DNA of 64,000 nucleotides from Podarcis pityusensis (Eukaryota): assembly GCA_964106645.2 (NCBI GenBank), contig OZ067039.1; one strand, given 5' to 3'. Shown here piece by piece: positions 1 to 64,000 of the stretch. Numbering within the stretch: position 1 is the stretch's first letter; each line of letters opens with the position of its first letter. The notes under the pieces are model-generated. The model was given only the letters and a program-made list of their open reading frames with translations, ran no database searches and was not told the DNA's origin. Made by a program: the position numbers and the translations under genes.

Positions 1-667
1 ATCTTACTCATATTTATTTGGAAATAAAACTGATTTCACTGCAACTGTCTCCTTCCAAGCATGAACATGACTGTAGCCTCAGAGATTTTAATGTAATGTA
101 GGAGAAGAGGTGGTCTCTTAGGTATGCAGATCCTGAACTGTCAAGAGGCCAAAACAAACATAGAAGACTGTCAGGAGCCAGCGCAGATGCTGAGAGCACA
201 AATGCAACGTTCTCCCAGGAATCCAGCCATGTCTGGAGGCAGCCTGCCACATGCTGCCACCAGGGGAAAGTCCTAAATTAGGAACGGGGAATCTTTGGCT
301 CTCTGGGTGATGCTGGGCTCCCGGCTCCCATCAGTCCCACCAGCCAATGCTCAGGGATCACTGAGAGTTGCATTCCAACAACTGGAGGGGCACAGGTTCC
401 CCATCCTTGTGATGGTCATTTGGGTCATCATGCTTATACCAAGTATGGAGAACTCCATACAGAGTGCTTATACCAAATGTGGAGAATCTCTGACCCACTT
501 TCAAGAAGGCAATGAAAAACATAAAACACGGTGCAATTCCTTGGGCACCATTGTGGATGCTGGTGTGCACATTCATAACATAATTCTCCATCTGAAGTCC
601 ATAACCATTTACTGGGGCATGAGGTGGGGGAGGAGGAAGATGGAAAACAGAAGGGAGTAATGGAGTA

Positions 668-909
668 CAGTGGTACCTCACGTTAAGTACTTAATTTGTT
701 CCGGAGGTCCGTTCTTCACCTGAAACTGTTCTTAACCTGAAGCATCACTTTAGCTAATGGGGCCTCCTGCTGCCGCCACGCCGCCGGAGCACGATTTGTG
801 TTCTCATCCTGAAGCAAAGGTCTTAACCTGAGGTACTATTTCTGGGTTAGCGGAGTCTGTAACCTGAAGCGTATGTAACCTGAAGCGTATGTAATCCGAG
901 GTACCACTG
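668..909. mobile_element. Tc1/mariner-pogo (Tigger-like) MITE
   Basis: Terminal inverted repeats (TIRs) CAGTGGTACCTC...GAGGTACCACTG, TA on both sides (666-667, 910-911), and internal repeats of TAACCTGAAGC. Confidence 0.9.
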
Positions 910-2555
910 TATCTGAAATGAGGCCGCTCAAAGGCCTCACTGCCATGCAGTCCAAGTGTCAGACTGAGACTAGGGAAATCCAGGCTCAAATCTTTGCTCA
1001 GCTGCACGAAGCTCATCCAACAGAACCTACCTCGCAGGATTGTTGTGAGGATATAAGGTGGGCGAAGAACCGTGCAGAATGTCCGGCTACCTTAAGCTAA
1101 CTGGAGAAAAGGGAAGGGTATGCATTGCACAGAATAATGCAGTAGTTAAATGCAGCCTTTTACCAGGTAATTGTTGTTGTGAACCTAAACAACTGGGACT
1201 ATTTGCCATGTACATCACTGCCTTTTAATTCTGCTTCCTTGCGAGAAACTCCTTGGTCTGAGCCCTCTCCCACTCTGTACAAGCTCAGGCAGCTTGGATC
1301 ACTTGCCGATCAAAGTATCGGAGTATTTTCACCCGGAGCTATAAAAAGAGAGGCATAGTGTTTCAGGAGCAGCGTGTCCCAGCCTTCCTTGGCAGATGGC
1401 AGTCTAGCTCACGCAGGCAGCATTACTGGGCACATGGCAGTGGGATGTGTCAGCCGCCACAGCTGATGAAATCCAAGCATCTGTGTTCTGCAAGGGGGCA
1501 GTTGGCACAGGGGCCTGAGACTCATCAAGCTGAATTAAAAAGACTGCAGTGTAAACCTGCCAAGCTTCAGATTGCCCTGTCCTTGGGTTTAAAAATAGCC
1601 CCAGCCTTGCCTCCCACCACCAAAACCCGCTTGCATCGCCAGCTGACCCTGCAGCAAAATTGGAGGTGATCTTAAAGGAGAAGATTATGCAATGGCAGCT
1701 TCAGCTGTACCTAACAGTAGAGGTTTCCACACACGACATTCAACGGGCATACAGTCTGTGTACCTGTGCTGAGCTGCACACCTGTACAATTATGCACACA
1801 TAACATTCAATGAGTGTAGGGTCTGTGTGCACAGATCTGCACAAGTCAACGAGTGTGCACTCTTTCACATGAACGTGGGTAGAGAGAGCTTGTGCCTGTG
1901 TTCAGTGTAATGCGGGAGCAAGCCTTTTATGGTGTAAAGGAAAGGTCATTTGGTCATGGAATTTGCAGCTATTTGCATCTCCATCTACCCAAACACATTG
2001 CCTATCATGTCAAGCAGCCACTAAGATATCTGTGCATTTGAATCTGAACGTTTCCACCAAATAACATGTTTTCCTCTCGTTTTTGTACCGTCCAAACAAC
2101 CTGGTGAGGTAGGCTAGACTGGGGTCCAAGTGCAGTGCTTACCATTACATTGGCTCTTCTGTTTGAGACAGACCTGTCTTCTGCCAACTCATCTCTAATC
2201 CGTTTGCTCCCATTGCAATGCCTTCCCTCAAAGTCATACTATTTGCCTTCGATTTCTCTGTGCCTCGGTTTTGTATTTTGAGGTCAGCTTCATTTCCCCA
2301 ACCACTGATTATGTCCAGTCATGGAAATCATACCCTAAGGTTACCCCAGGGAACATGGCGTCGAAACTGGGGTCACACGGTCTCACTGGTGCGTCCAGCC
2401 AATGCTTACATAAGAACGGAGCCCTGGATTAGTTTTATTTCCCATGCTTCCTGCGCCAGTGACTTCATGGAGGGTTGCATACTCCTGAACCTCTTGTGAA
2501 AGCTAACACACATATAAGCGCAGCACTACAAAACTGGTGCCACGGGAGTGTCTCT

Positions 2556-2975
2556 GAGGGATGAGCGAATCTGTCTGTTTCATTTTCTCTTGGTCACTTT
2601 CCCAGTCTTAAGTTCAGCTCGCCCCAATCATGCATCACTTTGAGATTTCCTCCCCTTTCATTCCTCATGGGAGTGTGTCAGCATTTTAGCGCACACCTGC
2701 ACACCTGTGCAATCTTGCTCTTATACACATTTGTGCAAGCAGGTTTCCCCGGTTCATTTTTTTATGTTAGTGTCACTTAGATATACATTTCCATGCTCGT
2801 GTCTCCCTAGTGCACACATTTCCCTGCACATTTTTGGTTGGGTTGGTCAATAAATTTGAAGAAGTGTGAACTTCCAGAAGGCAGCTGCATTTTGGCTTGC
2901 ATAGTCTTTCACAAAGCGCAAAGCAGGTAGGTTTGTATTTAAAGTGAACCAAAACAAACCCCTCCCCCAACCCTA
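2556..2975. mobile_element. Old hAT-like non-autonomous element (related copy at 31351-31778)
   Basis: Degenerate termini (GAGGGATG...CCCCCAACCCTA) and patchy colinear similarity to 31351-31778. Boundaries approximate. Confidence 0.5.
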
Positions 2976-3340
2976 ATCCCTCTCCACACCTGTTCCTAAA
3001 AACCAGAGTATCACTTCCCCACTATAGATCTATTTATTTTATTTAATACTTCTGTTCTAAATGCCTGCTAAAATTCTTCTATTCCATCAGGCCTATGCAG
3101 GCAATTAAGAATACATCTTCCCACAACAGTTAACTGAAGTCTGGTTTTAATTTTTATATGTTTTTTATTGTATGGTTTTATGTTCTGTTACTGTAAACCA
3201 CTTTGGTGTTTGAATGAATGGTGGTGTACAGATAAATCATAAATAAAATAACTATGTAGTTTTATAAATAATAAATAAAATAAATAAATGTGAAATATTT
3301 TTAAACTCCCCTTCACCAAAGGATTCCAGGGGCATGTATA

Positions 3341-3540
3341 CACTTGGGAAGACAGGCGAACTAATGCCAGTGTACTGAAAGAAGAAAATATCACCAGTGT
3401 CAAAGCAATGATTCTGCAACATCAACTTCGTTGGACTGGTCATGTTGTGCAGATGCCTGATTACCGTCTTCCAAAGCAACTACTCTTTTCCCATGGAAGA
3501 CAATCTTACTCGGCTTTGAGTGGTCGCCAAAGAAGAAGAC
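3341..3540 (+). mobile_element. RTE-clade LINE 3' fragment with internal deletion
   Basis: Translates WEDRRTNASVLKEENITSVKAMILQHQLRWTGHVVQMPDYRLPKQLLFS, the RTE post-RT motif, then jumps to a GAAGAAGA tail. Confidence 0.85.
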
Positions 3541-4805
3541 ATATACCATTACAGTTTAAATCCAAGAAACATCCATAGAAATATACAACAGGCAAAATCT
3601 CCACAACACCTCTGAAAGAAGAAGAAACCCAGAACAGAGCAGAATACCCAAAATCATGTTAAGTCCTAAATAAATGCCTGGGTCAGACTTTGTATACCAC
3701 CCTGAGGTCTGTTTTGGGATTGTAGGCTGTTGATGCATGTTAAGAATGCAAACAAACAAGCAGGAAGACCTTTGCCTGCTGCCTCAAACCCTCCTGTACC
3801 ATTTTAATAAGTGAACTCAGTATCTGACTATGGACCCTTATGCAGCCAGAACAGTACAATCCACACACAAGGAGCAGGTATCAGCAGATTTGGGGAAACT
3901 CTAATGTTTGGAGTGACAATTCCCACCCCCCAAAAAGCAGCTCAGTAAGGACTGTGTGTGTGGCATGCTGAGCAGCTGTTGCAGAGGGGTCAGGGTTGGA
4001 AAGAAATGGAATAAAGTACCCTGCAAGGGGGCATGGCTGGCTAGACCCCTGCCCGGAAACCTGGTGCACTGCAACGTTTTGTTGAAGGTCCCACTTGTAT
4101 TAACTATTAATAACATTCATTAACTTCCAAAGAGAAGAAAGAAAGTGTGTACATCCCCCTGTTCGATTGTATTTCCGGGCATCATCAGCCAAGACATAAG
4201 TCAGGTAAAGAATCCCCACGACGTTCCAATAAACAGAACACAAGGTCTTCTCGGACATCCTGTTTGATGGGAGCGTCATTTTAATATTTTTAATGGTGGC
4301 TTATTTGCACTTAGAAGCAAGCTGACTCATAGTACCTTCATTCGTACCTGCCCCTGAACTCTACACTAAGAATTTTGCTGAACAATTCAGATTAGATGTT
4401 TTTGGGGGGAGGAAAGTGAGGCGGCGAGGGGAAGTATTGCTGTTTCAGGGCATCAGAGAAGCCTTTCTGCAATGTTCTGGTCTTAAGTTGCTTAATATAA
4501 GGGATACCACATTTATCCATCTATCCCTCAAGCCATGGGAAAGTTAGTTTTGAGTGTGCTACAAATTCTTTCAGGATTCTAAGAAACCAATTCATTAAGG
4601 ATACCAAGAACTTTCCCAGAACTATTAATTCTCCAGCTCCTTGAGAAAGCCAGAACTGCAGAGCCAGTTTTAGTTTGTACTGAGTAAACATGTACTGTGT
4701 GCAAAGGTGATTTGCATTATTCAGCCTCAAGAGAATCCTCTCAGTGAAACTCCAGTTTTGTCTACAGGATTCTTAAATGTACAGTCCTATACACGTCATA
4801 AACAT

Positions 4806-5033
4806 GGCAGCCAGCGTGGGGTAGTGGTTATAGTAGTTGGACTAGGATCTGGGAGACCAGGGTTCAAAGCCCCGCTAGGCCATGAAGCTCACTGGGTGAC
4901 CCTGGGGCAGTCATTGGCTCTCAGCCCAACCTACCTTACAGTTAATGTGGGGATTAAATGAGGAGAGGGAGAACCATGCATGCCACATTGAGCTTCTTCG
5001 AGGAAAAGGTGGGATGGAAAAGAAATAAATAAA
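4806..5033 (+). mobile_element. tRNA-derived SINE (MIR/CORE- or Squam3-like)
   Basis: A-box-like GTGGGGTAGTGGTTA, B-box GGGTTCAAAGCCC, core CTGGGTGACCCTGGGGCAGTCA and an A-rich tail. Confidence 0.8.
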
Positions 5034-5253
5034 ATGTCTACTCTGAAGCTAGTCTCACTGAGTTCAGTGAGGCCTAGGTCACCTCAAGGCCAGCCCTATT
5101 TTACAGGAGGGATTTTATCACATACCAGAAATTTAGGTTTCTGCATTTAAAGTGGTTTAAAGCACTCTGGAACAAATCTACCTTTTTTAAATTAAAAAAA
5201 AATGGACTTTTTGCTGTTAAGAAAGTGGTGGGGAAGTTCATTTTTTAAATGCG

Positions 5254-5366
5254 TGGGATAATGAAAAGGGACAAGAATTCATATCAACACCCTGCAAGCA
5301 AATCAGGATGAGAGCTCATTGTCGTCTAACCTGCCCACAGGGAAATCAGAACAAACACCCAATAAA
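5254..5366 (+). repeat. Copy of dispersed bipartite-motif element (two motif units)
   Basis: caagcaaatcag-gatgag-agctcattgtc (5295-5323) and cagggaaatcag-aacaaa-cacccaataaa (5338-5366). Upstream tgggataatga aligns with 28208-28218. Confidence 0.6.
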
Positions 5367-6317
5367 AAGCAGACACTGTGTAGCCTCCAGCAGCTACATG
5401 TTTGCCATCACCGAATGTGTGATGTGGCCATTGTGGAATTGTGGCAGGAACATGAGGATCATTTGATCTAATTGTCTGCTCAAAAGCAGTGGGGTCAACT
5501 CTGAACAGAAGTGATGGAAAGGTGCCATGCCAGAACTGTTTGTTGGACAACAAATGTGTTTAGCAAAACAAATCCAGATGGCTTGCGTAAGTAACCAGTG
5601 CCACAGGCTACAGAGAAGTATGGAGAAAGCATGATTGCCATCCAGTATGAACTGTGAGGAAGGGGATGTCTTTCTGACTTTAAATTTGTTGGCATCCGTC
5701 TGTCTCAGGAGACAATGGAGGACTGTTCCTTTGGGGGTGAAGTCAAGCTGTTAGAAGGTTGCAGTGCCTGCTGTGGCTGTAGAGACCGATGCAGGAGAGA
5801 CATGTTTTGTTGCACCTGTGGCAGATGAACCTGCATGCGCTGATGCAGATGCACCATGGTATTTCTTCTCTCTGTGTTCCTACCTGCTCTGGTCACTGCT
5901 ATGGACCCACGGCCATTGGCTGCTCACACAGAGGGGCAGGGCAGGCAGGCAGATAAACCTGAAGAACAGGACTCAGAGAAGGAAGGGCCTAGAAGAGAAG
6001 CACTGAGGAAGAAGAGGTCCAGATGAATGAGGTTGAGATAAAAACTCAGGGCTGTAAACCACGAGGGAAGCACAGAACAGCTCCCCTCTACAGACATGCT
6101 GCTTCTCAGTCTATGAATATTAGCGGGATGCCCTGCTTCCTCCCCCAACTTTATTAGGGCTAAATATATCACAAGTTGGGCAAAGGTTCACCCCATGCAC
6201 AGAGACAGAAAATTTCTAAAGATGGAACGGGAAGCCCTAGAGTTTTAGATTGATCTCCCTCTCTCCTACTAACTGAACTCTTTTATCTCCTCCTCTCTCC
6301 CCTGCCCCCTTTTACCA

Positions 6318-6558
6318 CAGACCCTCCAAGTGTCCCTATTTTTCAGGGATGCCCCTGATTTAGAGAAGCTGCCCTAAAGGCAATCCTGTATAGGGAAGGT
6401 TTTTTTAAAAAATGTTTAATGTTTTATTATGTTTTTATATATGTTGCAAGCTGTCCAAAGTTGGGGCAAGCCAATAAGATGTGTGGGGTATAAATAGTAA
6501 AATTGCCATTATGGAATGGGACGTCCCTATTTTTATCAGAGAAATGTTGGAGGGTATG
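6318..6558 (-). mobile_element. hAT-like MITE carrying an L2-tail segment (internally deleted, inverted relative to 7731-8075)
   Basis: Termini CAGACCCTCCAA...TTGGAGGGTATG. The reverse complement aligns to 7731-8075. Confidence 0.8.
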
Positions 6559-7423
6559 TTATCGTGGTCAGTTTCATCGGCATGGAGGGCTTTTTGAGAC
6601 TTGTTATTTCCATGCATAGCTAATAACACAGCCCTGCTAGACCAAATCCAAGTTCCTTACAAGGTTTCAGTTCTTCTACAAGGTAATGAAAACATAGGAC
6701 CAAAACCAGCTGAAGTTTGTTACATTTTAGTTCCAATAAAGACAAATGGAAGAAGATAATAAGTGTCCCTATACACCCCATTGCTTTCAATGGAACTTAG
6801 TCACAACTAACACTAGCTGAGTGGATTAGGGGCATATTTTGTTAGACCTTAGCTGCTAGATAGATAATACTTTGCAGGACCTTACTTCCTTTTGCCAGCA
6901 AGTAAGGAGGATATACATAATCAGGATAAACAAACAGAGCATGCTAATGATACTAAAGACTTAACTTTCATCTGTCAAGCATTAATAAGATTTTCATTCT
7001 CGGCACATAATTAGGATTGCAATCTGAATGAATTTAATAAATATAGAGACCAATGATTTTCCTTGGCGTTGTTTTCATCATGGCTCAAGTAACAGAGATT
7101 GAGAGAGGCACTTAAATCTCCTCATTTGAGATTTTTTTTTAAAAAAAATGGCAGGTACATGTACACTTTCAAGTCAACACGGTGAAAATTGCATGGAATG
7201 AGTTTGCAGGCAGGTCTGTACAATGAAAACAATGGAACGCTTGTTGATTTTGTCCAACAAGCTCCTGAGTTGCCAAAACGTCACCTCTCAGCTTGACCCC
7301 ATATTTATATTTCAGCGTTTCCTTCACTCGCTTTTGACAAAGCATTATTTACCGTGAAGAAAGTTTTAGCAGACCAACCCTCTTTGCAATCTACAACCAG
7401 TGGTTCCAGGGAAGGGGTGTAAT

Positions 7424-7549
7424 CAGGGCTTTTTTTCAGCCGGAGCTCAGCTCCGGCACCTCTCAGATGGGCACCATTGCCATTGTAAGAGAACAAAGGA
7501 GGCATTCGTGGTAAGTTCCAGCACCTATATTTCTAGAAAAATAGCACTG
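7424..7549. mobile_element. hAT MITE
   Basis: TIR CAGGGCTTTTTT...AAAATAGCACTG and an 8-bp TSD ggtgtaat/ggtgtgat. Confidence 0.85.
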
Positions 7550-7730
7550 GGTGTGATCGTTTCCACAGTTCATGCTTACAACAACCCTTTCTGGGTTCCC
7601 ATTTTAACAACATGCCTTAACGTATTTTCTAGCTTTTTTAAAAAATAAAATATGCTCTGCACAGCTATGATAGGCCTACTAGTGTGGGATGGGACATAGT
7701 GGGGTCTATAAATGGAATAAGCACAATATG

Positions 7731-8075
7731 CATACCCTCCAACATTTCTCCAATGAAAATAGGGACACCTCATTCCATAATGATAATTTTACTATTTATA
7801 CCCTCACATATATTACTGGGTTGCCCCAGCCACTCTGGGCAGCTTCCAACATATATAAAAACATAATAAAACATTGAACATTAAAAAAACCTTCCCCATA
7901 CAGGATTGCCTTCAGACGGCTCGGGGGTCGGATAACTCCATACCCTCCAACTTTTCTCCAATGAAAATAGGAGCATCCTAAGGAAGACTGGGACATTCCG
8001 GAATCAAATCAGAAACTGGAATGGCTTATCTAAATCAGGGACATCCCTGTAAAACAGGGACACTTGGAGGGTGTG
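7731..8075 (+). mobile_element. Composite hAT-like MITE with duplicated left end and captured L2 3' tail
   Basis: Termini CATACCCTCCAA...TTGGAGGGTGTG, a second copy of the left end at 7939-7971, and flanks caatatg/caatacg. Confidence 0.8.
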
Positions 8076-8199
8076 CAATACGCTCAGTGGTGTAGAAAAT
8101 CCAATTGCAATACCTATAGTATCTTCCAGCAGTACCCATTTGAAAATACCTGCTCTGTCTGAGGCCTAGGATCACATCCGCACCATACATTTAAAGCAA

Positions 8200-8733
8200 A
8201 TTTATTTGTTTGTTATATTTATTAGTTGTTTTCTTCTCAAAGAAAGAAAGAAACTCAGTGTGATTTACAAAGATGAACATTAAAAACAAGGATACAATCA
8301 CCTAAAATACACAATCTGTAAATATGTATGTATGAAAACCAGGTCCAACCACCCCACCCATCTAAAAGAAAATTAAGATCCCAAGGCCTAGGTGATTGAG
8401 GATATTTTTTCCTGGCACCTGAGGAGATCATTCCATAAATGGGGCGTCACTACTGAGAAGGCCCGTTCTACCTTCTGCACTCCCTCAGAGGGGGGCACAT
8501 GGAGAAGTGCCTCGGATGAAGAACACAGGTTGGTTCATGTGCGGAGAGGCAGTCCTTGAGGTAATGAGGTCCCTGAGCCCTATCAGGCTGTAGAGTCTAA
8601 ACCAACACTTTAAATTAGGCCTGGAGACTAATTTACCCAGTGCAGTTGAGTCAGGATTGGTGTTATAGGCTTGGACTGTCTTGCCCTGCTGAGCCACCTG
8701 CACCAGCTGCAGTTTCCAAACCAGCCTCTCCAT
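8200..8733 (-). mobile_element. Degenerate L2 LINE 3' region
   Basis: Minus-strand RLVWKLQLVQ motif (L2 KLQLVQNAAAR region) followed by an L2-type 3' tail. Boundaries approximate. Confidence 0.65.
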
Positions 8734-9897
8734 CTTCTGTCCAAGAGCCTGTTTGCTGACGTGCCAAAAGCAGCAGAACCTCAGTTGGTGAGACGCGATT
8801 AGTTAACGAAGAGGTTAACAAATTTTGCAGCGTTGAGTTTCCCAAGCGTTCTCCCCCTTCCACCCTTCCATTCAGTGCAAGCAGGGTAAATCTCTTCAGG
8901 TTGCCAAGGATTGCTTGATTTCTCCATTGCCTGCCATTTTCTTTGAGGCTGTGACTTTGATGTGCTTTCCTAGTAATAAATTCATGCACACCTGTCGCGG
9001 ATGTTTCTGATCTGATACAGAGCGTGGCACACCGGAGCCTTTTAAGCTCCACAGCAGTCTCGGGTTTCTCACCCAATTGCAGTGGAGGCATCGCTTTATT
9101 ATCTGTTAGCGCACACTCTCTCACACACACCAGCAACTGCACATATAAATAATAGTGTCAACAACTGCCAGCTAAATGTGTCAATGACATTCCCCTTCTG
9201 AGAACAGTTCAGTCTTTCTTTTCCCATGATGCAGCTTGCTGACAGCTTTCCTCCACATCTCTTGCTTTCGGAAAACTGGAGGCTGCCGTGAGAGAAAACA
9301 CTGCCTCGTTCACGTATGCTAGCGTTTACCAAAGGGACAAACTTATATTGCACAAATTCCCCTTGCTGTCACAAGGAACTGAGAAAGGCCTTCAGATCAG
9401 AGGTGGAGGAGGAGGAAATGGGAACACCATTACACCAGCCCCCTTCAAGCTAAAGCTCTCCCATCCATCCAATTGTTGCAATCTTTTCCCCTTAAGAATA
9501 TTATGTGTTAGTGTATGATCAGGTTGCCAGACCTCCATCACCAGCCTGAAGTATTCAGGTTTGCCTGGCCCACTCTAGATGGTGGGGAAAGGCTTGAATA
9601 TCCAGGTGAGTTAGAGTGCCCCCCCCCATATGAATGACTATGTGTGCAGCTGGCAAACTCCAGGCCAGGAGGCTCTAGCTGCAAACTCTTGCATAGACTC
9701 AGAGCAGGGGTGTGTGCCCTCCTCCGCTCACTCCTCCCCTCTCCCAATTAACCTCCATCTCCAGGGTTCAGTGGTGGGAGGGAGCGCAGAGGAAGATTCA
9801 CCCCGGGACATCAACAGGGGCCACCCCTAAGTCTCAGGTTTAAGCCCTGAAATCTTAGGGTCTGGGATGCTCCTGACCTTATGTACATATGTATACA

Positions 9898-10448
9898 CAG
9901 TGCTTTGGGGGGGGGGTACGCATGTCGGGATCTCCGCTCGGCCAAGCTGATAAAGCTCATTTTCCTCTGGAATCGCCCTCCCGATGAATAATTAATTACC
10001 TGAGCCTTTGATGAGGCCTCAGGCACATTCCATTCAGCAGAGAATCCAAAACAGCACGTGGAAGTGATGAGATTTATGGCTACATTGCTATGCTTTATTT
10101 CTTACTATGCAGACAGCAAAGAAAAATACATCCTCTCTCTATGAAAGCAGAGAGCAACTCAACAACAAAGGAACAAAGGAACAGGAAACCAGTAACGTCA
10201 CATCCGTCTCTCGTCTCCCGTGAGACTTCCAACAGTCTGGAAGGTCTCTGGAATGTAAACAGAGTCCTATGACTCTAAGCAGCTGCTCAGTGGCAAATAG
10301 AAACTAGCAACGCATACCCCTAAAATTTTTGTGAATCTTTGTACTTTTGTCCATTTACTGTATTTATTTTCCCCTATTTGAACTATAAAATGGTGATTTT
10401 TTTTGAGTCAAAATGAGAGTACCTTTTTTTAAAGAAAAAGAAGCACTG
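9898..10448. mobile_element. hAT-like MITE interrupted by a solo LTR
   Basis: TIR CAGTGCTT (9898)...AAGCACTG (10448) with imperfect 8-bp flanks tgtataca/tatgtaca. Confidence 0.65.
9923..10309 (-). mobile_element. Solo LTR (387 bp), same family as 61979-62366
   Basis: TG...CA termini, perfect 5-bp TSD ACGCA (9918-9922, 10310-10314), AATAAA on the minus strand, and full-length reverse-complement similarity to 61979-62366. Confidence 0.9.
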
Positions 10449-10581
10449 TATGTACATATGTATGACATATAAGCAACTTGTTGAAACATATAATCAAACT
10501 GGTTAAAAACACTACATTGAATTACTGGGGAGAAAACAAAAGAAAACGGAAAGACCAGCAATTAAAAGCAGTAGTTCAATT

Positions 10582-10713
10582 GGGAACATCAGGATCTGCC
10601 TTATGCTGAGTGAGATCATTGGGCCATCCAGCTCAATACACTGACTAGCAGTGGCTCTGCAGGATTTCAGACAGGGCTCTATCTGGAGATGCTGGGGGAC
10701 TGAACCTGTGACC
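10582..10713 (-). mobile_element. tRNA-derived SINE with CR1-type tail (degenerate)
   Basis: Matches the copies at 14210-14390, 24641-24790, 41279-41440 and 48262-48395. Confidence 0.6.
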
Positions 10714-11190
10714 AGAATGGCAAAGGCCTCCCCTCTTCTGCATGGTCTTCTGGTAAACTGGATTTCAGAAACATGATTCACTAGGAAAGCTGTTGGTGAC
10801 AGGAAGGTTTCCACTGCTCTAAGGTTCCCTGGTTTCACATTTCTGTCCTTAGAGCTGCAGTCACCACCGGCTACACTGTACACCACAAATCAAGTGTGAT
10901 GTAAGAATTAAGCTCATTATTCAACTGGCAAGCAGTGGCCAGTCTTTCAGGTTAAAAGATTGGAGTGCATTTTAATAAAGCAAGGTCTTAATCTCCATTT
11001 AGAAAGCTTTGTGCTGAGAAAGATTTTATAGAAAAAAAGAAGGGGAAAAAGGATCCTGGCCAACAGCTGCTATTTACATTACATAATTCCTGCCAACACC
11101 CAGCACTCAGATAATAAAAATTGTTCTTTGCTCTTGGGGTTATCTGTGTAAATGATGTTAACGCCATTGCAAGATAAGGATCAGGATTTC

Positions 11191-11858
11191 TTTTTTTTTT
11201 TTAATATAATATTTATTGGAGTTTACAATAAGAATAAATGTAGCAGACAATATAACAAATATCTTAACATAGTTTCACATTTTTTTTGGACTTCCTCACA
11301 TCTCCCGCTCCCACTTTCATCGTTATAACTTTTTACCAGCAATTTGTTATCTTATTTGCATTCTTATATCCCTTCTATATTTCATAGTCTTCTAGTTCTC
11401 AAATAGAGTTATATTTTCTCAATCTCACTTATTTTCTTAAATCATCTAAGTTAGTGGTGCTCAATTATTTATGATCTAGCATCCTGCTTAGCATTCACTC
11501 AAGTTGCAATGTTTTTGTAAATAGTTCTTAAATTTCTTCCAATCCTCCTCAATCCTCTCTTCTCCCAGGTCACGAATTCTGCCAGTCATCTCAGCTAGTT
11601 CCATATAGTCTATCAGTTGCATCTGCCATTCTTCCAGTGTGGGTAGATCTTGAGTTTTCCAGTACTTTGCGAGAAGTATCCTTGCTGCTGTTGTTGCATA
11701 CATAAAAAATGTCCGGTCCTTCTTTACCACCCCTTGGCCGACAATACCCAAAAGAAAGGCCTCTGGTTTCTTAGTGAAGGTATATTTAAATACCTTTTTC
11801 AGTTCATTATAAATCATTTCCCAGAACGCCTTCACTTTAGGGCAAGTCCACCAGAGGG
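11191..11858 (-). mobile_element. L1-clade LINE, 5'-truncated (ORF2 C-terminus, 3'UTR, polyA)
   Basis: LWWTCPKVKAFWEMIYNELKKVF...NLSEC, poly(T) at 11191-11202, and a perfect 19-bp TSD agataaggatcaggatttc (11172-11190, 11859-11877). Confidence 0.95.
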
Positions 11859-12078
11859 AGATAAGGATCAGGATTTCAACTGGAGTATTTGGAATAATTT
11901 TTACGCATTTTGTGTAGAGAAGTATTTTCTTTTTTTCATACTGATAATAATTAATAAAATAATAAATGTCATTAAATGACCGCATATGTTAGTGTAATCC
12001 ACCCTTTAGTAAATTTTCATGGCACAGCTATGTGCCTGACATCTATGTGTCTGTCTTTCTGTCTGTCTGTCTGTCTAT

Positions 12079-12174
12079 GGACTGCTCCAGATGACTTATT
12101 TATTGAGCAGTCAACCTGATTTGCTTGTACACAGTATCCATTCTTTATTGAGCATCTGTTCTGATTTGTTTGTA
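12079..12174 (-). repeat. Copy of dispersed bipartite-motif element (two motif units)
   Basis: tttattgagca-gtcaac-ctgatttgcttg (12099) and tttattgagca-tctgtt-ctgatttgtttg (12144), with terminus ggactgctccagatgac. Confidence 0.7.
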
Positions 12175-12209
12175 GGAAGATCCTTCAACAATGCAAGAAC
12201 CACAGCTAA

Positions 12210-12527
12210 AGAATCCCTGGTGGGTGGCCATCCAGCTACTGTATAAAAGCCTCCAAAGAAGGAGAGTCCACCACCTTCTGAGGGAGTCCATTTCATTATC
12301 AAAAAGCTCTTACAGCCAGAAAGTTCTTCCTAATGTTTAGTCAGAATCTCCTTTCTTGTCAGTTGAATCCATTGGTTCAGGTCCTACACTCTGGAGCAAC
12401 AGAAAACAAGCTTGCTTCATCATCTGGGTGAAAGTCCTTCAGATATTTGAAGATGGCTATCATATTACTTCTCACTCTTTTCTTCTCCAGACTAAACATA
12501 TCCAACTCCCTCAACCATTCCTCATAT
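12210..12527 (-). mobile_element. CR1 LINE 3' ORF2 fragment
   Basis: YEEWLRELDMFSLEKKRVRSNMIAIFKYLK is the characteristic CR1 C-terminal motif. Confidence 0.9.
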
Positions 12528-12575
12528 AAATTAGTGAACAATAATAATCCTACACTTATCAATATATTTCCTCAC

Positions 12576-12576
<1 letters not shown>

Positions 12577-12610
<34 letters not shown>

Positions 12611-12625
12611 ATCTATCTATCTATT
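12577..12625. repeat. (TATC)n microsatellite
   Basis: Direct reading. Confidence 0.95.
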
Positions 12626-12636
12626 TATCACCTATC

Positions 12637-13182
12637 ATCTTCACGGCCTAGGACCCTCGTACCTACGGGACCTCCTCTCCTGGTATGTCCCACAGAGGAC
12701 CTTATGGTCTGCAAATAACAACACCCTGAAGATTCCGGGCCCCAGGGAGATTAGACTGGCCTCGACCAGAGCCAGGGCCTTTTCAGCCATGGCCCCGGCT
12801 TGGTGGAACGCTCTCTCACAAGAGACCAGGGCCCTGTGAGATTTGACATCCTTCCGCAGGGCCTGCAAGACAGAGCTGTTCTGCCAGGCCTTTGGTCAGG
12901 GCTCAGTCTGACTCATTTTCTCTTTGTATAAGAACAAGTACGAAGGAGGTCCTAGCCTGCTCACAGGTCCTTATAATATCAGTGGAAGCAGTTGGTCCTG
13001 GTGAGTATTATCAATTTTAATCTAAGGATTGTCATTTGTCCAGTTTTAATTTTAATTTATTTGAATTAATTTTGGGATGCATTTTAATTGATTGATTGCT
13101 TGTTTTTATGCATATTGTATTATTTATATGATGTTAGCCGCTCTGAGCCTGGCTCCGGCCATGGAGGGCAGGGTACAAATAA

Positions 13183-13219
<37 letters not shown>
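12637..13219 (+). mobile_element. L2 LINE 3' end with (TTA)n tail
   Basis: LHGLGPSYLRDLL...RAFSAMAPAWWNAL...FRRACKTELF is an L2 ORF2 C-terminus. (TTA)n runs ~13182-13219. Confidence 0.9.
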
Positions 13220-13221
<2 letters not shown>

Positions 13222-13498
13222 CTTGAAACAGAAATTTCTGTGTTTGGGAGTCATTAATGTGCTCTGTGTTTATTGTCACACAGGACATTTACCCTCAAAT
13301 CCCTAAAATTCAAATTCCCTAAAATTCAAAATCCAACATGCATTATCATGTTGTGAGACCAACTGCCAAGTGAGGCAGCAACAGTGCAGGTAGCTTGGTT
13401 GGAAGGCAAGCAATATTAGATATAAATTCAGTGTGTACCACACCACTCGTGCACATAAAGGAATGTGTGTGTGTGCTTCAAGTGGAAAGGGGGAGCAG

Positions 13499-13752
13499 CA
13501 GGGCCAACTCAAGACATTTTGCAGCATGAGGTGGCGGGCAAGATGGCGTCCTTCCCCAAGGCGTGAACAGAAGCCAATTGGACTGGCAGCTAAAACTTCC
13601 TCCAGTACTAGTGAAGTAACAGTATCTTCCACTGCATTGGAGGGCAGCAGCTTAGCATAGCGGATACAGGGCATGCATAGCTCTGTCCACTCCCCGCACC
13701 TCAGCTGCCTGAGGCAGCTGCTCCACTCTGCCTCACTTCAGGGCCAGCCCCG
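13499..13752. mobile_element. Old hAT-like MITE (related copy ~20070-20250)
   Basis: Termini CAGGGCCAAC...GGCCAGCCCCG, and shared blocks (CAAGACATT, TGCCTGAGGCA) with 20070-20250. Confidence 0.45.
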
Positions 13753-14886
13753 GGGAGCAGGCAAGCGCAGACTAGGTATGCAGCTTCCATCCCCCAATTT
13801 TCCTGCATTGAGTGGAAAGGTCTGACAAGGTGAGCTTGTTCAGCTGGATGGGCTTATAAGCCTCCCCACAAGAGGATTTCTGCAAGGAAGCTGTGTTTGT
13901 TCAGGGCCCCCCTCAACACAGGGAGTTTGGGGTGGAGTGGTCATGCCTGCATGTGGGGTGGGGGCTGGCATGCAGACATTCGCTTTCCCTCCCCCTCCAG
14001 TCTAAGCTCTCACATTCTTCTGAATGACTGGGGCTCTGAAATCCGGCTGAAAGCTGATGAGGGGAAAGACAGGCAGTGAGAAGAAGAGGCAGAGCTGAGG
14101 TGAGGGGAATAATGTGAGCAACTGCAAGGACTGTAGCTGTGACCAGGAACACAATATCCGCAGCCAGGTCAGCTTGTCTCCTTGCATACATAGAGGTGGC
14201 TTCTACAGGGTCAGAGACCATTGGTCCACCCAGCTGAGGGTTATCTGTTTTGACTGCCAGTTGCTCTCCTGGGTGTCAGGTTGCAGGGCCGTGAATCCTT
14301 GCCTGAGATCCCCCCACAGATGCCAAAGACCGAACACGTGAGGTCCTTCTGTATACAAAGTCTCGGCTGCACCATCCAGCTACTACAGACCCTCTCTCTT
14401 GCTTTAGAACCTTTGCCGGACACTGCCTGTATATCTGCATCTATAAGGGCTGGGAACTTCGGTTCTAGAAAGAAAGTAAGGGATAATCATGGGGTGTCTG
14501 TTTTTCAGCAGGGCACGACATCCCAGAGGTCTACTTGAGGTCTATTAAATACAAACTCCACATGGTCTGCATCGATCTGGGCTGAGACTGAGCCATAGTT
14601 CCCTGGGAAGAGGAATTGGCTATTAACCCATCCATGTAGCTTTGAGGGGGATAAGGGTCTCCTAGCAACTCTCAACACCCTTAGCAAACCACAACTCCAA
14701 GGCTTCTTAGGCAGGTGGGGAGGAGGGAAGAGAGCTGTGACTGTTTCAAGTTTTAATGATACTGTTTTAAATGTATAGTGCAACTGGGGCCCAAATCTCC
14801 CAGTCCTGGTACCTATGCCATATAGTATGGTTTTTACTGTATTGTTTTCACTGTATGGTTTTATGTACTATTATTGTAAACCACTC

Positions 14887-15016
14887 NNNNNNNNNNNNNN
14901 NNNNNNNNNNNNNNNNNNNNNNNNNNNNNNNNNNNNNNNNNNNNNNNNNNNNNNNNNNNNNNNNNNNNNNNNNNNNNNNNNNNNNNNNNNNNNNNNNNNN
15001 NNNNNNNNNNNNNNNN
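14887..15016. other. Assembly gap (130 N)
   Basis: Run of N. Confidence 1.
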
Positions 15017-15970
15017 GTATGTTTCCTCTCCATTTGTCCCATTCGACTAAATGTCACTTTTTGGTTGTATTTGGTGTGGGCAGGGGGGTTGCTCTGTGCT
15101 TCTATACCTCAAAGCTTTTCCCTGTGTTTTTAAAGACGCCGCTCCTGCCGCCCCCCCCCCCCCGACATCCAATACTGTCTTGAGTGGCTGCCTTGTCCTG
15201 GAACAAATTCAGCCTAATCTCTCCTTTTGGCAGTGACCTGAGTCAGATGCTTGACCCTCACATGGAGGCTGAGTCCTTGTAATATGGGATTATACCCAAC
15301 CGCCTCACGTGCACATAGAAGCCAGGGAAGCATGGGGAGAGGAAATGCAGGTCGGGCGTGTGAAAGTGGAATCACAGCAACCCTTGAACTCCTGCAGTTG
15401 CCTCTGTTAATATCCCAATCGAGACGGATTTCTCCTCTGTACAGATGCAGACTTGCACTGTACCTAGGCAGAATATAAGTGATGTGTTCTTTCTTTTGTA
15501 CCGATTACCAAAGTCTAATGCTATGTGCTTATCTGAGGCAAGTGAAGAAAACAAGTCTACAGCTCTCCTTAAGCGCATTTCCCAGATTTTTCTCCCCTGA
15601 CCAGCGATTCTCAAATGGTGTGTCACTCAGAACAGCCCTTTCACTGCGAGCTGTGTGAGGCCAGAGGTACCCAAAGGATTGCAATGTACTCTATGCATGT
15701 GGGAGATGTGCTGTCCTCCCTCTGATGTCCTCTGCTGTTGACTATGGCACTGCTAAAAAAGTTTCCGATCCAAAGTGCTAGAAAATATTTCATTCTCTGT
15801 CTCTTTGGTAAGGGCCTGCACAAATGTGTGGGTCTTTTCTCTACCTCCAGCAGTAGTTCTGCAGTGCAGCGGGGGGAAGAATTCTGCAGTGCGGGGGGGG
15901 GGGGGCGGGGAGAGTTCTTTCAAAGCTGCAGGAGTCCCATGCGATTTTGCATTGAGCTACTCTAGTCTAA

Positions 15971-16316
15971 GAGACGCGGGTGGCGCTGTGGGTTAAACCA
16001 CAGAGCCTAGAACTTGCTGATCAGAAGGTTGGCGGTTCGAATCCCCATGACAGGGTTAGCTCCTGTTATTCGGTCCCTGCTCCTGCCAACCTAGCAGTTC
16101 GAAAGCACGTCAAAGTGCAAGTAGATAAATAGGTACCGCTTTGGTGGTAAACGGCGTTTCCGTGCGCTGCTCTGGTTCGCCAGAAGTGGCTTAGTCATGC
16201 TGGTCACATGACCCGGAAGCTGTACGGTGGCTCCCTCGGCCAATAAAGCGAGATGAGCGCCGCAACCCCAGAGTCGGCTACGACTGGACCTAATGGTCAG
16301 GGGTCCCTTTTACCTT
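15971..16316 (+). mobile_element. Sauria SINE (Squam1), full length
   Basis: GAGACGCGGGTGGCGCTGTGGGTTAAACC head, GGTTCGAATCC B-box, ACCTTT tail, and a 13-bp TSD tactctagtctaa (15958-15970, 16317-16329). Confidence 0.95.
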
Positions 16317-17162
16317 TACTCTAGTCTAAACCAAAGTGTGAAAAGAGCATTTTGAAGCTAAGTGAAACTCAATCTCACTCTCTCATCCCTCTCTAAATGA
16401 GGTGTGAATTGATCCTCAGTAATAGGTATCCAAGAAAAAACTGGGTGCCTGAGCACTTTGGGTCCTCCTGGACCACGGAGGCAGAGCTAGAAGGGCTGTT
16501 TTTTTGATGGCGGGGGGGTAGGTTGTTTGCCTTGCTATCTATCCTTCATGAAGGAAAAAGTTTCAGGACAATTTTGTAAGGGAGATTTAAGAGCAATTTC
16601 CACATGCACACCGGGAGACAACAAACAGGTGGCAGAATTATTTTGCCATTCAAAATAGCACGAACTTCCTGTTCCTTATCAACAGAAGCCTTTTTTCACA
16701 CAGTTGAAAATCATCATGTAGAATTTGTCTGTGGAGGAAAAGCAGAGGGTTAATGTTATCAGTGTCAGGCTCTTATGAGTCCTCTATCAGAAGAACCCCT
16801 GGAGAGTCTCTAGACCTGCACCTCCTACTCCTGGCTCTCATTCCCTGCGCTCAGAGAAGAATGGGTAGGAGGAGAAGGAGCTGCTCCTCACTTCTCCCTC
16901 TGGAAAGATGTCCAGAGTAGAGTTGGAGGAAGGCAGCAAGTGAATGGACAGCATCATGGAGCCCAATCCCAAGAGGGAGGGGGGCATTGAGAACATTGGA
17001 GAAGTGATCCACATCTAAAGCACACCCAATGCACTTTTAAAACACATGGCTCCCCCTCTGCTCCAAGAATCTCCCAAGAACTCATAACAAACTACAATTC
17101 CCAGGATACTTTCGGGGAAGCCATGTGCTTTAAATGTGTGCTGGATGTGCTTCAATATGTAT

Positions 17163-17683
17163 TGTCATGAGTTTGGGAGGGAGTTAGGTTGTAGCCCGAT
17201 ACCCTTCTAATACATGTCCTGTTTCTTGGATCCAGCAGTACATCCAGCACAGGATTCCTGGATCCAGAACAGATTCAATTGCTGGAATAGTCAGACGAGT
17301 TTAGTAATGGCCCACTAAGTAGGGTTCATTAAGGTAACAAAGGGAGTGGCTCTGTGCCAGAGGACAAATGGGTAAGCCTCCCTCCCTCAACACAAGGCCG
17401 AAGTGGAGTTGCAGTGCTGTGGGCCAGATGTAAAGTAGCAAGGTAGGAGAAGGCAGATGGAGAAAGCCATGCTTGATTTCTAATGGAATCCAAGGTCAAA
17501 GCTATGGGAGAAACAAGACCCTTTTGGGGTGTCAGTGCTGTGAACCTCTCCCTTGTATATACTGTATGTGTAAACAAACCATATATCATAAAGACACCAC
17601 AGTCTCCACTGTGCCTCCTTTCCAAAAGGAAACATGAACCCTGGGAATCTTCCACTGCTCAGACACTGGGGTGGCATGCAACA
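17163..17683 (+). mobile_element. Solo LTR (521 bp) inserted in a palindromic MITE
   Basis: TGTCA...CAACA termini and a 4-bp TSD GTAT. The host MITE end (atatgtat|ggtgtggat) resumes after it. Confidence 0.8.
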
Positions 17684-17865
17684 GTATGGTGTGGATTGGC
17701 ACCTGGTCACCTCCAGGCTGTCAGTATTTTGTAAGAGGGATTCAAGCACATGCAAGAAATTTAGGTTTGCACAATGTGTTTTGTTGACCTAGGGCAACAG
17801 ATTCGCTTTAAAAACAAAGCAGGCTTCTTGAGTTTTGTGTGGGATGGGCGAATGATTAATGGGAA

Positions 17866-17981
17866 GATGTACCAACAAAAACAAATGCTCAATAAAGAAT
17901 GGGCATGCCGTGACCTCCGTGTAAGCTTCGTGCAAGGAAATCAGAGCGAATCCTCAATGAACAGGTTGTCTGGAGAAGCCC
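17866..17981 (+). repeat. Copy of dispersed bipartite-motif element
   Basis: tgctcaataaa at 17886 and caaggaaatcag-agcgaa-tcctcaatgaa (17933-17961), 65 bp apart as at 28268/28333. Ends caggttgtctggagaagccc. Confidence 0.7.
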
Positions 17982-18336
17982 CTTGTCCACCAACACCCTG
18001 CCCCCAAACATGGCACCAAAGAGTGGGGTCATGCCTTCTGCTCCAATTTCAGAGTCCCCCCAAAACACATAGAAAGTGTGCAGTTATTTATTTTAGTTAA
18101 TAAAACTTACAGGCCATTTGATTGTAATTGAAACCTCTAAGCACCTTACAAAAAATAAACGAAACAGACCTCCAGATTGTCATTAAAAGACGTTAAAAAC
18201 AGGTATTTTGAAGACAAACAAAATATGATTAAACCAACAGGCAAGCTGGAAACAGAATAAAAGGCATCTCAACATCTACATGTATCTGGATAGGCTTGTC
18301 TGAAAGAAAATGCTTTTAGCCGGTACCAAAAAGGTA

Positions 18337-18584
18337 CCGTATTTTTCGCTCTATAAGACGCACCAGACCACAAGACGCACCTAGTTTTTGGAGGAGGAAA
18401 ACAAAACAAAAAAATATTCTGAATCTCAGAAGCCAGAACAGCAAGAGGGATTGCTGCGCAGCAACTCTTCCTGTTCTGGCTTCTCGGATAGCTGCACAGC
18501 CTACATTTGCTCCATAAGACGCACACACATTTCCCCTTACTTTTTAGGAGGGAAAAAGTGAGTCTTATAGAGCAAAAAATACGG
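18337..18584. mobile_element. Tc1/mariner-pogo MITE inserted in an old minus-strand L2-like fragment
   Basis: TIR CCGTATTTTTCGCTCTATAAGAC...GTCTTATAGAGCAAAAAATACGG with TA on both sides. Confidence 0.9.
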
Positions 18585-21076
18585 TACCTACCTGACGTCA
18601 ATAGGGAGGAAGTTCCAAAGTGTGGGTGCTGCAGCTCTATTAAAAAAAAAAATCAATTTCTTACAAGTGCAGAACGAATATTATGTAGCACCAGCGCCAG
18701 TTCTGCAAATCGAAGCAGTCGAGTGGGCATATATGGAGAAAGGCATATAAAGGCTATATGGATGGACATTCTGTCCATGGAAAGATTCTGCACACAGAAA
18801 GAGCTGGTGATTCCCCACGGAGAGAGCAAGTGCTATCCCTTCTCCTCTCCACAGCCTTCTGCCAAAAAGGGCTGCAGTGCTTCTAACAATGTATTCCGGA
18901 GGAAAGCTACTCACCAGTCTGCAATGCATTATGCTTCCCTTTCTTTCGGATGCAAATGCCCATGCCCACATACACCATGCTTGGCACTGTCCATCTCAAA
19001 CTAAAAGCCTCTTTCACTAGATGGGTGAGCAGCAGGTATGCAGCTGGGCACTTAGTTCTTGACCTGTGCAGTGAGGGTTGCACCCATCTCATTTTGCATC
19101 GGCGCTGCTCTGCAATATGGAGAGTTCTTTAATCACAGGTCTGGGAAAAAGAGAGGCGTTTTTTGAAGAAAAGGGCATTGGTGTGCACGTGGAAGGAACT
19201 TTGATGAGGGAGATCTTCTGCAGAACATGGGAAGCAGCAGGAGGAAGGTGTGGGCCTGTTTAGGAAAAGAAAAGGGAGGCCCAGCTATGCAGCAATCATT
19301 ACTGGGTAATGGTCAGTGTGGACATGTTTGCCACAGAGTTGAAAGCAATAAACAGCAGGGCACAATCGGAGCCTTAGTTCTTGGGCTCCAATCCTACTGT
19401 GAAAGAACCCTTATTCATCTGTGACAGAAGGAATGTGTGCTAATTGCAACTGGGCGAACCGCTCCACCTTTTAATGCTGGCCATGGGGACAGTGGTGTTT
19501 ATAAGCCTCCAGGAACAATGAGCTGGTTTAAGCCCAAAGGGTCTGTTTTCTACAAATACCCCCAACAATTGTTTGATTCCTTTCTTCCCCCTTGGAGTGG
19601 GGGCGGAGGGAATTTAGAAAAACTGTAGATCCATTCAAACTCTGGCTGCCTGGAAGCAGCAGTCCGAGAATAGACTATGTGGGCAGCAGTGGAGGCCTTT
19701 CGGATTTGAAAGCTAAAACATTCTTGCATTTGAAATCCTGCCTGAGCTCTTTTTTATTTTAAGGTATTATTTTTTATGGGTTAAGGCTTTGATCGTCCTT
19801 TCAAAGGGGGGGGGGAGAGAACCCATCATCACAACCATCAAAAGCTCACACCAGCATTGCATCCAATACAAACCGAGAAGTAACATGAAGAGGAGGCCAC
19901 ATAACAAAAAGTACTGTAATGCAACATGGTGCTTGGAGGCAGGGAACCGCGCAGGAGGCGGCTGCTTGTAATGAAGAAAGGAAACAGGGCCTGTGGGCTG
20001 ACTTGGGCAGTTTATGGTATGGCAAGCCAGGAGGGCCAATGCACTATACTAACGTCCAGTGATAATGGGCAGAGCTGGCCCAAGACATTCTACCGCCTGA
20101 AGCGAAAGGCAAGATTGCAGTCAAACCATCCCAACACTAGCAGTCGTCTCCTACACCTGAAGGCAGCAAGATAGCTTGGAGGGGACAAGGAAGGCCATGT
20201 GGCCCACTCAGCTGCTCCCTGCCTGAGGCAACTGCATTGCTCTACCTCAAGGGTGGGGAACCTCAGGCCCATTGCTAGGCCAAATGAAGTCCTCTAGGTC
20301 TCCCTGGCTGGCCCTCGGGACCATTGCTCGGCCATTTCCTCCCCCACTCAGGCCACACACCAGGCCACCCCTCTCACTGGCCCTGCTCTGTGACCTCAAG
20401 TGCTTTTGGCTTCATGGTATGTGGCCTTGAACTAGGAGAACACCCATTTCTTGCCTTCATGGAAGATGGAGGCGTACAGGTAAATGTGGATACATGTGCA
20501 GAAACTTCTGTAACATTGCCTTGCCCACTTTTCTCTTTGGCCCCACCCACAATCGGCATGTTCTCTGTGATGAAATGCAATCCTTGGATTGAAGAAGCCG
20601 TCCCACCCTGTCCCTCCCTAATGATAGGGCTGGTCCTGACAAGGCATTATGGCCATCTTTGATGGACGTTGGCATTGACCTTAAATTAATAGAAACGACT
20701 ATGGCAAAAATATTGCAGAAATTGCACTGCCTAGACCAGCTTCTTTCTTTGCAATTTATCTTGAGTAGCTTATTTTACAACTGAAGAAAAAGAATGCAGA
20801 ATGTGTCTTGAGTATGAGGAGGCCTGATGAGTGGCTGCGAAATGCACACTCCAGCAGTACAGGGGGAGAAAGGGCTGCCGGAGTGTGGTTGGAAGAAGAA
20901 AAAGAAACAAACTGATAAGGAGAAAGTGTTGGAAAATCCAGCAAACATGTGAATTGTTTGCACTTGAGGGAAATGAATTCGGCAAAGCTCAGACTTGAAA
21001 GAGGAGTTTTGAACAATGGAGTTCAATGTTGTCACACGACACAAAACATTTACTTTCCAAGCGCCAGGTGACAGTT

Positions 21077-21217
21077 CATGGAATCATAGAATTGTAGAGT
21101 TGGAAGGGACCCTGAGAGTCATCTAGTCCAACCCTCTGCAAAGCAGGAATCTTGCCCAGTGTGGGGCTTGAACCCAGGACCCTGATATTAAGAGCCTCAT
21201 GCTCTACCAACTGAGCT
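21077..21217 (-). mobile_element. tRNA-Lys-derived SINE with CR1 3' tail
   Basis: Minus strand reads AGCTCAGTTGGTAGAGCATGAGGCTCTTAATATCAGGGTCCTGGGTTCAAGCCCCAC, followed by the CR1 tail CCCTTCCAACTCTACAATTCTATGATTC. Confidence 0.85.
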
Positions 21218-24200
21218 TAAGCAGGTGGTGAACTCAGAGGTGTTCCATTTAGCTTCCTTTTGTGAAAAAAGAGAAAGGAAGGTTGTCAGATTCCAAGGTC
21301 CAGTTTGTTTTAGGCTACCTGGGTCATAAAACAGCTTTAAAACCAACCATTAAAGGTGGGTTGGCTTTATAGCTTGTTTCAGTCTGTTCAGGCACATGAG
21401 TTCCTCCCTGCTTTGCAGGTTAGGCAGAGATGAGGACCAACCCTGGGAATTTCTTTAGCAAACTAATGTTCTGGTCTAATCCGAGATGGATGATGAGTTA
21501 ATTTGACATTTATGTGCCTGCACATTCAGCATTAACTAAACATAAATCGCTGTCCTCCTTTATTTCATAGCGTAATCCTGTTCGGCACTGTTTTTCTTAA
21601 AATGAGCCTGAAGATTTTGTGACTATACCCATGCGTGCCTGCTATTCTTACTAACGTTGCTATTTTTAATGTCATCCATTATAACTTGTATGAATGACGG
21701 AAGGGTGAGGAAATCTTTGGAAAGGTGGCAAGATTTCTTGGGAGCTGAAACCACACATTCTCAGACAACTGTGGCCATTTCCTTAAACCCTAAAGGTGCC
21801 GGGATAAGCACACAGATTATGGTCTTTGAGTCACATAGCCAGAAAAAGCCTTGCAGGCTGGTCAACCCTCATTTTAGAGCTGGAGGTAGATGTGCCAGAT
21901 ATTACTGAAATTCATTATCCCCACCCGAAGCAATGTGTCTTTCTTGGAAGCATATAAACAATAGCAATATTGTGCTGTACATAGTACCTTTCAGAAGACC
22001 TAAATGCTTTACAGCTACTATTAAACTAACAGTACAATTCTTAGTTATGCTTACTCTAGTTATGTCTCTCCATGGCAGAGAAGGTCCTATGGCTTCTTAG
22101 TGATGTAAACTCATAAAGTCTCCCTTTTTGTTTTGGCGGCCAAAAGGATCAGAAAGAAGATATAGAAATGGACGATATAGCAGTGAACTGTAAGGGAGAT
22201 GCAGAGATCTAAACAGAGACCATTATTTGTGGCGCAACACCCCTTTTGCTTTTATTTATTTTTGATTCAGATCTGTCATGGCCAGTGGCTAGTACAATAA
22301 AATTATTTGGATTGGTTTACTCTAGTTAAATTCTTGCTCTGTTTAATGGGACTTCCTTCCAGGAAAGTATGCACAGAATTACAGTCTAGCAGTGCACTCG
22401 TTATATTGTCTATTCTAAAGTGATCCCTATTATTGAATTAAGTGGGACATAGTTCTCGGTAAATGTGTATATGATTGCAGTCTGAATCACACAACACCCC
22501 AGGGAGGGGGATAGTTCAAAGATCTTCCTGTTTTATTGGTGGAGAACTGAGGGCAAAGTGCATTTATGTGCAGCCTGCCACAGTCCAGCTCAAGCCGGCT
22601 TTCAATTTCATATGGAAAATGTTGGGCATTTGTTTGCAATCATGTACTACTGCTCCTTGCAATTGTGCGAGATTAGTAGTCAAACGTAACAAATGCATGT
22701 CCTTGCTAGTTAGCACAAGAAGGGGCCAAGTCCACAGAGCTGTTTTGCTGATAGGCAGATACGCAAACCATAGAAGTACAATTGGTAGAGAGGGCTCGAT
22801 GTGATGTCATTTCCCCTGTTCTCCCAGAGAGGAAGAAGCATATAGTATTTCCAGTTCTTCTGTCTCTTCCTTTGATCAGTGTTGGATGCAGACATGCATC
22901 CTCTTGCTCGAACTTTAAGCATAAGCCTGAAGCTGGTCATACTGTAAATATAACCATTTTGCCTGCATAGTTTTTACTGCTGCCATTGCCATGAACCAAT
23001 GCATGATAATAAAGAAATCACCATAGCACTTGCAAGCGAGTGGGCTTATTCAATGGCAGCTGCACTCGAATGAGGAAGCTGGTGGCAGTGGGTACTTTGA
23101 AGCTCTGGTTGGTACTTGGAGGGGTCATCAAGGACCCCTTGAAAACTAGAGCTGGGCATGTATGGAGTTTAAAGGATGCTTTCACTGACATTTTGATATT
23201 TTGCTTCCCAGATCTTTTGAACTACAACTCCCAGCAGCCCCAGCCAACATATCCAATGGACGAATGGGGTGGTGGAAGATTTAGTTCAAACCCTCTGGAG
23301 GGTACCAGACTGATGAAGGCTGCTGCATTCTCTGAAAATAAGATAAGGGGAGCAAGGCCAAGAAAATAAGATGGATTCAAACAGAGAAGAAACAGGAAGT
23401 AAATGAGTATCGTGATGAGAGAAATTACTAACATTTTTCAGGGGGCATTTCTCTTACAGTTCCTTTGGGTGAAGACATATGAGCATGGGGCCTCTATTGT
23501 ACAGATGGGCAACATCTCAGGTAGAAATGCAGGAGCAGGTGGAGTTTTCTTTAAATGAAAGCTGAGATTTGCAAGAACTGAGATCTTATGGATCGTACAG
23601 GGCACATGCTGATGTCTGGAGAAAATAAGGCCCTTGTTTGAACATTTCCTTATTGATCCATCAATCCATACATCAATCCCTCTTTTGGTGCTTGTATATG
23701 GAATGTAACTTAGCGGTAGCAGCAACAAGCTACAGTAAAAATACCTGATAAATTAGTGCAAGTGGGGGAATAAGCAGGACTTCCTTACGGAGCTGGGCAG
23801 TCATAAAATCTGTTACTGGAATCGGGCAGTGAATTCATTTTATGAAACCCTTGTGGAATGCGAGTGTGGTTTAGAGGCAGCGGATGATTCAAAACACTGC
23901 ATCCAGAAACTGGTCTTCTCTTAAAGAGCAATGACCTTTAGGTCACCATCTTCAATCAGTGTTGCTGGAGATATCCCCGTGGACTTACCCCCAAAGCATG
24001 TGGTCTGAGGGCTGCATTCTCAGTCTCATTATGTATGTAAGGAACCGTGTATGGGAATGTGACATCTAAATTGGTTACCAGGGATACCATCTGAACCAAA
24101 CATCCCTGGGCTCTCCAACTTGGCAAGCTTCTTAATTTCTGAGTCAGCCCTTGAACAAAACAGTTTCACATTTGTAAGGAATTAAGGCTGCCATCAACTC

Positions 24201-24640
24201 ATCTAACTGATGCTATCAGGAGCTTTCAGTTCACTTTGCACAGAGAAGTTTTGGATCGGTTTTCCAGCTCGATCTGAAGCTCGATAAGGTCCTGGCTACA
24301 GGCTTCAATTTCATGTAGATCTGTCAGAGGCAGGGCCTGATCTACGGGAGAAATTGTTTCAGGCATCATCCTCTGTGCCTGTTCCACTTGTTTGTTGCTA
24401 TTCTTTGCCCCACCATCACATGCCAGCCAGTGGTGGTGCTCAGATGTTCCACAGGGAAAACAGTGGTGGTTAACCAAGAATGTATCATGAGGAACTGGCA
24501 CGGCATCGATCCAAAAAAGCAAGCCTGTCCAAAGCTGTTGCAACAAGGAGTCAGGAGAGCAGGTTCTAGAGATACAGATTAGAAACAGGCTGAATGAAAC
24601 ACTGCTTCAGCAACTGTCCTGCTGCAGCACATCTCCCCTT

Positions 24641-24790
24641 GAACACAGGAAGCTGCCTCACACTCAATCAGACTGTTGGTCCATCTAAGTCGGTAATGCC
24701 TACAATGACTCTCTGAGACAGAGAACTTTCCCAGTCAGGGCTTGAACATGGGGCGTTCTACATGAAAAGCATGTGGTCGACCACAGAGCT
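24641..24790 (-). mobile_element. tRNA-derived SINE with CR1-type tail (degenerate)
   Basis: ggaagctgcc...ttggtccatcta tail and a tRNA-like head at the 24790 end. Confidence 0.6.
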
Positions 24791-26167
24791 CTTGGCCTTT
24801 CCCTGTAGGCAGTCAGTCAACATCCCCAGCTATATGCACTTCCAGAACTTTATTCTGCCAATAACTGGAGTCAAAACAGATGAACAGAAGCCCCATGTGA
24901 TGTATTGGTTGCTGGCGGTGCCTTTTCTGAGTGCAAATGAGGGATCAAATGCTGTAATGCTGAGATCGGTAGCCTTTGGCTCACCAGATGTTGTTGGACT
25001 CCAACTCTCATCATCCCTAATCATTGGCTCTACTGTCTGGAACTGATGGGAGTCTGATAACACCTGCTATACACCAGCCTTTCCCTTGCTTGTTAATTTT
25101 GCATGGGGGTTTGATGTGCAGAAGCATCTTTCAGCCTCTGTAGTGGCAGCTTTGGATGCATTAGGCTAAGTGGGCCGCATGGTCTGCATCTGTTTGCTTG
25201 CTGTAGTCAAGCTGTGCAGTGAAGACAACACTGGGACACAGGTGCCTGCAAGTTCATTGGACCTCAGGTTGGTGCCAGCAATGACACAGTGCTTCAAGAC
25301 AGTGCCACACAAACAGAGAGTATGCTCTAATGAGTCCAGGGTACCCTTGCCTCATTTGCAATTGCACCTTGCAGAGAGGGAAAACTAGGTAATGATGACG
25401 ATGAGCAAGATTACCTTTGGGCAACTTTCATGCCACTTCTGATCTTACTGTAGACTGCCTGATATTCTTCTATAGATCCATTAGAATAAATTCATTGTAA
25501 ATCACTGGCCAAGAGTATCAATCACACTTTAATATTACAGATCAATATTATAGTAGGACCAGCTGGGATCGAGTCTCTTAGCAGGCTGCTCTTGCGGAAA
25601 GGAGAATTTGAAAAAGCTGTCCCGAGCAATTTAAGACATGTCTGTGCAAAGCTCATATTGGAACTAGGATACACCCAAGTGGAACATCTGACACCCACAC
25701 ATTGTGGGCATTAGTGTTACAGACCATCCCATTCCCCAGCACATCCTTGCAGTTCATTATAAGAGGTCTAGGACTCTGTAGCCATACTTCCAGTTGCATG
25801 CTACTGTGGTGCATCTAGAATGCAAGCTGCCACCATTGCCTTACATGGCCAGACAGACTACACTCAGGTGAGAAAGGAAAATGATACTTTGTTCCTCAAC
25901 CACAGAAGAAAGTCAGAAAGATGGGCTGGGCTGGGTATCATGTTCCATCCTATCAAATGATGTCCCTCCATACTTGAGGTTAATCTTATGAATGGAAGAA
26001 GAGTCCTGCTGGACCAGACCAAAGATCCCTCTAGTCCAGCATTCTTTCCCCCACAGTGACCAGACAGGTGCCCAAAGGAAGCCCAGAACTTTCTGCTTTG
26101 GTTGACCCACTCATACAAGGTAATACTTGCTTGTTGGCTAAAACAAAGCAAGACTAGATGGACTAGA

Positions 26168-26223
26168 AAGTTGGACTAGATGACCCTCAAGGTACTTTCC
26201 AACTCTACAGTTCTGTGATTCTG
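26168..26223 (+). mobile_element. CR1 3' terminal fragment
   Basis: TTGGACTAGATGACCCTC...TTCCAACTCTACAGTTCTGTGATTC. Confidence 0.75.
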
Positions 26224-27247
26224 TTTCAGAATGTCTTTCTCTCTTTTTTTAGGCTGATTCATCATTTATTCCTGTATTGATTATGTATTATTGTTGCTTA
26301 ATTGGTTTGTAACTGGTGTGCATGTTCCAATTGATAGATTGATTTAACTCTTCTTGCAAATTGCTTTGGGTGCCTATTTGGGTTCCTCTCCTCCCCTGAA
26401 AAAGGAGGGTGGGAATATGTTAAATAAAATAAAACAAAAAATAAATAGCGCAAAGAAACGTGCCGTTTCAATTATTTGCATGTTATTCAAAATCACCCAG
26501 CCTAACAGTGCCCTTTGAACATCACCAAATGTGTTCCATCATTAACAAAAGAGAGGGCATTGTGACTTTAAGCTATACCTGGGAGTAAGCTGCTGCAAAC
26601 TCAATGGGACCTGATTCAGAATAGGCACAGATAGGGTTGTGCTGTGCTGTCAGCTTCCTCCAATGCTTTTCCACAGTCTGATGACTGCATCAGTTTGGGT
26701 GACACATTTGTCCAGGTCACATGCAAATGAAAGATGGGCTGTAAGGAGACAGGCAACATGGAAAATATTCTTCCCAGTGTGCTGACAACACTGACAGGCC
26801 TCCTCACAGGCAGTACATTTATGCATTTCCATGTGTGTCTTATTAATATGACGAAAGGAGAGCAAAGGAGAAAGCAGTTCCCTATCTCTGTCAATCCAGC
26901 CGAAATGCCCAAAGCCCCCTTCTTTGAGTTCTTTGTAGTGACAGAAACTCAAACCAGTTTTATTGGCCAGTGCAGCAGCTTAGAAGTAGCACATTACGCT
27001 GTTAGCAGATGCAGGGCAGAGCAGCTGAAGTCAGACATCAAAAGTCCCTGCGGCTGTATAATTATATCTGACTACACTTGGAAGGAGTATGACTTAGGAG
27101 GGCAGAGGAGCCAAAATGTTTGCACTGTGAATAAGAAGGAACATGCATGGGCTGGATAACTACTATAAAAGCCAGTTCCAACAGCTCAGCTTTTCAGGAT
27201 CAAGTTCAACTGCAGGCAAAGCAAGAGACCCTCATGGGAAGGACTTC

Positions 27248-27440
27248 AGAAGAAGAGCTTGGCTGGACCAAGTCAATGGCCCATCTAGTCCAGCATCCTG
27301 TTCCCACAGTGGCCAACCAGATGCCTGTGTGAAAACCCACAAGCAGGACCCAAGCACAAGAGCTCTCTCCCCTCCTGCGATTCTCAGCATATAGCCTCTG
27401 ACCCTGGAGTCAGAGCCCAGCCATCATGGACAGTAGCTCC
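27248..27440 (-). mobile_element. CR1-type LINE 3' UTR fragment
   Basis: agaagagc...ggcccatctagtccagcatcctgttcccacagtggccaaccagatgcc. Related copies at ~25996-26090, 39241-39320, 46490-46683 (+) and 49500-49625 (+). Confidence 0.65.
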
Positions 27441-28052
27441 ATGATGTGATCGTGCAAGTTGCCTGTCTCTTCTGCCCTGAGATCTTTGGGGAAAGGGCAG
27501 GGTAAAATGGTGGTGAAACAAAGAATGGGTTGGATTCCACGTTGCTCTCAAGGAGAGGGGGATTTCCACCTGCTCTTCCCTCTGTCTTCCATACCCTACA
27601 CAGATGGAAAAATGGAAAGGGGAGGCAGGAAAGCCTCACAAATGAATATAAGCTCTGCTGCATTCATAAGCAGTAAGTTATGGTGGGACAAAGGCATCCC
27701 TACCAGTGTTCCCAATCCACCATTCAACCCCTATTCAGCAGATAGGGCCAGTTCAGTTTTGGACAGATCCTTCAGCATCTCACACACACACACCATGAAG
27801 AATTGGTGAACCCAGATCCTCTCTTTTATCCTGCCCCCAACTCCACTGCCTTCTATTGGCAGATAAATGGGTGGGTGGAACCTCTCCATAAACAGCGGGG
27901 CTAGGGAGACAAGGAGGTTGTGGTGGCAGTGCCATGGACCAAGGAGGAATGGCACCAGCAAGGAGGCAGTGCTGGGCTGTTGGCAGTAGCTCAGCTATGT
28001 CACTTGGTACTGTGAGGCCTATCAGTAGGATGTCCGAAGGCAACTAAAGGTT

Positions 28053-28364
28053 GGGCTATTCCAGACGGTTGCAGTTTTCACGTGGAATTCTGGCAAATTC
28101 AGGTTGCACAATTTAAAAAAAGTTGATTTGGAGTTCTTGCATGACAAACCAGTTTGTTTCCCCATCTTGAAATTGGACTTTTGCAATAAGCAAAATGATA
28201 GCGAAAATGGGATAACGATTGCTCGACACAATGCCATCTAATTTCCCAGCAAACAAATCCTGATGAATGCTCAATAAATCGCTGCCATTGTCTAACCTCC
28301 CTGCAAACCTTGTGCCAACAAATCAGGATGAATGCTCAATAAAACAGGTCATCTGGAAGTGACC
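28053..28364 (+). mobile_element. Best-preserved copy of bipartite-motif element; candidate old TIR MITE
   Basis: Motif units at 28250-28278 and 28315-28343. The end gtcatctggaagtgacc is an imperfect inverted match to gggctattccagacg at 28053. Confidence 0.55.
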
Positions 28365-28887
28365 ATCATCAGGATGGCTGGAGCTGATGGGAACTGCAAT
28401 CCAACAACATTTGGAGGGCAGCAGATTAGCAAAGCCTGCGCTGGGGTTCAACATGAGCTCTTTGTCAAGAATTGCTATGCCATATGAGGTAGAGAAGCAG
28501 TCCCAGGAAGCTTTTATGCCTCTTCCTTTGTGAAACAGCCAAAAGACATGAATATACCACAGACTAAGCTTGCATGATATACAGTACTGGGTTTCCTCAA
28601 GCCTCCTGGCAAAGTAATGTGGGCAGCCAAGCATCTCATCCAGAAAGTCAAATGTGAACACATAATTGTTCTTCGTCTGCAGCAAACACTGGAGACAGAT
28701 CAGAGAGAGCGTCCTCGGGTGTTGTCATTAGAACCAGCATCACATTAGAACCTGCATAAATCTAGGTTAGGTTATGGTATAAAATAGCACGAAAGGATAG
28801 TGGAGGTAACCTTGGCTGGCGCCTTCATGACAGATCTTTAAGTGGCAGGTGACAGCATTCCTCTTTTCCCAGGCCCTTGGCTAATTA

Positions 28888-29389
28888 AACAGCATCTTAA
28901 AAAGCAGAGACATCACCTTGCCGACAAAGGTCCGTATAGTTAAAGCCATGGTTTTCCCAGTAGTGATGTATGGAAGTGAGAGCTGGACCATAAAGAAGGC
29001 TGACTGCCGAAGAATTGATGCTTTTGAATTATGGTGCTGTAGGAGACTCTTGAGAGTCCCATGGACTGCAAGAAGATCAAACCTCTCCATTCTTAAGGAA
29101 ATCAGCCCTGAGTGCTCACTGGAAGGACAGATCGTGAGGCTCCAATACTTTGGCCACCTCATGAGAAGAGAAGACTCCCTGGAAAAGACCCTGATGTTGG
29201 GAAAGATGGAGGGCACAAGGAGAAGGGGACGACAGAGGACGAGATGGGTGGATAGTGTTCTCGAAGCTACCAGCATGACTTTGACCAAAGTGCGGGAGGA
29301 AGTGGAAGACAGGAGTTCCTGGCATGCTCTGGTCCATGGGGTCACGAAGAGTCGGACACGACTAAACGACTAAACAACAACAACAACAA
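28888..29389 (+). mobile_element. BovB (RTE clade) LINE 3' end
   Basis: ORF PTKVRIVKAMVFPVVMYGSESWTIKKA...RRIDAFELWC...SLEKTLMLGKMEG...VHGVTKSRTRLND and a (CAA)n tail. Confidence 0.95.
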
Positions 29390-29540
29390 ATGGCCTTTTA
29401 AATGTGTTTGTTGGAAGGCGGTTATTGGTTTGTTTTTGTTCTTGTTTTAGCATATACTTTGTGTTCTCATTTTGTATTTTTATGTTGTGAGCTGCCCTGT
29501 GATCTTTGGATGAAGGGCAGTGTACAAATTTAATAAACAC
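29390..29540 (+). mobile_element. L2-type 3' tail interrupted by the BovB
   Basis: Continues the ...ttcccaggcccttggctaatta sequence upstream of the BovB. An uninterrupted relative lies at ~57975-58200 (minus strand). Confidence 0.65.
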
Positions 29541-30093
29541 TATTAATATAGTATTATGAATAATAATTCGGTATGTGGGGCAGGGCCTGCAAGACAGGCC
29601 TGCATCCTCCTTCTCTACATATAATACATAGAGATGGTCTGTATGGGGCCTTTGCCTGTCTTTCTTTGTTGAGACCAGCCATCTGCTTGGAAAAGGATAT
29701 TGGATTAGTTCAGCATGATCTGTCTTCAAGGAACTCAATCTCTTAATAAGACATCCCCCCTGTATCTTTAAATCAGCTTTCACTCATCAACCCTCTACAT
29801 GTTTTGGACTACAAATGGAACTTATAGTAGTTGAGTTTTGAAACATCTGGAGGGTATCAGGTTGGCAAAGATGGTTTGAAGCCCTTTAAGTACCCATCAT
29901 TTATATTTCCTTTACTTGGCACTGAAGTTAAGCCAACAGGTCATCAGGTTATTTTTCTCTTTCTTGATGTGCTCCAGTGTCCAGATACCTTCCACCGAGT
30001 GCTGACAGGTTTGTGAAATAAAATCACCAGGCAGAGGAAAAATTCTTTTCATGCACCCACTCTTTTCATATCTGTGGATGTGCTGTAGACTTG

Positions 30094-30097
<4 letters not shown>

Positions 30098-30131
<34 letters not shown>
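30098..30131. repeat. (TA)n microsatellite
   Basis: Direct reading. Confidence 0.95.
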
Positions 30132-30133
<2 letters not shown>

Positions 30134-31350
30134 CATTAATTGAAATATTTGATCAAATAAATAAATGTCCTGACTGCTGTGCAAGTCGGTTAACTCTGAT
30201 CTTGGCGGCTCATTTCATTTCTTTTTGGTTCTGTTGCCCACCCTTGGAACATAGGTATCATAATATATCATTAAATGTGAGCCTCGGTTAATCTTTGTAA
30301 AGTGCAAAGTAATCCCTGCATAAAACCTGCATTATGACTGCCTGCATTGTTATTAGCATTACTAAGTAATATGAAACCTCAATCCCTCTTTCTTTCCTAG
30401 AACTCAGATGGTATATGACTGAGCGATGGGGGAGGAACAGCTCTGTAAAGATCATTGTCACCCTCTCACTGAGCTGTGTCAGAACTGTTTGCCTGGAATT
30501 CTTACCCCCATAGAGAGGGAGGCACAGGGAAGTGCTGATCATGTCTTATTTTCCCACTTTGGTCAGCATCCTCCCATTTGGTGAGCCACAATTCAGCTGA
30601 GAAAGACCCTCACCATGGAAAGGTGTCTCCTGTACAGAGAGTCTGCCTGTCTCTCTGTGTGAGGGGAATTGGGGAGTTAGGGGGAGGTCATTTCAGTTGT
30701 ATTAAGTACATAACAATCTCTAGCAACCTTCTCAGCATTTCACAAACCTAAAAATCCCAACCCCTCCTTAGGGGAAGCCATGATAGCGAAGCCAGTTTCA
30801 AAGAGCTTTAAAACTAATGTGTAGATAGGTCCTAAAAACTGCATACTGTTCTGGTATCATTGAAATTAATGCTGGATACAAAATCATCATCATATGATCC
30901 TTACATTATGTGTTTGCAAGAGAATGCTCAGGATTATATTTCCTCTGGAATGCAAATATCACTTTGGCCACTGGGATTCAAGTTTGGTGTTTGATCTCAA
31001 ATTAATATTTGCCCTTCAAAATTATCGTCTTTCAGTTATTGCAGAGAAAACTCATATGTGACTTACTCGGGTGTGTTCTGCTGACCCAACTTGGAAAGTA
31101 CTCTTCAGTCTGGATTTGATAACGCTTTGGAAAAATAAATAAGACTTGAACTTCAGAATCCATACCGTATTCCAAAATGTAGCCTTGCAACTTTCATTTT
31201 TGAATTTCAAATTGTGTCAAATTTCACCAATCTAGATAAGAAACCTACTCACCATCAAAGCCAAACATAACCTTTATGTACACACGGCATGAATAACACA
31301 ATCCTTCAAGTTATCATGTGCAAGCCCTATCAAAATGAATGGGGCTGCCT

Positions 31351-31778
31351 AGGTCTGGACAAATACCAATTTTCATTTCTCTCAGTTTCTCATTTTTCCA
31401 ATCTTCAGTTCACCACATTTTTGCAGCAATTTGTTGAGGTTTTTTGAAAATTTGTCAGCACATTACTTCAAATTTCCCTTGAATTTTGGTATGTATGTAT
31501 TTTTGACACATTTATACACATTTTTGCAAGCAATTTCCCCAAATAGAATGCATGTTTCTTTGGGTTTTTTTCACTTGATAGATGTATTTTACGCACATTT
31601 CCCCCATCATATGCATTTTTGCAAACAATTGTTTGGTTGGAGAAAAGTCCCGTAAAATTTGGATCAGGGTGAATTTTGAAGGATAACTGAATTTCTGTTC
31701 ACACATTGTTTTGAGAATTTTGAATTTGGCAGCTTCATAGTAAAATGCAAAGCTTGTTGGACTTCTCCCCCAGCTGTA
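31351..31778. mobile_element. Old hAT-like non-autonomous element (relative of 2556-2975)
   Basis: Patchy colinear similarity and degenerate TAGG...CTCCCCCAGCTGTA ends. Confidence 0.45.
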
Positions 31779-33763
31779 GTGCTGCCCCAAAGGCACACAA
31801 TGGCTTGGAATCCTAAAAACAAGTAAAAATATCATTGCCGCTCAGTTCAATTGGTGCATTGCTGTTAACAGTATATGTGTGCTTCCAAGAACAGAATATG
31901 CCCCAAGGTTCTGGCTGTGTGAATACAGGTGTGAATCCATAAGAGTTTATTTCAGTCTCTTATAGTCAAGTAGAGATGACTGCACATGGGCAAAAAAAAA
32001 TGTTCTTGTCAAGTTCTGTTTCTTGAAGCAGTAATGCATTTGGAGTTGTCACTGTGTCATTCTTGAACAAACAGGCATCTGTAAACAATGCCAAACCGAT
32101 TCACATATTAAACAATTGTAGAGTGAGCATCATATTGCCACAGGTCTCTGTCTCCTTTGTATAGCCAGCTCAGATTTTTTAAATTATTCATATCCAATTA
32201 TTACAAGCCTGCAGCTGACAAGACTATTAGATCAGATATTTTAAAATTATGAAGTGTGAAAAATATATTGTGAAAAAGCTGGCATTGGTTTCGATGCAGA
32301 GTCCAGTTAAACTGCCATGGCTGGATATAGTTACTTGGGTTTTGCACTTGATTTCAATGGAACTGGGAGCTAACCCACCCAATCTGCAACAGTTGAGAGG
32401 AATCTGTCATTCTCCAGATGTAACTGCACCACAATCCACATAATCTCTGTCTTGGGCTGATGTGAATTGGAGTCCAGCAATATCTGGAGAGCCAGAGGTT
32501 CCCTATCACTATGCAATAGCATCTTAACCATTTTGCAATTCTTTATTTGAGGTGCCACATTCCACGCCTAACTAACTTTTCCTTTCAAGTTGCAAGACTT
32601 CACCACTGGAATGTAAGTAGAATAAGTGGGTTGGTCTATTGGCAATGGACAGGGGAGTGGAAAAATAGAAAGGAGGGAGCCTTTTTGCTATTTGCAACTC
32701 CTCTGTTTCATCCCAGTCCTGAATTGTGCACTCCACCCCACAAGCTGCTAGGTGCAAAGAGTCTCACATACATAAAATATAGCATAGACCTCAGATTACA
32801 CAGACCTCAGTCATTACAAGATTACTGAAAGCGACAATACTGGGATCTGTGTAAACCATTGTTTCTGTATATTTCTTTGCAGGCAACAGAGGACTTTATT
32901 TGTTGTATTGTCCAACAAATAATGAGAATATTTCTGGATAGATTTCCCATGGTGAATGAACGGCGGAAGTTTCGAAGTCCCTTGGAAACACAGAAAAATA
33001 CATTTCCAGTCATGCCACTGTATTTGCTGTGGCAGTTCAAACACTGCAATTGGACAAACTAATATTTGATTAATTGCAAAGGTTGCTTTGGTTTTTAAAA
33101 TGGAATAGTTGCCCAAATACAGGAGACCTCTCACCTTGTTTTCAAAAGTCCTGTTTCCTTACCTTTTATTCATAAGCATATTTACTCAGAAGTCAGTCCC
33201 ATGGTATATGATTCTTATATTCTAATTTTATATTATGATAACCTTTGGTACAACAATAAACATTGATGGTCACAATGACGATGATTCAGAAAGGCACACG
33301 GGGAGAGAATTTAACATTAGTCGTTAAAGTCAAAACAACATTAAGAATTACTTTCCTCAAAGTAAAAAATCATTCTTCTAGCCCATCATAGTGGAATGGA
33401 TGCAGAAGTGTCCTACCATGAGTGGAATGCTTTCCCAGATCCTGTAATATTCTTGCAGAAGACAAGGGAACTGAAATCCAGAGGTGTGCTTCCACTTCCA
33501 TTGCCCTATTTCACAGCATCTTGAGATTGTGCAATCTCTTCCACAGTTTTGCGCAACTTCTCAAGATGCATGCTACGACCAAGCCTCACACAATCTCTTG
33601 CACAAGATCTCAAGACAGGAATACAGGAAGCTACCTTCTACCATTAGTCCGTCTTAGCTCAGTATTGCCTATATGGACTACCCAGGGCTTTCTAGGGTTT
33701 CACGTGTGCATGTAAAGGAGATGCCCTACCACTGTGCTACAGTCCTTCTTAAGGTCACATGAT

Positions 33764-34006
33764 TAGGGCTGCCACATGTCCAGTTTTCCCCAGACGACTG
33801 GGATTTCAAAGGTGGAATTGACGTCGGGGGGGGGGGGATTCTGATCTTAGGCAAGTTAATTGAAAATTTGCGGGGTTTTGGCTCAAAACCAAAAACTTTG
33901 GGGCTTGTTTAAAACTTGTTGCTCAACAATTTTGGAGTCTTCCTAAAAAAAGTTCAACAGCTTTCAGGGTGTCCTGGTTTTTACTTTTTGAAATATGGCA
34001 GCCCTA
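33764..34006. mobile_element. hAT MITE
   Basis: TIR TAGGGCTGCCA...TGGCAGCCCTA and a perfect 8-bp TSD cacatgat (33756-33763, 34007-34014). Confidence 0.92.
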
Positions 34007-34079
34007 CACATGATGTCTTTTGCTAACCATTGTATAACAGTTTGTGTAACAACACCATGGCCAGAATATAACCCAATTT

Positions 34080-34154
34080 TCTTCTTCCTCCATCCTTGCT
34101 TTGTTTACCATCTAGTCTTCTTCCTCCATCCTTGCTTTGTTTACCATCTAGTCT
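34080..34154. repeat. Perfect 36-bp tandem duplication
   Basis: tcttcttcctccatccttgctttgtttaccatctag twice, plus tct. Confidence 0.95.
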
Positions 34155-34740
34155 GATGTGAAGTTCTGGAGAACAGTTGCACACCATTTTTTTGAAATTT
34201 TTATTGGCCCAATTAAGGTACCACCCTGATGTGGATTCTGGATTAAAGAATAAAAATAAAAATGAGAGAACACTGTTACCTTTGCTTTCTGGGGGGGGGG
34301 GGGGTGTTATCTGTTGAAGTCTTTCATTGACATTCCATTGTGGAAGAATGGTGACTTTCAGGTCAGCACCATAGTGTCTTGGGAGACTGAAATGTTTTCC
34401 TGCTGGTTTTCTGAATGTCACCGTTTTTATTTTATGTCAGCTAGACTGGTAGAATTTTGTGAAGCATGACCGTTGGAAACAGTGTTTTTCCATTCAACAT
34501 GGAGAAGATAAACTTGAAGACAGGTTGAACCAATGGCATTTCTCCTCAGAATTCTTGATTCATCCGCCTCTGCCTTTTTTTCGGGTGAGCCAAGCAAAAC
34601 ATGCTTACACTAAGAGAATTGCCAGGCATTTTGAAAAGGAATTTGCCAAAGTGCATTACATAATATGAAAATGTTTGGGCTTGATTGACTGATTTGATTA
34701 TGAGCACTTACTCATTAGGGTATAATAATTGTAGTAATGG

Positions 34741-36442
34741 GCCGTATTGCTGCGGTAAAAATGAATGTATTGCCTAGAATGTTGTTTTTGTTTCAAACAT
34801 TGCAAATTGTGAACAAAATGGACTGTTTCAAGAGGTGGCAGAGAGATATTTCTAGATTTGTCAGGCAGGGCAAGAAGCCTAGAATAAAATTTAAAATATT
34901 AACAGATGCAAAGGAAAGAGGTGGATTTGCCCTGCCAGACTTTAAATTTTACTATGAATCAGCAGCTTTTTGCTGGTTGAAAGAATGGTTGCTTCTTGAA
35001 AACACTGACATTTTGGATCTAGAAGGTTTTAACAATGTATTTGGATGGCATGCATATCTGTGGTATGACAAGGTCAAAGCACATAAAGCATTTAAAAACC
35101 ATATTGTCAGGAAAGCATTGTTTAATGTCTGGATAAGATATAAGGACTTATTGGAAAATAAAACCCCAAGGTGGTTGTCACCGATGGAAGCAAAAGCTCT
35201 GAAAAAGCTCAATATGGAGGCCAAATGGCCGAAATATTGGGAAATTTTGGAACAAGACGGAGATAGACTGAAATTGCAGAGTTTTGAGAAATTAAAAAAC
35301 AAAGTGTGAGACTGGCTTCATTATTATCAGATAATGGAGGCATATAATTTGGACAAGAAAATTGGTTTCCAGGTGGAAAAATCAAAATTAGAAACAGAAC
35401 TGTTAGAACCCAAAACTAAGATTTTGTCAAAGATGTATAACTTGTTGTTGAAATGGAATATTCAGGATGAAACGGTGAAATCTGCTATGATTAGATGGGC
35501 ACAAGATGTTGGACATAACATAATGATGGCTGACTGGGAACAGTTATGGACCACAGGTATGAAGTTTACGGCATGTAATGCCTTAAGAGAGAATATTATG
35601 AAAATGATATACAGGTGGTACATGACCCCAGTCAAGCTTGCAAAAATTTATCATTTGCCCGATAATAAATGCTGGAAATGTAAAGAAACTGAAGGTACAT
35701 TCTTTCACCTTTGGTGGACGTGCCCAAGGATTAAGGCTTTCTGGGAGATGATCTATAATGAATTGAAAAAGGTATTTAAATATACCTTCTTGAAGAAACC
35801 AGAGGCCTTTCTCCTAGGCATAGTCGGCCAATTGGTGCCAAAGAAGGACAGAACTTTTTTTATGTATGCCACAACAACAGCAAGAATACTCATTGCAAAG
35901 TATTGGAAGACACAAGATCTACCCACTCTGGAAGAATGGCAGATGAAGCTGATGGACTACATGGAACTGGCAGAAATGACTGGCAGAATCCGAGACCAGG
36001 GAGAAGAGTCAGTGGAAGAAGATTGGAAGAAATTCAAAGACTATCTAGAGAAACATTGTAAAATTAATGAATGTTAGAATGATGAGAAATTAAGTGGTTT
36101 CCAGCTGTAATGCTTTAAGGGAATATGAAAAATGGGTTGTTAATAGGTGAAAATCTAACGTTACTATTTTAAGACCAAAGATTAGGATAAATAAAGAGGG
36201 TAAGGATTTGCTGAACCAACAAATTGAACTGGAATACAAAAAAGGGAGGTATGAGGAGGTCCGGGAAACAAGCTAAGGAAAAATAAGTAATGGAAAAATT
36301 GAGTGGTTTTTAATCATTTTTATTTTGTATTTTGTATTTTCTTTTTCTTTTTCTTTTTTATATTGTAACTTTGTATTTTCTTTTTCTTTTTCATTTTTAT
36401 ATTGTAATTTTCTGAAAATCTTAATAAATATCTTATAAAAAA
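34741..36442 (+). mobile_element. L1-clade LINE, 5'-truncated 1.7 kb (ORF2 C-terminal region with one premature stop, 3'UTR, A-tail)
   Basis: GRIAAVKMNVLPRMLFLFQ...GGFALPDF..YY and the CCHC motif CWKCKETEGTFFHLWWTC. An in-frame TGA at 35307-35309 joins the two ORFs. 19-bp TSD ataataattgtagtaatgg (34722-34740, 36443-36461). Confidence 0.95.
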
Positions 36443-36463
36443 ATAATAATTGTAGTAATGGCA

Positions 36464-36829
36464 GGTAAAAGGTAAAGGTAAATGAGCCCTGGATGGTTAA
36501 ATCCAGTCAAAGGCGACTATGGGGTTGTGGCGCTCATCTCGCTTTCAGGCTGAAGGAGCCGGCGTTTGTTCACAGACAGCTTTCTGGGTCATATGGCCAG
36601 CATGACTAAACCGCTTCAGGCGCAATGGAACACTGTGACAGAAGCCAGAGTGCATGGAAACGCTGTTTATCTTCCTGCCCCAGTGGTACCTATTTATGGT
36701 GTGCTAGGCTGGCAGAAGCTGGGACAGAGCAACAGTTAGCTCACCCCATCGTGCACATTCGAACTGCCAACCTTCTGATCCGCAAGCCCAAGAGGTCCAG
36801 TGGTTTAGACCACAGCGCCACCCGCTCCC
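36464..36829 (-). mobile_element. Sauria SINE (more diverged subfamily)
   Basis: Minus-strand head GGGAGCGGGTGGCGCTGTGGTCTAAACC, ACCTTT tail, and TSD ttgtagtaatgg(c/t)a (36450-36463, 36830-36843). Confidence 0.92.
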
Positions 36830-39800
36830 TTGTAGTAATGGTACCAACATGGTGGTGTTATGGGACTGAAACCTGAAATTTGGTACACTTTTAGCCCAAC
36901 CAGTGTCTTAGGAAACAGGACACCTAGATGCATGCCTTTCTTGAACTGTTTGGTGTGGGCTCCAAAATGGTTTCAATTGTTCTATGCAACCTAGAGAGCA
37001 CAAAAAATCTGTTGGGATATCACTTATGACAGGCCTGTGAGGTAGTTCACTGGGCAAAAAGGAGCTAGTGAACACAGCATAGCAACAGAACGCAGATAGT
37101 ACTGTGGTTCTATAGCCAGTTGAGGGATCCTGCAGTCCTTCCTTTTACCTTTTACCTTTTAAAAACATTTTAGCACTACTTCACTTAAAAACTACTTCAC
37201 CAAAAAAAAAAAAAAAAAAAAAAATGCTGTCAGGCCCACCAGTTTCTGTGGCTTTCCACACTTTCAGGAAAGCACAATCAAGGTTGACCTTTAAAGCACA
37301 TTTAAAGAACATGGCTTCCTCCAAAGTTCCTAGAATTCTTTGAGTGGAGGCACATGATGTGACCAATGCTATAGGTTTTTTGGGAAGTGTGGTCCCCTAG
37401 TCAGGCCATAGCATACAGACGACTAGAAAGAAGATTTGTAGAATGAAAGAAAAAGTCCTCCCCAAATCCCTTGTCCATCCCAAGAGTAAGGAAAGTGCAA
37501 CAAAACCTGCACATCCCACCCATGGGAATTTCACTGAATGTTTTCTCTCTCCAATTTGGTAATTTCTGAATGTAGTTTCTTTTTCTCATTAATGGGTAGA
37601 GAATGCTCAAAACAGTGTGTAAGACATTTCCAGCCCAGGCCTTCTCATGTATCTCTTTTGGGATGCGGGGTGTGTTGGGGGCGGCTGGGGAAAGGGAAAG
37701 AGACGGGATAATTTTGATCCCCAGGTGCCAAGAACAAAGTACTTATGTAACTTTCTTAGAAAGTTGTATGTTTCAGATTGGCAGGACATTCTGTTTTTCC
37801 ATCCAAAGGAACAAAGCGAAAACAATGGCACGTGATGGGCTTTATTCTCTTTCAGTTGCTCTGCTGTGAAACACAGTCAGAGGGGGAAGTAATTAACGAT
37901 AATAGAGGGCACCACTGGAGTTGCTTGCTTCGTTCCTTTTTCATCCAAACATCCAAAACATGATTGCAGAGAAAGTTAAGCACTGTACCATTCATTTTAG
38001 GAACCCAATTGGAAATGGGAATCAGAGTGGCTGAAGCCAGCCTTAGCCAACCTGTCATCCTCCAGATTTTCTGAACTGTGACTCCCATCAACCAGCATCG
38101 GGTGGGAGTTATAGTCCAGAACATCTGGAAGGTACCAGATTTGTGAAAACTGCCTTTCGCCTTGCCTTTAATGGAAGCCTCCACCTTTAAGAGCTGCTCA
38201 GCAAAGAATGGTTTGGTGGTGCAGCTTCCCTTTGTGGGGTAAAGCCAAACATGATGATGTTTATCAGTGTGCTACTGTGAAGACCCAAGACCCTCTCTGT
38301 GTTAGGAATCTACACTCCTTGAAGCAATGCTAGAAATGTAGAAGGCACACACTGCAACATTAAAAGGCATTGTTCTGAGATCTAGTACATACATTTCCCA
38401 CATAATGATTCTAGAAGTGGTTCACTGTGGATTTATTCCATTTTATCTTGCCTTCCTTCCAGGAGCTCAGTGGGTGTAATATGGCTCCCACATACAGCAC
38501 CCTTAGCTTCATAACAAAGGGTGAAGGAAGCCAGGCTGAGAGAGAATGACTAGTCCATCACGCTATGGGGCTCAATGGGGATTTGAACCTGGATGTCCTC
38601 ATTTCTGGTACTATATGCTGACCCACTCTACTAATATGTCCAATGGAACTCGGTAAGGAAGATAAAACAGTAGGTTAGCATGACCTCTACAAGCCCTGGA
38701 AATAAGCAGAGGAGGTGTTTTCTTTCATTGCATAGCTATGAATACAGGCAAATTGGGATTATGGCAAGGGGGTGCCGAATGTGAAATAAGTAAGATTTTT
38801 TAAAACCCACACATATCTTGTTATGTTTCTGTCTCTCTTGTAAAACTTAAGAAAGCTGATAAGAACATTCTGTTCTGTGGGATTGTGGTAGGGGAAATGT
38901 GTGTAAGAAATACACACATGTACTATATTGCTGTGCTATGACTTTATTGTATGTTTCCCAAAAAATACTGATTTCAAAATGCACAGCTGAGCGCGGTTAT
39001 GAACTTCAAGGCAGGATTTAGTAAGTCTCTCATGCTGCAGAGTTTAGCTGCTGTGTTTATCATCCAAATTGCCCTTCTTTAAAACAAATAATAATGTATT
39101 AACAGGGAGAAGGGAACCCAAATAAAAGCACTAAGAGTAAATTTCAAGATGACATTCCTCAAATATGCTATTTTAGTTTTGCTTAGGAGATCGCAATTGC
39201 ATCAGTAAGAACGTTCCATCCCGAAACTGTGAACGTAACTAAAGAACCCCATGCTGGATCAGACTAAAGGCCCATCAAGCCCAGCACCCTGTTCATACAG
39301 TGGCCAAACAGATGTCTAAACATACAAAAAAGTTAAAAATTGCAGGTCCCAATAACAATGCTTTCTACATCCGTCCATTGGGAGGACTGTCCAGTTCTTC
39401 CAACTTCTTGCTTCCCATTCCTTAGCCAGTTACTGTTCCACCAGAGGACTTCTCCTATTATCCCATGTTTGCTAAACTTGTACAGAAGTTTTTAGTGAGG
39501 GCTTTTTTTGAGTGCTGTGGCTTAAACATAACTGCAATTATAATTTGTCAAATGAGCAAAACTGTTCCCATTACATAGCCCAAAATGCCCTTCACTTACC
39601 TGTTTCTTTTTTTAAAAAAAATGCAGCTTACTGAAAAGAGTGTTCTTTGTGTGACATTGAACACATGTGCAAGTTTATTTATTCCTTGGGTGAGTTCTGG
39701 GTTGTGTTTACACTCTGCACATGAACCTACCTGCAGAAAGGACTGAAGGGTGTGGTAAGACACAGCTGCCAAGGGTGTGTTCAGCTCTCTTGGCTGATTT

Positions 39801-41278
39801 ATTTCTGTGGTCCCACAATCACCTTCGTACTCACTAGATCACCTGAGCTCCTCAGCAATTTCTCTATCACATAGTTCTGCTCGAAGGCAGTACTAAAGTC
39901 AGAAATGTGCTCCTGGCCCATTTCTGGAAAGCCAAAGCAACACCACAGCTTGGATTCAGCTAAGAATGTTCATTAACTGCCGCGGGGAATCCAAGGATTC
40001 TTAGATTGCAATTAGCTTTTGTAATCAGGCACCATTTGTGACTGCCACTGATTGCACACTTGCCCGAGACACATACAAGGAAAGAGTGACGTCTTCTCTC
40101 ACCCCTCTGCAGTGTACAGAGGACATGGGAGCAGCAGGGCCGGCCCTACTGTGAGGCAAGGTGAGGTGACCGCCTCTGGCAGCACATGCTGTGGTAGTGT
40201 GGGGCAGCAGTTTCCCATAAGGCCCTCTGGTCAGTCACTTCCATTGCAGGGCAGTGCTGTATATGCTACAGGGCATGTTCTTGCCCTCCCTGAAAACTAG
40301 CTGGCTGCCTCGGATGATGAGCACTGAGTGTTGAGCACCTAGGAAGAGAGCTCAGCAGGTATTTGTCTTCCCAACAAGGGCCCAGCAGCGACTGGGAGCC
40401 TTTTCTCCTCACTGCCATCCCCTCTCCTTCACAGTTATCGGCTGAATCATTGCTCATAGCTGAATCCACTCTGACCTCTTCCTGAGTAGGCCCTTCCTAC
40501 CAAGGCGAACTAATCAGGTCTTCCTACCATCTTCTCATCAGGTCTGTTTCCATGTTTTCACTTGAGAACTGGATGGAGCTGGGCCTATATGGCCAAACAG
40601 AGCACAGGACATGGTCAGAAACGTTATTGGGGTGGGAAGCAGGCAAGATGCCTATGAGACGGGGTACTTTGGGTTCTCTTGGGACTAACCCAGATTTCTC
40701 CAAGTCCCCCGGTGTGCCCCCATAGGGTTCCACATCTTTTCCTCAAGAGAAGAAGGTCCTATTCAGGCACCTGGTCACTTAAAGACCACGTTGATTTGCG
40801 AAAGCTTAGAGGGGGTTTGCCCCTCACACCCTGTGGACTCTTTATCTGTGTTGCAGAGGCCACTTTCAGATGGCTCCATTTAATTCTGTTGGCCCTGGAG
40901 TTTGCCACGTAACGTCAGGGTTTATTAAAGAAAGTGAGCTTCAGCCACAACGATGGAGAGATTAGCTCCATTCCCCATTGAAATGCTGCACCTTTTTTGA
41001 GCTGTGCGGAGAGAATTCCACATCCTGCTGCTGCTGCTGCACAGTGCGCCAAGCTGAACGTTCCCCCAAGAGCAGCAGAGGCAGCTGTCGCTGCACCACA
41101 GGGATTCCCTACCAATCTCCTGTTTATGAAATGGCCTTTTACCCTGCCAAGGGAGTGCACATTAAAACATTTTTGCATGGTGATGCTATAAAGATCCCCC
41201 TGGGTCCCAGCAGCACGCTGGGTGGAATAGTACTGAGCGTGTCTGAGCGAGGACAAAAATAAGATCATCCTTTCCTTC

Positions 41279-41440
41279 CTGTAGCTCAGAGGCAGAGGAT
41301 CTGCTTTGCACACAGAATTCCCCAGGTTCAGTCCCCAGCAGCTCCAAGTGGCTGGGACTCTGAAATCCAGGAGAGCCCCTGCCAGACAGTGCTGATAAGA
41401 CTGTGCTAGATGGGCTGGATAAGCATAAGGCAGATTCTTG
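41279..41440 (+). mobile_element. tRNA-derived SINE with CR1-type tail
   Basis: CTGTAGCTCAGAGGCAGAGG...CCCAGGTTCAGTCCCC head and ...CTAGATGGGC...ATAAGGCAG tail. Confidence 0.7.
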
Positions 41441-42764
41441 CGTTGCTTAATAACTTCGCAATTGGAAAAGATGGGGCGAGGTTCTTCTTTCTTCCCAGGG
41501 AAAGCCAGTTCATACGAGACATGACAGTTAGCTTTGTGGTGTATGCACAGGTGTTTAATGGCATGTCAAATGTCAAGAGGAGTCACATGCCTCTACTCAG
41601 AGGCAAAATGTGTTCATGAGCCAGGGAGGCATTTTTGCAGGTGAGAGTCTTCTATGATGTTCACCTCTGCGCTTTTAAAACAGAGCCCTTTCTTTTGAAA
41701 ATGTATATCATACCATTCTTCTCAAAAACAGCATACAGCAGCTAACAATACATACATTAAAACCATATGATAAGCCAATAATGGGTGAATATAGACCCTT
41801 CTCAAATTCCCCCTCCCGCCCCCCCAAAAAACTCCTAGGGTCAATAAAAAGGTTTTGTATATCACTTCCCACTAAAAAGTGCCAAATGATCTACAAGGAA
41901 GAAACAAAATACACAAATAAAATTTCAAAAATAGGTTAAAACAGATTTGACGATATAACATGATGTTATTAGTGCTGCACAAATGACAGGGTGGGGGGAA
42001 TATATATTTGCCTGGTGCCAAAATGATAAGGTTAGCACCATGGTTTTTTGTGACCTGTTTGTCAGCAGTCACATGGATGGCAAATTCCTTCCAAGTACCA
42101 CTTTATCTGACACTGTCTCTGACCAATTGATTGTATGATTCACTGACTATCCATTACATTGGAATGTTAATGTCTTGCCTTCCTCAGATGAGCCCTTGTG
42201 ATATATCTTGCATATATTTTTGCCAGACACCTGACTGTAATTCATGTATGCCTGTTTATTCTCGATAAAACTTATATAGCACCAGACAGACATCCCTGGC
42301 CAACAGGAATTAAAACCAATAATAAGAGATTAAAAACCATAAGAAATTTAACCAGGAACAAGAAATCAAGCAGTCAACTAAAGTAGGGCAGACCATCACC
42401 ACCACCACACAAAACAGAAACCAAAGAAGTCAGCACCAGAACTAACAACACTTGAACCTCAAAGGCCAGGATTTAGCCTGCAGCTTGAAACTACAATGTG
42501 TAGAAGAAGGTATTACGTGACATTGCCCTTTTTGAAACAATGCATCAACTGAAACACAGTCGCCCATCAAAATTGACACTTCTCTGGATTTCGTGATGCA
42601 GTTCTCCAACCAAATAAAGTGCACCAAAATGTGAATACGAGGGGGAAGTGTGCATAAGTACCACCCTGCTGAAGTCTTGGAGCGATATGCTCCGTACCAA
42701 GGTCATCAGTGAGACCCATTGCAGATGCATTTTGACAAACTGAAACTCCTTAAAAGCAGTCCTC

Positions 42765-43112
42765 GGGACGCGGGTGGCGCTGTGGGTTAAACCACAGAGC
42801 CTAGGACTTGCTGATCAGAAGGCCGGTGGTTCAAATCCCCGTGATGGGGTGAGCTCCCATTGTTCGGTCCCTGTTCCTGCCAACCTAGCAGTTCGAAAGC
42901 ACCTCAAAGTGCAAGTAGATAAATAGGTGCCGCTCTGGCGGGAATGTAAATGGCGTTTCTGTGCGCTGCTCTGGTTCACCAGAAGCGGCTTAGTCATGCT
43001 GGCCACATGACCCGGAAGCTGTACGCCGGCTCCCTCGGCCAATAAAGCAAGATGAGCGCCGCAACCACAGAGTCGGCCACGACTGGACCTAATGTTCAGG
43101 GGTCCCTTTACC
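42765..43112 (+). mobile_element. Sauria SINE, full length, inserted in an old minus-strand L2 fragment
   Basis: GGGACGCGGGTGGCGCTGTGGGTTAAACC head and a 14-bp TSD taaaagcagtcctc (42751-42764, 43113-43126). Confidence 0.95.
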
Positions 43113-45606
43113 TAAAAGCAGTCCTCAGCATACAGCACATTGCAATAATACAATTGGCACATTACCAAAGCGCATGTAACTGGCTGGACTGGGTGTCCCT
43201 AGGGAAGGGCGCAAATGCCATACCAAACACAGCTGGAGAAAAGGCACCCCTAGCCACCATTTTTGTCTCTTGAGCATGCAGGAGGTGCTCCAATTTACAA
43301 GGAACAATTGTGCTGATGGCAACATCTGGGGGGAAAACCCATCTCACTCGTTTTGTACCCAATCGATCACTGTGCTCTGCAGGTGAAGGCCCCCTGCAGA
43401 GGACCTTCTTATCAGGAGGTTTGTTCTGCTTGCTATAGGAATCAGGCATTCGGGGTGTGTACATACTGTCATGGCACCTACTCTTTGGAATTCTCTCCCA
43501 CTAAATATCAGGCAGCAGCCATCTGTGTTGTCTTTTTGACAACCCTAGGCTAACTTTCAGGTTGAGCATTTGGGAAAGCCACCCCGGTTGCAGCGGGAAG
43601 CAATGCCAGTTTGCCAGGCCATATGACATGTGATTCATAGCATCTACAGGTTCCGTTCCAGTTCTGGCCACTCTCACATTGCTGCAGCGCTGGTAAGGGA
43701 GACTGTCCATGCAGCCCCTCTGAATGGATGGTAATCTGGATGCATCAAAGCGTGACCTTAAGAAATGCAACAAACCAGGCTCAGGAAACAACAACAACAA
43801 CAACAACAAATCATTTAAAAAAGAAACCAGAAACACTCACATATCTTATGGGGGTTATTATTTATAATATTAAAAAATGAAGCAAATAACTAGTCTGATT
43901 TATCTCACCCGTCCCTTCACACATGCATGTGCTAAAGTAGAATAAGCTCAACTTTGAATTTATGTAAGATTTGCAGCTTCGTTCAATTGGTTTAACCGCT
44001 CTGTGGCTTCTGCCTTAATCTTATCAAAGGTCATTTGGTCGCAGAGATACCTCTTTCAGTATCTCTTTCGTCTAAGGAGAGAAAGTACTTAGCCAGGCTG
44101 ACTCTTTAGCCAGGGGATTTCTAAAGTGAGCATGTTCTAGAAACAACCTTGGAGCCAATCCAGGGAGAGGCTGTCTAGAGGCCTTGGTGGAAAATCCAGG
44201 CAAGCAGCCTCTCAGGCTCAGCTGCCTATCTTTCTGGTCACAGGAGTTACCAGGTGCTGCGTTTCAGTGGGGCAACCTCCCTGGAAAGAAAGCCCCATCA
44301 CACAGCTATGCACAACAGGGAGAGGGGATGCTGGAAGCTTTAGGGCAGTCATAAGAAAGTACTTCATGAAGTACTATGGAATTTGCTCTCACCAGAGGCA
44401 GCAATGGCCACCGATTCACAGCTCCTGATTCCCAGCTCACCCTTGACAGTCAGGAGGACTTTGGTGTGAGGAAGGATTCAGGCTTGGAACCCCCCACCTG
44501 AAGTCCCAGCTTGTATAGTCCCTGGAACTCTGTGCCACATGATTTATCTCTCTATGTGTTGATCACATAGATTAGAACGTCTCTGTTATGGATGGACAAC
44601 CCGGTGCCGTAGGATTGCACAGATGAAGCGCCATGATACAGCAGCGTAAAGAAATGCATCATGTATTCTTGCCTTTACCCGTCTGACATTGCAGAAGGTC
44701 ACACTTCGAAGGGAGCTCTGCATGGTCTGCATTAGCCGGTGCTAACCTCTTAAGCCTCAGTTTCGCCCTCCCGCTTGCCACAGTGCCGAATTTTGATTGC
44801 ATCGTTATAAGCACAGCGAGGAACCTTCTTCATTGCATGGTCTCCTGCAGCGCCACTGCTGAAGCTCCAGAGAGGAGGGCTTCCCACTGACTTTATTCCA
44901 GCACGAGGGGCTGTCAGCTGCCGGCAGCCAGGTTACAAACACACACCGCCATGTGGTAGAGTATGAGACCAGCACATTTCACCCAAGGATTTTCACAAGG
45001 AAACAAGTGGTGTGCATGTTCTCCCTGATATTGGTCTCTCCTAATCCTGACTTTCTCCAAACACTTCTTGTCTTACATTTTGGGACTCTCCAGAAGCAGA
45101 GTTGGGGTTTTTTTTTGGGGGGGGGATCTACAACAGCTGACTGGAGATAGAAAAGCTCTGGGAAATCCCTGTGAATTCCTTTGTAACACTCATACTAGTC
45201 CCTTTCTGTAAAATGGTAGCATAACAAGAGACTGGTTGATGTGAAAACAGATAACCCCGTTAATTTATTACAGTCAAATGCAAAGAGAATAAAAGGGTCT
45301 TGTAACCAAACCCGTCTATGGGTTGTGCTGGGTGGGTGGATTGGGCAGAGGGGCACCTTCGCTGGCATGGAGCTCCTCTACTGTGCACTGCTATGTTGCA
45401 GCCAGCAACACCCATACCCAAAAGTCAGACTTTCCAGGCTGATGCAGTGATCTCCCAGTCCCGCCTCTACCTCCTACTTGGACTAGTGTGCTTGGCAGGG
45501 TTGCAGATGCAGCGATGACCCCGCCATCTTATTAAGCCCCACCAGGCGGCAGCTGGGGTTAGGATTGCGCCCAAACAGATTTACTGTGACGTATGCTTGT
45601 GTGAGA

Positions 45607-45969
45607 GGGACGCGGGTGGCGCTGTGGGTAAAACCTCAGTGCCTAGGACTTGCTGATCGTAAGGTTGGCGGTTCGAATCCCCGCGGCGGGGTGAGCTCCC
45701 GTCATTCGGTCCCAGCTCCTGCCCACCTAGCAGTTTGAAAGCACCCCTAAGTGCAAGTAGATAAATAGGTGCCGCTTTATAGCGGGAAGGTAAACGGCAT
45801 TTTCGTGTGCTGCGCTGGTGCTGGCTCACCAGAGCAGCTTCGTCACGCTGGCCACGTGACCCGGAAGTGTCTGCGGACAGCGCTGGCTCCCGGCCTCTTA
45901 AGTGAGATGAGCGCACAACCCTATAATCGGACACGACTGGCCCGCACGGGCAGGGGTACCTTTACCTTT
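45607..45969 (+). mobile_element. Sauria SINE, distinct subfamily
   Basis: Same head but a different 3' half (GGCACGGGCAGGGGTACCTTTACCTTT-like end). TSD tatgcttgtgtg (45592-45603, 45970-45981). Confidence 0.93.
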
Positions 45970-48570
45970 TATGCTTGTGTGGACTGGATCCCAGGTCCTC
46001 GGGTGCATGAACTGTTGGCCTCAGTTGACAGATGCACTTATAATCATATATGGATGTAGACAATGGAGTCAAAGGGTGATGAAATGAAAGGATCGCAAGC
46101 CCGTTTGGGACTGCCTAATCCCCTGTGCAGTTAGAAGAACATGAGGGAGAAAGTAGATTTGTATGCTAGCTCTGCTCCCCGCCCCCCCAAATCACTCTCC
46201 TCTTGTGCTGCTTACCTCTCCAAGTTATAATGGGATGTCAACTGTACACCTGTAAAAATGGTTTGATTGCTTTTAGCGTCTGCGTAAGTGGTCTGATTGT
46301 TTTTAGAGGTTGTATTCTGGTTGCATTGTATCTCGTTGTGCACCACTTTGATGGGCTCAGGCTCAGAAGCGTTGTATTGATCTGTAAGAAAGAGGGATGG
46401 AATGAAAAAACAAAGGGGGAGCCTTCTCTACATCTATAAGCTTCTAAAGTTCCAAAGTGTGCAGGGAGCTTACATGAGTAAAAATAACTATGTTCTGCCT
46501 CCCCAGTTGGAGGCATTATGACTCTTAATCCCAGTTCCTGGGATGGACAAAGGGAGAGAACACCGCTGCGCTCAGCTCCTGCCTGAAGTTTTCCCAGAGA
46601 CATCTGGTTGGCCACTGTAAGAACAGGATCCCGGAATAGATGGGGCACTAGCCAGATCCAGCAGGGTTCTTCTTATGTTCTTAGAAGATAGCCCCCCAAC
46701 TCATGGAGAGTCACGGGTGGGGGTGAAATGGGTTGGTGAAAGGGATGGATCAAGTGTTCTCTCATCTCCATTCCCCCTGTGTGATGAGCCTAAATAGGAC
46801 AGACGCCTGTGACATTTGTAGGGAAAGCTCAGATGTATGCAAAATAAGCAAGCACACACTTCAAGGACTCCATGCAGAAACAGTGTGCGTTGTTCTCTTG
46901 ATCATGAGGAAAAAGCAGATATGATTCAGCTGAATTACAAGAGGCGGAGACTTGTGGGGGGGGGGGACAAAAGCAAAGCTCAGCAATGGAATTTTACAAA
47001 CTTTCTTTGCATCGCTGCGAACTTGTCGGGATGAGTATGCAGAATAACCTCATCACTGCTGTTTTGGCAAAAACACAAGCAAATCAGGTAGCGGCATGTC
47101 AGGCTTGGCTGTAGCTTTCCCTGTTTACCTGGCAACAATATGAACCGTCAGTCCAATGCAGTTTTGCTACACACGCAAGACAAAAGTAAAATAAAAGAAT
47201 TCACTTGGAACTATTACACTGCTAGTCTTTTCCCTTGTTTGCAGTAAGTAGTTTCAACTCTAGCTAAGTTCCCTTATTGCTGTTTTCTTTGGGGGGTTTT
47301 ATGCTTGATTTAATGGCAATTTGTTTTTACCAAATAAAATACTTTTTGAGATTCACTCAAAACCAGGAGCCGAACCCAAACAGGACTTCTCCCACTTGGT
47401 TCAAGACTACTGGGATATTAATCATTATTAGGGTAGCCAGTAGAAAGCTCCCTGTGTTAAAGGAAATTTCATATCCATTTAGCTGCTGCTTCTTCCTCTT
47501 CCCCTTCTTTTTCTTCACAAGGGGCATGATCCAAACAAAGTTCATGACTTTTAAATCCCATTGATTTCAATGAGAGAAAGCTAAGCACATCCTTACCCCC
47601 CCATTGGAATCAATGACTTAAAACTTGTAATTCTAAACGTAAGCTTTGCATTCTGATTTAAACTTGATTGTGCAGTATGTTTGTTGCTGTTGTCCACACA
47701 GATAGAATACATGTGCGGTAAAGTGTTGGTGGCCACTTTGAATGAGGCCGCAGTGTGAACTCCCCAGAGCTAGGTCTGAATGTGAGAGGCATATTAGTGC
47801 CATTAGATCAGCCTCTCAATCTGTGACAGATAAGCAAAATCATAAAAATAAAAAACATTAGTGAAATAAAATTGGATTTTTAATGGGGGGGGGAATGGTA
47901 GCAGAAGGTGAAATGAACAGATTAGACTATGGTATGGTAGAAATATGGTCCCTGGTGAGCATAACAGGAAAAAGAAAAAGGCACAGAAAGTGTTACTCAC
48001 AATGTAATTTATAGTGTTGTTTTCCAAAACAGATTTGCTTCTGTTTTTTTATATTTAGATGGCTATGCCACAATCTTCAAGTCATCTGATCATGAAGCAT
48101 AGTCAAAAGGAATAAGAGGAACATTAAGTTCCTGTTTATCTTTTAGGAAATGCTTATATCTTCAGAACTATTACAGTACAATGCAGGGTAAAAATGATCA
48201 CTGGAACGAGCACCACTGTTCTGTTCGCAGGTGGTGAAAGAGAAGGACCAAAGCTCAGTGCTAGTGCAGGTTCAATTGCTGGAGTCTCCAGGTAAGGCTG
48301 GGGACAGCTCCAGCCTAAACCCTAGAGAGCCATTGCCAGTCAGAGCAGATAATACTCAGCTAGGTGGCCCAGGGGTCTGGCTCAGGAATCTCTGTCCTTA
48401 AGAAAGAAGGACACTCCACATCCCAGGCTTGGAGAAAAGGACATCACACTTGCTTCTCACAGAGAGTCAACGTTGCTTGGTCTGTTATTATTTTTCCAAA
48501 AAAAAAATACTTTTTACTGAAAATACAGACAATATAATCTTTCAGAGCTTCTGGGGGAGGAAGAAACATA

Positions 48571-48784
48571 CATTCGTACCTTGGAAGTCAAACGGAATCC
48601 GTTCCGGAAGTGCATTAGACTTTCAAAACGTTCAGAAACCCAAGCACGGCTTCTGATTGGCTGCAGGAAGCTCCTGCAGCCAATCGGAAGCCCCGGAAGC
48701 CCTGTCGGACATTTGGCTTCCAAAAATAGTTCACAAACTGGAATAGTTCGGGAACTCAGCTGTTTGACTTCCAAGGTACGACTG
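48571..48784. mobile_element. Tigger/pogo-like MITE
   Basis: 23-bp TIR CA(T/G)TCGTACCTTGGAAGTCAAAC, TA flanks, and the internal palindrome GATTGGCTGCAGGA...TCCTGCAGCCAATC. Confidence 0.9.
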
Positions 48785-50597
48785 TATTAGAAGCCTGGAC
48801 AACACAGAGAGCATTATGACATTGATTGAAAGGAAACAGCTCCTGCATGTTTTGTTTTGAAACTCATCAAATGTACTGAGTTCATTACAACCACTTTCTT
48901 TGACAATAGGCTGAGGACTCTGTTTCCATCTTGCACATAAGCCTCCAAATCTGTGGCCCCAAAGCACTGGGGACAAATATGCTGTACAGTAGGGAATCAA
49001 GTGGCAAACTAGTCAACGCTGAATATGTACAGCTGATGCTGATGGTTCGGGATAGACTAAGGATTCAGCTCTGCTCAGGACACGGATGAGGAGTCTGCTG
49101 ATTGTGTTGGCCTACAGCTCTCGATATAGCTGGCTGGGGCTAATGGGAACAGGAGTCCAGCAACATCTGGTGACACATCCCTGGCTTAGAAGATTGCCCA
49201 GCCGAGGTATCTGGCTGGTTTCTGACATCCTTCGGAGGTCTGACTGGCTCACTGTGCTTCAACACAATCACCATGTGTGCTGAGGTTACCTCTTCAGGGC
49301 AGACTTATGACTGCTTTTTTTCGCTTATATCCATGACAGTTAAAGATGCATCTCAGCTGCTTACCCCACACTTTATTAATACACTTCGAACTGAGTGTTT
49401 TGGACTGGCCTGAAAACAAGTACCTTGTTAATTCAGTGTGTTGAGAGGACACCATTGTAGCAGTCAGATAATGACCCTCTTTTGCCCCTGGCGTCTCTAT
49501 GTAGCAGTTGCTGGGGTGGATATTACTGTGCTCATGTTGTGTTTGTGGGCTTCCCACAAATAAACTGCTGGATGAAACCGGCCTTTGGTCTGACCCCACA
49601 CAGGGCTCTTCTCATGTTCTTATGAGGGCAAGTGCTTTCTCTTCTCCACTCCACTCTTCAGTTGAAAAGCTCGAAGTGGTTTACAGATGGTTCCAAGGTG
49701 GGTCTCCAACTAGGCAATTTACAGGACCAAACCTGCTTCGCTCAGATTATAAGACGAGACCCTGTGCTGATTGAAGCAATGTGCGTAACTGACAAGCACA
49801 GTCTTGTGACTCATCCCAAGATTTGCAATGCAGAACACTGGTGGTTAGAATGGAATGTGCCAACACCAATATCTAGGACAGCACAGGACCACAAAACATG
49901 CTATTACACTGCTACCAGTTGGCTGGAATTGGATGCTAAGGATTTGCTCTCCAGTTTAATGCAATCACAGCCTTCAGTCTTAATGCATAAGTTTTTGTGC
50001 ACCTGCAGAAATAAGATTGCCAACTTCAGTTTGCCCAATGAAAAGTTCCGAGCATGTGCCTCCACAAACTCATCAAGCCTTCCCTCTGAGGCAAAGGTGA
50101 TGGTTTTGTGTAAGTATGTATGGAAATTGGGCTTCTAAGCATTTGTAGAGCTGTCCTTTCTGAAAAGAAAGTGGCTTCCGTTTGAAACAATGGAAGCAGA
50201 GGGCACAGGGTGCCTCCAGACAGGCTGTTTATTTGGACAAAATCTTTAGTAGTATCCTAGGGTTGCCATATTTCAAAAAGTGAAAATCCGGACACAAGGA
50301 CTTCCGCCTGCACAATAGGAGTTTATCTCCTTCTCCTCTTCCTGCCCCCCAATCTGTCCTGGGGTTTCCTACAACCTTCTGGAGCACATTTGGGGGGGGG
50401 GGTAAATATTTGGGGAGAGGGAGAAGAAGTCCTATGGCACAGGCAGAAGGCTTTGCACAAATAGGACAATTTCATTGGATACACTCCTTGTTTGTTTCTC
50501 CACACTTGCTAGTGCAAACATCCCATCACTTTTCTAACCACAAACAAGTCCGATAAGGATCACCGCACTGGAAAGTGTGGGAAAACATCTACTACCT

Positions 50598-50721
50598 GGC
50601 AATGTCATATGACGCCAGCATTAACATATTAGGAAAATGCAATGTCATATAATCTCTGCACAAGTTTTGTGTGACCATATGAGTATGACTGCTCAATAAA
50701 ACAAACAGTCTGGAAGCTCCC
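50598..50721 (+). repeat. Degenerate copy of dispersed bipartite-motif element
   Basis: catatgag-tatgac-tgctcaataaa (50676-50700) followed by acaaacagtctggaagctccc. The upstream linker resembles 28285-28315. Confidence 0.55.
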
Positions 50722-50779
50722 ACATTGCTCTTGGGGACAAGTTAATTGGTTTATTTAAAAAATTGTTAAGCCCTATGCC

Positions 50780-50935
50780 GTTTTAAAATGTGGTTCTTTT
50801 GGAGGGGTGTTATTGGGTTGTTGTTTTCATTTTGCTTATATATATATTGTGATTTTAATCTTGATATTTTCTGTGAACCGCCCTGAGACCTCCAGGTATA
50901 GGGTGGTATATAAATTCAATTAACAACAACAACAA
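50780..50935 (+). mobile_element. L2-type 3' tail with (CAA)n
   Basis: TGTGAACCGCCCTGAGACC...AGGGTGGTATATAAAT terminal stem typical of squamate L2 tails. Confidence 0.65.
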
Positions 50936-50971
50936 GGTGGATGACAGAACAACAGTTAAAATGCTTAACTG

Positions 50972-51054
50972 TGCAATCCTATACAAGCCTGTCCAGAAGT
51001 AAAAGGCACTGAATTCAGTGGGCTTACTTCCAGGTGAGTGGGTATAGGATTACA
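50972..51054. mobile_element. Small palindromic hairpin MITE
   Basis: TGCAATCCTATAC...GAAGTAA..CACTGAATTCAGTG..TTACTTC...GTATAGGATTACA. Degenerate relatives occur elsewhere (e.g. ~26570-26640, ~55070-55130). Confidence 0.7.
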
Positions 51055-51182
51055 ACCTAAAATGCTTTAAATGTCTGGTCAAATAACAAAGTAATCTGGT
51101 ACTGAAAAGATTATCGTTTTGGCTTCAGTCATAGCTCTATTTCACAGTCTGTCTGTGGCAGGTGTGGTGAACTTTTGGCCCT

Positions 51183-51264
51183 CCAGATGTTGCTGAACTA
51201 CAACTCCCATCACCTCTGACCATTGGCCAAACTTGCTTGGGAGTTGTAGTTCAGCAACATCTGG
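51183..51264. mobile_element. Palindromic MITE core with perfect 27-bp inverted repeat
   Basis: CCAGATGTTGCTGAACTACAACTCCCA / TGGGAGTTGTAGTTCAGCAACATCTGG. Degenerate relatives at ~23200, 24980, 32410 and 38060. Confidence 0.8.
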
Positions 51265-54200
51265 TCTACATGGAAAGCGGTTGCGCTTATCTCATGTTTA
51301 TGGGCTTCCAAAAGGCATGCAGTTGGCCATGTGGGAAGCAGGATCCTGGGCAGCCTGAATATCATCATTGGAAAGCCTCTTTCACATAATAATGTACTCA
51401 GGGACTCAGAAAACAGCCGCACCTGTAGATCTTAAGGCACAGTTAGGTTGACTTAATAGGGAGAGGGGAAAGGGGAAAGGCATGTGTAGAACTTCCTTTC
51501 CCCTCGAATGGAAAGCAGCTTTTTAAAAAAGAAAATGCAAAATATATCATACAGATTAAAGAGTAAGGAGATGCCCAACGTGCTTTTTTAAAATTTATTT
51601 TCACCCTAGCTTTAAATTGTCCTGTTTGAGCAACTGGTCAAAAATATGACATTCTGTTGACATTCTGATAAGCCGGCTGGCAACCTTATGCATACACCCA
51701 CAGACACACAGACACACAGAAAGACACGAACACATATAAATATACACTTAAAAAAACCCCACCTATTCACATAATCAGCCCATCACCACCTTCAAATTAT
51801 GTGTGAAGTAGCATTGGGAAAGATTATATAAATTGCGTGCATTTTATATTCGTGGTTGCCTCCGAGTTCTGCCCTTTTGGATGATGTCTTGGTTTCCATA
51901 GTAACCAATGTACTTGAAGAAGGGGGGAAGGAGGAGGAGGACTAGGAAAGCACAGAAATGCTAAAAAGAGGACTGATACGTGGCAAAACACATTGGGCCT
52001 CGCATTCAGATTGCACCACAGCTGCGACACAGTGAGCATTTGACTGTGCAGGCCCACAGTTGCATTTGTGATTCCTGCATCTAGTATCTGATAACTTCAT
52101 TTCAATGGTACTATGTGGAATCATATAAGTGGTTGCCACAATGCTTAATTAGTCTTCATTCTTTCTTTGGATTTGGGAAGGTAGACCATCTAGGAGAAGA
52201 AAACTCTGATCCTAAACCTCGGTTGCCTTCAGGGGAAGAAAAGGCTAAGCAGAAAACCCAACACAAAGTAGAGTTCCTAAGGCGGTTGGATGGTACCTTG
52301 TATAGCTCCTTCCAGCAACTCCTACAGCCAAGCTGGTGCCAAACACTTTGCTCTGCTTTCCTTTGGACCACATCAGTGAGGTCAGGAGTCTTGTTGTCTT
52401 GTGAGTCTTGTTGTCTGGGCAGCTCAGGACCTCCACACACACTGCCCAGGCTTGTGCCCTGTGGAAGTAACCCTCCTGATGTAGCAGTTTGACTTCACCC
52501 CCAGAGGTGCACTCCATTGTCACTCTCGGGACAGACGTATGCCAACACACTAAACCTTTAAGGTGCGTTCAAAACATGTTCTTTCCCTCAAAGAATTCTG
52601 GGCACTGTAGTTTACCCATCACCCAGTTACAATTCACAGCAGCCCTTAACAAACCACCTGGGTTCAAATCCCTGTTCAGTCATGAAAGCTGCTAAGCAGC
52701 CTTCAGCCAATCACGCTTTTGCACTCTAGCCTGTGAGCTTCAGGAAGGAAGATTGGGATACCAATGTCAGCATCTGCTGACAGTGTAAATAGATGGTAAG
52801 TAGCCACTCTTCCTGGGGGGGAAGGCAAGTGGGACACCCAAGCCATGCTTTGAAGTATTGTTGTGAGATCTCTATTTGATCACTGCTGGTGGGACTGTCA
52901 TGAAGGTTTTGCCTTCAGGCCTAGATGACTCCCCCCCAGAAGACTCAAAAACCCATCAGCCCTCTCAGCCCACATGGCCAATGGTCTGGGATAGCAGCGG
53001 TTATTTAGCTGTTTATTTGCTTCATTGTATTAATTGCTCCCTTAAAATGCCTCAGAGCCATTTCACAGTAGTAGAACAACAACAATTAAAAAGAATTTCA
53101 TATGTAAAAGCAATTTTGTATCTAGTGCAGATACAGGCTAGGATAAGGATCTCCACATAAAAGGCTTGTTGAAAAAGGAAGGCCTTCAGTAGGGGCTGAA
53201 AAGACAATAAAGAAGGGAGCCTCTCTGATGTGTAATGAGAGGGAGTTCCAAAGGGCAGTATGTCAACATCCGGAAGGTCACAGGTTTCCCATCACTGCCT
53301 GAAGGCAATACCTGGCCAAGGCCTCAGATGTGATAAAATAATGTGAATGGTCCTCAATGGGAGCAAAAGCCTGGAAAGTAATTGGAGAGAGCTCTGGAAT
53401 ATTCTGAATGCAGAGAGCCCTTCATTTGCAGGAGGTGACCCAAAAGGAAGAGGGCAGGTGTGTCTGAGATAACAGCAGAGGCCAGTTGGGGGATGGCAAG
53501 GAAGAAGCTTCTTAGGATGCAGGTCTCTCTCTGTGAGAGGTCTGGTGTGGGCAAACCTGCTGCCCTGGCTAGGAGTGCCATCCTATTTATCTCCTCCATA
53601 CATATTTGTGCATCCTGGAATTTAAGAGCTCACCTGGTAGATAGTGATGCCAAGAGGGATTGTGGGGTGGAAGGCAGAGAGGTCAGCAGTAGATGGAGCC
53701 AGAGCCAATAACAAGCAGAACATACTAATTCTGGTTTTGCCCCCATCCTCCTCCCTGCTAATTTTTTCAAGGGGTAACATTGAGCCTAAGGAAGACAGAG
53801 CTGACACCTCCTGGACTAGAGGTAATTAAGTAGGCTAGATGAGCAAGGACAGATTGGGACAGCACCTCGTTCTCCCTACAGGACCAGTCTCCACTGCTGG
53901 TCACCATAGGTGACCAGAAACCAAATGCAGGTGAGCACCTAAAATTCAATGCAGGCATGTGAATAGGCTGGTAGAAGAGGGATCGATCTCTCCTGCTGTC
54001 TTCTGCTAGTCCACCTGGCTTCTGTGCTAGTGACGGAGAGCCAAAGACTCCTTAACCCTGATTGACAGAGTCGGTGGCTAACCTGCTGAACAGATGGCAG
54101 GAGTTTGTGGCAAATCCAGGCAGAAGCTCAAAGGTGGACAGATTCCTGTGGCCCTTCAGTAGTTCTTGGGACTCCCAGCTCCATCATTCCCAGAGAGCAT

Positions 54201-55361
54201 GGCCAATGGTGCGGTAAATGGTAGCTGAATGCAGTGTCACAAATTGCTTCAGGATTTGAAAGGTAAAGGGACAGGAAGCATTGGCAAGTCATCCCTCCCC
54301 CACGTAAAATATTATACCTTTTTCATAAATTATGAGTAGGTCCCCTGTTGGGACTGTTTTTCTGTTAGAAACCGTGAGATGAATCATTGTATAAATTCAG
54401 CTCGCTTCTCTGACTATGCCCCTGAATATGGGAGATTTGTGAGTCAGCAAACCATCTGTGTTCTTGTGGAAAGTGGAGAATGGCTTTTTGATATGCTCTG
54501 GCTATAATGGGGTGGAGGACAATGGGTACTAATGGGCAATTGATCCATCACTGAAACATACATAGTGTTGATTGAATCTCATCACTGGGGGTGGGGGGAA
54601 TGGACCCTAAGCTTCCTTAGCTGCAGCAGCTCCAAGGTTAGCATGAACTTAAGTGCTTTCCCAAAGTGATGTTTGTCTTCCTCCTCCTTATTTCAACATC
54701 CATCCTGATAGTGCCACAACACAAACCCTTATTAGCCAATAACTGAATGCACTTGATGCACTCCGTATTGCTTAATTATCTCATGAGTGCTGTGCCCGCT
54801 CTCCTGAAGTTAAAGGGCTGGAAAGTTTTCAGTCATAGTGCCCACCCCTTTGGGCCATTTAGAAAGGATAAACTAAAAAGCAGGCAATATATATAATGCT
54901 GATCACATAATAATTGTGCGCACAGCATTAGGAAGAGCATCAGGCTCTCTATTATTAATGTACATGTCAACTCTCTTGATTACTTTTTGTTTGTTTTGTT
55001 AAGGGCACAGACTTACAGTTACATGTGCAACTCTGTTAGTAATCATTTATGTAGTGCACTGACGGTGCACTTGGGAAGTAAATGTTGTTGAGTTCAATGG
55101 GGCTTCCTCCCAACTCCAGTAAGGGTGAATAAGACTGAAGCCTTTGTGTCAGGAATGGTTAACAATGCTGATTTCAGTAAACCTCCCAAAGAAAAAAATC
55201 CTAAGAGGGAGATCCTTAGCATTCCCATTTTACACACAGAGAAGTGTGGCTGAGTGATGGTGACTTGCCCATGGCTCCCCACACTGAGAGGGGAAGGATC
55301 AGACAGCAGCACTCCTCAAGACGTTGCAGGAAAAGTATGGAATATAACTAACATCATGCAT

Positions 55362-55566
55362 AAAGGTAAAGGGACCCCTGACCGTTAGGTTCAGTTGTGT
55401 ACGACTCTGGGATTGCGACACTCATCTCGCTTTATTGGCCAAGGGAACCGGCGTACAGCTTCCGGGTCATGTGGCCAGCATGACTAAGCCACTTCTGGCT
55501 AACCAGAGCAGCGCATGGAAATGCCGTTTACCTTCCCACCGGAGCGGTACCTATTTATCTACTTGC
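55362..55566 (-). mobile_element. Sauria SINE, 3' half only
   Basis: Reverse complement of the 3' ~200 bp of the copies at 15971 and 42765. Confidence 0.9.
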
Positions 55567-58071
55567 CTTTTGTTACAGGGAGCCTTTTGTTACAGGGAGG
55601 GGCAGAACCTCAGTTTCCTATGTATTTTTATTGATTTTGGGGAGGGCAGCTGCCCCTCCCTGCCCCCCCTTGGTCATGCCCATGTCTGGCTCCAGTGTGC
55701 TCCCATTGCTGGTGTTTGCAGCTGAATACACATGATGTTAGTCACAGTCCATAAGTATATCCTATAATTTCTTGAGAAATGTTCTTCTTTGCTGCGATGC
55801 CCCTCAAACCAGCTTCCATCCGATTTTAAAATGCAAGCCACAGTTTGGCTGCGGTGCATGCAGTTCAGAAAAGCCATTGCACACGCACAAATGGCAGCTT
55901 CACTGAATAGGAGTTCCGGCAGTGGGGATCGCAGGTGCAGGGCAATAAATCAGGTGGTGTGAATCAAGAGGAGACGCTGCCACTTCCTCTCTGGTATGCA
56001 CAGCAATGTACAAAAGCAACTTGAAACACAGCAGGGGGAAATGACCTCACTGTGTTTTAAGCCGCCAGTGCGTACACAGCCTTAGACAAGGAAGGAAAAC
56101 CAACCTTAGTGCTGCAACAAATTGTTTGCTGCTAATGATATAGTGTGGGAGTGTTTTCTTTTCCATTTTCTTTTCGGCAAGAGTTCAAAGTGGAAGCCAA
56201 GAACATGAAAATCAAACTTTGATCTGGAACTGCCCCCTTTGATGTTTTCAAAGCCCTCTCGGGATGATGGTACCCGAAGCAAATCTAGCTGACACAATGA
56301 AGCCAAAGGAAGTTGTTGATTTCGTGATCTGATCTGGGTTCAAACTTGTGCTTTAAGAGCCTTGTGGGGGAAATCATACCAATGTAAAAGGCTCAAGACT
56401 TTAATTGAGGGCTCATTCATCTTTCTGCTTGTCCCATGGCTAGAAAGCATGGGTCCCAATGGTTTTCTGCTTAACCCATGCTGTTCATGTATGGGTCTGA
56501 GTGGTTCACCTCTTGCCCTGCCATTTCCCAGGGAAAATCCACTCTTTAGCTCTGAATTGGAGCAAACATCAAACTAAAGCAACCCCAAATTTCAATTTGC
56601 TCTGCCATTTTCCTGGAGGAAAGCAGCAGGATGCAAGGAAGTGGGGGTGAGTCCTGAACCAAATTGATCAAGGACACGTGTAAACAGGAACAAGCCTTGT
56701 AAATAATCCCAGAAGAGTTACTAGCCCACAACATTCTTCTTCTTCTACTTTTTTTTTCTGGCCTTCTTGGAGGATGATAGGGACGAATGGGGAGATCTGT
56801 GCCTCTTCCAGCACCACAATGTGTTTCTGTGATGGGCACGAAGGAGAAGGCTTTTTTGTTCTGGAAGCCTGCTTGGTTTCTACGCCGGGCACAGAGGAGG
56901 AACAGAGTGCCCCCCCCCCCTCTTCTGCCAGCCTGCTCACTTGCCAGGATCAAATTCAATGCATTCACCTACATGCAGTTCCTTGATGCATTTGGTGACC
57001 AGGTGAGTTCAAGCCTGTCCTTAAACATCCCTGAGCATCCATTGCAATCTCTCTCTGCATATTAAAGAATTCTCTCTGGCACTGACTGCTATAACATAAC
57101 CCAGCACTACTCCCCCCAGCCATAACTTCATTGCTTCTCACAGTAAAAAATGAACGTCCTGGGCAGCGCAGAGGTGTGATTATTTCCTTAATGAGCTCAG
57201 AAAGTGAGCTCATCGGATCACTTCAAAATGGGGTGTTGTTTGTGTGTCTCATAACTCAAAGGGCCTTTAGAGAGGAATGATAACCTGGATCATGCTGTCT
57301 ATAGAAAAACCGCAGGATCTTCCAGTTACGCAGTTATGCTGATGTCCGTAAACGGGCAGCATGATTCCTCAAAAAGTTCTGCTCCATTCATGTCTATGTC
57401 ATGGCGCCAGCGGTGCAGTTTCAAGGTCAGGCTGTCAGCCTGCAGAGCCTCCCTGCGTCTGACTAACACAAATCACTTGCTGATAAGAGAGCATGGCACT
57501 CCGCATAGCTCCCAAGCCATGTAGCAAATTAGAGGCTGGCTCTTTGGCCTCTCCAAAGCAGTGTTGTAAATCTGCACCAGTGCTAATTCAAACCATTGGC
57601 CCATCAAGCTCAGTGTGGTTGACTGACAGCGCTAGTACTTTTACAAATGGCACACAAAGTTCGTTCCGCACTTGTAAGGAATCAGCCTCTCAGCATGACA
57701 ACATCTACTGTACACTGTGGAACTCCCTGCCCATTGATAGGCTCCTATACTATTCTTTCTTATGTCTGTTAAAAACCTTTTTCATTTAGGCAGGCTTACC
57801 CAGACATGTAAAGCTGACCTGCATTTTAATATGCAAATTTTATATAATGGATTTTTTTTGAACTGCTGCTTTCATTTTGTATTTTGAATTTTTGCTTCAG
57901 CCAACTTGTCAACACCTGACTTTGACGAATAATTTAATGTATCTTTTATTTATCAAGTATTTTTATTTATTTTATTTGTTCAATTTGTATGCCACCCTTT
58001 GTGGTGTATAAAAACAAAAACATAATGCACAGCATAATATTAAAATAATCATAAAAACAGCCCCCCACCCA

Positions 58072-58083
58072 ACACACACACAC

Positions 58084-58120
<37 letters not shown>
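58072..58120. repeat. (CA)n microsatellite within a minus-strand L2-type tail
   Basis: Direct reading. Confidence 0.95.
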
Positions 58121-58121
<1 letters not shown>

Positions 58122-58211
58122 TTAATAGGCCATAGATCGTTTAATGGCTGAAGGCCTGGGTAAAGAGAAATGCTTTCACCTGGCACCTGAAGAGATGTTG
58201 ATGATGCCAGG

Positions 58212-58374
58212 CAGGGCTTTTTTTCAGCCGGAAATCAGCGGAACAGAGTTCTGGCACCTCTTTGGTGTGTTCCGGCACCTCTGTAGCATTGCGGTACTGT
58301 TCCCCTTCACAGTGCTCTGGGCTGTGCAGCGGTCAACAAGTTCTGGCACCTCTTTTTCTAGAAAAAAAGCCCTG
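58212..58374. mobile_element. hAT MITE (same ends as 7424-7549)
   Basis: TIR CAGGGCTTTTTTT...AAAAAAAGCCCTG and 8-bp flanks atgccagg/gcgccagg. Confidence 0.85.
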
Positions 58375-59381
58375 GCGCCAGGCAAGTATTTTATGCAAGC
58401 TACTTAGAGGTTTTTACAATGAAGCGATATGCAAATTTTGCTAATTTCTTTACTTAAAAGGGGGGTGGATTAGGTGCCCAAACTGGAGGTTATCCCCCTT
58501 CCTGCCACTTTATATCCTCTAGTCCAGAGCACAGACAGACAATTAGCTTCCCCTATGGTAAGCCACAGCAGTCAACACTTGGGGGAACATTATGTAAGAT
58601 GAAATTATTTCCATCCGTCTCTCAGCAACCGCTTGGGACCGATAACTACATGTGAAGGATGTTTGACTGCTTCGCAAATGGCTTCCTATTTAGACCAAAG
58701 AGAGAGAGCTAAACATACAATGAATATTATTCTTGGTAAGCAGTTCAAACACTTCTCAGCTGGCATGTTCTGTGAAACAAGGGCTCCTCGCTCTTTGGTA
58801 CGGAGCACAAAGAACCAAAACAATACATGGAAACTCAATAGCAGAGCCGCGCTGTTTCTTAAACGCTGAGGCTTGGCTGCTGCTTGTTCTTTGCTGAGAC
58901 TGTAGCTCTGTAATTTTCAGGCATTTGCCTATTGATGTTCAGCAGGACTTGGGAGGGCAAAGAAAATACGTGCCTTGTGTAGCACCCACCTGGCTCTTTC
59001 CCACAGAGAACCTCTCCGGAGAGGTGGGAAACGAGAGGTCATTGGATGTAGGATTGTTTGCTGAGAGGTTCCAAATGAGCTTGTGTTGGAGAAGCTGCCC
59101 GTCAGCCGTGCCAATAGGATTTGCTGGGTCCAGTATATTGTATGTTGGTATAATCTACCCTGGGTCCTCTGCAGCACTCGCCGAAAGCAGACGCAAATCT
59201 GCAAATAAAAAAGTGCATACACTTTCTTGTCGCATGCAAATTTGTACCCTTTTTTATTTGCAAGCGGAGTGAGCCTCCAAAAAAATCAGGGGTCACACCC
59301 AAGTAATAAGATCTGCAATGGACAGAATATCAACAGGTGAAACTCCCCCCCCCCCCAGTTGTAGATCCAGACTACAAATTG

Positions 59382-59497
59382 CATAAGATCGTAGAGTTGG
59401 AAGGGACCCTGATGATCATCTAGTACAAACCCCTGGAATGCAGGAATATGCAGCTGTCCCTTATGAGGATCGAACCTGGGACCTTGGTGTTTAATAT
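59382..59497 (-). mobile_element. CR1-tailed SINE with partial tRNA-Ile-like head
   Basis: Minus strand reads CACCAAGGTCCCAGGTTCGATCCTCATAAGGG followed by the same CR1 tail as 21077-21217. Confidence 0.7.
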
Positions 59498-59814
59498 CTG
59501 CCTGCCATGTAGCAGCTGAAGACACAAGGCTCCTGTTCTTCTCCACTGCCAACCCTAAACCATGCAAGCAACTCAACTTTCATAGGTCTTTCATCTGGTG
59601 ATCTTAGGACGGCAATGCTACATTCATTGTTGAGACCAGGTGTGTTATTTCAGATGAAAGGGGTCAAAGCAATTTAAGATTTACAGTAGTTCTGCTCAGG
59701 TGCTGATGCATAAATTGAGACTGGAATACAAATTCATTTTGTATGATCGTTTATTAATACCTCATCATAACCTTTTTTTTCTTTTTCTTTTTAAGCAAAA
59801 GGGATTTGAAAACC

Positions 59815-59940
59815 CCTTCAGCCACGAGGCTCACTTGGTGACCTTGGGCCAGTCACTGTCTCTTAGCCTGACCTACCTCATAGGGTAGTTGTGAAGACAA
59901 AATAGGAGGAGAGCCATGTACACCACCTTGAGCTCTTTGA
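59815..59940 (+). mobile_element. Partial tRNA/CORE-type SINE (family of 4806-5033)
   Basis: GCTCACTTGGTGACCTTGGGCCAGTCACTGTCTCTTAGCC...CACCTTGAGCTC. Confidence 0.75.
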
Positions 59941-60615
59941 ATAATAGCATTATCAAGAACTCATTTATGTGTCTATCAGCAGCAGCACCAACCCACTCCA
60001 GGTGGGTGGGAAAGCAGTGAATCAACTCCCCACCACCACCTTCATACTGCTGCTATAATCAACCAGCCCTCACTTGACTGCTGCATTTTCCTAGGAAACT
60101 TAACAACGCGCCAAGAGCTTGGATAACAACAGCAGCAACACTCCAGTTGGGAAACACACAGTGAACATTTCTCTTCACCCCACCTCTATCTACTCCATGC
60201 TGTAAAATCAACAGCAGCAAAACATTTAGGGAACTTGATAAATATATAAAATTAACACCTTCAACTGCATAATTTGCAATGTCGCACAGGCAAAAAAGAG
60301 GTGATGAAACACTAGAGAAACACTCCCAAACCTAGGAAAGCAGGCATCCCCCCCACTCTCCACTTTCACTTCCGTTTTTTTTACAGCAAACAAAAACCAG
60401 TTTGCCAACCATGTACGTGTGTTTGTGTGTTTTTGCAGTTTTACATTTTAAACTCACTTCCTGACTTGGTCCAGTCACCAGCTCTCTGCCAAACCTACCT
60501 CACTTGGGTGTTGTGAAGATATAGAAGAGGGTATACCGTCAAATGGCCTGATCGTTTTGTGTGTTTAGATGCATAAATCCCAACTGTATTCAAATGGGCT
60601 TGCTCCAGGTTGGTG

Positions 60616-61076
60616 TGAACAATGGACCCTCTCACACTGACTGGAGAGTATAAGGAAAGAGTGGCCATAACCCATAAAGAAAAGTGTGATGTAGAACAAG
60701 AGAACAAGGAAGAACAAGGGCTCTGGGACACTCCCAGGGCCCTCGCGCAACATTCCCAGAGCCCAGAAAGCGAGGCGGAGAGCAAGGCCTGCTCCGGAGA
60801 GGTAGGGATGATTGTGTGTGAGGGGACAGTGCTGGTTCTGGGGGTTTCCTGGCTTTACTTGTGTGTGGACCCCCGGAACCGGAACTTGTGTAACCTGTGG
60901 GCCTGCTGTACCCCACCACCACCACCAACTGTAACGGCTCAGAAATATTTCTGTTTCTACATAAAAAATGGCGAGGATCACATAGACAAAGGTGGAAGTC
61001 TTGCCTGTTCCGGGTCCTTCGTGGTCTCACCGAGAAATAGAGACTAGCCACTGTTTCTTGGCTGATTTCCAGCACA
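60616..61076. mobile_element. Candidate solo LTR (~460 bp)
   Basis: TG...CA termini with a 4-bp flanking repeat GGTG and GC-richer unique sequence. No second copy in the window. Confidence 0.35.
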
Positions 61077-61822
61077 GGTGATGATGAAGTGCAATGCCCC
61101 ACTTACACTTCCCCGTAGTTTCAATTAGTCAGATTGCTCTCCTGCTCTGTGGGGTACTAGAGCTGTTCTCATTAAACAGCTACAGCTTCCCCACTCCTAG
61201 GAAGCTCTGCCTTTTCTTGGTGTAGCTGAATACATACACATATACCTAAGGGAGCCAAAGTCTCCGGTGGTGTAAATTAGCATTGCTTCCTGTAGAGTTA
61301 GACTAGCTTACCTCAACTGGGAGGTTCTTGACCAGGGAGCCTGAATCTTAATTCTTCCCTAAGTCAACACTGCTACAAATGAAAGCTAATTACACGAAAT
61401 TATTATTGCTGTGATTCATTTGGACATTTCGCGCCAGATTTCCAAACAACGAGGCATCTCACGCTGCCCTTTTAAAAAAACAGATATGCAGGCACAGTGC
61501 TCCATTTCCTCTCAGAGTCACACTTATGTGCTCATGTCACAGGAAGCTTGCAGTGGGTATGCGGGCTCCTCGGCTTGTCGTTTTAGAAGAAAAGTTGGCA
61601 CATTCTGACTTTATTCATTTATAAGGCCTATAAACCGTTGGATCAAAAAAGCTCTCTTAAGCAGGGCACAAATAAATTGAGAGACAAAGCACAGCGTAAA
61701 TCAACAATCCAATTTATGACAAATATGCATAATAGTATCCTCATGTTTTATTTTATTTTAAAATACAAATAAGCAGAGAACCATCAGATGGCATCAACTC
61801 AGTTTTATTCAGATAAGGCCCA

Positions 61823-62420
61823 TTGTGGTGTAGTGGTTAGAGTGTTGGACCTGGGAGACAAGGGTTCAAATTTCCGCTTGGCCATGAAGTTCACTGGGTG
61901 ACCCTGGGCCTGTCACAACCTCTCAGCCTAACCTACCTCAAAAGGTTGTTGTGGGCATTCAACGAGGAGGGGGAGAACAGTTAGTTTCTGTTTGCCACTG
62001 AGCAGCTGCTTAGAGTCACAGGACTCTGTTTACATTCGAGAGCCCTTCCAGACTGTTGGAAGTCTCATGGGAGAAGGGAGACGGATGTGACGCACTGGTT
62101 TCTCTGTTCCTTTGTTCAGTTGCACTCTGCTTTCATAGAGAGAGGATGTATATTTCTTTGCTGTCTGCGTAGTAAGAAATAAAGCATAGCAATGTAGCCA
62201 TAAATCTCATCACTTCTATGTGCTGCTTTGGTAACTCTGCTGAATGGGGGAACATGCCTGAGGCCTCATCAAAGGCTCAGGTTGTTAATTATTTGTCGGA
62301 GGGAGATTCTGAAGGACTTGGCCAGAAGATGAACTTTATCAGCTTGGCCGAGCGGAGATTCCAACAAGAACTAGGTGTACCACTTTGAGTTCCTTGGAGA
62401 AAAAGGTGGGATTGAAATGC
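61823..62420 (+). mobile_element. tRNA/CORE-type SINE split by a solo LTR
   Basis: Head TGTGGTGTAGTGGTTAGAG...GGGTTCAAAT. The tail CCACTTTGAGTTCCTTGGAGAAAAAGGTGGGAT resumes after 62371. Confidence 0.85.
61979..62366 (+). mobile_element. Solo LTR (388 bp), same family as 9923-10309
   Basis: AGTTAG (TG mutated)...CCAACA termini, perfect 5-bp TSD AGAAC (61974-61978, 62367-62371), and AATAAA at ~62178. Confidence 0.9.
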
Positions 62421-62424
62421 CATA

Positions 62425-62490
62425 TAGATAGAGAGATAGATGATAGATCGATTGATAGATCGATAGATAGATCGATAGATAGATGATAGA
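62425..62490. repeat. Imperfect (GATA/GATC)n microsatellite
   Basis: Direct reading. Confidence 0.9.
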
Positions 62491-62745
62491 GTGGACCTAA
62501 CTTAGTCATGTTCTTTGATTTCAGTGGGCCTCCTCTGAGTAAAACATAGCAGAATGCTGCCCGCCATCCTTAAAAACAAAGATAAGAAGAATAAAGCTTT
62601 ACAAAGATATAAATATTTCTCCTCCTTACTTAGGTTCAAGTATTTTAGGTTTCCTTCTGAGAGCTGAACAGGGGAAACAGTGGTTGGTTGGTTTTTTTAA
62701 AAAAATCTCAGTCAAGTTTCTTTCTGCTCTTCTTGGCTTGCGCTG

Positions 62746-62929
62746 GGAGGAAACAAACTATGATCCCTGTTAGCACTGTGTCCAAACCAGAAATTGTGGA
62801 TTCTTTCCGAACCAGTTATACCCTGTAGCCAAAGTTTGTTCTTGGCTTCCTGATAGCGTTGGAGCAAAGCAAACCACAGGCCCTGTTTCGCAGGAAGCGC
62901 TAAGCCAGGGATTATGGTTTGTTTCCTCC
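62746..62929. mobile_element. Palindromic MITE-like element
   Basis: Inverted ends GGAGGAAACAAACTATGATCCCTG / CAGGGATTATGGTTTGTTTCCTCC. Confidence 0.65.
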
Positions 62930-63241
62930 ATATGCTAGCAGAGAGAAGAGAGTCAGCTCAGATAGACAAATTCAAAGGAAGCATTACTTATGATTTACTC
63001 TGTGATATGCAAACTGGGGCTCTGTCTCCAGGTGGGAGGCAAGTTTCCCCCACACTGCAGTGTTGTCCCCTGTTGCAGTATTTTAATATTTCCCTGTTGC
63101 CAAATACAGGTCACACCAGAGTGTGACAAAAAGATAAAACTTAGGGTGTGCATGCGAGTCCTGCATTAGTACGCCTCCCATTACTCACTATATAGATTCA
63201 TCTTAAAAACCTGGCTATATGTAACTGTGTCTCCATAATTT

Positions 63242-63243
<2 letters not shown>

Positions 63244-63287
<44 letters not shown>

Positions 63288-63556
63288 TTTTATTATTTGT
63301 ACCCCGCCCATCTGGCTGGGTTTCCCAGCCACTCTGGGTGGCTTCCAACAAAGATTTAAAAAACATTAAAATCTCACACATTAAAAACTTCCCTGAACAG
63401 GGCTGCCTTCAGATGTCTTCTAAATGTTAGGTAGTTGTTTATCTCTTTGACATCTGATGGGAGGGCGTTCCACAGGGTGGGTGCCACTACCGAGAAGGCC
63501 CTCTGCCTGGTTCCCTGTAGCCTTGCTTCTTGCAATGAGGGAACCGCCAGAAGGCC
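63244..63556 (-). mobile_element. L2 LINE 3' end with (TAA)n tail
   Basis: Reverse complement encodes RAFSVVAPTLWNALPSDVKEINNYLTFRRHLKAALFREVF, followed by the L2 tail and microsatellite. Confidence 0.9.
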
Positions 63557-64000
63557 AAAATATGCTAAGTATTTGGTTCATTTATTGTTTGTATGGTTAT
63601 GTATTAGTTTGTTCACATGTTTATTATAATAAATATTTGTGCCTGTTTTCTCATGTGCTTGATCCTGCAGGCCCTTCTTATGGGCAGCCTATTTGCTGGT
63701 ATCTTCTGAAATACCAGCATACTACTGCCTATAGATACATAAAAGTGACTTCTCTTTTTTATTTGCATCAATCAATCACCTGTGCTTTGTGTACAAAATT
63801 TTCCATTTGTATATTATTAAACTGGTTAAAGAGATCTAATCCTGGTTGTCCTTTCCTTGCATGAGAGGTATTCCACAGCTCTGATCATTTTTCTTGGTTT
63901 TGTCTTGCCTGGGCCTCCTTAAAATGAACAAAAGGGTTCTAGAATCAAGTAATCTATCCAAGCAGGATTATAAGATTCCTCTCAGAAAATTTTCATTGAA

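Follow-up and report, generated by a model that had tools for sequence, protein, structure and literature searches.

The paired half-sites that recur in this stretch of DNA are one part of a MITE that is dispersed across the genome of Podarcis pityusensis. The window that we analyzed (64,000 nucleotides, at 88.66-88.72 Mb of C2 in a genome of 1.515 Gb) contains five copies, which are independent insertions and come from two subfamilies. Very probably, this is an old non-coding family with 14-bp inverted ends, a target-site duplication (TSD) of 3 bp, and about 25,000 copies, and it was likely moved by a NuwaII-type Harbinger that has since been lost. It is likely to be an ordinary repeat rather than a locally built gene switch.

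The initial annotation reported a bipartite motif, with two half-sites around a 6-bp spacer, at five loci in the window, and it was correct. If up to three mismatches are allowed, then the full pattern occurs at 28250, 28315, 12099 (minus strand), 12144 (minus strand), and 17933, which is 5 matches as compared to 0.01 expected from shuffled sequence. Further half-sites lie at 17886, 5295, 5338, and 50690. The sites at 5.3 kb and 50.7 kb fail the three-mismatch pattern, yet they score as copies of the family with a profile that was built from 29 copies from elsewhere in the genome, with the 28-kb copy left out. A search of the window with the profile found the same five loci, and there were 0 hits in reversed controls. 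The last of these had been placed at 50676: there is a copy at this locus, but the half-site is at 50690, and the left half is degraded. The copies in the window, with the parts of the 28-kb copy, are:

28053..28364, plus strand: whole MITE copy of subfamily A (consensus 323 bp); profile match at 28054-28364, 234 bits, with a model that did not include this copy
28053..28066, plus strand: left terminal inverted repeat (TIR), 14 bp, begins with GG; when compared by eye, it agrees with the right TIR at 10 of 14 letters
28351..28364, minus strand: right TIR; family similarity ends here in 30 aligned loci
28050..28052, plus strand: left target-site triplet, decayed; its partner is 28365-28367, and the middle base alone matches
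28104..28111, no strand: decayed copy of an 8-bp palindrome, of which there are three in the CpG-restored consensus
28231..28284, plus strand: internal repeat unit 1, about 54 bp, contains the motif at 28250-28278
28285..28349, plus strand: internal repeat unit 2, 54 bp lengthened by an 11-bp insert, contains the motif at 28315-28343
5077..5389, plus strand: subfamily B copy with the left TIR present and the right end gone; 169 bits with the B model versus 108 with A
12079..12202, minus strand: right part of a subfamily B copy, with motifs at 12144-12172 and 12099-12127; scores best as B
17705..17981, plus strand: subfamily B copy that has both ends but also internal deletions, half-site at 17886 and motif at 17933; 160 bits with B versus 96 with A
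50564..50719, plus strand: degraded right part of a copy, half-site at 50690; 36 bits, with the A model only

The common 3' end that had been noticed is as described, and it is a TIR with a matching left end. That counterpart was overlooked at first, as were the true length of the repeated unit (about 54 bp, not 29) and the spread of the family across the genome. In an alignment of 30 loci, the similarity stops sharply at the inverted ends. The TIR of the subfamily A consensus is 14 bp, and the element begins with GG and closes with CC. When the 312-bp copy from the window was used as the query, the 40 that were scored of 1,406 first candidates comprised the copy and a further 39, which are 68-88% identical to it and lie on many chromosomes. 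Also, we fetched 60 loci by the TIR pattern alone, and all of the distinct ones (57-58) carry the family. Two exact half-sites at the fixed spacing have 482 matches genome-wide and 0 in the control. The family thus has the features of a MITE: it is short, non-coding, dispersed, and at high copy, with a 14-bp TIR and a 3-bp TSD. Nothing in 1.38 Mb of DNA that we fetched, the MITE copies included, matched a transposase, and a search of Rfam gave 0 matches.

In its right third, the element consists of tandem copies of the ~54-bp unit, which was not among the reports of Tandem Repeats Finder. There are two units in subfamily A and three in subfamily B. Subfamily B was recognized from a tree of 155 copies, in which a clade of 25 is set apart (support 0.95); its consensus is about 375 bp, and its units are spaced 43 and 65 bp apart. 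Subfamily B is the best-scoring model for the copies at 5.1, 12.1, and 17.7 kb, and subfamily A is for the copy at 28 kb. The unit spacings that were reported originally all hold: 65 bp (28250/28315 and 17886/17951), 43 bp (5295/5338, which are units 1 and 2 of the 5.1-kb copy), and 45 bp (12172/12127). The 65-bp spacing arises because the second unit has an 11-bp insert, and at 12.1 kb a deletion of 20 bp has shortened the 65 bp to 45. Because the spacings fit the unit structure, the tandem pairs are the structure of the element and not an independent pairing of sites. If we restore the CpGs in the consensus, then the 8-bp palindrome TTGCGCAA occurs three times, at positions 62, 90, and 270 (the copy in the window is at 28104). 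Most present-day copies of TTGCGCAA have decayed. We take the palindrome to resemble a C/EBP site.

For the TSD, we began with 86 two-ended copies, left out 20 with weak TIRs, and scored the remaining 66. Duplicate loci were removed before counting (L001, L050, L051, L188, L197, and L205; of L163 and L197, which represent one copy, L197 alone was removed). A 3-bp duplication gave the strongest signal of nine lengths, with matches at 105 of 198 letters versus a rate of 0.35 for shuffled sites (z = 6.2). In 29 copies that had not been used before, 55 of 87 letters match (z = 4.8). Only 10 of the 66 copies have exact 3-bp TSDs. The evidence is at the level of the family and is not seen in the 28-kb copy itself. 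Across the 66 copies, lengths of 4-7, 9, and 10 bp gave no signal. The 2-bp length gave z = 2.4 overall and z = 0.5 in the independent set, and the 8-bp length gave a weak z = 2.8 (168 of 528 letters versus 0.27 shuffled), with 0 of 66 exact. The middle base of the triplet is identical on both sides in 35 of 66 copies and complementary in 8 of 66. Identity is thus far commoner than complementarity, so the triplet is duplicated rather than part of an extended TIR.

The preferred target is AC|TNA|GT. Among 197 folded ends, there is T at +1 in 110, A at +3 in 108, G at +4 in 93 (p = 5e-15), and T at +5 in 102. The middle base is A or T in 123 of the 197 ends (62%), which is near the background (p = 0.07), and it is C or G in the other 74, as well as in 8 of 31 pairs whose middle bases match. 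TAA and TTA are the commonest triplets. We also note A at +1 in 57 of the 197 ends and T at +3 in 38, which suggests a minority of ANT-like sites.

These are the features by which NuwaII is defined: a target of C|TNA|G and TIRs of 13-46 bp that begin with GG (PMC4482050). The members given there are 15 families from turtles and three short families from Xenopus (PMC4482050). Our family has all three of the sequence features (i.e., TNA with a free middle base, C and G just outside the TSD, and a 14-bp TIR that begins with GG), and judging from them it is likely a member of NuwaII. Because we did not find a transposase flanked by these TIRs in the loci that we searched, the assignment to a superfamily comes from the ends and the target site alone. 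We rejected several other assignments on the same features. Classical PIF/Harbinger elements have a strict TWA target, which does not fit the 74 ends and 8 matched pairs with C or G in the middle. A hAT element would have an 8-bp duplication and a Tc1/mariner element would duplicate TA, and the results for those lengths are given above. The TIRs of Chapaev3 begin with CAC rather than GG.

It is unlikely, in our judgment, that this is a MITE from some other superfamily whose members duplicate 3 bp and have ends with GG (for instance Zator, or classical PIF/Harbinger of the TWA type). The commonest triplets in our family, TAA and TTA, are also the TSDs of Zator-1 from amphioxus (PMC12905397), and the parent that would settle the superfamily was not found in the loci that we searched. 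However, Zator has TWA instead of TNA, and the TIR of Zator-1 is about 33 bp instead of 14 bp. The free middle base argues against any TWA-type element, and the conserved C and G directly outside the TSD agree with the definition of NuwaII. We give almost no credence to another origin for the motif, as the 3' end of a retroelement (an L2/MIR-like tail or an LTR polyadenylation signal). The right half-site does contain AATAAA, the canonical poly(A) hexamer, and this is presumably why it looks like the 3' end of an L2/MIR or LTR element. But both ends are inverted, the boundary is fixed, there is a 3-bp TSD, and there is no tail; in the copies that we examined, this two-ended structure rules out a retroelement 3' end. 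Also, every distinct locus that was selected by the TIRs carries the same family, and Rfam has no match.

If a NuwaII-type Harbinger did move these MITEs, then a DDE transposase and a Myb/SANT DNA-binding partner would have been supplied in trans, as in other Harbingers. In the Harbingers that have been studied, the transposase acts with a Myb-like protein, which binds DNA at or near the termini (PMC2836001, PMC13668399). The 29-bp block near the right end, which is present two or three times, would fit as an array that was bound by the Myb/SANT protein of the element itself, and the three 8-bp palindromes are perhaps part of this putative array. Once the source elements died, the copies would have decayed roughly neutrally.

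We searched for an autonomous parent. Among the best candidates scored, there were 12 matches to PF13359 and 15 to a turtle transposase. Around 8 Harbinger-like loci (7 open frames and 1 with a stop) and 4 decayed fragments, we found no bracketing pair of TIRs in the surrounding 20 kb, and 14 further loci with half copies had no coding interior. Two facing left TIRs on C8, 4.9 kb apart, seemed to be a candidate parent, but they turned out to belong to separate MITE copies. Some Harbinger-like open reading frames in this genome are up to 53% identical to a turtle protein. Such frames indicate that relatives of the turtle elements were once present in this lineage, but they do not show that the MITE was moved by them. 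Open frames that resemble Harbinger transposases, of up to 584 amino acids and without the family's TIRs, lie on C13 (L142-L145), C2 (L141 and L146), and C12 (L147), and one of these is 94% identical to a protein cluster that is labelled as a snake's. By analogy to Anolis, the intact frames without TIRs are likely domesticated genes.

The initial annotation suggested that the two halves are kept around a free spacer, as in the footprint of a protein. This was true of the six spacers that were seen, but it is not true of the family. The spacer has a consensus, RAYGAA, with a decayed CpG: in 30 loci that were chosen for exact half-sites, its positions are R in 29/30, A in 28/30, Y in 28/30, R in 28/30, A in 25/30, and A in 26/30. 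In 102 alignment rows that were not chosen by the motif, positions 3-4 are the mix of TG, CA, CG, and TA that is left by a decayed CpG. Outside of CpGs, the spacers mismatch the consensus at 63 of 479 letters (0.132) and the half-sites at 400 of 2,668 (0.150), so conservation is no weaker in the spacer than in the halves (p = 0.33). The same comparison within subfamily A gave p = 0.41.

Another part of the footprint idea did hold, as the whole 29-bp block is kept between the subfamilies. The consensus sequences of A and B differ at 1 of 54 non-CpG sites in the 29-bp blocks versus 31 of 196 elsewhere (p = 0.005), given that the block was chosen after the fact and that the motif had served to select 11 of the 26 B copies. 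Without those 11 copies, the consensus of B has one more half-site difference from A. Within subfamily A, the mismatch rate is 0.147 for half-site columns versus 0.19 for the rest (column test, p = 0.02), or 0.140 versus 0.158 if we leave out the poly-C/A tract and the columns with many mismatches (p = 0.22). The motif is the best-kept interior part of the element. The pattern of conservation is better explained by constraint during the mobile life of the element than by constraint after insertion.

The family is old. The median distance to the consensus (K2P) of 61 copies of subfamily A is 0.206, or about 20% divergence, and 70 of 1,165 ancestral CpGs are retained (i.e., 94% have been lost). 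Orthologous copies are present in two related organisms. Among the rows listed for the first of these close relatives, the elements differ at 9 of 427 sites and the flanks at 39 of 1,069 (p = 0.15), which leans slightly toward constraint. Among those for the second, the counts are 4 of 278 and 7 of 705 (p = 0.52). In both comparisons, the contig pieces overlap the borders of the element by 20-40 bp. In contigs from each of the four related runs, the left 60 bp of the element are joined to the right 50 bp (28113 to 28313-28317), which hints at a mini-derivative of about 110 bp. We discarded this candidate, as the exact junction has 0 matches in the genome.

Sixty 10-kb stretches at hand-picked, spread coordinates (600 kb) contain 10 loci, which implies about 25,000 copies genome-wide (95% range, 12,100-46,400). 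The suspected enrichment of copies at this locus is a mixed case: the window itself is richer than expected (5 loci versus 1.06, P = 0.005), but the 200 kb that flank it have 4 loci, which is the background density (p = 0.48), and the window and flanks together give p = 0.09. By chance, about 112 of 23,672 windows of equal size would be as rich. We also saw three copies within 5 kb at another locus (L229, C8 87.09 Mb), so there are local clusters elsewhere too. Two origins were proposed originally. The inverted ends, the sharp boundary, the 3-bp TSD, and the AC|TNA|GT target support the first, an old DNA transposon that has subterminal repeats. A locally multiplied or exapted regulatory module is not supported, given copies on all of the chromosomes seen in our searches, flanks at background density, and a spacer that is conserved as well as the half-sites.

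A MITE could still be put to use by its host, and the copies in the window might have been kept or concentrated as regulatory sites that are bound via the motif. We consider this quite improbable. It would account for the excess of copies in the window, for the motif being the best-kept interior part, and for orthologous copies that are slightly less diverged than their flanks in one species (2.1% versus 3.6%). On the other hand, the flanking DNA has no excess, the copies in the window are truncated or deleted and have mismatches in the motif, and the spacer is conserved as well as the halves. The difference between orthologs and flanks is not significant and is reversed in the other species. 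CpG-depleted DNA also mutates more slowly in any case. A broader scenario, to which we give only a small chance, is that a NuwaII-type lineage expanded in a land squamate and that its Myb/SANT array is still read by a domesticated or host factor, so that some copies, perhaps the cluster in the window, would be regulatory.

We return to the MITE as a likely product of NuwaII and compare it to known systems. Harbinger-2N1A/B/C_XT from Xenopus (402-440 bp) and Harbinger-1 to -5_CPB from the painted turtle belong to NuwaII of PHIS (PIF/Harbinger) (PMC4482050). Our family shares with NuwaII the TNA duplication, the outer C and G, and short TIRs that begin with GG, and its short non-coding form is like that of the Xenopus members. 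It differs in that the target is extended to AC|TNA|GT, and the likeness is one of target site and of TIR length and start. We found no coding parent in the loci that we searched. Table S7 of that paper has no squamate member (PMC4482050). Tourist-like MITEs such as mPing of rice, and Harbinger3_DR of zebrafish, are also non-autonomous, with 3-bp TSDs and a target preference that extends past the TSD (PMC2836001, PMC13668399). They depend on a transposase together with a Myb-like protein, and by analogy the motif here may have a role in binding. Their TSDs are TWA or CWG, and they are active or reconstructed, whereas our family is about 20% diverged.

In squamates, Harbinger-Snek of sea kraits is another large Harbinger expansion with short non-autonomous forms (PMC8437027). 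As compared by description, it is recent, horizontally transferred, and has intact copies, while our family is old and lacks a parent (PMC8437027). That paper states that Harbingers have not been reported from solely terrestrial vertebrates (PMC8437027), and a table elsewhere lists a few Harbinger and Chompy insertions (PMC7561263). Anolis carolinensis also has intact Harbinger-like frames without TIRs, which were read as domesticated genes; the accessible part of this survey has PIF/Harbinger as five domesticated copies only, with no MITE family, and the elements with TWA that it describes belong to Chapaev3 and have CAC at their ends (PMC3014272). Word searches of open-access text, with no comparison to a sequence library, did not find a description of our family, which may already be in Dfam or Repbase, with or without a name. 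Our results suggest that NuwaII-type Harbingers once amplified in a squamate, contrary to the statement in PMC8437027. They also provide a candidate binding site for a Harbinger Myb/SANT protein, but not a new regulatory system. The family is a clearly delimited repeat, which would make up about 0.5% of the genome on our estimate, and it should be of use for masking and for phylogenetic markers.

The window contains other repeats as well. A Pfam search of 199 of its open reading frames (with 150 of 447 short candidates) gave one sub-threshold match, to the Ig-like domain of CFAP74 (E = 0.002), which overlaps repeats. At 18332-18589 there is an element of 258 bp whose inverted ends are 25 bp or longer and agree at 30 of 32 letters, which we take to be a MITE of the Tc1/mariner type, and at 48568-48787 there is a 220-bp element with 26-bp inverted ends, which is presumably Tigger-like. 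A family of about 345 bp has five copies that are 68-90% alike (15973-16318, 42765-43113, 45606-45969, 55361-55572, and 36472-36829), and we believe that it resembles a Sauria SINE. A pair of related ends, at 33969-34006 and 50258-50295, looks hAT-like to us. Where the 12.1-kb MITE copy lacks its left part, there is a sequence at 12260-12530 (minus strand) that we believe resembles the 3' region of a CR1 LINE. Finally, there is an 82-bp palindrome at 51183-51264.
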